Assembly (NCBI RefSeq): GCF_018977255.1
Contig: NW_024704742.1
Coordinates: 48,858,001-48,922,000 of the forward strand
Direction: 5' to 3'
Length of the DNA stretch: 64,000 bases
Source: Callorhinchus milii
Lineage: Eukaryota
This document shows, piece after piece, positions 1-64,000 of the stretch. The position numbers and the translations under genes were made by a program. Every line of letters begins with the position of its first letter. Position 1 is the stretch's first letter. The notes under the pieces were generated by a model that was not told the DNA's origin, did not search any database, and saw nothing but the letters and a program-made list of their open reading frames with translations.

Positions 1-2729
1 AAAATAAAATTATTTTGGCGATTGTTGCACCTTTATTATTATAAAACGTTCTGCCTAACAGAGTATCAGAATCATGTTTTTTTTAATTATTAAAAAAAAC
101 TCAGCCTTTCTAAGCAGGGAATAATTGGATTGCGTTCAGCTAGTATAAATTATTTCAGGAGCTGCCACATCACTGCTGGAGTAATCGGTATGACTAGCGA
201 GGACTTTAGCAAATGACTGTGGAACTGAAGACTCATTACTTGAAGTGGATGGACCAGCTGGAAATTGTGCTTTTTATTGTTTATGTATTTTTAGTTCTAA
301 AATATCATTATATGCACCGCAGACTTTTAAAATGTCACTCTCTTTGATTTGTGATTAAAGTCGCCAAAGCAATCAAACAATTATACAGTAACTAGACCGA
401 GACATACCATAATTCCTTGCTTAGCAAATAGATGGGTCTGAACCCGATACTTGGAAATGATTCTGTGGAGAACTGCGAGCACCTGATAAGCCAGCTGCAT
501 TGTATCTATCTGCCTCAGTCAGCCGCAATACAATAACACTTTGGTTCACTTAGATCCTAGACTTTAATGTGGGATAAATATTAAAAATGTGGCCCACCAA
601 AATTGAACGACAGTGTTAAAGAGCAAGCAAATAAGCAGCCCTCTCTTTTCCTTGGTTGAGCAAAAAATATTTTTTAAATATTAAAAAAGGTTGGCATTTA
701 TTTATTGAAATAGATAAAGCCACGTTTTGCATGCTAATTGAGGCCTCGAACAGAGGAATCATAAGATAACTGTTTGCTGTATTTTTTTTTATTTGTAACC
801 ATTGCCTGATCGGTTTGTTGGAATGTTATATGTTAGGTTCTTTCACATTAAAACCGTGCCTTAGAAAATGCAGGCTGTTGCACATAGACGGTCAGAAATA
901 TTGAGCATGTATGTGAATCAGACATAATTGGTGCCATGTCTGCTAAGGATGTGCTCTGGAGTGAGCTGGGTGCAAGCGGTGCTAGGAAGCAGACTGGATC
1001 CTGAGGTCCAAAGGGCTTACTGCACGTGGTCAGCCAACAGTAGACTGAAGTTTTTGACCTTTCTGCATGGTTTCAGCAATAGCTGATGTTGCTCCTGCAG
1101 AGAGAGAAACATCCGTTGTGTAAAATACAAGTTTTAGCACAAGGGATTTTTAAAGTGGACTTTTTACATTTTCTTGTACTCGCGCCCTCCTGAGAACTTA
1201 CGGATGTGGAGGAAGTCATGAACGTAAATGTAGTAGCACATTTTGTACGTGTTCCAATAGCCCCATTTACAAACCTGTTTTTTTTGTTTGTTTTAAAAAT
1301 ATATATATTTTAAATGGAGACACTTTGGACCAGAGTCACTAAGCACAAGTGGTAACATTACAAGTAACTTCCTGACCTGTATTGACTTGCAGTCAACACA
1401 GATTACTTAAATATCAATACTTAAAACTCCCACCCGACAGTACTGCAGGCTTCCCTGGAAAAGACATTGTGAAACACATTCCTGAATCGGGAATGATAGG
1501 AGCAGCACATTTGTATTTTGTGGTTGAGTGTGAATCAGAGAAAGAAATAAGGGTCTGTAGCAACGTGAATTGCAGCGTGAGTGCATGTCAAAGACAGAAC
1601 AAAACCTGAACTAGCCTTAGCACAATAACAACAACTTGCACTTAAAATAGTGGCTTTTTTATAAGGCACCACCTTGAAGCATTTTACAGAGACGGAATAG
1701 AAGTCCGGGCATGTCGGGAGAAGGGAAAGGTAGGCATGAGTCAGGTGATGGCATAGTCGATGAGAGAGAATTTGAGGTGAGTTTTGAAAGCAGAGGCAGA
1801 AGTATTTTGGGAGAGCGCAGTAATGTTATTACCCTAAGCAGAGTTGATCCCTTTCATCAACCGATAGTGTGGGCCCCCCCCCCCGATAGCATCTGAACCA
1901 AAAACATTAGGATTGCTTCAGTACAAATAAAAAATAGCCAAGGCAAAGGTATTATTTAGAGGTTACATTTTGTTTTAAAAATGTTCCACTTATAGGTTTG
2001 GTTGACTTGCACTGAATTTGGTAAGTGTAGTAAGTCCATGTTTGGCTCAAATGTCAACATTAAGCTTTGTCAAAGGCTCATGCCGTATTTGTACCAGATT
2101 GCCACCAGACTCCGAAATTCATGTTTGCATGATTGGATGCAGTATTTTAACAGCAGCATGCAGTGATTCTCTGCCACCATTGACCAACATGAATGTCTGC
2201 ATAAAGAGCTCATAACTGTACTTGGTTAACAAGGTTTGTCCAAAGCATGCTTGACCAAACATGGACTTAAGCTGGTGAATAATTGTAACTGGGGCTAGTG
2301 TTCAAACATAAATGATTGAAACTGTCTGATATATGCTACAGTTCAACTTATTATGCTGTATTTATTGTGATTTGCCTCTAGAAATAATAAAAAGTACAAT
2401 GTGTTCAAATAATGCAACAGCTTTTATAGTACATGTATGTTGTTTATAAATAAAATGTTTAAAAATTAACCTGTTGCTTAATGATTTTTGTTTTCCACTG
2501 ATTGACTTTGTGACTTTATTACACATGAATATTCTACATGAGGTGATTTTGATTGTGCTGCAAAACAGGACAAACCTCAGAAGCACATGTGAGGGCAGAG
2601 AACTCCTGGCCCTCAAAGAGCGGGTCCAGTCAAAAAGTATGTGTGGCCTGCTAGTACCTGGCAGTACTAATAAGGTACTTGAAGGCAGTAGCCTCTTTAA
2701 GAGACCTGACCTTAATGCTGTGCGGACAG

Positions 2730-3120
2730 TGTTTGTGCATACATGGTGTTTGATGTGGTGTGTGATTGGTGATGTGTGTGCATGCATGCATCTGGTATGT
2801 TTGTGCATGTGTATCTGTGTGTGATGTGCATTTGAGAGTGCATGTGACCGGTGTCTGTGTGCACATGTGGTCTGGTCTGTGTGTGTGTATCTTGTGTATG
2901 GTATTTGTATTTACCGATGTACCTCTGGTATGTGTTCTGGTGTGGTTTGTGATTGTGAGTGTGGTGTGTGTATGCGTGTGATGGTTGTATGTATGAGTTT
3001 CATGTTTGTGTTTGGTGTTTGTGTGTATGCATATGATGTTTGTGTATATAGTATGGTGTTTGTGTGTCTGTGTGTGTGTGTACGCATGTGTGTGTGTTAT
3101 GGGCATGTGTGTGTACACGA
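2730..3120. repeat. Degenerate (TG)n-rich low-complexity tract
   Basis: Directly visible; it explains the spurious Cys/Val and His/Thr ORFs. Confidence 0.9.
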
Positions 3121-3999
3121 TGGGCTGAGGACTGCTGTTTTCATTTGGTGATGTTTATTTTGATCTATCAGTGAACAAAAGGCTTATTTTAGTTCCAAAA
3201 GCGACTTTGCTGTTTTGCTTGCAGGCTCCAGCACCACAATCTCTCACAGGGCATCTCCACCTACACCAGTGAGACATTTTTCAGCTCACACAAGAACCAG
3301 CCCAAGACTGCTGAGATATGACTTAGACCATGATTCTAACACCATGAATAATAGTGTAAACTATAAAATTATAATAATACGATAAAAATGTCAAAAGTCA
3401 TGGAAATCATAGTAAAAATTATGGAACTCAGAAAATTTTAACAGGAGCGTCATTACTAATTGGAAACTACTGTTATTTTGTTGGTGGTCTTTTTGCATTA
3501 AAATATCACAAAGATTCTATGCATGCACAAGATAAGAATCAGGAAACCTTTTTTTAATTAAAGATTTTGGCTGCAATATGACCATTTTCAATATTAATTT
3601 GTAAAACAGATTATTGTACTTCCTAAAAAGAACTAACTTACAAATTAAGACTAAGTTTAAGAATTTTATGCAATTCTGTGGGACTTTTAAATCAAAATTG
3701 TCTTTCATGCTAAGATAAGGTAGAATTTGGGGACTTATAGTACACAGAACAAGCAGGGAATTGAATTAGTATACTGTATATAGATCCACTTGATGAGCTA
3801 GCAACATTATAGGCTTGATATGCAAGAGTGGCTAGAGTTTCTCTGATTGCCTGAGAGAAAAATACTCTTCACCTTCTGATTGCATAAAGTGTCATTTTTC
3901 CAAAAAGCAAGATTTCTTTTTCAAAAAATGATTCACATAATAGATTTCAATCATGATCTTTCACTGAAATTTTGACTGTAACATGACATTAAATTTCGG

Positions 4000-4366
4000 T
4001 GTCCCATAGTTCAGTGGTTAGAACACTTGCCTCGTAAGCGAGAGACCTGGGTTTGATTCCCGGCAGGGCAAAATTTGGGGCAAGTTTCCTTACTCCACGT
4101 GCCTCCGTTTACCTAGCAGTAAGTAGGAACCCAGTTGTTAATCAATTGTCGGATCACTTTTCCAGGAGTAATCATTCTTTCAAAACAAATAATAATTGTT
4201 GACTTCAATCTACCGCTGTTTGTGGGACACCGTTGAGCACAATTGGCTGCCTCATTTTGCCCGCAAAATATAGAGTCAATTCACTTTACAGTATATTCTG
4301 TAAAGCACTTTGAGACGTCTCAAAGGCGTGATAAGGTGCTATATCAAATGGAAGGATTATTATATT
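4000..4366 (+). mobile_element. tRNA-derived SINE, near full length
   Basis: tRNA-like head with A/B boxes (TAGTTCAGTGGTTAGA ... GGTTTGATTCC), shared body, L2-like tail ending in ATT repeats. Confidence 0.9.
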
Positions 4367-4944
4367 AAGCACAGTCTTCTCTTACTTTGTATAGAGTCTA
4401 ACTGGTCAAAGAGGAAACTATGGTATTCTACATCTAAAAGTGAGTTAGTTATCTTCATCAGTAACTGTATATCACTTTCCAGTCAGCGCTCCCTTTGAAA
4501 ATACAAACAATTTGATCTCAATGTCTTTCTTTGAAGCCGTATGTCAAATACTGCCTAATGAACTTGACCAGATTACCACAATTGTTGCAGTGACATTCAT
4601 TTGACTGGTTATTTATTCACAAAACCCATTGTGCTTGCTGTTTTCCCTGGTTCAGTTGCAGTTATTTAGATTCCAAGGATCAGCAAAAAAAAGCTAATTA
4701 AAAAATTACTGTGGCTTAGCGATCAGCTCTTTGGAAAGGCAGCTGAAAGGGTTCAGCTGAGGGCACCTCAAAGTAAACTGCTACTCTTTCATCGCAGGTG
4801 ACCTATGACAGCAGGAGTGTCATTGAAGCTACTCGTATTTTGTTTGGTAATCATTCTAGATTAAAAAAATTCACAAAAGTTCTGTGCGCAATTGGCTGCC
4901 GCGTTTTGCACACCAAATATACAGTCAATTCACTTTACATATAT

Positions 4945-5520
4945 AAACAAAATGCAAAATACTGCAGATGCTGGAACTCTGAAACAAGTCGCTGGGAACA
5001 CTCAGCAGGTCAGGCAGCATCTATGAAGAAAGGAAAGTGAGTAACGTTTCAGGTCCATGACCATTCGTCAGAACTGGGGCATGTTGGGAGGGAGAGGCTT
5101 TTACGTGAGGGGGGAGGCAGGACAAGGAAGACAAAGGAGAAAATGGGGTAGAGGATCGGGGATGATGGGTTAAAGAAATGTTAATAATGCAAAACAAAGA
5201 GGCGGCGGGGGAGGGGGGGAATTGCAACAAAATAGGCAGACCAGAGAGAGAAAAGGTGTGTCAGGGACCCAGTTGATGTGGTAATGGTTACAGAAGAGGG
5301 GGAGGGGGAAGGTGAGGTGTTATGGTCTGAAATTATTGAAATCAATATTGAGGCCAGAGGGCTGTAAGGTCCCTTGCAGATAGATGAGGTGCTGTTCCTC
5401 GAGCTTGCGCTGTGGCTCATTGGAACAACGAAGGAGATCATGGATGGAGAGGTCAGAGTCTGAGTGGAAGGGAGAGTTGAAGTGGCAAGAAACTGGAAGT
5501 TCAGGGTTGTGCTTGAGGGC
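4945..5520 (-). mobile_element. Penelope-like element 3' fragment (C-terminus of the GIY-YIG endonuclease plus terminal repeat with a hammerhead-ribozyme core)
   Basis: PVSCHFNSPFHSDSDL...RKLEEQHLIYLQGTLQPSGLNIDFNNFR is typical of the end of a PLE endonuclease. Downstream is CTGACGA...GAAACGTT, then AGATGCTGCCTGACCTGCTGAGT. Confidence 0.85.
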
Positions 5521-7399
5521 ACAAATCGGTTTCAAGCAAATGCAATATCCAGTTACTTAAAAGTGATCATTCCTTTGAATGTTCATATGCAAAGAACTGT
5601 AAAAGGCATGAAAGCAGGCCTTTGTACAGGCAACACAGAATTGGTTTGCAAATGCTTACTTGGAGTAAACAACGTTAAACATACAAGTGTAACAGTCTGA
5701 CCTCGTCAAATGAGAAGAAACGACAGTACATTTAGAAAATGCTAATCCAAATCATAGCGCTTTAAGACATAGCGCTCAGCGACATGATAAGGTGCTATAT
5801 CAAATGAAAGAATTATTATAGACAGAGACTTGACTCACAGAATACACATGTTATATGTATGCTGTATAGGTCAGACCGAGAGAGTGCAGCCAAAAGACAA
5901 TTTATTTTCTGTGAGCTGGCAGGCTCCAACCATGAATTTAGAAACCTATGAGTCAATCACCACTATCAGAGTACTAGGGATCAAGAAATGGCATGATGAA
6001 TAACTGAGGTTACGACAAAAATAATTCACAGGAGATTCTGGGATTATTTTTTAATCAAGTGTTTTACCTTATTGAAATTTGGGAGTAAAATTATAATTTA
6101 TTTCCATTTCCACTTTACCACCTTGTATGAAAGTTCCAACATATTCTTCTCCTCCTTGTGCTGCTTGTTCTAACCAGAGCTTTAAGTGGTATCAGTTTCC
6201 TCCTTATCGCGTGTAATGTATTTTTTATTCAATTATGGGCCAAGCACAATGGAGCAGGACCTATTCCTTCTGACATTGTGCTGAGTGCATGTAAAATGCC
6301 AGGATGAAGACAAACCTAATAACACACATTATACAAGGAAATGCTGAGGCCGTATCATTCTCCTGCAAAAATAATTTACGAATGCTAATTATGCTTTCCC
6401 GACATAATAAGGCAACATTTTCAACTAACAGACACAATTATGAATCATTTGCAAGGCATTTTAATGTAAAGTTTCCCTTGTTATAGCACCTGGTGCTACA
6501 TTATTCTATGTTAGTCTGCAATGCCTTAGCCAATTTATTGTTTAATAAAAGGTTTGTTTGCTGCAGACAATGAGGTTCAAAATGTGACATTCGCAAGTTG
6601 GTGTTACTGTATGTTATAAATAAATACTTGAATACCCACCCTACCATCTTCCCATTACAATATCAAGCTATTTCTCAAACAAATCCAGTGTCCTAATCTC
6701 AACCACCCTTCTTCAAACCCAATTGCAGCTTTTAATATACATGCATGTTAGTGTATTTTGAGCTTGTAGACAGAATGCACTTGTAGCTATATATCTGTAT
6801 ATGATGCTAAAATCAATTTATAGGTTAATAGAAATGACCAATCTGTGATTTTTTTGTTTCCAGAAAAACAATCAACAAAACAATATTCCAAACTTAAACC
6901 AGCAAAGTGCATCTCAGTGTATGAGAATGCCTGTAGGAATGAGGCGGAGGTACATTGCAAATGAACAACTATTATTAACACATATCTAGAAAATGTGCCA
7001 TATTAAGGTCCTGAATTTTATGTGCAACCTTAATTGTCCAGTTTTTTATGAGCTAATATGTAACACCTAACCGTCTCAATATTTAAAACTCATTAAGCAG
7101 GAAACATTCTATGTCATGAAAATTTGAATATCTAAATTTCTCATTCTGAAACTGCCACGAAAAGTAATTTATTGATAAAATAATGTTGCCAATGGCAGAT
7201 CACCCTGCAATAGGGAGAGGAGGTACGATTGAAAGGAACATTCTGTGTCTTTAACATCGACGTTGTCCACAAACACTAGAGGGCGACAAACACTGGAGTT
7301 AGAGAGTTGGGCTAATTTGAGGGTTGACATCCAGTCTGTTTGATAGAAATCTATTCGGACATGAGGAATTGTCACGATTTGTTTGATGAGAATCCATTC

Positions 7400-8140
7400 A
7401 GACATCATAAATTAGCTCCTAGGCAGTTTGATAGGAATCAATGGTGGGATCAGAGTCGGGCAATGTCTGATAGCGATCAATGGGAGGGTTCAGAGACTGA
7501 TATCCCCCTGGGGTGGGTTGGGGGAGGTAAGTGGGGTCTCCTTGGAGCTGAACTGGCTCCAAGGTGACATGCCTGGCAACGGAGTGTCGGAATCGAGCCA
7601 ACCCTCTGTCCTGGTGTCGGTAGTCCAGCTCCTGAGCCAGGTGGATCCGTAGTATTCCAGGGCAAGGCTGATGGCAGCACAGCCGGCCTGGCTCATTGGC
7701 CAGACCTGGAAGGGCAGACCAGTCACTGAGGGAATCATCCTGCTCATCTCCTGTTAACCCTACAAATCAAAGGCTTAATGGGTTGGATGGTCCTAGCTGA
7801 ACAAACCGTGGGAAAGCTTGACAGACAGCAATATCGATGGCAAGCTATGGGGTTTTGCTGGTTAGACAACTGTAATTTTGTTGTTGTTGTAGACTCCAGC
7901 AGTTACCCTAACGTACACTCTGGGGTTCCCAAGCCTTGGCTCTTGCCAACCTGCACTAATACTTTCCAGAATAAGTAGGATGTGTCCCTCCAGGGAGAGA
8001 GTGCACATTCCATTCCAACCATCTATCTCTGGGATTTCCATGTGTAGTTGGGATGCATGGAAATCTTGGCTTGGCCTGGATACCCTTAAACATGGTAATG
8101 GGTTTCCTCATGTGTCAGACACCCGGCTAACCCCAAAAAA
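7400..8140 (+). repeat. Unclassified interspersed repeat, copy 1
   Basis: Segmental similarity by eye to 42890-43200 (inverted) and 60780-61370 (direct). Boundaries approximate. Confidence 0.7.
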
Positions 8141-10489
8141 GATATTCTCTGATTGGAATCCATGTGGGGGTCAGAGACTGGCACTGTCTGTCTGGTGGGA
8201 ATCTGTTGAGGCATCAGAGATTGGCATCTACACTCTGTTGGTGAATGTTGTTGTTGGAACATCATGAAATGGGCAGCATTTTTTTTCAGTGGAGTTCTCT
8301 ATTTGCACTTGCATAGAGAATTGGACTTGATTATTTGGACCTGCAGAGTTATGGATAATTTTACTTCACTGCCTCCAAAGGATATTGGGACAAAAAGCCT
8401 ATTTCACATACCGATAGTGGGGGGGAAAAAAATCGCAAAATCATTGTATGAGGAATGGTACCTTTCCGAAGATGACAATTTGTTTGTATTTGTCACTGAC
8501 ATAAAGGGATTGTTTATGTTGGTGCCTTTCATATTGTGGTACTCATAGGTCGGTGTTATTTTATGGATTAACTGCTTATTGCATCAGGCTGGTCACTGGC
8601 CACTGAATGTGGGAGATTTCCCATCGGATTTCAAATGGAGGAGCACAATTCGTTTTAAGGTGTGACAAATATTTCTTTCTTTTTTAAAAAAAAATGAAGA
8701 GGAGGATCTCAAGACAGGTGCAAAAAGGCAGCAATAATTTCGAGCAAAGGTATTGTGGTTTGCGTTTGTTTGATCTGCAGCAGCCAGAGTGGTTACAGCC
8801 AGAATCCGAGATCAGGCGCTACATGCAATTCATTTTCTTTCGAATAAGAGGAATGTCAATAAGAATTTATGCAGCAGAAATTCGTCATTTGGATAAGTAA
8901 CCACGGGTCGGAGAGTCAATGAAGTCCGGATCATGTTGGAGCTATTTCTTGCCAGAATGCCGGGTTCAATCTGTTTCTCGGGAGCCCCTGAATGAAATGC
9001 ACATCTCTCCAGGACGGTTTCACCTCCTCCTGGTGCACAGACACTGGGGAAAGAAGTCGCTCTTAAATGCAGGTTGCGAATTCCACAATTCCCAGTCTTG
9101 CAAGTGCAGTGACTGCAAAGGTGACTTGCACGCTGTGCGCCTGTGACCCCAAGTTTCTTCTTTTATTCTGTTGCCCCCCTGAAGCACGTATTCCCCCCAC
9201 CCACCCCTTCCCCACACTCCGGTTTTCCTCCCAGGATTCTGGAAATAAAGCCTTGCCTCCCTGCCATTTATTGCGAGAATCTGCACCGGTTGTAACTTGA
9301 TTAAATGCAAACTGTTGAAGTATAAATTGACGCACCGCATTCTGACTGGCAGTGCGGTGCCGGTGCCTGTTGCCTGCTGCCTGCTGCCTGCTGAAGGCTT
9401 CTGGCATCCGACCACACTCTGTCAAACCACCTGTTCAGGCGCTGCTAACATTGCACACGGACCAAATGTAGTTGAGACATGGGCCAGGGAGCCCCATATT
9501 GCTGCATAACCACCTCCAGCAGCTCAGCCTGAATTATAAACCATCTCCCCCTTTTATTGTGTTGTTTCTGAGCAATGTACCCAACCGGCGCAGCAGAAGA
9601 TGTTGCACTGTGCATTGATCAAATGTTTGACAAAGGAAATCTGCTGTGTCTTCCCGAGACTTGTCCTTGAAAAGATTCAACTGATAAACCACCCAAACCT
9701 GTTGCAATTATGCGCTGAGGGTTAATTGGCAAATGGACATTCAATTTACACCCATGTAAATGGCACTAAATGGAAAGCTTATTATTTGTGGAATGTGAAA
9801 TGATTAGATGACAGAGGCATTCTGGAAAATATTCATTGTGGAGTTTTGTTTTGCAGCATAAATAAGTACAGATAAGACCCGAAAAATCCCGAGAAACCAA
9901 CGATTACGGTTCTCGGTGCACTTGCTGATCGCTCTACTTCCAAAGTCCTAACATGAGTAAATTGTGGCGAGTGTTTCTGCTACTTACCCGTCTGTACTAC
10001 TAGTCCAGGAAGAGTCTCAGATTAGTCGTAATGGTGTGGAAGAAAATAATAATCTTTGCATTTGATAGAGCGCCTTATCGCGTCTTTTGGACGTTTTAAA
10101 GCACTTCGCAGAATATGCTGTATTGCGATTTGACTGTATATTCGTGCACATTGCCAAAAAAAGGGGGTAAAATCTCAGTCGTTTAAAATTATTCGTTAAA
10201 TGTTAAAGGAATTGTGTGTGTAAAAAAAACATATTGGCTGTAAGATCTGATTGCGAGATCCCATCCCATCAAAAATCCACTGTGGAAACGTTATTGTGGA
10301 ACTGGAAACGAGAATAAAAGTACTCTGAGGTAATGCTATCCAGAGATGTTGGCACTTGATAGAAAGGTAAGTCACAAGGCTGGTGTGGATACCGTACTGA
10401 GACGCATTCACATTGGATGAAGTCTATTTTATTACAGTGGCTTTGGTGCCTAAATTTCAAACACGCAGACAAGACAACGGGAAAGTGTA

Positions 10490-12660
10490 ACATTAATGAC
10501 CAGATCTGTTTTGCCCCTTTTTTTTATTTCACAGTTTTTCTTTCGTCGTCTCTCATATTTTCCATCAAACATGACTTTTTTTTTAAAAAAAGAGAGAAAT
10601 CTAGTACAATCACAATATGTTTATAAATACTATATTTCCGACGATTCATTTAAAAATGTGTTTCGGCCTGTGCACACAACGGCGAAACAGCTATTAACGT
10701 ATTATTATTATTATAATAATATTTACTGTCAGTGGCAAAACAATAAGCTTTTAAATAAAAAATCACATCGACGTTCTCCAATAGTCTACCCTGTGGAATT
10801 AGCATCACTTGCCTTTTGCTAAAACTCAGAGATATAACTATCACAACATTAATTTTATTCAACAAAAAGGAAACAAAATAAAAGCAGAAACCATCTTCCA
10901 ACCTTTGCTTCGCATTTTATTATCAACAATCAAGTTAATGGTACACTTTTGGAAAACTATATGCACATGTAGAAATATTTTTGCCTTATTTAAATATAAG
11001 CATCCATTATACCACATATAAATAATTTCTGAACTCCTGAACATAAACGTATGGAGATTATGCTCACAATAATTTCCAACGGGACAGGAAAAAAAAAATC
11101 AGACAACATGCATTTAACAAAAATATATACCGTTATATATGAACCAGTTTTACCTAAACAAAAAAAAACTGAACTTGGTAATGATCTGTTGTGTGTGTTT
11201 CTTTCTCACTCTCTCTCTCCATAAAGACACGCCATATCGACTACAAGGGGACAGGTAAGGGGACGTTTTAAGGGTCAACTATAGAGGACAAATTTATACT
11301 CAGAATAACACTTTACATTTTAAGCACAGAACACGGTTGTAGAAAGACACACTAAAAGTTTTTTTTTGTTTGCTTTTTTGTAATGTTTTTGGATTTTTTT
11401 AAATTATACGTTTGCAACCATTTTTAGGGAGGGGTGGGTGTGGGTGAGGGTAAGGGCTGTGTGGGTGAGGGCTGTGGGTCTGAGGGTATGGGTGAGGGTG
11501 CGGGATGTGTGGGTGTGGGCTGTGTGGGTGAGGGCAATGAGTGTGTGGCTTAGGGTGTGGGTGAGGGCTGTGAGGGTGAGGGCTATGAGAGTTTGGGTGT
11601 GGGTGAGGGCTGTGAGGGTGTGGGTTGTGGTGTGGGTATGCGCCGTGAGGGTGTGGGTGTGGGCCGTGAGGGTGTGGGTGTGGGCCGTGAGGGTGTGGGT
11701 GTGGGCTATGAGGGTGTGGGCTGTGAGGGTGTGGGCTGTGAGGGTGTGGGTGTGGGCTGTGTGGGTGAGGGCTGTGTGGGTGAGGGCTGTGAGGGTGTGG
11801 GTGTGGGCTGTGAGGGTGTGGGTGTGGGCTATGAGGGTGTGGGCTGTGAGGGTGTGGGCTGTGAGGGTGTGGATGAGGGCTGTGAGGGTGTGGGTGTGGG
11901 CTGTGTGGGTGAGGGCTGTGTGGGTGAGGGCTGTGAGGGTGAGGGCTGTGTGGGTGAGGGCTGTGAGGGCTGTGAGGGTGAGGGCTGTGTGGGTGAGGGC
12001 TGTGTGGGTGAGGGCTGTGAGGGTGAGGGCTGTGAGGGTGAGGGCTGTGTGGGTGAGGGCTGTGAGGGCTGTGAGGGGTGTGAGGGCTGTGAGGGTATGG
12101 GTTAGGGTGAGGGCTGTGAGGGTGAGGGCTGTGAGGGTGAGGGCTGTGTGGGTGAGGGCTGTGAGGGTGAGGGTTGTATGGGTGGGGCTGTGTGGGTGCG
12201 GTGTGTGCGGGTGGGTGTGCGGGGGTGTGTGCGGGGGGGCTGAGGCTTTCCCCGGTGTGGGCGGTGTGGGTGGTGGTTGGGTGGGGGCGTTGTGGGGTCG
12301 GTGTGGGTGGGGGTCGGTGTGGGGGGGTGTGGGGTGGGGGTCGGTGTGGGTGTGGGGTGGGGGTGTGGTGGGGGTCGGTGTGGGTGTGGGGGGGGGGGTG
12401 TGGTGGGTGGGTGTGGGGGTGTGGTGGGGGTCGGTGTGGGTGTGGGGTGGGGGTGGTGGGGTCGGTGTGGGGGTCGGTGTGGGGGGGGGGTGTGGTCGGT
12501 GGGTGGGTGGGGTCGGTGTGGGGGGATGGTGGGGGTGTGGTGGGTGTGTGTGGGGGTCGGTGTGGGTGTCGGTGTGGGGGTGGGGGTCGGTGTGGGGGTC
12601 GGTGTGGGTGTGGGTGTGGGTGTGGGTGTGGGGTGGGGGGTGGTGGGGGGGACACACAGA
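10490..12660 (-). other. Probable PHOX2B 3' UTR; best polyadenylation signal AATAAA at 10523-10528
   Basis: The repeat block after the stop is followed by AU-rich unique sequence. AATAAA at 10523-10528 (minus) is followed by a GU-rich element (GTTGTCTTGTCTGCGTGTTTG). Other AATAAA copies lie at 10854-10859, 10916-10921 and 10428-10433. Confidence 0.55.
11430..12655. repeat. G-rich compound minisatellite (GGCTGTGAGGGTGAG / GGTGTG units, then GGGGTCGGTGTG-type units)
   Basis: Directly visible tandem array starting a few nt after the PHOX2B stop codon. Confidence 0.95.
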
Positions 12661-13098
12661 TCAGAACATGGTGCTTTTTACTAAAGTGGCTTTGGTGGCT
12701 CCGGGTCTCTGGAGGGAGGACAGGACACTGGCGAAGGGACCGCCTAACGAGTCGGGCACCGCGCTCACGCCGCCCGGGGCGGTCGCCCAGCCGGTGCTCG
12801 CCGCTCCCGCCGCCGCAGCCGCCGCCGCCGCCGCCGCAGCCGCCGCCGCCGCCGCCGCGGCCGCTTTGCCGGACTCCCCCACCGGCCCCCCGCCCGGCAC
12901 CCCCAGCAGGTTGCCCTGGGAGGACAGGCAGCCGCCGGGGCCCGTGCTGTCGGGGTCGGCCGGTTTGGCGTCTTTGCCCTCGTCCTCGGTCCGCGAGTCG
13001 GATTTCTTGGACGAGCCGCTGTTCTTGGCCGCCGCCGCAGCCGCCGCCGCCGCCCGCTCCTGTTTGCGGAACTTGGCGCGGCGGTTCTGGAACCAAAC
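12661..13098 (-). CDS. PHOX2B: PHOX2B coding exon 3 (438 nt including TGA): homeodomain helix 3, 9-Ala and 19-Ala tracts, C-terminus
   Basis: Acceptor cccgcag|[22 protein letters not shown]9-KN...GESGK-A19-...[31 protein letters not shown]. Total CDS is 867 nt = 288 aa. Confidence 0.97.
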
Positions 13099-13101
13099 CT
13101 G

Positions 13102-13470
13102 CGGGCGGGGGGGGGGTGAGGGGGTGAGGTGAGGGTGAGGGGGTGACGGTGAGGGGGTGGGTGGGGGTGAGGGGGGGTGAGGGGGTGAGGTGAGGGTGAG
13201 GGGGTGACGGGGGTGGGGGGTGGGGGTGAGTGGGTGGGTGGGGGTGAGGGGGTGGGGGTGAGGGGGAGGGGGTGAGGGTGAGGGGGTGAGGGGGTGGTTG
13301 GGGGTGAGGGGGTGGGTGAGGGTGAGGTGGTGGGTGGGGGTGAGGGGGTGGGTGAGGGTGAGGGGGTGGTGGGTGGGGGGTGAGGGGGTGAGGGTGAGGG
13401 GGTGGGGTGAGGGGGTGGTGGGTGGGGGTGAGGGGGTGGGTGGGGTGAGGGGGTGGGGGTGAGGGGGTGA
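13102..13470. repeat. G-rich (GGGGTGAG)-like array at the 3' end of PHOX2B intron 2
   Basis: Directly visible; abuts the exon 3 acceptor. Confidence 0.95.
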
Positions 13471-13739
13471 GACAGGCACAACATCACTGCCGCTGCCGTT
13501 GTTTCTGGTCGTCGTCCCGTTGCTATTTATTTGTTTATGCATTATTCTTCTTCTTATTCTTATTATGATTTATTGTTATTGTTATTGTTTAGTTATTGCG
13601 GGTTCGCGGTCCCCCGCGTCTCGCGGATGCGGTGCGCGGAGAGTTTAAGTGCATTGGGGGCGGACAGTGGGTTTTTCCGTCGGGGGGGGGAAAAAAAGGC
13701 CAGACGGGAAAGGGTTAAAGCGGTAAGACGAGGGGAAGG

Positions 13740-13845
13740 AAAGGAGAGAGGGAGAGAGGGAGAGGGGGAGAGGGGGAGAGAGGGAGAGGGGGAGAGAGGG
13801 AGAGAGGGAGAGGGGGAGAGAGGGAGAGAGGGAGAGGGGGGATTG
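13740..13845. repeat. GA-rich purine repeat (intron 2)
   Basis: GAGAGGGAGAGG-type tandem units. Confidence 0.9.
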
Positions 13846-14124
13846 GGGTGGGGGGGGGGTGCACCGCTGTGCGTGTGTTGGTGGATCAGGTTTGTTAGTA
13901 ATCATAATATATAAAAATCTTTGCATTTGATAGAGCGCCTTATCGCGTCGTCGGGACGTCTCAGAGCGCTTCACGGAATATGCTGCGGGGGGGGGGGGGT
14001 GGTGGCTGACTTCGGGCGAAGCAGAACAAGATCAGAAAGGGTTAAGGAGGCAGGAAAAGGGGAGAGAGAGGGGCTGAGCTGCCCGGGAATCACAGCCCTG
14101 GCTCTCAAACTGACCCGCCCGCTC

Positions 14125-14530
14125 ACAGCACAGCACAGCACAGGACAGGACAGCACAGGACAGGACAGGACAACACAGGACAGCACAACACAGGACAGGA
14201 CAGGACAACACAGGACAGGACAACACAGGACAGCACAACACAGGACAGGTCAACACAGGACAGGTCAACACAGGACAGCACAGCACAGGACAGCACAGCA
14301 CAGGACAGGACAGCACAACACAGGACAACACAACACAGGACAACACAACACAGGACAACACAACACAGGACAACACAACACAGGACAGGTCAACACAGGA
14401 CAGGTCAACACAGGACAGGTCAACACAGCACAGGACAGGACAACACAGCACAGGACAACACAGCACAAGGACAGGAAAACACAGGACAACACAGCACAGT
14501 ACAACACAACACAGCACAACACAGGACACA
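14125..14530. repeat. Compound pentamer microsatellite (ACAGG/ACAGC/ACAAC)n (intron 2)
   Basis: Directly visible. Confidence 0.95.
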
Positions 14531-14677
14531 CGTCTGAGAAGTTGGAAGATATGAAAAAAAAGGGGAAAATAAAATACGTGGCTTTTGCAGCGTAAATGTT
14601 GCTTTTGTTCACATGTCTTTCTTCCTGAACCATTTACAGCTGCGGAACCTGTACTCCGCGCTATGTCTGCTGTGCGG

Positions 14678-14770
14678 GGAGAGAGAGAGAGAGAGAGGGA
14701 GAGAGAGAGAGAGGGAGAGAGAGAGAGGGAGAGAGAGGGAGAGGGAGAGAGAGGGAGGGAGAGGGAGGGG
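14678..14770. repeat. (GA)n/GGGA repeat (intron 2)
   Basis: Directly visible. Confidence 0.9.
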
Positions 14771-15264
14771 GAGCTGCTGGTGTAAATAACCCAAGCGCTG
14801 TATGTGCTGTCAGAAAATGTTGGCCTCAATGGATCTTTGTCTTCATCGATTTTTATAGCAATAACGATTTTTGTACGTGGACGTATATTTCTGTCCATTT
14901 GTATATCACGACATATGTGTGTGTTGTTTTTTTTTAAAAAGAAAATTTGCATCAATATTGTGCGGCTGTGTAATATGTAGATGTTGCTTTCAATCTCAAA
15001 ATCAATCTCAAAATTTTGCCACAACGAGATTGGGTCTGTGTTGCGCTTCCTCCTCTGTACAGCGCTACAGGAGTGTATATAAAGGGAGAGAAGACTATTA
15101 AATGTAAATGCAGATGCCAGAATAGAGATAGATAGACATACAAGATGTTCCGATTGCAACAAGGCCTATATCTCGAGTCAGTGGCTGTGTGTGAAAAAAA
15201 TCTAAAGCGCCTTATTGACTGTGCAGTAGTTGGTGTGATGTACCTGCACTCCTGGTCCCACCTA

Positions 15265-15591
<327 letters not shown>

Positions 15592-16415
15592 TTAAACTTA
15601 AAAAAAAAATAACAAAACGCATTTTACAACGCTGATGCAGAGCAACGAGAAGACACCTGCGTGTGGAAAGGAAATCGAGAAATGTACTTTTTAAAACAGG
15701 TGCTCACAAAGCAATACCCCACCGCAGTGCTTAACGTTGTTGAATTCACATCAGCTACAGAGAAAACATTTGCAGTAAGATTGCACACCTTGCAGTGAGA
15801 TTAATTCGCTTTATAATTAGGATAATGAATAAATTAAGAATAAATGATTAAAAAGTTATCAACCTGTTAAAAAGCAATATCAAATATTAGCATCATATTC
15901 TTATCTAGAAATGCTTACCCCCAAAATGCAGGAAAATGCGTAGCACGAGATAAATAAAATTAGTTGCATTTGAATCGATTGATGCATTTTATTTTTATAT
16001 TTACTAAAAGGCAATGTATTTTTGTGCCAAATTGTTCCTAAATTGGCTTTCAAACTTTGGAGTCCTTCTAAAAGTTCATAGAAAGCTTTAAAATGATCAC
16101 AGCATTAAGTCCAAGACACTGTGTTTTAAAGACACTCTGGTAATGAGCTTTAGTCTTTGGTTATTTAATTACACCAGGACAGATTTTCTAAGCTTTACGT
16201 ATCATCGCAAAGTAAATAAATTATGCCTATCATTTTGGCAGCTTAAGATAATTTTGTTGGCGGTTCGGGTGTGACTAGTATAGTGTAACCCTATAACTGA
16301 ATTACCCATTGCCTGCAATCGCTTCTAACGTGATAAATTCTTTCATTTGTGTAAGCAAATTTCGTTTGGTAAATACTAAACACATTTCAATTTTCAAATG
16401 CAATCAACCTTCCTA

Positions 16416-17150
<735 letters not shown>

Positions 17151-17447
17151 TAAATAATGAAAGTTGGGTGACGATTTTCCCTGATCCAATTTCTCTGCGC
17201 TTTTAAAGCTTTTTTAAGCGATCAGAGCCCAGGCACAAATTGAGATATTTGGTGTTTTGGGGAAGGAAGCCCTCGGTGTCACGGTCCGCCTATTTTTTTT
17301 AAATAATGTTACACGCTCAATTTCACAACAAGTCTCCCCCCCGCTGTGCGTGAAATGTTATCGCGGGTGGACATTCGCTGGACGCGGGCTCTCGATGCAA
17401 AATAGAGAGCGTGAGTTAGTATAGAAAGAAAAACAAGGATTTTTTTT

Positions 17448-17478
<31 letters not shown>

Positions 17479-20400
17479 CCCCTGAACACACACCTGTCTG
17501 AGAATTGCGCAGGAAAGCCATTGCACGCGTTTTGCAATCGTGAGGATTGCACATTGTCGGATAAAAAGATTTCACTTCGGAACCGTAATGATTTTTTTTT
17601 ATCCCCCCACCCCCCCACCCCCCCAAAAAAAGATGTTGCGATCTCGTAAATAATACATGCAAAACAGTGATGCCCTATTTATGTTGCTCACTGTGAGGCT
17701 TTGCGGGATCCCGAAGGGGATGTTGTTTGCGGAAATATTTTCACTTCAATAAACACGACCGACACAAATAACGACTGGGTTGAAATAATGCATTTCACAA
17801 ATACTCGGATCCCGTCTATTTTGGACGAAAGCTTATTATTAACTATTGTGAATGTCATTTTTTAGAAAAAAACACACAATCACAATACAAAATGAGAGAA
17901 ACATGTTTTATTTTTGAAATGACGGGCAATCAGTGAACAGGAACACCAGCGAATTAAAACAGCGGCGATTCCCCTGGAAAGCGCACTTTTTTAAAAAAAA
18001 TTACGAAATTCAGTTTTACTTTATTTAACCCTATTTGTGCTTCCAGACTTGCGCGTCTCAGCTCTCACCTCTCCTCTGCAGTGTGCGTCTCTTGTGGTTT
18101 TTTTTGGGGGGTGGGGGGTGGGAAATGCGCTAATGCGAGGCAACAGTTGATGCGATTTTAAATCATTATAAAATTAGTGTAATTGCATCCACAAAAGCCT
18201 TCCCCGCGTTAAATACCAAGCGAAATGGAACCGTGTTATTCTCAATGCGGAGCGGAATATAAACTCGGCCTCGTTTGATATCTGCGATGCATCGCTTCTC
18301 AGTCGGTCTTTAAACGTGATAATCAGCTGCAAAACAAACTAACATTTGGTGCGAATAAACCATCGCCACAGATGGACTGACAACAAACGCTATGATTGTA
18401 AGATGCAGCGCCTAACCCTAAGATGGTTCGCCTTAATCAACAGAAGACTACAAAAAAAAAGAAGCAGGATTCAAGCGAAAAAAAATAACAAGCCAACGGT
18501 TTTACAATCCGTTTATTAATATCGTTTGCACAACAAGCAAACAAACATACAACGAATAACGCCCGAGCAGCTTCCGATCTGATTTATGATGTTGCGCCTC
18601 ATTTTCGAACAGTTTAACAGCAAGACTAGGAATCGTGAAAGAGAGAGGTTGTCGAGGGCTGTAGTTTTATTGATGATGGGCGATGTAATCTGTGTTGAGT
18701 TGTGGGTTTGATAAAGAAGGACTTTCTTTTGTGCTTTGTACACATTGTGTTTTTTTTGTTTACTGGGGAAATGAAAACAAAGTTACAGTGACGCTGGGAA
18801 ACAAATTGCACATTGCACTAAATTGCTTTCTCATCATCCGTCTCCAGCCAGACTACAGAGGCGAGGGGGGCATCAGTCTTCCATCTCTGTTCAGTCTCCA
18901 ACTTAAAGAGCTGCAGAGACGAATGTGAATCCGAGCATTATTGCAAGAATTTATCTTTATTTATTTGCGCTCTCATGAATATGAATGCAGTTCTCTCCCC
19001 CCCCCCCCACCCCACCACCACCCCACCTTTTCGACAGAGCAATAATAAACATCTACAACAAATGTGGAAACGATTTTGTTCAAGAAGACAAATCCCTTTA
19101 CTCCAGCTCTTCTTCAGTCGCTGCAATCTTAATGTCATAAACCGATCACACAATCAGCTTTTACTTTTCTCCCTTTTTTTCTCGCTCGCTGTTCGCTGTA
19201 ATTTAAACATTTAGGCAAAGAAGCTGACAGCGATACTGCCACAAACAGCAATATTTCACTCAGCCTTACGAAATGTTACTCAGCACTGGATGCTCGCGGA
19301 TTTATTAAAGGAGCCTCTGGCAATCGTGGGCGCGCGTGTTGAATGGACTGGTCCGGTACAGTTAGGTCCTGGTCAGTTTGGGCTTTCGTTCTCGTTTGAG
19401 AAACAAAAGATAGTGATTATTTGACGCTTGTCATCTCTCCCGTGCAACACCTCTGCATTGGTGTCTGTCCCCGGTTCAAAGTTAAAAGGTAAAACCGTTA
19501 TCAGCCTTCAGCCAGGCAATGGGAAACCAGAGGGCGATTTGGCTTTGCTTTATCACACACTGTGTGTTCAACACCGTTTCTGCACAGCCACCTGCACCTC
19601 TGGGCGCTCTCCTCTCACTCAGATCTACCAGTAGCATCAATTCGGTCGCTTCCGAATTGCACGGTTCCTGACTGCAAAATAACCAACACCAAACAACAAC
19701 AACAAAAAAACAACAACATGATTTATTTGATAAAAGCAAAGTTGAACAACTGCTAATTCTGAGCCGCGATCATCGACTTTAATTGGTGCGTAACGGCTCA
19801 GCACACGAAGTCGATGAGACAAGGAACATCCTATCGTGCGGCTGTACATTTGATCCGTCGAGAAGTCCACATCCTTCCCTCCCTCCCTCCCTCCCTCCCT
19901 CCCTCCCTCTCTCCCTCCCTCCCCGTTTCAGAACCTGACACACATCAGACAACAGGCAGAGAGAGAGAGAGAGAGAGATAGATAGAGAGATAGAGAGAGA
20001 GAGAGAGCAGAAAAGCAAACGCTATCTGGAATCGCTCTGTTGCGCAATCGGAGGCGTTGTCGCTTTCTTGCATTCGTGAGTTGGTTTTTGCAGCAAAGGG
20101 AGAAAAGAGAGAGAGAGAAAAAATCTTTTGTGGCGGCGTTTTATTGGGTTGTGAGATAAATGAGTGCGGCTGACAATCAGCGGCCGCTGGTGTTTTGTTC
20201 AGCTTGAGCTCCCCACGCGAGCTTCTGGCGACCCTACTCCGGCTGGAAAGTTGTACCAAATGGCTAATTCAATTACTGCAACTATAGACCAACTGCTCCA
20301 GCAGCCATCCACCACGCGTCTGGGGAGGAGAGGGGAAGACCGACCCCCCCCACCCACCCACCCATCCGATATAATCTAATAGAGAGCTGCAGACGGGAGC

Positions 20401-23152
20401 GACCCGCTTCCCACTCTAAACCGGGACCAATACAATTACAGGCGCAACAACAGGAGCCGGAGCCAGACTCTGAGCACTGTCTGTACTCTCACAACCAGAG
20501 CTCACACCCGTCGCTTCTATTGCTCGCCAGATGTGAATCGGCAAACGTCCTGGCTTTGCCGCTGCTTAAGTCGTTTGAGACCGTTGTTCTTTTCTCTCTC
20601 TCTCCCTTTTTTTTGGGTTACAAAAAAATAAATATCATTTTTTTTAGATATATATAAAAAAGGGTTAAAAATCGAGTCGTTTCACGTTCATTCTCTCGTC
20701 GAGTGCACACACACACACACAAAAAAAGCTGTCCCAGCGTGAGGTGAGGGTGTTGTTGCATTGGTAAATCAGCACTCACGATTTAAGGGGAAATGCATTT
20801 GAACTTTTTGAATGAGGAAGTGTGGTAATGAGAACGGTTCAGGGCTCATGTGACAAAACTTTAAGAGGGGGGGGGGGGGGGGGGGAGTGACAAGGGAAAA
20901 GCCTTCTTCCCATCGCGGGAGTGATTCGTAGGACAAGAGAGGGGATTTCTCTTTTTTTTTTGGTGGGGGGGGGGGAAAAAGGTTGGAATGTTGAAAGACA
21001 GCGAAACAAAACAATTCTCACAAAATGCCATTGTATCCGTGTTATGTGTGGACTGAGCGCGTCTTGTCAAAGCTTTGCACAGGCGTCTCACTTTAAGGAG
21101 ATGTTTCACTCCAGGCACACAACAAAACTTGGGACCAGCTATAAGGTTGCAAAGCCCGAAGTGAATGATTAGGAAAATCGTTTCATCCCCTTCGGTTAAA
21201 ACAGCTCACACAAAAAAATTTAAGTCGCAAAATGCGAAAGGAGGTCAATGCAACTGCATACGCCGTTTTATAATAATTTTATACCCAGTTGCGGTGATGT
21301 TATTGTTGATGAGAATCTTTTTTAATTCCCAACACTACAAACTGAGAAACTTTCTCGAAAATGTGTGTTGGGTTTAACAAGACTCAACCACTTCTCGTGT
21401 TAACCACAACAAACACACACAGGATGGCTTACAAATGAGTCAATATTTACATTTGATTGCAACAAACACGTCCTGTTTACAAAAATAAAGGGCAGGGAAT
21501 TGAGGCCACGACATAATGCGAGACAAATTGACTTTCAAAAAATGCAGGTTTTCTTTACAAAGGTTATGATATATACTATGTTAATATAAATGTATGTTTG
21601 CATATACATAAGTTAGGACAGATGAAAGAAATCCACTGATAGGATAGGCATGTTATACACACACACACACATATATATATCTATATCTATATATAAATGT
21701 CCATAAGCTCTCTGCCAGCTTCGTAGCAACTATAAGAGCAGGAACATCTGCTGAGCTTAAAGAAACAGAGCGTTTGAAGAGAGGCACAGATGTAAAGTGA
21801 CATCTGCCCATGACAAAAGAGGAAGAACGAAATTCAATTAGTGAGAGGCCTTTTGCCGGCTGCCATATCAAAAAAAAAGTGCCTAAACCTGTAAGAAGAA
21901 GGCGCACACTGGCAGCTACACCCGCTGCCTGCTCCCCATGCCATTCCTCCCTCTCTCTCTCTCTCTTTCTTCGGGTCAGTCTGTTACCTTCTTTAATCGG
22001 TTTCATTTATTTCACCGTCAACAGCAAGGCTTTGGACCTACTGAGCCCAAAGTAGCACACACAGGTCTGAAAGTGCACATCACTCACACCCATTATGGTT
22101 ATGATACTCTCAACGATAACAATTCGAGAAAAAAAAAGTCTCATCAGAGCCCATGACACACACACACACACACAGACACACAAGTCTTTTTTTTTTGGTC
22201 AGGGATGAAATTACATTAAAACAAAGCACCTGGTTCTCCCAAGTCGTGGCTTTTGAAATAATTGATTTAAAATAAAGAAACATCGATTACCATTACCCTC
22301 GTCACTTTTTTTTGATGGGGGGGGGGGGGGGGGGGGGTGAAGACTAACAACAGTTTTGCAAAGCATCACCTGCAGATTGCTTGTGTATTGTGCAATATTG
22401 TAGCTATTTTGTAAAGGAATTTGCTGGATGTTTGTCACATCTGTGGTTTAGTTTTCTCTCCCCCCCCCCACCTCCCCACCCCCACCACTACCCCCCTTTC
22501 CCCATTGTCCGCACCAAAGGGATTGTGTTTAATCGGACCATTTGCATCAGAGTCCCCTGTGACCAGGAGACAAGTGCTGCCCAGGAATTAGCATGGTAAT
22601 TTCATTCTGATGGATAAAATTAGCAAAGTTATTACCCGAAATGTAGGCCTGGCATTGGAGAGTCGCTGTGCTTAGAATCAATTACTAAATTACACTGAGC
22701 TTTTAGAAGACATTAACAGAAAAAAATTGCTATCGACCTTAGACGGAGAGATAAAAATCCGCGATCATTAAATCTCCCAGTACTAAACACGAATCTGATT
22801 CATAAGAAACTGCACAAATATGATGGAATTTAATTTTCAACGGAATCCGTTGTCAACATTTCATCTATTCTTACAGCGTTTTAGCATTGTCGTGCTCTTA
22901 CATGATTTTCAGTGCTTTAGAATTGAATCCGAGGTGGATGTTACATCCCTTTATCAATAAGATAAAGACATTAAGGTTCAAATGTCCATGCCTTTCAATT
23001 TAAAGCACATATACTGTGACAAAGTAGAGTACTGGCACACACTCGTCAAAGGCAGAAAACATGCCACATTAGAAAACAATCTTTCAATTATTCTGGTTTG
23101 ACGTTCAATATACAATAATTGTACCACTGGCTGCTGTACAAAGAGAGATGCT

Positions 23153-23189
<37 letters not shown>

Positions 23190-26123
23190 GCATCAACATA
23201 CTATATATACCCGTTATATATTTGCACTTTATTATCTTTATTACTATTATTATTATCTTTAATTCAAAATGCGGGCCCTCATTGGCAAGTTTAAATAGAC
23301 TGAATATAAATACCGCCTCCAACATGCTCCTTTCAAAATGTAGTCCTTATCTCGAAAATGAACTGTTGGTCAGCATTTGCAAGAGATGTTAAACATGAAT
23401 TAATGCATTATTTTGAGGACTCGGTTTGCACCTTTCTTTTGAAGGGTTTGGGTGAAACAAAGGCCTGGAATGTTATCTAAACAATAATAATAATAATGTT
23501 TGCATTTGGGATAGTGCCTTTCACGACGGAGGGACGTCCCAAAGCGCTTCACATGACATATTGTGTACATGTGGGCGATTCAGTCGAAACGTAGAATTTA
23601 CTCACAGGTTATTGACGTGGGTCGGTGCACCCACCTGAGTTGTTGAATGCATCAGTTAAGGCGTTTTTGTGCTGATACAAGTAGATTGCCAACAGTCACT
23701 ACATTTGATGTACTTACTGTGAAACACTTTGAGATCTGATACAATTCTATACAATGCGAAGGTCTTTCCTTCATGTTCTTTATATTTTTGTTGATTTTAT
23801 AAGTGCAGTACTTTCAACGCAGTGAACATACGTATGCATGTACACACAGGGTATTATGTATAATATAAGATTTAAAACTAAGATTCGGGAGTTTCAGAAT
23901 AAATACCAAACAGGGACATGGGGGACAAGGACAGCTAGACGAAATGATAGATATGATCGTGGGGGCTCTTTACGGCACTAAAGCTGTCAAATTGCCTTTG
24001 TATTAGTAATTGACATTATTATCAGTATTATACACATCACCTGTCAAATCGTTATTAAGCATCAATTGGAGTGCTGTTGGGGGAGTCTGGGTCAGGCTCA
24101 TTAACCAGCTTCTGTCCTGAGTTTTGCATGCACAACCCCTCGGGCAACCTGGCTGCTATAGAGCTGTACGGAGGCACACACAGAAAGGACATGCACAGAG
24201 CCCGGCCACATCCATTACTGCTCAACAACCAGCTATTGTTTATCCAGAGGTTCAGTGGAATTAACTGATTAGTGTCAACATTGCACAATGAGTTCCGCCT
24301 ACGATGGAGGAGCAAATGATAGTCACTTTTAATTCAGGCTCTGGGTTCTTACTGTACATCTTCGGCGCGGATTAAATGGGCGTGTAAACACATTACGACC
24401 ATGCAGTATTCCTTTTGTATGAGCGCCTAAACATAATTCTAAACGTATATCATTATATATATACATATATATATATATGTAGGTCCCAGAATGTGCACAA
24501 TTTGGAGTTAAGTCACACGAATTGCAGATATCAATTATTTTTGGGCGATACAGCCTTAATTTCCGCAATTTTTGTTAACAATGTTTTAGGTTTAGATTGC
24601 ATTGATATTTTATGTATACTCACAAACGTAAATACCCGCACAATATATATGTATTTTCATACCCGCATTACAGACGCAGCATCCGGATGAAGCAGTAATA
24701 CAGAAACATTCTGTTTGTGAGCTGGAGTTTCTACAGTGGCATTTTTGCCAGCTGTTCGTAACGTTATTTATTCATTAATTTGATATCTAAATAAAGCTGA
24801 AGGAGAGCCCGCGGAGGTTTGCATTCCCTGCTACACGCGTTTAACCCCGACCTACTGAGCTGCGTTTGCGATATTGCTGCACTCCCCCTCACATGCTACA
24901 GTTAACGGTGGAAACTGGGATTGAAGTATTGCAGGATATAATTCAGGAATATGTTTTATAGGCGATGGGGCAATACCAATGGAACAGCTAAGAACTACAG
25001 CAGTAGATCTACCAATTGAGAACCATCGCTAACAAAATCTAAAGAGTATTATCGCTGTTACTAACCTGCTGGTGTTAAAATAATATCAACGTTTTTGCAA
25101 TACAATAATAATAATAATTATTATTGTTAATACTAATAGAACGATCGCTGACATTATGAGAAACTGGGTTGGCCTCAGTATCTCAATTAGTATGTGTGAG
25201 TTTATTGAGGCAAAGATGATTCTGCACTGAAAACAGGTGTCTTTGCCAACAATGAGACGCCCGGGGATGGGGTTTTAAGCAAGAAGTTGAGTCTCAAAGT
25301 TGCCTTGTTCTAAAATACACACAGTCCAAATAATTAAATCATTAGGTTGTAAGAATGAACCCGACTGGGTGAACAAACTTCACATGGGTGAAAATAATTT
25401 CTCACCAGTGACAAGATGCCCAATAATCTTAATTGAATGATTTCAACACTAAGAATGGGATTGGAGGCTGTACAGCAGCAATATCACAAAGACGATTCCC
25501 ATTCACAGAAGCTAATTTAGTCCATAGCCACAATAGAACAAACACCGACTTTAGCTCTCGGACTCCAGTTGGCGAACTTTTGCCCTTTAGATTGCAGAAG
25601 TGATTTTGAGTGCACAGTGATGTCCCCAGGCCTGTGACATGTTCGAGTCACCTCTCTAACCCTCAGCTCAACACTTCTACAACCGCAACTACCATTAACA
25701 TATTAAATTTAACCGAATGGAGCCATTTTATTCTGTGCACATGGGACTGTAAAGAACTTTGTTTTCTATTTATATGTAAACCTGCTAAGAACAGCATCAG
25801 TGCTTTGTTTCAGCTAATTGCCCAAGTCCACTTTTCCTCTATTTCTGCATCATCTGACTTCACCATTACCTCGACCCCCACACAGCCCACACCCTCATCC
25901 TCACCAATGTCACTTCCAGACCACATTTCCAATATCTTGTTCACCGCCTTCACAGTTTCATTCCTAAACTGCAGACCATTTAAAAACTTTGCAGCTAGCC
26001 TCCTCTCCCACACAAGATTCCAAGACCAAAGGCTATGCCTTGGCCATACCCTACCTCTGCAATTTCCTGTGACTTTAACTTCTCCTACTGTTAACTTAAC
26101 TCCTTCCGCTCCATCATCATTGT

Positions 26124-26487
26124 GGAGTCCCGTAATGTAGTGACGAGAGCGCTCACCTCGCAAGCGAGAGGACCCGGTTTGATTCCCGATCACAGCGAAA
26201 CCTTAGGCAAGTTTCCTTACCCCATACTCGTCTGTTTATCTAGCAGTAAGTAGGAAGCCAGTTGTTAGTCATTTGGCGGACTACTTTCCGGGAGTAATTA
26301 ATCCCTTAAAATATAAAAAATTTGGTCACTCAATCCATGAATGTTTGTGGGATATTGCTGTGCGCAATTAGCTGCCGCATTTCGCCCACAAAATACACAT
26401 CTATCCACTTTACAATATATTCTGTGAAATGCTTTGAGACATGTCAACAATGCGATAAGGTGCAATATCAAATGCAAGGATTATTAT
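26124..26487 (+). mobile_element. tRNA-derived SINE, full length
   Basis: GGAGTCC head, same body and tail as the 4000 and 40223 copies. Confidence 0.9.
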
Positions 26488-29400
26488 CTCCATCACCTTC
26501 TGCTTCATGCCGAGCATCTCTGGGCTGCTTCATGCCTCCTCACCTGTTCCACGCAACCATTGGCGGGTGAGTTTTCAGCCACTTTGCTCTCACCCTCTCA
26601 AACTCTAATTCCTCTACTTCATACCCTTCCTTTCTCCTTTCAAAACATGTCCGAAAGCCTATCTCTTTGACTGTGGCTTCAGCCAACTTCTGCCTGCCCT
26701 CTATCTCCCTTTCAGCTTGAGCTCATACTCAGTCTTTGCAATGTACTTTGATACATTCTTCGAAATGAAACATTCTTTGTAAAGTGCAAATTTGTATTGC
26801 TCCAGAATCATAAACCATCATTTACCTATTGTCTTTCTCTTCCTGTGGCATCAGGTGCTCAAGTTCTTCATTACCCTTAACCTCCTCACCTTTCCTTCTA
26901 GTCTTTTTTCACAAAATGGGCCAAACAGCTTACATATATAATGCATGGTCTGGGATGAATTTAAAATGTATAAGATTGAAAATGCAGTATGGATTATCAA
27001 CATCATTATAATTAACACACTGCTTATTGCATTTCACCCCACATTTATGTTTTCTATTGGCTTAGAGCTCTATCAAAATATACAGTCAATCAAGTTATAG
27101 TATATTCTGTGTAGCACTTGGAGGTGTCTCAAAGATGTGATAAGGCACTAAAACAAATGCAAGGATCATTACTATTATCAGGTCTTCAATCATACAAATT
27201 ATATCTGAACATTGTCTCACTATTCATCCCTGGCTCAACACCACTGGATACATCTGGTAATGTACAGTGAGTACAGTGGGCATGCAAGTGTCAACCCAAG
27301 TAATAATTACCATGATTTATATGCATGAACTTATTTTGCTTATTTTATTTTGCTTATGTCACTTACGTACATGACATATTGACATATTGTCATTGCATCT
27401 CCATGACTAAAAGGTTCATATCTACCATAGTCTGATGTGAAGAAAATCTCCTGTAAACTGTAAACTGTATGAGAGTTTTACATTAAATTCATCCGGATAA
27501 TCCAAGTCCAATCCCCAAAGAGTGTGAGATCTAAACACATTGTAAAACAAACCGAGCTTCCAAATCAAGATTGAATTAAAGTTTCAATAGAAACAAATGG
27601 AGAAGGTATGATTCTAAAATAAAACAAGTTGATATAATCTTTGCGAAAGCCTTGATTATAATGCAATATAAAATCGTAGAATGATGCAATTTCAATGATA
27701 TACTTTCATTGAGCAATGCAGAAGGTTCAAGTAAAGAACAAGGATAATTGCAAGATTTAAACAATTAGCCAGTCACACTGCTTCAAGTATTGCAGTATTG
27801 TCAGTGTGCATGTAAGCATTTGAAAACCATCTCTAACAAAGGTAGCATCAAAATATAATAACAGCCAGACATAACAGGATAGGGTCCACAATTACACTTT
27901 ATTGAGTAGGCTTAGAAGGGCAGCTCTTAGGTGAGTTGACAGTCCCTGGCATTAATCCATAGGACATTTGCTATTCCCAACCCTTCTCCAGACTTGTTTT
28001 TAAGAATTTAGCATTAATATCATCTACACTGTTACCTTACCATTAGCAAGGCAATGCAGTGTGGAGTCCACTTTATCCCAGCAGATTGGATCATTAAGGC
28101 CTTTGAACAACACCTTCTGCCAATTTTTCCAACCTCAATGCAGTTTCCAATCTCTTGTAATGCTGTTAATCTGTTGCCAATTTAGCATAACATTCCCTCC
28201 AGGCCCGAACAGCACCCTCATGGACCCGTTTCAGAATACAGGACTGAACACTTGGGACCTCTCAGTTCATAATAAAAATGATGATAATAATCCTTGCAAT
28301 TGGCATAGCACCTTCCAATCAGGAGAATGTCTCACAGCACCATAGGATTTATTGCAAAGTGTAGTGAATGTATACTTTTGCAAGCAAACGCAACAGGCAA
28401 TTTCTGCACAGCATTGTCCCACGAACAGTTATGAAGTAAAATAAATATGTAAAATAAAATAAGTAAAATTAAAACTATAGAAATCCTTGGGAATGCCATG
28501 TTTCGAATGTAATATGCAATTTAAACCTTTAAACATGCTTCAAGTATACTACTTTAAGTGCTTCACTCCTGACTTCAGCCTTTTTGTTAACCCCTCTTTC
28601 CTAGGATAGGCTGTACAATATTTCGGAGGAGCTGCCTCTGATCACAGTACTCCATCAATAGGGTTGGTCATTAGGCACTAGGAATTTTTGTGTGCATTGA
28701 CTTTACCCTCAACTAAATTCCAGTTAATCCCTTGAAGCATTGATTCACTGTGTACTGCATTTCCTTTGTGGAAGTATACTTGCCCCCTATTGAGCCACTG
28801 CACTGAGCATACTCACTACTCCAACCTCATTCACCTCAATACCTTATGTGCCAAAGCTGATAATTTACAGGAGCCACATTGGTGTTTGAAGTGAGGGCAG
28901 TGGAATTAATGATATTTATAAAACTAACTTCACAGTTCTATAGATCTAATTTGCAATATTTACAAACCTTGTATTGCAAACCAAAAGTTACAATTAACAG
29001 ACTGAATTTATTTTTGGAATATTAGAAGTTAGACTCCATTGTTTGGTAACCACTATTCACATCCAGGTGGTCAATAATATTCAGGTATTTGGTAACATAT
29101 GAAGTGAAACTTACAAAATTGACCTTTTTTCATTGGAGAATTGAAATGCAGTTGGTGAGAAAACATGATTCTCCTAATTTGTAAGGTATAAAATAAATAT
29201 AAGTTGTTATAGGCAAATATATTATATTTCCCCACAAAATAATGAATATGTGGAACAGATGTTCACCGAAACAACTACTGCTTTGTTGATTTACTCCTTT
29301 AAAACACAGGATGAATATCCAGTTAAGAATAGGATCAAAGGTTATGAGGATGATAATTTTCACACATTTTAAATACTCTAGAACATGATACAAAATGTGT

Positions 29401-30339
29401 TGGAATAATAGGATTGCCATCTGAAGGAAGCAACTGGTCGAATAATATACACTGTGATGTTTAATTGATATAATAATAATAATAATCCTTGCATTTGATA
29501 CAGTGCTTTTCAGGTCTTCAAGACATATCAAAACGCTTCACAGAATATACTGTAAAGTGAATTGATCGTATATTTGAGGGTGAAACGTGGCAGCCAATTG
29601 CGCACAGCAGAGTTTTTGTTCAATTAACTTTGGTGATCAAGGAGAAATATCAGAGGTTAGTCTTCACAGAAGATATATTTGTGGTTTAGGGATCTTGGAA
29701 CTGCCACACTAGGTATGGCTCTGGCTTGACAGCTTTTATAAGATTTTTTTTTATTTTGGGTTAAAAGCTGCAAGTGTCCAATGATATTTGTTTAACCTTA
29801 ACATATTTTTCTGTAAAGTGAGATATCGCCACAGCTGTCCCTGCTTGACTGTCCTTCTGTGCTTATTTAATAGCCTGAGGAGATTAAATACATTGCAAGT
29901 TCATGAAAACACAGAATGTCTGGACTGTGAGAAGAACTCTTCTCAGTAAATTGAAAGCCTTTTGCCATCCTGTGCTTTCTTGTATTTATTTTTATGAAAT
30001 TATAGTTTGGTTAGCTTAACACCCATGGTATTAAATGTCCCAGAAAGTAAACTAAAGGGACCATATTCATGATATCCTCGTAGAAAAATGAAAAGAAAGA
30101 AAATAGATTTATTGATAAGTGACTATGTTTCACAATTCTATTGCACTTTTTAAATGACAAACATTAAATAATAATAATAATTTTTTTGCACTTAATGTGC
30201 TCAATCTTCCTTGACTTCCATTCCTCTTGGCCTTGGTATGGGAATAAGATAGGTCCAAGCTTCTGGAAAGCATCCAAAGGCACTAGAGTATCCTGGCCTC
30301 ATTCACCTTTCCCTGCAACCTGTACAACCTGGCAACTGT

Positions 30340-32770
30340 TGATCACCTGCTGAGTAAACACAAACTTTCTGCTGCCTGTCCTGAAATGCTCTTTACAACT
30401 CTAAACCTATGTCCTATTGGCCTACTGTCTTGTTGCATCCTAAAGTATTGAACTGGGTTTAATTTTTCAAACCCATTTAAAATTGTGTACACTCCTGAGG
30501 CGTCTTCTCTCAAAACTGAAAACCCCCAGTTTATCTAATCATTGCTCGTAACTCATTTTCTAACACTGAGGATCATCCTTATTACTCTCCTATGCACTGA
30601 CGCTAGAGTCTAGGAAGCCCACGTATGTTATGGAAATGAGAACTGTACACAGTACCATGGTCACAACCCGACCAGAGCACTATGTAGCTTGAATATAACT
30701 TCTGCAGTTCTGAACTCAATTGATTTGGCAATATAGTCTACCATTCTGTTTGCTTTGTTTATTGCTGCCTCACATTGGTTTGACACAGTGAGCGATGAGT
30801 CAACTAACACCTCTAAATCTTTTTCAGCTGCCTTTTGGCAAGGTCTGTCCCATTCATGGAACACATATGCTTCTTATTTCTACTTCCTATATGTAATACC
30901 TCGCATTTATCTCCACTGAACTTCGTTTGTCAGTTATCATCCCAGATCATAGCCAATCAAGCTCTCTTTGTAAGACCTTTACTTCCCCATCTGATTCCCC
31001 AGTAACCCCCTTCCCAGTCCAACTTGGCGTTATCTGTAAATATAACTACCTAACTCTAGGGCTGTGAATTCCGATCAATATATTCAAGGAACAGGAGGCA
31101 TCTGAGAACAGATCCCTGAGGCACTCTGTTTCATACTTCCTCCTAATTTGATCGAGCTCCCTTAACAACGATCCTTTGCTTTTTTCCCTTTAGCCAATTC
31201 TGATTCTATGTCCATGTCTTGCCCTTGATACCAATTGACATTAATTTCTGAAGTAGTCTCTCATGTGGTACTTTGTCAAATCTTTTTGAAGTCTCGATAC
31301 ACTATGCAATACTTGATACGATATGACTTTCCACAGTTGATTTCGGCTATCACTCACTCAAAATAGTCTATGAGGTTGGTCGGATGAGATCTACCTCTCC
31401 TCTGGATCCATGCTCAATGTGATTTATTTGATTATTTACATTTCTTTTTAAGGGTTGACTCCATCAGTTTTGCAATTATTGAGATCGGGCAAATACAACA
31501 ACAACAAAATTACATTTATAGAGCGCCTTTCACGTTGGGAGGACGTCCCAAAGCGCTGAACAGTCAGGTGTCAGGGCCTGAGTATGGGGGAGGGGTGGTG
31601 TAGGGGTGAGGGAAGGTAGAGAGGTGGGAGCGCGACCGAAGGCACGATCAAAGAGAAGGATCTTGAGACTGGCCTTGAAGGAGGCAAGGGAGGAAGCGAG
31701 GCGAAAGGACCATGGGATGGAGTTCCAGAGTGTGGGGTCATAGAGGCTGAAAGCCCGGCCACTGATGGTAGAGCGGATCGGGCGGGAGACATGGAGCAGG
31801 CCGGAGCCCGCTGAATGGAGGAAGCGGGCAGGTTGGTAGGAATGGGTCAACAGTTGGCAGGTAAGGACCTGTCACCTTTGAATGTTGAATATTCGTTGAA
31901 CGGTTACTTGCTTCCAATCTTTTGAAACCTCAGCAGTGGTGATTGACTCCCTCATAATACCAGTGCTACATAAATATTCTGCTTATCTCTCTAAGTACCC
32001 TGGGGTCCAGTACATCCATCCTGAGGGATTTGTTGGTTTTTAGCCTTGAGACTATCTAGAACATGAGCCTCCTTTTTGTCAACATCCTGGAGTATAAAAA
32101 GTGTTTGCTGTATGTTGAGGTGGTATGTTTTTAGTACTGTCCCTCGTAAACACAACCTTCGCTTTTTTGAGTCATTCAGTATTCTAACATCCTTTCCTGA
32201 CTACACTCTTACTCTTATAATAATGAATGGAATTTTTGGATTTATGCTTTGCATTTGCTGTGTATCCCTTTCCAGTTTTCTCAAAATTACCCTAATCTCT
32301 TTTTACCTCCTTCTGCACAGTTTTGCAGTGGGCTAAATGTTAACCTTCTTTTTAATAATAATAATCCTTGAATTTGATATAGCACCTTATCAAGTCTTCA
32401 AGAAGTCTCAAAGTGCTTCGCAGAATATACTGTAAAGTGATTTTTTTTTCAAAGAAGTTTTGTAAATCTTATTTTTTTTCTTTTAATTTTTTTTCCTTTT
32501 TTATTTTCCTATTGATCCATTTTAGAGTATTTTTTGTTTAATTTATCTCAGTTGCACTTGGGTTTGTGCTTGTCCTGCAGGCTCTACGTAATGATTCTTA
32601 AGGATATCCATTTATCCTCAACTGATTTGTCTTTGAGTAATGTCTCCCAGTCCATGTCACTTAGTTCAGTTTTCATATCCCTGAGGTTTGCTCATTTAAA
32701 GTTGTATACTGTAGTTTGGCTGTGTGCTTGTGCCATTTTCCAAGTCAAATTGAATGTTATTGAGCTGTGG
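30340..32770 (-). mobile_element. Highly decayed CR1-type LINE, interrupted by an L2 3' fragment and a SINE tail (about 32353-32440)
   Basis: EKDLEVLVDSSL...QCEAAINKANRMV...IFKLHSALV (CR1 ORF2 C-terminal region), plus decayed RT remnants. Boundaries approximate. Confidence 0.7.
31497..31850 (-). mobile_element. L2 LINE 3' end
   Basis: GLLHVSRPIRSTISGRAFSLYDPTLWNSIP...SLASFKASLKILLFDRAF, followed by a hairpin tail and (TTG)n. Confidence 0.9.
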
Positions 32771-33235
32771 TTACTGTTACCTCTCAAAGCACTTCACAGA
32801 GATGGAGCAGGAGCCAGAGTTGGGAGGAACAAAAAGGTGGTGAGCAAATATCTGAAGACACAGCCAAAAGATAGGTATTTGACAATTTGAAAACGAGAGA
32901 GAAGGAGTAAGGCAAAAGGGTATCTGAAGAGTTTAGAGGCAAAGTGGCTGAAAGCTTGCCTGTTGGTAGTGGATAGAGCAGGCACGGGGATGAAGCAGAC
33001 CCGAGTTGGCGGAATAGAGGAAAGTAGGATCAGAGGAGGTCACAGAATTATGATGGTGTTAGGCCATGGAGGCACTTGAAGGTAAGGATGATCCTGTGTC
33101 AGCCTGGCTCAGTTGGTAGCACTATCGCCTCTGAGGCAGACGGTTGTGGGTTGTATGCAACCGGGCTGCCACGTTCACCCACAAAAAACACAAAGTCACT
33201 CCAGTTTACAGTATATCCTGTGAAGCACTCATCCA

Positions 33236-33548
33236 CGTCAAAGGACAGCATCTCCAACAATGCGGCTCACTCCTAGCACTGTATTGGAGTATCAGCTAGA
33301 CTATTTGATTCCAAATCCCAATGTTGCGGCTTGAACTGACAACATAAGAACATAAAGAATGCTAGACAAAAAAAGACCAAAGTCCATCTAGTTCACCTTC
33401 CACCTTCCTGGCGGTCGCATGCACCTATGTCCTGAACTACCTATGTACTGTATCCAATAATGTTATTTCCTAAAAGAAAACTATCTTATCTGTGTTTGAT
33501 AACCTTCTGACACAGAGGGGAGAATGCTACCAACTGAGCCAGGCTGAA
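33236..33548 (-). mobile_element. Deu-domain SINE 5' part, interrupted by a probable CR1 3' end (about 33343-33500)
   Basis: Head tcagcctggctcagttggtagcattctc (minus), Deu-like body; the inserted segment starts with acataagaacata, typical of a CR1 tail. Confidence 0.55.
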
Positions 33549-33659
33549 ACACACTCATGCTTATCTTCAAAAAACTGCCTTACAAATTTAGACTGAATTT
33601 AAAATTGCTCTAAAATTCTGTGAAATCTTAAATTTTAAGACAAACCAAGGGTAAATAAT

Positions 33660-33940
33660 TACAGAGTGACTTTTGTGGGTGAACAGGGGTAGCCAATTGC
33701 GCCAGCCAGCATCCCACAAACAGTCATGGATTGAGTGACCAAATTATTATATTTTTGGAGGGATTATTACCCCCAGAAAGCGATCTGCCAATTGACTAAC
33801 AAGCAAGTTGGTACTTACTACTAGGTAAACTGAGGCGTATCTGTGGAGTAAGGAAACTTGCCTAATGTTTCGTCCTGTCTTGCTGGTAATCGAACCCGGG
33901 TACTCTCGCTTGCGAGGCAACCGCACTAACCACTACAATA
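33660..33940 (-). mobile_element. tRNA-derived SINE (diverged)
   Basis: Reverse complement of the family head and body. Confidence 0.8.
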
Positions 33941-34454
33941 TAGCTTAAATACGGAAACTCTCCTCCCTCCACTCAATGTATTGCAACCAAAAATATACAT
34001 CTGTCCCAATGCCCAGTAGAGACTGAAGGACTAAACTTCCATTTCGATATTCTACATACGCTCCGTGTAGATGGTAATTTGAGGTCTTAGCTCACATCAC
34101 TGAATAGATACTGACATGCTCCAATAAAGGTATGAAGCAGTGGATGTAATGTAAATTTCAAAAGAGCAGACATCATGTAAAATATCTGGTTTCACGGAGT
34201 AACTTTAAGGCTGCAATTTGATTTATGGAAGAAGGAAAGGTCAGATGATGTTCAATCTATTGTCCAACAGCTTCAGAGAATGCCACGCTTCCTGGACTGG
34301 TGTATTTTAAAACAAATACAGTATATATACTGGGAAACTGAAAAAGGCCATTTTATTACAGGTATAAAAGCTATACAAAAACCCTATATAATGAAATAAG
34401 TGCATTTAAATTTTAGTTCATTTGTTTATATCACTATTAGTTTATTAGCCTCTG

Positions 34455-34705
34455 TTAGTAAGTAGGAACCTGGTTGTTAGTCGATTGATAGATTGCTTTT
34501 CTGAGAGTAATAACCCCTCCAAAAATGAATAAATAAAGTTTGTCACTCAATTTACAACTGTTTGTGGACACTGGTGTGTATAATTGGCTGCCGCATTTTG
34601 CCCACAAAATACACCGTCAATCCACTTTATAGTACATTCTGTGAAGCGCTTTGAGACGTCTCAATGAGGTTGATAAGGCGCTATATCAATGCAAGGATTA
34701 TTATT
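34455..34705 (+). mobile_element. 5'-truncated tRNA-SINE
   Basis: Family body and tail without the head. Confidence 0.85.
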
Positions 34706-35617
34706 AGTTGCAATATCATCCTTTGTTTTAATCTTCTAAATTCACTGAGGCATTTTGACATTATATGCGCTGTGTCAAAAGTAAGGTATTTCATTGTCAG
34801 CATTATTTCTCATATAGTGTGATTATTTAAACTTTTAAAAAATAAAATACTATATGTTCAATGTTCCATACCTTCCTTCTTTTCTAATATTTTGAGTGAA
34901 AATGCTTTACCTGTTTCCTAGCGTCTCTGGGTTCCACTATGTGTTTTGAAACTGTCTCCCATATTGGCTTCAGATTGGCTACTAAATGCTGAAAACAAGC
35001 TCTGCAGGTTGTTTTGAACCAGTTGAGGCTCAGAAGAATAAACTCAGTCAGATCATGCCATTGAAGCAATTAGGTCAATCTTCACATGTCTTTTTGAGGT
35101 CAACACATTGTGCTCCAGGCTTGCAACAAGATAACTAGCAGGGAAACCCTGTTCAAACAAATTATTTCAATGGCGATATCCTGGAGTTAAAAACCACTGG
35201 AGCTTTGCTCTTGTAGGTTAGATCATCTGAATATCTTGATTAGATAACAGCTCTGTAACTCACTGCCAAACATCCATTGTACAGTATATTGATGATTACT
35301 GGTTAGTATTATATGCATTTCAAAGAGTCAATAGAACCCACTTTTTCATTGAAACCAAGTTTCATATGTGTTTAGAAAGAAAAGTTTGATCCGTTGTGTA
35401 CCATGTTGTAATAACTGGAGTGTTACCCCATAATAATACAATACAAAATTACAGAATTACATTTGTATCACGCCTTGCACATTAGGAAGATGTCCCAAGA
35501 CGTTGGGAGGATGCCCCAAGGAATTGTTAATGATAATAATAATCCTTGCATTTAATACAGCACCTTTAATGTGGGAGGATGTCTCAAAGAGCTTCACAGC
35601 ACATATTATAAAGTGTT

Positions 35618-35943
35618 ATAATAATAATAATAATCCTTGCATTTGATATAGCGCTTTTCACGTCGGGAGGACGTCCCAAAGCGCTTCACAGAACACACTG
35701 TAAAGTGAATTGACTGTATATTTTTTTTGTGGGCGAACGCGGCAGCCAATTGCGCACAGCAATGTCCCACAAACAGTCGTAGATTGAAAATGACCAATTT
35801 ATTATTGTTTTTGTTTTTTGGAGGGATTATTATTAGGCGTGTGGAGTAAGGAAACTTGCCCAAGGTTTCGCCCTCTGCCTGGAATTGAACTCAGGTCTCT
35901 CGCTTGCAAAGCGAGTGCTCTAACCACTGAGCTACAGGACTCC
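35618..35943 (-). mobile_element. Young tRNA-SINE, internal-deletion subfamily
   Basis: Intact head GGAGTCCTGTAGCTCAGTGGTTAGAGC...GAGTTCAATTCC; nearly identical to 43904-44228. Confidence 0.92.
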
Positions 35944-38715
35944 TGTGTTGTGACTATAGATAGTGTGTGTATGTACTGAATTTTGTGGGTGAACATAATC
36001 CCCCAGTATAGGGGTATTAGAAATCTATATTCTTATGTCTTGAGATTACTCCTAATAATATGTTTACTCTAATGAAAAATAAATTAAAAGGTAGGACTGA
36101 GATCAAGCAAGTTCTATATGAATGCCAAAGAATCCTTGATACTCTGAAACAGCATTGATTATTGGTTTCAATTATTGTAAGCGTTTTGTAATTTTTTGGA
36201 CAGGTTAGTTTCATTAATTTCTCAAGCACATTCCCCAGTGAGGTTGTCTACATAGTAATATTGAAATTACTTAAATTCAGGAGCATCTAAATCCGCACGG
36301 ACATCCTCTGGCACAAGCAATAGCTTGCACACATTGAAATTGATTCAAAGCCCCTGAACCGTTGCTATTCTGTAGTTCCTGCATCCAGTTGCTGTTTTGC
36401 AGCAGCCTTGAAAAAGCATAATTCACAACTGTGCTTTCCTTAATTCCTCTAAATTCAATTGGACTCCAGTAGTAGGTGACAAAACTGGTTGATGAGTTGA
36501 TGCATATACCTATCATCACAGTCAAAACTACAATTTAGGATTTTTGCTTAACTGGTAACCCTGATTTCTCCATAATAATTAATAATAAAATAATTAATTT
36601 AAGAAATATATGTGCTTAAGTAAGTCTCAAGTTTGTTAACTGTGTTGTTATAAACATATTACAGTTATTTGCTTCAAAAAAATGGTCTTAAATCAGGAGA
36701 CCTGAAAGCTATATATTTATTTAACTGATCACAATTACAAAAGAAAAGCTCAAATTGCTATTATCAATGGAAAATTATATTGGTTTCAAAATGTTGGATA
36801 ACTCAAATATTAAAAAACAATAAACAATAAAGTATATTGCCCCTTACTAAGTCTGGTAAAATATTGAGGAATAATTTGATTCACAGTAATTTAAAATATG
36901 ATTTGTTTAAAAATATATATATTAATGGGACATGTTATTGCAATCTTGCCTAGTAGTTAAAGGTAGATTCTATTTGCTTATTAACATCTTGATGAATGTT
37001 ATTAATTTGACTTCTTTTGCCAAAGTGCCCCTTTTAAACCTTCTTGAATCAATAGAAATCCAGATCTGAACTGCCTCAGCACTCATTGCACCATCAGTTC
37101 CATTGGATTGAAGATTTAAATTAATTTCTTTCAAAGTACTCCAATGTGACTTACAGCACAGATGTCAAATCTACTAAGCGGTTCACACATTCTCAGTCAA
37201 GCAACCAACACAGAAAGGAAGTAAGGCTGAATCTACAATGATATTTCTCATTTTAATGCAGATTGCTAAAATCACAGCCATCACAGTTAGAAGTCTCAAT
37301 CAGAGGAAGGGGGAAATCAGTTTAAGAGACTTTTATTTGCAGCAGAAAATAAAAGGTAAGTTAAATTTTTTTTGTGTGATGCCAAGAGGTAAAACAGAGA
37401 AAGAAATGCTGAACTTTTACAGGGATTACATTTAAATTGGCAAAGAATGTGTAATCAGACATTGAAGCAAGAACACAGAACGTGTTCAGTAAAATTGTAG
37501 TAAGATATCTCTTTTGAATTTTTTTTTGTGTGTTCCATCGTTTTCTCTGCCTGTTAATATAATTGTATAGTATTTACTATTTGTGGAGGCAAACAACAAT
37601 CTAATAACAATGCATTATTGAATGCACAACAGCAGTTCTACAATATCAAGGGTTGTTTTTACTGATTGCTGGATTTTTCCAGATATCTTTCTTCCATTAT
37701 ACGTGTTGCCATGCAGCAGGCTGCTGTGTTGTGTCTGAGCACACACCAGCACTGACCTTTGCTGTAAGATGCACTATAGGCAGCACAAGCTCTCACATCA
37801 ATTTACCAGGATTGGATGTGGCATCTTGTGGTTAATTTGATTTAGGAAAAGATGCACCTGGCCCTCCATTTCCCCAAGGGTTGGGGAGGGGGTCTGGGGC
37901 CTTACAGACGTCATCCATCTGAGTGGCCCATGTGTCGTCCAACTGCTGAGCAGTTTATCTTCATTCTCCAACTTTTAACCCTTATTATACAGATGACGGT
38001 CCCAATTCACAAAGATTTGTTTTTTTTTCTTGACGCTTTCTGATACATACATTTGAAGATAAAGGCAGGGAAATACAACAACATCAACAACAACTTGCAG
38101 TTATATAGTGCCTTTCACATGGGCTAGTGTCTCATAGCGCTGAATGCATACATTCAGAAACATTTACACATGAGGTCAGACAAATGATCAAAGGCATTAA
38201 ACTTCTGGTTAAATGCTCTGAATCTTTGGAAGATAAAAGAAAAGTGGTCTTATCAAGGATTGAAATTGTAGATGGCAGAATGGAAATTATTGAAATGTAA
38301 CAGGGTTTGGTTCTCTCTTCTACCTTTATATAATTTTCACGCACATAAATTTCCAGTCAGTAATCCAATGATGGGCTTTACGTGGTGTCAAGAACCGCTG
38401 AGAGTGACACCTGAATGGTTTGTCAACAACATGAACCCCAAGATTGGATTAGTGCTTTAGTGGATTAGGAAGCAGTAGTTACTATGGTTGATAAGTAAAA
38501 TCGTTTTTGTCTAAATAAATTGCTTTCCTTACCTTGCTGATCTGTTAGTTGTCTGCTGCTGTTTGAGGATGGAAGCAGCAATGCATGACACAACAGAAGG
38601 CTAATACTAATTCAGTGGAGCCTTGATTATCCACTGTAATGGAGAGAATAATTGATATTGGTGGGTTATGAAGGCCTCATATACTCACAGTTTTCTGCTT
38701 CATATTTAGATACAG

Positions 38716-38734
38716 TGCTACCACCTAGTGGGAA
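38716..38734 (-). promoter_or_regulatory. Candidate CTCF site
   Basis: Minus strand TTCCCACTAGGTGGTAGCA closely matches the CTCF core CCACYAGRKGGCRS. Confidence 0.5.
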
Positions 38735-38889
38735 CTGTGGTAGTGAGATGAGTAGATGATAGTAATGGAAGAACAATCACATTCTGTACTAGAAAAGGCA
38801 ATATTGATTGGTTTGTAGGCAATATATTTACTTTTATCCCACTGAAACCATTAAGATTTATTTACTGCATCCATAGACCTTCTGCATCC

Positions 38890-39300
38890 ACTGTCTCGTG
38901 CAGTGTTCCTCAGGGCTCTGTCCTTGGTCCCCTCCTCTTCAACCTCTACAGGCTCCCCCTTGATGACATCATCCGCAGACATGGGGTAAATTTCCACATG
39001 TATGTGGATGACACCCAACTCCATCTCTCTGCTTCCATCCTGAACTCCAGGATTACTGGCGTCCTGGCCGACTGCCTGTCCGACATCAAGTCCTGGACGA
39101 GGGCCAACTTTCTCCAACTCAATGTCAGTAAGACTGAGGCCCTCCCGATTGGCTCGTGCCAGCGCCTCCGCACCTCAGGCGCTGGCAGCATCAACCTCCA
39201 CGGCTGCACACTCAACCTCACTAAGCCAGTCAGGAACCTGGGTGTCTTGTTTGACCCTGAACTGTCCTTTCTCCCCCACATCCGCGATATGACCGGCATT
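38890..39300 (+). mobile_element. L2 LINE RT fragment
   Basis: [12 protein letters not shown]...[10 protein letters not shown]...[22 protein letters not shown]...[14 protein letters not shown]. Confidence 0.9.
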
Positions 39301-40222
39301 ATATTACCAACATACATTACTTCCGACTATACACATGCACAGTACAGCAGGAAGTGATGTCAGCAGCAAATTTTACCCAGTTCAGCTTCCCACATCAAAA
39401 GAAAAAATGGCCAGCCTGCAGGTCAGCAAACAGGAAGTGTTGCTGGCATTGATCTGATGACCTGGAAGCTATCAATTTTTAGCGCGGGAACACGGGACCA
39501 CAGCTGACTACGCAGAGGTGCAGCAAGGTTTGAACTAGAAAGTTCAGTTTTAAGGGAATCTGTACAGTGTCTGGTCAAAAGCATTGACTGGACACCAAAC
39601 ATCCGACATTGCAATTTTCAATCTTCTATAGAGTGTCCCATGGTTTGAATAGTTCTGGTGAGGCTGGAGCATGCACACGCTGCCCAACTACTTCCTGCTC
39701 TCACATGCAAGGTTTTTTTAATATTGCGTCCCACTTTAGCCAGCTCATGGTGCAGGGTGGATGGGCGGCGGATGGGTTCTGAAATAATATATTTTTTTCA
39801 TTTGGAATGTCTTTCTAGCAATCAACCACAAGCAGTGAAGCAATAGGTTGGTGGTACTGTTTTTCTAGGCAGGCCAGCGACAGTCTGTGAATTGACCCCG
39901 AGAGCCAGTTTTGAGAAACTGGAAAGTTGGTAAACTTAATGTGCAGTGAAGCAAGGTGTCGCACCTCGCTATAATGTGTGTTGGAATTTTATGAATCTCA
40001 AACCTCACATTATAACAAAATCCCACTGTATTTGCCTGTGAGTCGAACCCAGGTCTTCTCACCTGCTCGGTGAGTGCTCCAACCACTAAGCTACAGGACT
40101 CCACAATACTTTGGATGTGACCTGATCAAAACTAATTAGCAGATTCGAGCACAACTTCTTGGCTACCCCTCTTGTATCCAACCCCCAGCTTGGGTACAAA
40201 CTTTCACTTGTCAGGCACCTTT

Positions 40223-40599
40223 GGAGTCCTGTAGCTCAGTAGTTAGAGTACTCGACTCACAAGCGAGAGATCTGGGCTCGATTCCCGGCAGGGCAAAATG
40301 TTGGGCAAGTTTCCTTACTCTACACGCCTCTGTTTAACTAGCAGTACGTAGGAACCCGGTTGTTAGTCAATTGGCGGATCGCTTTTCCAGGGGTAATAAT
40401 TCCTTAAAAACAAATTGGTCACTTCAATCCATGATTGTTTGTGGGACACTGCTGTGTGCAATTGGCTGCCACATTTCATCCACAAAATATACAGTCAATT
40501 CACTTTATAGTGTATTTGGTGAAGTGCTTTGGGATGTCTCAAAGATGTGATAAGGTGCCACATCAAATGCATGGATTATTATTATTATTATTATTATTA
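40223..40599 (+). mobile_element. tRNA-derived SINE, full length (head-to-head with a minus-strand SINE head at about 40040-40103)
   Basis: GGAGTCCTGTAGCTCAGT head, body, (ATT)n tail. Confidence 0.92.
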
Positions 40600-41059
40600 C
40601 TTTGGGACAACCACCTGACGTAACAGATCCTACATAAATGTACTTTTTTGTTGTTGTCCTCCCAACGTGAAAGGCTATACAAAAGTGAAATTTATTTGTT
40701 TGATTAAATCCTGTGAAGCACTTTGAGATTTCCTCCCGACGTACATGAAAGACGCTATAATAAATGCAAGGATTATTATTATTGTTACTAGTGGTTGAAA
40801 AATGTAATGTTTTTTAACACATTTGATATGTTAGCGAATGTGTTGAATGCATCGCAAATTTCCACCAAATCCTAAAGAGTAGCCACTAATGTGAAGTCCC
40901 CTCTGCAGACTTTGGTTTGGACACCAAAACACTTTCCAAGATTTTCACTGCCACCTTCTTAGTTTCCTGCTGCTGGCCACGATTTTTGTTTCCAGCCTCA
41001 AAGCACAGCACTTGAATGATGCTTCACAACCTGACTTAGGCTGGTGGCATGTATACCCT

Positions 41060-42056
41060 CCACATGCTCCCGGGTGACGTCATCCGCAGACATGGCGTAA
41101 ATTTCTACACGTATGCGGATGACACCCAACTCTATCTCTCTGCTTGCACCCTGAACTCCAGGTCTACTGGCGTCCTGACCGACTGCCTGTCCAACATCAA
41201 ATCCTGGACGAGGGACAACTTTCTTCAACGCAACGCCAGCAAGACCGAGGCCCTCCTCAGGTGCTGGCAGCATCAGCCTCCATGGCTGCACACACAACCT
41301 CACTAAGTCAGTCAGGAACCTGGGTATCTTGTCTGACTCTGAACTGTCCTTCCTCCACCACATCCACGCCATGACTGGCACTGCTACCATCACCTCCGCA
41401 ACATTGCCAGACTCCACCACTGCCTCACCCCTCAGGCTGCCGAAACCCTCACCCATGCATTTGTCACCTCAAGGCTTGATTACGGGAACTCCCTCCTCAT
41501 CGGCCTTCCAACTCTTCCCTTCATAAGTTGCAGATCATCGAAAACTCTGGAGTTGTGTATTCTCACGCACCAGGCTCCGTGACTCCATCACTCCCACCCT
41601 CGCCTGACTCCACTGGCTCCCTATCCTTCAGGGGATCGAATTCAAGATCCTCGTCCTCACTTTCAAGGCCATCCATGGCCTTGACCCTCCTACCTCTCTG
41701 ACCTGCTGACTCCCTACCAACCTGCCCACTCCCTCTGTTCATCGGACTCCGGCCTGCTCCATGTTTCTCGCCCGACCAGCCCCACAATCGGTGGCCGGGC
41801 TTTCAGCCTCTCTGCTCCCATACTCTGGAACTCCATCCCACGGTCCCTTTGCCTCGCTCACTCCCTTGCCTCCTTCAAGGCCGGTCTCAAGACCCTTCTC
41901 TTCGACCGTGCCTTTGGTCTCCCTCCCACCTCTCTTCCTTCCCTCAACCCTACACCATCGCTCCCCCATGCTCGGGCCTCGACACCTGACTGTTCAGCAT
42001 TTTGGGATGTTCTCCTGACGTGAAAGGCGCTCTATAAATGTAATTTTGTTGTTGTT
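41060..42056 (+). mobile_element. L2 LINE, 5'-truncated, with 3' tail
   Basis: [10 protein letters not shown]...CLSNIKSW; frameshifted ORF2 C-terminus; tail GACGTGAAAGGCGCTCTATAAATG then (TTG)n. Confidence 0.92.
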
Positions 42057-42654
42057 GTATTTTTTACAGATGGCAGCGCTGAGGTTCTTATAACTAGTTG
42101 CAGATCCAACCAGTGTGCCAAAGTCAGTAAGGCTCATACTGGTCTTGAAGCATAGATGGGAAATTGCAATGAAGCTGCTAAAACACATTATATTTGTAAT
42201 TTCTAGAACCCAAATATACACAAATTCATTTTGAAATTTGAAGTGCAAATCATTTTAAATCACAGTCAATTCACTTTACAGTATATTGTGCGAAATGCTT
42301 TGAGATGTCTAGAAGACATGAAAAGCGCTATATCAAAATCAAACATTATTATTATTATTTTACGTTGGTTGCATCTGGGACTATTTGGCATCAGTTAGTA
42401 ATATTATTTCTCAGTTCTCTGTCTGAACAGTAAAGTCTGAAGTGGTGGGCACTGTTAATATTGTTTAGAATGCTAGCAAATGAATTGGCCTGTATGGAGG
42501 GAATGCTGCTCAATATGATCAGTGGATTGGCTAGTTTAGGGAAACGTTACCAAAGTAGTTTATAGATAGATTACGTTTTACTCATTAGTGGAGCAGCATG
42601 TACCATAGCTGTGTTACTGGAGCCCTATAAATGGACTGGATTTTAATTATTATC

Positions 42655-42870
42655 ATAATAATGATAATCCTTTAGATATCGTGCCTTATTACATCACTGA
42701 GACGTCTCAAAGCGCTTCATAGGATATACTGTAAAGTGGTTTGACTGCATATTTTGTGGGTGAAATGCAGCAGCCAATTGCTCACAGCAATGTCCCACAA
42801 ACAGCCATGGTGTGAGTGGCCAATTCTATTTGGGGGATTGTTGGCCAGGACACTGGGAGAAACTCCCTTC
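42655..42870 (-). mobile_element. Deu-type SINE 3' part
   Basis: ggccaggacactgggagaaactccc (Deu-like) plus the family tail. Confidence 0.7.
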
Positions 42871-42889
42871 TCTACATATAGAACCATTT

Positions 42890-43200
42890 TGCTTTTAGTC
42901 AGCCAGATGTCTAACACATGTGGAAACCCATCCCCATCCAAACTAGACTGAGATTTCCAAGCATGTCACCTACACTTTGAAATTGCCATGCCTGCAGTGA
43001 AATACACACTCTCTCCCTAGAGAAACTCACCCTGGTTACCTAATTCAAAAAGTATTGGGCACAAGGCTTGGGGACCCCAGAGTGTGCATAGAGGTCCTTC
43101 CAGAGTTTAACCAGTTAAAACCACATAGCTTGCTATGAATAATACTGTCTAGCAAGCTTCCCGCTGCTTATCCAGCTAGGATCACCCTACCCATTAGGGG
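42890..43200 (-). repeat. Unclassified interspersed repeat, copy 2
   Basis: Reverse complement resembles 7780-8135 (e.g. aaggcttggggaccccagagtgt vs acactctggggttcccaagcctt). Confidence 0.7.
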
Positions 43201-43799
43201 AACATGTAGAACATGTCCCCTGAGTAACATGTAGAATGTTACTCTGTCAGTTCACTGATGGATTAACAAGTGCAGAGGGTTGCATATGAATGGCTGTACA
43301 AATGAGATATTACTCTGATGGCTCACTAATAGATTGGCTTCTGAAGACAAATTATTATTCAAGAGTCACATTAATTGAATAGCTTCTACAAAGGAATTGG
43401 TATTCAGAAAGATCGTATTTGGACTAACTGATAGCATCTCCTCATTGGAGTATTCCAAGTGCTCCGAGACACTGCATGAAAGGTGCTATGTAAATGCAAG
43501 TTGTTGTTGATTATGGAGTAAGGTTTGTGGAATTCTGAAATGTGTTGTTTCTTGTTTAAGGAACACATTTAGAATCTTGCAAAGTTTACCCCATTTTGTT
43601 GTCCTTGAGTCTATTTGTTTAGCAAGGAATCTATTGCATTTATATTAGAACCATTTGTTACAGTAAGTCAAGATTAAACAGAAAATCTATATATTTTTGG
43701 AAAGATCCACCTTAATGAAAACATTCAACTGGCTCACAATGCCAAGGTTGGCAAATTTACCAGCAAGCAGATATTCATTTTCTGCTGCTTTTTTTTTGG

Positions 43800-44380
43800 A
43801 TGAGACATTAAACTGTCTGCTTATCCAGGTTGACATTAAAGATCTCATGGCATTATTCGAAAAGGAAGGAATTTATCCCGGTATTCTGGCCAACATTTTC
43901 GCAAATAATAATAATAATAATCCTTGCATTTGATATAGCGCTTTTCACGTCGGGAGGACGTCCCAAAGCGCTTCACAGAACATACTGCAAAGTGAATTGA
44001 CTGTATATTTGTGGGCGAACGCGGCAGCCAATTGCGCACAGCAATGTCCCACAAACAGTCGTAGATTGAAAATGACCAATTTATTATTGTTTTTTGTTTT
44101 TGGAAGGATTATTATTAGGCATGTGGAGTAAGGAAACTTGCCCAAGGTTTCGCCCTGACCTGCCTGGAATTGAACTCAGGTCTCTCACTTGCAAAGCGAG
44201 TGCTCTAACCACTGAGCTACAGGACTCCACTTGGTCACTCACTCCGCGGCTGTTTGTGGGACACTGCTGTGCAATTGGCTATGTTCACCCACAAAATACA
44301 CTTTACAATATATCTCGCGAAGCACTTTGAGATGTTTGGATGATGTGATAAGGCAGTGTTTCAAATGGACGGATTATATT
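43800..44380 (+). mobile_element. Older Deu-domain SINE carrying a nested younger SINE
   Basis: tgagacattaaac...aaagatctcatggcattattcgaa...ctggccaacatt before the insertion; gctgtttgtgggacactgctgtgc...tail after it. Confidence 0.7.
43904..44228 (-). mobile_element. Young tRNA-SINE, internal-deletion subfamily
   Basis: Nearly identical to 35618-35943. Confidence 0.92.
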
Positions 44381-44769
44381 ATATTATTTTCATTGTCTCC
44401 ATTTTCCTCACATGCTCCTCTCAATTGATTCTTTTGCCAGGTAAAGTTCCAAGAATATGAGATGATTTCTGATACCTCATCCAAGTATCTATTCTTTGTG
44501 TGTAAGGTAGGCAGCGAGTTCTTGCAGGATATTCAGCCACTACTAAGCCCGATGCTATCCTCACCTAACATCAAAATACATTACCTCCAATAGATATCCT
44601 GGATAGTAATCAGAGGTGAAAACCAACCCTGGCTGATTTCCTCCTCCCTAACCCAGAGATGGTGAAGGCTAAAGATAATTGTAGTGCAATGCATGTGACC
44701 CAGGTTGAGATCAACAATTCAGTAAAAAACAGACAGAATTCAAATCTGTGATCTTCACGTAGGGTGGAT

Positions 44770-45145
44770 GCTATATATTTGTTACTTCTAGGCTCGACTA
44801 CGCCAACGTCCGCCTTCCCAACTCTTCCCTCGACAAGCTGCAGATCATTCAGAACTCGGCAGCTCGTGACATCCTGCACCAGGCTCCGTGACCTTATCAC
44901 CCCCACCCTCGCCCGGCACCACTGGCTCCCCATCCCCAGAGGGTAGCGTTCAAAATTCTCGTCCTCGCCTTCAAAGCCCTCCTGGCCTTGCTCCTTCCTA
45001 CCTCTGTAATGCCTTATCGACCTGTCTGCTCCCTCTGCTCAGAAGACTCCGGCCTGCTCTATGTCCCCCACCTGACCGCTCCACCATCAGTGGTCAGGCC
45101 TTCAGCCTCTCTGCCTCCACCCTTTCGAACTCCATCCCACAGTCC
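44770..45145 (+). mobile_element. L2 LINE fragment
   Basis: SRLDY..., ITPTLARHHWLPI, GQAFSLSASTLSNSIP motifs. Confidence 0.85.
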
Positions 45146-46754
45146 CATGATAATCCATTACTGTAGTGACTTCAGCATCTCATCCGACATTTATTTTATT
45201 TGTTAAAAAAACCCCAAAACTTTTGCCTCACTAAACCCACAGATTTTCGCTTCAACTTTATTTTACAAATTGCCTGAAGCAGTGTACTGCTGCTGCTGTG
45301 CACACTGTGACAATGGGTTATCATTGATGCACGACTCAGTCAGTGCAGCATGGATAGTTTTAATATGTTGCTGGTGTTGACTTTAAAGTGGATTTCCCTC
45401 TTTTCTGCCTCCTCAGTCTCAACATGAACCAGAAATGATGCGTCACTGCTAATAGTATCCTTTAAAATCTGTTGCTTTGATTGAGTGCAACTAAATAGTG
45501 TTAGTGTCACACGTTGCTGTGCTAATATCGTTTATCAGTAGTGTACCAATAATGTCTTGTCCACAGATTAAGCCATGCTCAAACAATAATAACCTCTAGG
45601 CTCTACAGTTTACAATTATATATTTTTTGGCCTACTTACGCTTCAGTTACAAGATACGGTATTTAAAATCTATCTTCGTCCATTTTCCCTGTTAAAAGCT
45701 CAAGACAATCTGCAAGTTTGTCTCATCAAAAACAAGTCTGAATCCTGCAGATCCGTTGTGCAACATAATAACACCATATGCTGTTGTCATCAAATGCGAG
45801 TACATGTACTGCAGAGACATTAGGGAGATAGATAGGTAAAAAAAATGGTGTCATGTGAAATTGTCTTAGTTTTTTAAATTTTTCTCTTCTTATCAACAAA
45901 AGAGATGCCTTTTTAAATGCTAATAAATCCCCTTTCGCTTGGATAACAAAGGATAGCGTGCTCCATATTATTTTGTTGCAAATCCTTTTTGATGTAGTGT
46001 CCTGCAGCATGCACAGTTCAAGGTCAGATGAGGTTACTTTCATTTCAAATTTCCTGGAGTGATACAAGGTCAGTCGACACTCTCCCCGCTCACCATCACC
46101 AGCGGGATGACAACTTTTCTTGGATATGAGTTGCCCTTGATCTTACTATAATGGGTGACCCCTTAACAGCCAGTGATCATAACTGAAAACAAACTGCCAC
46201 AGTAACACTGGTGCATTTGGATACCAAGCACAGAGCCTGTCTCTGACCCTGCTGTGCTCCCATTACAAAGAAGTCAAAATGCTGTTCGGACAAGTGCAAT
46301 TGAAAGACTGATGAAGCAAATCACAGTCAAAAAAAAAGCAGGTGGTTTTAAGCATTGACTCTATAATGTTCTATGAAAAATAAATAGTTTCTAACTGTAT
46401 AACAACAATGAGAACACATATACGATATGATACTGAATTGTAAGCATATACGTATTACATGCCTGACCCTATGACACCTAAGAGAGTACAAATAGTGTTT
46501 CAAAGTAATGTCAAAAACGGTGAATCGGGGTTAGAAACTAGTTTCATACACAGAAGGAAATAAAAGACTAAAATTACAAACTGAAGGAGGTAAAGTGTTT
46601 AATCCTTGTCAGAGCAACTAATAAAGATGTGAACATCTTTTTCCTAAAATTTCTTGTTCACATGTGTTGCCATCTCTTTCAGATGTAGGAAGTTATGTAT
46701 AAACTGTTCAAGATTTTGTGTAAGGTTTTGATTGTGGTAAGAGCCTAAAGGCTG

Positions 46755-48085
46755 AAGAAAGTCTAGTTAGTCTAACATCAGTGATAGGAAAAATTTTAGA
46801 ATCATTGATGAAGGATGTGGTAGTGCGGTATTTAGAGGAGCACAATATAATTAGGCCAAGTTAACATGGCTTTACAAAAGGGAAGTGAAATTGGGGGGAG
46901 CATATTAACGTGGATTGGGGAATGGTTAACGGGTAAGAAACAAAGCGTAGGGATAAACGGGTCCTTTTCAGATTGGCGGAATGTGAGTAGTGGAGTGCCA
47001 CAAGGATCAGTTCTTGGGCCTCAGCTATTTACCATCTATATCAACGATCTAGATGAGGACATCGAAGTTAATATATCTAAATTCGCAGATGACACAAAAC
47101 TAGGAGGAAGTGTCAACACAGAGGATGACATTAAAAAAATGCAGCGCGACATAGATAGGTTACGTGATTGGGCAGGTAGGTGGCAGATGAAGTATAATGT
47201 AGGGAAGTGCGAAGTCATCCACCTCGGTAGCAAAAACAGTAGAGCGGGTTATTTTTTAGAAGGGGAGAGACTGGAATGTGTTGGCGTCCAGAGGGACTTG
47301 GGTGTCCTTGTACACCAATCACAGAAAGTTAGTCTGCAGGTGCAGCAGCAATTAGGAAGGCGAACGGTATGTTAGCATTCAGTATGAAAGGATTAGAGTA
47401 TAAGAGTAGGGAAGTCTTGCTGCAACTGTATAGGGCCCTGGTGAGACCACACCTGGAATACTGTGTGCAGTTTTGGTCTCCTTATTTAAGGAAGGATGTA
47501 CTTGCCTTGGAGGGGATGCAGCGTAGATTTACTAGGTTAGTGCCAGGGATGAAGGGGATGAGTTACGAGGATAGGCAACCAATTTGGGCCTATATTCTCT
47601 GGAATATAGAAGAATCAGAGGGGATCTTATAGAAACCTATAAGATCATCAAAGGGCATGATAGAGTAGATAGTGGGAGGTTGTTTCCTCTGGTTGGAGAA
47701 ACTAAAACCAGGGCTCACAACCTTAAAATCAGAGGCCAGCCCTTTCGCACTGAGTTGAGGAAGAACTTCTTCACTAAAAGAGTGGTGAATGTATGGCACT
47801 CGCTACCCCAAAGGGTTGTTGACGCTCAGTCCTTGAACATATTCAAGACTGAGATAGATAGATTTCTTATTGCAAAAGGGATTAAGGGATATGGGGATAA
47901 GGCAGGGTTAGGTTATTAGCTGGAGTTAGATTAGAAGATCAGCCATGATTGAATGGCGGGGCAGGCTCGAAGGGCCGAGTGGCCTACTCCTGCTCCTACA
48001 TGTTATGTTATGTTATGTTATGTTATGTTATGTTATGTTATGTTATGTTATGTTATGTTATGTTATGTTATGTTATGTTATGTTA
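46755..48085 (+). mobile_element. CR1 LINE, 5'-truncated and internally deleted, ending in (TGTTA)17
   Basis: SLTSVIGKILES...[26 protein letters not shown]...KFADDTKL; LYRALVRPHLEYCVQFWSP; RGDLIETYKI; 3' UTR gaatggcggggcaggctcgaagggccgagtggcctactcctgctcc; microsatellite at 48001-48085. Confidence 0.95.
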
Positions 48086-48257
48086 AAGGATTCCTCGACT
48101 AGAAAACCCTGGTAAGTTTAGGGTAACTGCAATTGAAACTATTTTTAGAATTTACAGACTAAATTAGACCAAGTTTAATAAGAGCTAGAGTGAAGTGGAC
48201 ATCCTTCTGATTTGCCCCTTCCTTGCCCATCTCCAGATAGCACCTAAATATCTTCCT

Positions 48258-49120
48258 CTTTGACACAGTCGATCACTCCATATTACTCCACCGCCTCTCT
48301 TCCCTCATCCACCTTAGTGGGACCGCACTCGCATGGTTCAAGTCCTACTTGACTAACTGCCAATAATACATCTCGGCAAATGGTTTCTCCTCCTGCCCCC
48401 GCCCGGTCACCTGCGGGGTACCCCAAGGCTCCATCCTTGGCCCCCTACTTTTATAAACATGCTCCCTCTCAATGATGTCATCCGCAGAATATGGGGTCAA
48501 CTTCCACATGTTTGCGGATGACACCCAAATCTACTTCTCCTCAACCAACTGCAACTCCCATTCTGCTGATGTCCTGTCGGCTTGTTTGAAGGACATCAAG
48601 GCCTGGATCAGCGGAAATTTCCTGCAGCTGAATATCGGCAAGACGGAAGCCATACTCTTTGGCTCCCATCAGTTTCTTCTCTCCTGTGAGTCTGAACTCC
48701 TCAACCTTCCCAGTCTCTTCTTCAGACGCACTGAACCCACGCTCAGCTTAGATGTCAGGTTTGATCCTCAGCTTTCCTTTCTTCCACCTCTGCCACATTG
48801 CCTACCTGCATCCATACCTCACAACCAATGCAGCTGAAACCCTCGTCCACTCCTACGTCACTTCCCAGCTGGACTATTCCAATGCCCTCCTCGCTGGTCT
48901 CCCCAGCTCCACCATACCAAAATACAACTAATTCAGTAACACCGCCGTCCAGATTCTCACCTGCACAAAACTCCGTATCCCATCCCACCAGCCCTTGCCT
49001 GGCTCCACTGACTCCCAATTACTGAACAGATCGATTTTAAGATGCTTTCACTCATTTTCAAATCCCTTCATGCCCTCACACCTCTCTACCTATTTGATTT
49101 GCTTATCCCTTACACGCCCC
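48258..49120 (+). mobile_element. L2 LINE RT fragment
   Basis: [13 protein letters not shown]...GVPQGSILGPLLF...FADDTQIY...CLKDIKAWISGNFLQLNIGKTE. Confidence 0.9.
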
Positions 49121-50529
49121 CTCCATTCATAGAGTTGACAAGAGGGATGATCTTTGTTGCATAGGGAACAACAATTTTCTTGTATCTTTAGCTTGCAGTA
49201 TTTTAGAGATTATATTTGTGAGATCATCAGATCTGCTGTTCATTCCATTCTAATGTGAATGGCATAGAAAACTCAACAATATTTTTCAGATGTGCAATCA
49301 GATCTTCTGCAAGTCAAGTACGTACAGTATTTAATTGTCTCCAACTCAACAACAACAACTTTCATTTACATAGCACCCTTCACACAGGTAGCATTTCGGT
49401 GCACTTAACAGGTGTCGGAGCTTGACGCTGAGCCAAGGAGAGCGAGAAGGTGACCAAAGGCACGGTCAATAAGGAAGGTCTTCATACATAAAAAGGAAAG
49501 TTCTGTCCAGAATATGTAAATTCATAAGAAAGTTCTAAACGCAAATATTTATCAAGACAATTTTTTTTTCTTTTCCCAGTGAGTGACGCTACCCTGCGTG
49601 AAAGGCGCTATATAAATGCAAGTTTTTGTTGTTGAATATATAGCCCCTTGGGATGTGAAAGGTGCTATACAAATGTAAATTTGTATTATAATTTTGTATA
49701 TATACTATGACCTGTAGTGTGCATACTAGTTATAAGCAAGCTATTGAATTTGACGAGATCTATCTTACACTGATCACTAAAAGTAACAATCTTTTCACTA
49801 TGTTTTATAATGAGATTTTCCTTTGATGGATTTCCCATTATGAGGATGTATTGAAAACAATGCTATTTTTAGCAATTAGCGTATGATATGTACCATTGTA
49901 TCATCTGCAGCAAACTATTAAATACAACATGATCCCAATATATTCCCACTGTATTCCTATCTCATCTCTAAATGGTCTTTTGCCTTTGCTTTTAGTAATC
50001 TGCTGATATAGTTACTTGGTGCAAAATCATCCATTTTGATTAAAATCACTAAAAATTGCATTACATGGAGTAAGAAATCTGTGATATGTTAAACTGAGCA
50101 ATTTACATTGAAATTGAGAATGCAATGCCTTTAATTCGGTCCAAAAGAGAGCTATTTGTCAGTGAATGAGACGTACCATACTTGCAGCAATTCAGAAGAT
50201 ACATTTATTCTGAATATACTTTTCTTGCATGAATGATACCCCTAAAATATCTGAGGCAGACTGGAGGAAACTTTACCATCACCTTTGCTTTGTTACTGTA
50301 GTGTTACATGAGTGACTTTGACCACAATACGAGACATTATAATTACATTAAAGGGGACAGTTTGTATTTCATAATGTGACAACCTTGATGTGGTATTCAA
50401 AGTCCATGACTTTCACAGATGGCATTTAATAATGAACAGATTCAAGGTAGCTTGTTTGTAGATTGAGAGCTACGAGAGATTGTATTATTCAGTCTGATCC
50501 AAAAGGTTTGAAGGTAGATTTTAATACAA

Positions 50530-53500
50530 AAAAGCGTGTAGAATATAAATTAGGCAGTCTTAGTTGTACCAGCCTCTAACAGTTTAGCAATATCAGATTT
50601 GGAATTTTGCCAGTTCCTATGTTTTTTGACCAAAACAAAGATGGGGTAGGGTCAGGAAAATGTCAATAACTTTGTTAACTTAGGGTCAAACTTCATAAAT
50701 CTGCTATGATTTTGTCAGATATACTCTGCTCTTTAATAATTAAGCAACTGAGCTACAATTCATATGACAGTGACATCATCACAGGTTAAAGGTCATGGAA
50801 AACATAAAAATTCAGTAAGTCATACTTTTATTATATACTAACATTATCAATAACATAAACAGTCAACTGTATTTACCAACAGTAATAATATTACTTGATT
50901 TACCAACAGTAATAATATTACTTGATTGTTAGATATAAGAGCTAAACCTAAAGGTAATGGACCTTCATTCAATGTCATAATTGGATTCATCAGAAGAAGA
51001 AACTCTTTTGCTTTCATCATCAGAATCATCAGGAAATAATTTGTCATAAATTGCACCACAGATATCCTGCAGGATTTGTCCACTTTCAAACCAATTGATC
51101 ATGTATTTGCCATCTAGTGTGTCCATCCATACTGGCATGGATTAAGCTGAACAGGAATGTAAGTCTGGTTTCTTCCACATACAGACATCATAGTTCAACC
51201 ATTTGGTTTTCTGAATAAAACTGAATGTGCTGGAGGCAGAAGTCTAGAGTCAGCACCTTTCATCTTCTTCAGAGATTCATTCTGATTTGTTGGAGCATAC
51301 TTTTCTCTGAAAATAGCATATCGTATTTCCTCAAGTTTTCTAAATTTGGCTTGCCATACAGAGCACAAACAAACTCCTCTAACATTTCTGTAAGCTGATC
51401 AACATTTTCTGACGATCCAAGATTTCTAAATGAAAGGGAATGAAAGGGAAAGGTTCATACATGAGAGCTGGTTGAAACTGAAGGTTCATAAAACTGGCAG
51501 CGCAGTAAAACATTCTGACCACAATGTTTTACCAGTCTATGCAGTCCTCTTGTGTGATCCCATCGTGTCGCACTCCATTCGAACCTTTGAACGTAGCTTG
51601 TTCATGTAGAACAGCAGTGCAACCAAAACATCAGTATCATAACAGTGCACAACTACATTTTGTATCTCAAGGATCCTGGAAACTTAGAACAAGTGGAACC
51701 CTATCCTGGTATCAACCTCTTCTTGTACACAGTGAAGGTCTGGTATGTCTTCTCAAATCACAGTACCATCTTGTATGTAGAAATGGTAACATACTTTGTC
51801 AAAACCTATGTACACTTTCCGATCACCAAGAATTGATGTTTATATGGCAGTTTTCCATTTATCAGCTAGAAACAAAAATAATGATGTCTTGAAAGTTCCT
51901 GAACATAGGGTGCTATGAAAATCTTTAGGTTGTGTTTGTTTACGTCCATTAACCTTCAGCTCATTAATTATGGAGCCCCGTTTGTTTCTTTCAACGTTCT
52001 ATATTGATATTGTTGAATGTATCACATACTAAGTATCTGTCCTGCCAAACCACACAGTATGGACAAAATTATTTTGGCAACTCCACCAAATGTTACTGGC
52101 AAATCCGTCAAGAAATGTATCGGGAACATGGCATCTACAATGCAAACAACAGTAGATATAGGTGACTCACTCATAATTTTTCATTTTTGCCATGAGCTTA
52201 GAATTGTCTGTTTTCTTCATGGAGCCATCAATCTGAGCTACAGATAGTGGCACTGGTGCCAATGGAAAGCTGAAAACTTTCAATAGATCCACTTCCATAG
52301 CAGTTGCAAGATACAGCTGTCATCCAAATAAATCTCCTCAGACCATTTCTAACCTTTCTCATCACAGTTAATCAGGTTGTCACTTGTATCCTTAGGCATA
52401 ACACAACCTTTTGATATGGAGTCGGGATTATCATCACGGGAATTCTCTGCAAAGGGATCCATTGCAGTCTGTATACCGCTAATGAATTTTTCCAGTCCGA
52501 GTTATCTCATGATATTCGATAGCACTTTCCTTGTTGGCCAGCTTCCTTTTTTTTGTTCATACCTGCTTTAGACAAAAGATGCCCAACTATTGTGCTGCAC
52601 ATTGATCGGGTAATCATCCAGCGCTAAATGCAGCAATCCCTGTTAGTCAAGATGCCGCATTAGCATTCATAGTTTGTTTGAGTTTGCTCTTTTGAGCTCA
52701 ACTGGATTTTTGGCAAAGAAATTGTGCCTGACTGTTAAAGCACCACTGTCCAAGATTTCTCTTACACCTGGATGTGGTTGTCCATATCAAGCAAATTGAG
52801 GTGTTACAGTGTCGCCCACAAAACATGAAAAAGTATATTCTGTGAAGCTCTTTGAGATGTCTTGAAGACGTGATAAGGCACTATATTAAATGCACGGATT
52901 ATTATTATTATTACCCATCCTGTATAATTTGGATGACCAGCGGCAAGGAATAAAGGGAACCTCTTCCCCAGACAATATATAAACACTTCCAAGTTGTTGG
53001 TACCACATGTCCTACTGAACAACAGAACAGGTCAATGTTAAGGTTTCAGGACATTGGTGTTCTCTCATGATCCCCTTTTCTTGTTTTGCTGGTATCAATC
53101 TCATACTGGTTGAGAATGTCTTCATATTCTTCCGTCACTTTAAATATTTCCATTCTTTTGGGGTTAAGGTTGTCATGTAGCTGAGATAAGACTGCTCTGA
53201 AGTCTGTGGGTAAGGGGCACGTCTTCTTTCAAATATATATTTGATATATAAATATATATATCAATATATGTTTGAGATGTCTCCAAGATGTGATAAGGCA
53301 CTATATCAAATCCAAGGATTAATATTATATTATTATATAAGAATTTTTGAAAGTGCAATTGCTGAAATGCCAAAGCCAGGAGTGGGTGGATGCGTTTGCA
53401 GTGATTAAAATGTTTTCCTCCAATGAATACATTGAGTTAGAAACAGCCAATATCGCTGAACTAGAGATTTATCGATATTAAGCTTTGAATTTAACCTCCA

Positions 53501-53560
53501 GTAACTTCAACCGAATCAATTATACTAACACTTGCTATATCTGTGTGCATGCAGCTATAT
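50530..53560 (-). mobile_element. Decayed large DNA transposon, Academ-like transposase fossil, interrupted by SINE tails (52806-52912, about 53265-53335)
   Basis: Ordered broken motifs on the minus strand: FPLFLAAGHPNY, GGALTVR, LKQTMN, LEEFVCALYGK, EIRYAIF, DSRLLPP, LNY...MWK, NPCQYGW, MINWF, acidic tail. Superfamily assigned from motif memory; boundaries approximate. Confidence 0.6.
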
Positions 53561-53889
53561 GTTTTATGTAAAATTATAAATGTTTTTGGTACTCTTACCT
53601 GCTAATGTGCCATATATCTTTGTAGTATAAATAAGACATAATTCCTTGGCAGATTCTGTAAAACTCTACAGGATAGTACAACTACATCTGCCTAATTCAT
53701 ATTCTACACACTTTTTTTTATTAAGATCTACCTTCACATCTTTTGCAGCAGAAGAAACAATAAAACCCCCATAACTCTTGGACAATTGGTTGTGTACTGG
53801 ACTTGAGGTCAGAAGCGCTCTCAGCCTGAGTCTACGTGTGTCTACTTAGCCTTTTACTCTTTCAACAATAAAATGAGTACTATGGATAA

Positions 53890-54080
53890 AATAATAATAA
53901 TAATTATTGCATTTGATATAGCGCTTTTCACATCTTCTCGACGTCTCAAAGCGCTTCACAGAATATGCAGTAAAGTGAATTGACTGTACATTTGCGGGCG
54001 AAACGCGGCAGCCAATTGGCACAGCAGTGTCCCACAAACAGTCGTGGATTGAAAATGATCAACTTATTATTGGTTTGTTT
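53890..54080 (-). mobile_element. 5'-truncated tRNA-SINE
   Basis: Family tail and 3' body. Confidence 0.85.
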
Positions 54081-54599
54081 TGGAGGTCCTTGCGGCAGGA
54101 GTAAAGTAGAATCTCCGTTGGCCTCAAAAAGCTCCAAGGAAGCAAGCCAGATAGGTCTACATGATGACTGACCCGCTTGTCTGTTTTATCAATGCATTGG
54201 AGACATGTAAATCTGTGTTGATTAGTAGAAGTTCTTCGGGTCCTTCGTCTAGTTGTTTGGTGTGAGGGGGGAGGGGAGGTATTGGGTTTTGTCAGATCTG
54301 GCAAGGTGAACCTTGCTGCCAAAAGGGAGAAATCTGTGAGCTTGTGTGTGGCATGGGATCTATGGCAGTTACCCAAGTATCAATGGAATTGAGTTCAGGG
54401 CAAGAGTAAGGCCAATCATTATTATATTGATGACTATGCCCTTTCCCAGAAACGGTAATGAGGACATGATTGTGTGAGAAGCAGGTTTGGCCGCATATCT
54501 GTAGAGTTCATTGCTTTGAATCAGGTGATTTTATTAGCCTTATTTGTGGGGTTAGGTACATACAGTTCAGGATTCTCATTTGTTTGAAGGAAAAGCTAA

Positions 54600-54790
54600 T
54601 GGGAACAACAATCAAATAAAGCTTAAACCAGAAGAGTGCAGTCCCACTAAGGTGGATGAAGAAAAAGAGGCAGTGGAGGAGGATGGCATGATTGACTGTG
54701 TCGAACGCAGTGGAGAGGTTCAAGAGGACAAGGAGGAAGAGGGGTCCCTGGTCACGGAGACAGAGGATGTCATTAGTCAGTGGCAGCACA
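54600..54790 (-). mobile_element. L2 LINE RT fragment
   Basis: LLVLLNLSTAFDTVNHAILLHCL...SGTALFWFKLYL. Confidence 0.85.
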
Positions 54791-54964
54791 GATATCCTGC
54801 ATTCTCTATTGTCGTAAAGGACGTATCAAGTGAAAAGAGATTAATTTTTGAGGATGTTCCTTAACTGAAGAGGATCAATTGTAATGGGTTGGCTGCCATT
54901 AGAGTATGGTGAGCATGGTGAAATTCTGGAGGTAATGTCAGGTAAGATATAACTGCAATCATTA

Positions 54965-55250
54965 CATTTCATGTAGCGTCAAAGCATGCTTCACAGAGTT
55001 TTTCTGTAAAGCGTAGTGACTGTGTATTTTTAGGTGAACAAATAAACCAATGCCCCACATTCATGAAATGAAAGATTTTTTTTTAATCTTGGGTATTGTT
55101 GAATAGGACACGAGGAGAAACTCTATTTTGCTTTCGAATAGTGAAATGGGATCTTCAGTGTTCACCTGAACAGGTAGATGGGACTTCGGTTTAACATCTC
55201 AGGCAAAGTCCGTGTCTCCAACAATCCAGCACACTCTCAGCACCAGAGCC
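54965..55250 (-). mobile_element. Old Deu-domain SINE
   Basis: ttcgaatagtgaaatgggatctt...cacctgaacagg...cggtttaacatctca is the reverse complement of the Deu domain of AmnSINE1/SacSINE1-type elements. Confidence 0.7.
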
Positions 55251-56446
55251 TATGAGCTCAAAGTTGCTATCCTGCTATCAAATGAGCCAGGTTGACTCTC
55301 ACATTCTACTGAAAAGGTACTGTTGACATTGTGGAATTTGCTCATCAACTTACAAAAGGATCTGATTTGGTCCTTGTGGTGCAGCCTACCACAAGGTTTA
55401 GTGTTTGCTTCCCCATTGAAAAGCCTTGCAGACGTTTGTAGCAAATGTTTACATGTCGTTGTCACACCAGAGCAGGAGTGAAGGCTGATGAGGAAGAACA
55501 GGAAGAATGGACGCTTGTATGAGATATTGTAAATCTCTAGCAACTGTGCAATTATTCCCCAGCGTGTGTCGGAGTCTTCAATAGAAAAGGAAAAAATTTG
55601 GAGTATAAAAATACCATTTTTTCATATAGCTGTGAGAACTTTAAATACAAATGAGTGTTGAAACCATACTGAGGCATTATCATGCAATCATAAAGCAACA
55701 ATGTCTCCGCTTAAACCCGTATGTGCAACATGCCTGTTTACATTATATTAACAAGTATATTTTGAATGGATTTGTAGGAAATGTTTGCAAATAAAACATT
55801 TTTGTGAAGAAGATAATTTATACATTCTGACTGGTGAAAAAAGAGGGAATATGTTATAATGTACTTCCTTCATGAATATACAGTATTATTGAAAGGAGGA
55901 AAGACGAAGATTCATGTGTAGCAGAACATTTCAAATACTGGAAGGTGCAATAACAAGGCATGCAGGCAAAAGTTTCCAATCTGTGTATAAAATGATTTTG
56001 GATGACTGACATAGAAGAAAAAAGAGGGCATGGAAAAGTGAAACAAGAAAAGGACAATATTTCAACAAATGACCATATATACAATCTCAGTTTATCAACG
56101 AATTGCATATTTCTTTCATTGTTTTAATTAAGCAGAAGTCTGGTTTTTCAAATATGCACAAAAATAATGAAGGAAATTGTTTACATATAATAGCATATTG
56201 TAACAGTATTTGTGTCCATTTGTTCTGTTTCAAATTCTAGACAATAACTGACCTTTCATCTTTGGGAGGACAATCACTAGGGGCACCCTCTACAGAGTCA
56301 TAATCTGCGTTTTGGAGGTGCATTGGCCATAGAAACAGGAGGTCTGAGAGTGTTGAAAGGGCATTACCTGACCACTAGGCCTGAGTGTTTTTTTGAGTGC
56401 TCCATTTTTTTGATAAGTTTACAATATATGACAAAATAACATCCTC

Positions 56447-57275
56447 AACAACAACAACAGCAACGTGGATTTATATAGTGCCCTCCATGCCGGACGGCAT
56501 CTCAGAGCTCTTCACAGTAACGGATCCTGGGGCCAAGCCAGGGGGAGGGGGAGGAAGGTGACCAAAGGCACGGTCGAAAAGAAAGGTCTTCAACTGAGAT
56601 CTGAAAATAGGAAGAGAGGGGGCGAGGCGAAGGGAGTGAGGAAAGGAGTTCCAGAGCCTCAGGGAGTAATGGCTGAAGGCACGGCCGCCGATGGTGGAGC
56701 GGAGGATTCGGGGGACAAGGAGGATGCCTGACCCGGTGGAGCAAAGGCAACGGGCACTATTGTGAGGAGAGAGGAGGTCAGAGAGGTAGGGTGATGCAGA
56801 GGAGTGGAGGGATTTGAAGACAAGGGTGAAGTTGATCCTCTCTGGGAAAGGCAGCCGGTGCAGTCTGGCAAGGACTGGGGTAATCGGGGAGCGGAGTTTG
56901 GTGCAGGTAAGAATGCGGGCGGCAGAGTTTTGGATGACCTGGATTTTATGGATAGTAGTGGAGGGGAGACCGGTGAGGAGGTCATTTGAATAGTCCAGTC
57001 GAGAGGTGACAAAGGTATGGACCAGGGTTTCAGAGGCTTTTGGAGTGAGGTATTGGCAGAGATGGGCGATGCGTCGGAGGTGGAAGAAAGCGGTGCTGAT
57101 GAGGGACCAGATGTGGGAGAGGAAGGATAATTGGGGGTCGAACCTGAGGCCTAGGTTGTCTAGGCGCCTAGGAGAGTTTAAGGAGTAGGTCGGGTAGGTG
57201 GAGGAGGTGAGAACCATGTGATTTTAGACGTTGACGAGAGCCAAAGAGTATGGCTTCCATCCTGTCAACATCCAG
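56447..57275 (-). mobile_element. L2 LINE, 5'-truncated, with 3' tail
   Basis: 248-aa ORF NLGLRFDPQLSF...AFFHLRRI...TLVHTFVTSRLDYSN...IQNSAARILT...GGRAFS...LWNSFP; (TTG)n tail. Confidence 0.93.
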
Positions 57276-58009
57276 ACAGTATCTTAGAATCCTCAAGAAA
57301 ATAAGAGAGGAAATAGCTGAGATACTCAGTAATAATAGTAATAACAGCGCTTCAAGACATCTCAAAGACGTAATAAGGCGCTATATCAAATGCAAGGATT
57401 ATTATTATAATAATTTTAGCAGCAGCATAAATACAAGGCTGTACTTGATAAATGGCTCATGTAATCCTTAAACCTTAAACCACATGTTAAAGAGCCATGC
57501 GTTGGACTTTCAATAAGGGTTACTATGGTTGATCACTGAATAAGGGAGAAGATATAGATCCCAAAATAATATGGGAATATTTTGAGGAAGTAATTATTTT
57601 ATATGAGAGAAATTTGTTGAATCTCTTAACATCTCACAGCTTAAAAATAAATATAAGAAAAGGGAATAAGAAGTGTGCAAGATTTTTTTTAGTAAAAAAG
57701 GTACCAGGCAAGTGGAACAAATTGTCAGAGAAAGTTGAATAAGGGACAATAAAGGTTTTCAGAAACAAACTAGATATCTTCCTACGGATTAAAATAATTT
57801 AAGGTTAAAGATGATGAGATATGAGTGTCTTATCGGAAAGTTGGGTGGGTAGGCTTGATGGATGTACTCCTGCCTAATATCATTGTTATGTTACTTTAGT
57901 GTGTATGTGAATGAAATATTCAAATGTGACCTGATAAGGTTTAACATGAAAGCATTTTAAAGGAGATAAAGAAATTAATTACAAATAATCTGGTTGGATT
58001 AATAATTGC

Positions 58010-58640
58010 CCTTCACAACTTTGAACCTGTGCCCTCTGTCCCACTGCTTTGGCCTATCTGAAAATATGGTTCTGGGTTTACTTTATCTATTGTATCTTGC
58101 ATTGTATACACTGCTGTAAAGTGCTCTCCGAGATATCGCTTTTGAATACAGAAGAGTTCTAACTTATATAATCGTTTCCCATAGTGCATGCCTGTAACCT
58201 GGGGATCAGCTTCATATCTTGGAATGCAATACCTTGGAATTTGTCTGCTTTGAACTTTATTTGCCATTGATCATTCCAGTTGAATGCCATCTCAAGCAAT
58301 CTTTGTGAGACCTTAGCTGCCTCTAACTCCACATTTATTGTAACTTGGTGGTATCTGCAAGTGTATCTTCTGTACCTGGGTGTGGAAATCTGTGTTAATC
58401 ATGGATATTAGGAGCAGGAGGCATCCTAGCAAAAGCTTCTTGAAATACCCCCTCATTATCTCCTCCCATTTTGATCTGACACCCTTTATAATTATTTTTG
58501 TTTTTCTTCCGTTTTGCCAGTTACTAATCCACATCTGCACCCTGACCTTTAATGTGCACTGATATCAGCTTGAAAAGGAATTTCTTTCATGGTACTTTAT
58601 CAAAAATATTTGAAAGTCTAGGTACACTGCATTATATCAC
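58010..58640 (-). mobile_element. Highly decayed CR1 fragment
   Basis: MWISNW..., YGKRLYKLELF...VNPEPYFQ-type CR1 ORF2 remnants. Confidence 0.55.
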
Positions 58641-60779
58641 TTCTCACTGAGTGGAGATCCCCCATAAATATTCAATGTAGTATTGATTAACTCATTTGAA
58701 AAGAGGTGGGTACAATTTGGTTATGAAAGGATATAGGGGTTATAGCAATAGATATTGACATGGACAAATACTCTATGGAATAGTGTGATTCTCGTCCTTT
58801 TAGAACCTTTGGAATATCATCAGTGGGTTGGAAGTGTTCAGAGCTGAATAATGCAAATTGTAATGTTAGGTTGATATGATTGGGTTTATTCAATTGTCTT
58901 TGACGGTCAGGGAGAAATCTCACAGAATTCTTTCTTCTTGAAAGTTTCACCTGCGGTTATTTATTTCCCTCAGGACATTAAATAAAGAGAGGATACTTCC
59001 TGGCATTGAAATTCTACATGATCCACTGAAAAGGGTGTGCCAAATATTGTTGTTTATTTTGTTCAGTGCTCTCCTTGCTTTCTCTGTTTATAGTTAAAAC
59101 AAAGGAATTTGCATATTAACACTCACAGAGGGACCTAATTGACAGATACTTAGCCTTCAGCGGGGATTATAAGATCCAGAGATATAAAAAACATCAATTT
59201 GGATCAGACACACACTCTGCCAGAGCTACCAGAAATCAGAGATACTCTATTAAACCACTAGGTGATGAATAAGAGTTCATTATTGAACACATATCTTTAT
59301 TCTATATAAGGTCATTCAATAACAGTACATCTTGGATTATACTTATATTGTGCACATTTGCTTGTGACCATAGTAAGACCACGTGTTTTATGAAGCTGTG
59401 GTGGCGTTCTGCCATTTAATAATTGGATCAGTTGTGATTATTATCATTATCAAACATACAGAATTATGTAATGTTGCAAATTCAATGTCAATCCTTAACT
59501 TTTGCAGGTATCAGTAACCCAACCCTGCTATAAACAAGACAGATCAGCTTTTCACATGTTCTTTAAAAATTTGCATCTGAATTGAAACTGTATCCCGTTT
59601 TATCTGCATTCGAATGCCAATTGTTGCAATGGGGATAATCTTTAGCATGGAGAACTCCAAAGGGGCAGCCATTGTACCGAGGTGTGTGTGTGTGTGTGAG
59701 TGGCCGGGTGATTTCCCAGCCCCCCAGCAGGGTGTTACAACACAGACAATAGTTAAGAAATGTTAATGTTTGATACATACATGATGCCACACAATTTGGA
59801 AACTGACCCACATGGGTCTTGCTCAATTCCGTTGTCCAGTTAATACCTTGGTTAGCTTGCCAATTCATGAATGCTTAAAATCTTTAGTCAGTGATGTTCA
59901 GTATGCAGTATTGTTACCATATACGCTTACAATGGTGTGTTTATTTGATGGTAATAAACCCTTTACAATAATTACATAGGTCACATTTTCCTCATTAAAT
60001 TAAGTCGAGCTATAATAGATATTTCATAACAAATAAAATTCACAATTAAGCCAACTACTGTTGGGTTGACCTGACTCAAATAAGCCAAGACTATTTCATG
60101 TGCTTTTATGCATGCTGAGTATTGTTAGTCACATTTGAATAAGGGCATGATATTTCTAGTGCAGTATGAGTTTACCGTAAATCTCACATAATTACAGCTA
60201 AATATGAGTCTGTTGTGAGTTATAAGTGTTGTGAGTAGCATAAGAATTTTTATGATGCTCTCACAGGAATTTTAGGATTTTTAAACTGCATATGATTTTT
60301 TAAAACATCTACCAGCGGTGGTTATATTGCATTACAGTATAGTATTAATTTAAAGCTCCAGACTATGACAGGAATAGAAACTTCACTGTGTGGAGCTGCT
60401 TTGTTATTTACTTAACACAAGGAAGCCACTTTCTGCATTCATGTATTAAAGAAATGAAGAGAAAATGGATTCCACGTTATGTATCAAAACACTCCATATT
60501 CCTGATCATACAGGATACAGAGTCCCTCACAGCTTATACTCCTCAATACATGTTTATTTCATTTTGAAATGGTAAGTGCTTTTGAACTACCATGGAAAAA
60601 GCACGGAGTGAAGAAGCAATAAAATATAATACTTGGTTTTATAAAGCTTTGGAAAAGGACATTGTCTTTTGTACCATTTTTGCATAAAGAAATATTTATT
60701 TGGTGGGATTTATTATAACAATAGCTATAGGGTCAGCCTAAAAAGGGAGTTTTTCATTTAAAGACTTAAATTTAACTAT

Positions 60780-61370
60780 CTTCCTTGGAAGGGCATAAAC
60801 AGGGTCCCCTTTGAGTTGAGCTATCTCCAAGGTGACGTGCTTGCCGAGGGAATGTCAGAATTGAGTCAATGCTCTGTGGCGGTCTTCGAAGTTGGCTCCT
60901 GAGCCAGACTGCTGTCATCAGTTTTGAGATGTCTCAAAGACATGAAAAGGGCAATATCAAATGCAAGCATTATTATTTTTATTATTATAAGCTGCTAATA
61001 CTGCTGCTTCCAGAGCAGTGCCGATGACAGACCAGCCAGCCTGGCTCATCAGTAGTACTTGGAGGAAGAGTCCAGTAACTGAGGATAAGGATTCTCCCAT
61101 TTGGCTCTCTTTAACCCTGCAAACAAAAGCCCTAGTAGCTAGGGTTGTCTGAGCTGGTTAAGCAGAAGGAAGCTTGCCAGACAGTGATCCAGCATGACCT
61201 CAATGCACACTCTGGGGTTCATAACCAAACTGAAATTAGGTGAGAGTACATATCCCATTCTAGACACAGGGACATTTTTTACATACATATCTAGAATTTG
61301 TAGCCTGTTTTGGATATTTTTATGAATGGGAATGGGTTTGTTCATGTGTCAGACTCCTGGCTGATCAAAA
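60780..61370 (+). repeat. Unclassified interspersed repeat, copy 3, interrupted by a SINE tail (about 60920-60990)
   Basis: ctccaaggtgac, gctcctgagccag, gcctggctcat, acactctggggttc and tcatgtgtcagac are shared in the same order with 7530-8135. Confidence 0.7.
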
Positions 61371-61530
61371 ACAGACTTAAGGATGGATAGAGATGTGGCA
61401 GAGTCATTTAGATGGATATAAATGCATGATTTATAAATATGTATTTTAAAGAGGTTTTAACTTTAATAAATGTGCTTTGCTTAAATTTTTAAAATATTTT
61501 TAAAATGTTCTGAGGCCTGACATTTCCCAT

Positions 61531-61700
61531 GGTCTTAGTCAAAAGACCATTGTCTTAAAATGTAAGATTGTACAGGATTTTAGAAAATTCTGAAATTCCG
61601 TCTAAATTTGATAACCAGCAATGTTCCGCTTCCAGATTAAGGCTGAATTAAAAGTTTTCCAATTTTGTACGATCTTAAATTTTAAGACAATTGTAAGACC
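61531..61700. mobile_element. MITE-like inverted-repeat element
   Basis: 61549-61574 and 61666-61691 are reverse complements at 24/26 positions. A related arm lies at 33578-33642. Confidence 0.55.
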
Positions 61701-61940
61701 AAGAACTTAGATGTATGTACATAAAGTAACATTAACATTATATTAGTTAGCATTAATATTAACAATAAAATAATTTAATTAGCATCCAAATAATAAATAT
61801 TGAAGAGTAAGGGGAAACAGCAGGAATTGGTGCAGATAATTCCATTTGGGGGAACTAGCACCAGCACAAACACGATGGTTCAAATGGCCTTTTGTGCTGT
61901 AAACTTTCTATGATTCTTTATATATATATATACTATATAT

Positions 61941-62312
61941 ATTATAATCCTTGCATTTGATATAGCACCTTATCACATCTTCGAGACGTCTCAAGGCGCT
62001 TCACAGAATATACTGTAAAGTGTATTGATTATATATTTTGTGGGCGAAATGCAGCAGCCAATTGTGCACAGCAGTGTCCCACAAACATGGATTGAGTAAC
62101 CAAATTATTATTATTTTTTCTATTTTTTTTAAGGGATTATTACTCCAGAAAAGTGATCCGCCAATCAACTAACAACCGGGTTCCTACTTACTGCTTGGTA
62201 AACAGAGGCGTGAGGAATAAGGAAAATTGCCCAACATTCACCCTGCCTGGGAATCGAATCCAAGTCTCTCGCTTGTGAGGTGAATGCTCTAGCCACTACA
62301 CTACAGGACTCC
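61941..62312 (-). mobile_element. tRNA-derived SINE, full length
   Basis: Reverse complement of the family head, body and tail. Confidence 0.92.
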
Positions 62313-64000
62313 ACATATATTATGAATGACATCATATAATTTAATATGAAGACAATTTCGTTCGAGGAAGGTAAGGACCATTGCTGTCCATTGAGCTACT
62401 CACATCAAAGTTTTTAAGAGTGCAATTGTGGAAAAAAGAGAAAAACAGTGAAATGAATGGTGTGATTTATATCCAAATTGAATCTTCATTTGAGAGAAGA
62501 ATGTTGAATTTATCTTCCTAATGCAACGCAAAAAAGCTCTATGCGAGAATATTTTGCCTAAGAAAAAATACCCTTGTGATTATTTTAGACAACATTTTTA
62601 ATTGTTATTAATGGGAGTTTTGCAAATAACGAAGGATTAGGTCAGTAAACAATCTTATGGAGCAGAGAGTTCAACCTTGTTCAACATTTATTATGAAACA
62701 AGATAGACAATTACAACATTCATCTTGCGACATTTAGATTATTTTAATTTTGCATATTTAATATTTCCTTTTCATCTAAAAGCTTCTTGCAACTTGTAAA
62801 ATAAAAACAGTGCCCTGTTCTGAGATATAACCTCTGATAATGATGTATGCTTCAGATAATACTAAGTTTCATTTTTTTTTTTAAAAAGCAGAATGCTTCT
62901 TTTCTCAACAAACTAAACTCCAGTGTCAGGAACATGAGAGTAAGCAGCTAATTATACAAAGGAATAAGTGGCTAGTGAGTTGTGATTTTTTTTCCAATAA
63001 ATATATTTGTCATAGGTTACTGCTGTTCCTAATAATATATTTTATCCATGTCAGATCTTGAACTTTTATGTGGTTATGTCTGTATGATAGTGCTTCTACA
63101 TGTTCGAAAGACCTTAGTTACAAAAATGTCTATCTAAATACGAGCCAAGAAATGTCCCTTCATATTTCTTCAAATGCAGGAGGAGCATCAAAGGCATTGC
63201 TGAACCCATTAGATTGTCATCCCAATGCAATGAAAATAATACCATGCTTTATCCACAAACTGGTCTAGTGCCAGCCCCTGTGAAAATTATGATACCATTA
63301 TTGGTTGCTCCCTGTTGTTCTGCTAATGGTATGATGATAAGATGTTCTCCAGTGATAACTATCAGTGCCACAGAGGCTTTATTTTAAATTACCTCCAACT
63401 AATACACTCATGATGCAGGAAACAAGTGTGAGTCAATTATCAAAAGTGTATAAAATTTTGGCAGTTATTGATCTCTTTCAATTCAATATTTAGTAAATAG
63501 ATGACACACATAAGTCAAAAAGGCAATGGATCGCAACGGGATTTACAGATAGCAAGTCAAAGTAAGTAAGAGGGAAATCTGCCAGTAATTGGCATTGCGT
63601 TATGGTGAATTCATGGCATTGCGGGATCTACTTTCAGAACTTCAGAGCATGAATCTTATGAGTTGGCTGTGGCAACATGAGTCCCAGAATTGTGCAGCAT
63701 GGAAAGGGGACATTGGTGCCAGCCCTCTGGAAGAGCTACACATTTTAGACAACAATCCCACTCTCTGACATACTGCCAGTTACTACAGTATTCCCTGTTA
63801 GCATCTCCCATTCACTGTGAGTAAATCCAATTGTGAAGCCATGTTTTCACCTACAAAATACACATTCACTCCACTCTACCGTGTACCATGTGAAGCTCTT
63901 TGAGACTTCCTCCTGACGTGAAAGGCCTATTTCAAACGTAGAGATTTTCTATTAGGATTATTATTATTTTTGACTCCACTATAGCTTGTGCAAACTGTGT

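Follow-up and report, generated by a model that had tools for sequence, protein, structure and literature searches.

The window, as the whole stretch of 64 kb of DNA analysed here is called, contains on its minus strand a complete coding sequence for PHOX2B (Table 1). When the three exons (241 + 188 + 438 nt) are spliced, they encode a protein of 288 amino acids in an intact frame with a single terminal stop codon. By eye, the translation of exon 1 is identical to that of PHOX2B from the reedfish (record P0002), and the same was found for exon 2, for which AG and GT splice sites are present. Exon 3 codes for the end of the homeodomain, two alanine tracts and the conserved C-terminus. The protein has the features of a PHOX2B orthologue, namely the N-terminal domain, the paired-like homeodomain, the 9-Ala tract which follows it and the C-terminal motif. 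Among the matches listed for exon 3, all those carrying a gene name are PHOX2B, bar one mislabelled turtle record. The identification of the gene in a preliminary description of this DNA was borne out by the three-exon frame, the agreement of exons 1 and 2 with reedfish PHOX2B and the motifs of exon 3. The turtle PHOX2B record (P0043) carries the source name of a CKLF-like MARVEL protein, an evident mislabel.

No other host gene was recognised among the open reading frames of at least 120 aa at positions 1-9000, at least 70 aa at positions 9000-20000 and at least 150 aa at positions 20000-64000. The complete protein of the window was absent from the results of three protein searches, and it may lack database annotation.

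For the placement of the host, a tree was calculated from 31 exon-3 fragments, which were chosen from 262 sequences and from which long Ala and Gly runs had been removed. In this unrooted tree with long end branches, the window protein forms a group with PHOX2B from Narcine and a partial sequence from Chiloscyllium at 100/99, and lies outside the pair of Narcine and Chiloscyllium (ray and shark), which is itself grouped at 99/80. A placement together with two mammals was rejected (p-AU 0.0087). The closest match of exon 3 among the best 120 of 303 matches was PHOX2B of the electric ray Narcine, with 71% identity. The grouping with ray and shark and the rejection of the mammals agree with the cartilaginous-fish host suspected at the outset, and, as judged from the sequence, this fish is probably a chimaera.

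Exon 3 is enclosed by G-rich repeats (Table 1). In the repeat behind the stop codon, 34 G-quadruplex-like motifs were counted with a simple pattern; unique sequence is found again near position 11425, and the repeat would lie in the PHOX2B 3' UTR if transcribed. On the sense strand, the polypyrimidine tract of the exon 3 acceptor consists almost entirely of C. The LINE-type fragments of the window are presumably L2-like and CR1-like.

Table 1. Features of the PHOX2B locus and repeats in the window.
Feature	Position	Strand	Remarks
PHOX2B exon 1, coding part	16478..16718	-	ATG at 16718; 241 nt; GC3 0.45
PHOX2B exon 2	15367..15554	-	188 nt; most of homeodomain; GC3 0.66
PHOX2B exon 3, coding part	12661..13098	-	438 nt including stop; GC3 0.86
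First polyalanine tract, 9 Ala	13027..13053	-	7 GCG, 1 GCT, 1 GCC
Lys anchoring the second tract	12865..12867	-	aligns with K of EQVK / EPGK (bony vertebrates)
Second polyalanine tract, 19 Ala	12808..12864	-	16 GCG, 2 GCT, 1 GCC; tandem 7-codon unit
Short spacer, second tract to conserved G-W	12787..12807	-	without the GGLAAAG block of human
Conserved C-terminal segment (ending LVKS.MF) and stop codon	12661..12786	-	
G-rich degenerate repeat, intron 2, up to exon 3 acceptor	13108..13475	.	74% G on plus strand
G-rich degenerate repeat (1.2 kb) directly behind stop codon	11430..12655	.	62% G on plus strand
Satellite in intron 2	14124-14528		5-mer-based, period 15, 26 copies
Perfect 5-mer array	48000-48085		17 copies
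LINE-type reverse-transcriptase fragment	38752-39357		
LINE-type reverse-transcriptase fragment	46851-47375		
LINE-type reverse-transcriptase fragment	56471-57223		

Sequence and length of the alanine tracts

Read on the minus strand from 12864 to 12808, the codons of the second tract have the order GCG, GCC, (GCG)6, GCT, (GCG)6, GCT, (GCG)3, with G-E-S-G-K before and G-A-A-S-T-G-W after the run. The order and flanks of these 19 consecutive in-frame codons are exactly as first described, and the 9-Ala tract was likewise found in frame in exon 3. The two tracts are the only minus-strand runs of at least six GCN triplets in the 64 kb window, and two matches on the plus strand are the same tracts seen on the opposite strand. 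At the Ala frequency of 0.097 outside the tracts, the probability of a run of 19 Ala is p ~7e-18, and a chance origin is excluded.

The near-pure GCG usage and the duplicated unit of the tract had been taken as signs of recent slippage. However, the ancient 9-Ala tract is equally rich in GCG (7/9, compared with 16/19 in the 19-Ala tract; Fisher p = 1.0), so that GCG purity was rejected as a clock. Both tracts together contain more GCG (23/28) than the other Ala codons of exon 3 (4/10; p = 0.019). This enrichment in both tracts is the pattern which slippage would give, and it points to a continuing turnover and not to a recent origin. As evidence, the duplicated 7-codon unit proved borderline, since the codons of the tract, put into 2907 different orders, yield such a duplication in 162 (p = 0.056). 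Should this be a genuine duplication, the tract before it would have had a length of about 12 Ala, near the 10 Ala of Narcine. For the human tract, a gain of 7 Ala is among the known expansions and a loss of 7 among the known contractions (PMC4268904).

The exon exists in read-derived contigs, because four sequencing runs of one study hold 0.98, 0.88, 0.86 and 0.74 of 42 sampled exon words, shares which cannot resolve the tract length, since one unit fewer costs about 2 of the 42 words and one more costs none; 16 runs with small shares and 4 with zero share were left out. The length of 19 might be an assembly error, for example the gain or loss of one 21-nt unit amid the G-rich repeats. The exact tandem 7-codon unit and the low-complexity flanks of 1.2 kb and 0.37 kb would favour such an error, other assemblies break at this site (Chiloscyllium P0122 and damaged mammalian records), and three of the four exon-bearing runs are without 12-26% of the sampled words. 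We nevertheless give this explanation little credit, as the reading frame stays open up to the conserved C-terminus and, as a weaker point, one run holds 0.98 of the 42 words, although this run may be the source of the assembly. Moreover, an allele of 12 Ala would still be a tract, like the one of Narcine.

Occurrence of the second tract among vertebrates

For each of 262 sequences, which are records and not species, the second tract was scored as the longest stretch of consecutive Ala from the DPDS motif to the conserved Trp. Clades were assigned by source names, with the teleosts as the named remainder. The exon 3 search, for which the best 120 of 303 matches were listed, under-returned tract-bearing proteins.

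Among the sequences retrieved, a run of at least six Ala was present in 0 of 210 scorable named records from non-mammalian bony vertebrates (211 in total), and the longest linker run in these records was five Ala, in a skink. The fishes are represented by bichirs (2), sturgeons and paddlefish (8), gar and bowfin (2), teleosts (111), coelacanth (1) and lungfish (1), the amphibians by records from frogs (25), caecilians (3) and newt (2), and the sauropsids by records from turtles (10), alligator (1), birds (24) and lepidosaurs (20). For the unnamed records listed, the corresponding number was 0 of 32, with a longest run of at most three Ala in all 32. The statement that the long tract is absent or short in zebrafish was confirmed by the zebrafish record (P0067), which has no tract, and a tract common to all jawed vertebrates, which had been named as a possible refutation of the first interpretation, is contradicted by the 210 bony-vertebrate records. 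The other 183 of the 303 matches could include fishes, amphibians or reptiles that do bear a tract. The first tract has 9 Ala in 241 of 257 records, comprising nearly all jawed vertebrates retrieved.

In mammals, the tract is described as conserved, with a range of 16-21 Ala (PMC10908835), which includes the 19 Ala found behind the Lys anchor in the window. An intact long tract is missing from all 14 mammalian records retrieved; seven of them are unscorable, and the others have at most 8 Ala. At this site, the gene models of PHOX2B in public databases are frequently broken or collapsed, the one of Chiloscyllium being truncated and those of several mammals having deletions (P0122, P0004, P0137, P0140, P0168, P0169). 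Where databases show a short tract in a mammal, an assembly error may be the cause. From tetrapod sequences only, the Ala-rich region has been traced to an ancestral amniote, after the split from the amphibians (PMC4540963). In the 55 sauropsid records examined among the matches listed, no pure Ala run was identified, and these records narrow the published amniote origin to the mammals as far as the pure run is concerned.

For the cartilaginous fishes, second tracts of 19 Ala in the window and 10 Ala in Narcine (three isoform records) were obtained. Chiloscyllium (P0122) could not be scored, as its gene model ends before the tract site. The presence of the tract across chondrichthyans is documented by two species, that of the window and Narcine, the latter being the sole other complete exon 3 found. 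A ray-specific exon 3 query of proteins of 181-578 aa returned Narcine itself alone (1 of 5 candidates); fragments of 71-228 aa gave 27 matches among 319 candidates, none of them chondrichthyan-like by its linker; and the 10 matches among the 50%-identity representatives included no new sequence from a chondrichthyan or a jawless fish. When the clusters of 25 proteins were consulted, the only addition was a truncated shark model, and a search of the ESM Atlas gave no usable match. Judging by the tract of Narcine, the run itself seems to be old in cartilaginous fishes, and it may be only the increase in length that is specific to a lineage.

Position of the tract and its history

By alignment, the chondrichthyan and human tracts are located behind the same Lys and ahead of the same Trp, and the anchor Lys of the window (12865..12867) aligns with the K of the GK-GG which precedes the human tract. 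The distance from this Lys to the Trp is 14-16 residues in bichir, sturgeon, gar, coelacanth, lungfish, turtle and alligator, and it is longer in amphibians; 17 residues were counted for Narcine, 25 for the window and 34 for human (from PDB chain 8PTL). In those fishes and reptiles, 57-80% of the stretch between Lys and Trp is Ala and Gly, and 2-3 Ala frequently lie close to the Lys. Directly behind the Lys, the bichirs have three Ala and a mormyrid has four. A GGLAAAG block after the tract is present in human, and the block is also found in turtles, crocodilians and birds. It is absent in the window and in Narcine, where the run is followed by six residues up to the Trp.

The whole linker comprises 52 residues in the window, compared with 50-53 in basal bony fishes. 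The total is kept near 52 because the upstream part of the window linker is 9 residues shorter than in bony fishes. Human PHOX2B has 314 amino acids (PMC11168103), compared with 288 for the window protein. Given a window linker of 52 versus 50-53 residues while the human protein is longer, the chondrichthyan tract looks at least partly like a replacement of linker sequence, and the mammalian tract looks like an insertion. In the window, the linker at 12868-12945 is without the PNPNP..CGGPSP block of bony vertebrates, including its Ser-Pro site; in Narcine, a poly-Gly stretch is found in the place of this block.

The human second tract (20 Ala, residues 241-260; PDB 8PTL/8PUI), the site of the expansions in the human breathing disorder CCHS, is nearly equal in length to the one of the window. 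Human PHOX2B, which we take to be entry Q99453, has in common with the window the gene, the exon, the upstream Lys anchor, the downstream G-W and the C-terminal motif. In human, the 20 Ala follow GK-GG, precede GGLAAAGGPGQGW and are interrupted by 7 GCA codons, whereas in the window the 19 Ala directly follow the K, six residues lead to the W, and GCA does not occur. PHOX2B of Narcine bancroftii (XP_069778911.1, P0121) resembles the window protein in having its Ala run at the same site and a 6-residue spacer to the W; it differs in the length of 10 Ala and in a long poly-Gly before the run, which is missing in the window. Decoded from public frameshift products, the human tract consists of 11 GCG, 7 GCA, 1 GCC and 1 GCT codons. 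The difference in codon make-up from the window tract (0 GCA) was rejected as a proof of separate origin, since p = 0.08 is not decisive.

On the accepted species tree, parsimony requires five losses for continuous inheritance of the tract versus two steps, while two gains and one loss plus one regain take two steps each (at equal costs and with no jawless-fish outgroup). Under either two-step history the mammalian tract is, as far as these sequences tell, not continuous with the chondrichthyan one. If chimaeras and mammals had both received the tract without interruption from the first jawed vertebrate, its near-identical position and length would be explained. However, five independent losses are needed, the downstream flanks differ (GGLAAAG in amniotes, absent in the window), and the codon make-up differs as well, although synonymous sites say little over such a time. 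With five losses versus two steps, and with 0 of 210 intervening records carrying the run in what is a biased sample, common descent with the mammalian tract was not found, and we regard unbroken inheritance as highly improbable.

The preliminary description had left the choice between an ancestral tract and a convergent one with a tolerated length of about 20. Here, convergence prevailed over continuous inheritance, given the 0 of 210 records with a run of at least six Ala, while the length of about 20 as a target was not supported, since the only other complete chondrichthyan sequence, that of Narcine, has 10 Ala. The run might also go back to the jawed-vertebrate ancestor; the cartilaginous fishes would have kept it, the bony vertebrates would have lost it once, in their stem, and the mammals would have regained it from a seed. 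This history is equally parsimonious with two steps, the Ala left behind the Lys (three in bichirs, four in a mormyrid) could be its residue, and the run is found in both chondrichthyan lineages sampled. However, the paralogue PHOX2A is without the Ala repeat (PMC4540963), because of which the evidence leans towards ancestral absence, and the window linker, with its long branch and without the PNPNP..C block, is not obviously ancestral. A loss followed by a regain is considered improbable, and separate origins of the tract in the cartilaginous fishes and the mammals are the most likely history.

Similar tracts are known for HOXA13, HOXA11, HOXD13 and LHX2, which are likewise GC-rich, grown by slippage from short Ala seeds and located in disordered regions (PMC5831813, PMC4540963). 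Those tracts are described as features of tetrapods, amniotes or mammals and as absent in HoxA11/A13 of catshark and horn shark (PMC5831813); the window differs in presenting a parallel case in cartilaginous fishes, at the site of the human disease tract. A full-text literature search, with most subscription journals outside its scope, gave no report of a chondrichthyan PHOX2B Ala tract in the text it could reach. In its accessible part, PMC6839033 makes no mention of PHOX2B, and the supplement of PMC9620824, to the extent accessible, lists tetrapod species codes only. For cartilaginous fishes, the parallel run of alanines at the site affected in CCHS is real, exact and apparently unreported. 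The convergent evolution of polyalanine domains is reportedly the subject of Lavoie et al. 2003. As one more instance of the known phenomenon of convergent homorepeat growth, the tract is a comparative observation and not a new type of system.

A possible route to tract growth

A parallel expansion of one Ala/Gly-rich linker, in which growth was driven by mutation under a ceiling and the run has a modest tuning role, is the explanation that we hold to be probable, and it is favoured over selection for a length of about 20. The starting point would have been the Gly/Ala-rich stretch which, in all jawed vertebrates retrieved, lies between Lys and Trp and which often opens with 2-3 Ala next to the Lys. 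In cartilaginous fishes, it would have turned into a run of Ala, with 10 residues in the ray and 19 in the window, and in mammals 20 Ala (human) would have been gained ahead of an intact GGLAAAG block. In an exon which is CpG-island-like and rich in GC3, GCG codons could survive and slip, by which the run would grow; a low germ-line methylation would presumably let GCG runs persist and slip. The 7-codon duplication may then have lengthened the run from about 12 to 19 Ala.

Exon 3 is a GC island in a window with a GC content of 41%. Codons 1-117 of exon 3 without the tracts have a GC3 of 0.92, compared with 0.45 in exon 1, and the CpG o/e of exon 3 without the tracts is 0.89, compared with 0.41 for the region of 20-64 kb; elsewhere, the median over 109 tiles is 0.38, with 6 tiles reaching 0.8. 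Slippage of GC-rich triplets has been named as one cause of Ala and Gly repeats (PMC4540963).

The human tract was shown by NMR to be a rigid helix in a disordered tail (PMC10908835). By analogy, the chondrichthyan run would be an isolated alpha-helix in a disordered tail. In an AlphaFold model of low confidence (mean pLDDT 51), a helix is predicted at residues 64-79 of the exon-3 fragment, over the second tract. The run may act as a spacer or as a modest tuner of transcriptional activation; the molecular function of the human tract is described as largely unknown (PMC4933246). The length could drift freely as long as it stays under the ceiling that self-association imposes (24-25 Ala in humans), and a length near 20 would therefore be reached without selection for 20.

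For the human tract, contractions of 5, 7 and 13 Ala have been found in controls (PMC4268904), the Ala-deleted protein dimerises and localises normally (PMC4933246), and the Ala-less protein keeps its stability and DNA binding (PMC11168103). Expansions of at least 4-5 Ala cause disease (PMC4268904, PMC5846889). The contractions in controls and the normal dimerisation and localisation fit a ceiling more than an optimum. On the other side, contractions lower RET transcription (cited in PMC5846889), and deletion of a human low-complexity region strongly lowers activation (PMC4540963), where the region deleted was defined by SEG and is not the Ala run alone. The range of 16-21 Ala, the loss of activation and the lower RET transcription argue for more than neutral drift in mammals.

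It is conceivable that an activating helix was selected in both groups and held at about 20 Ala, between a loss of activity below and aggregation above this length. The same Lys anchor in cartilaginous fishes and mammals, the position of 19 within the mammalian range (PMC10908835), the impaired activation after deletion in human (PMC4540963) and a total linker kept at about 52 residues while its composition shifts to Ala would all be in accordance with such an adaptive convergence. However, Narcine has 10 Ala, none of the 210 scorable records of bony fishes, amphibians, reptiles and birds among the matches listed has a tract, human contractions occur in controls (PMC4268904), and the deletion that impairs activation extends to the SEG-defined region (PMC4540963). 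In addition, one value falling into a 6-wide range out of a plausible 10-24 would be unremarkable. Adaptive convergence is thus rated as unlikely, with more weight than any other alternative to mutation-driven growth under a ceiling. If it were true, the CCHS-prone tract would be a repeatable adaptive solution and not a mammalian accident, both tracts would sit just under the same aggregation ceiling, and the chondrichthyan alleles of 10-19 Ala, with their different flank, would provide a natural series for tract function and for the pathogenic threshold.

A second, separate origin at the same site would mean that the PHOX2B linker is predisposed to grow an Ala run. The natural variants with 10 and 19 Ala, both without GGLAAAG, could separate the effects of length from those of the flanks on activation and aggregation.
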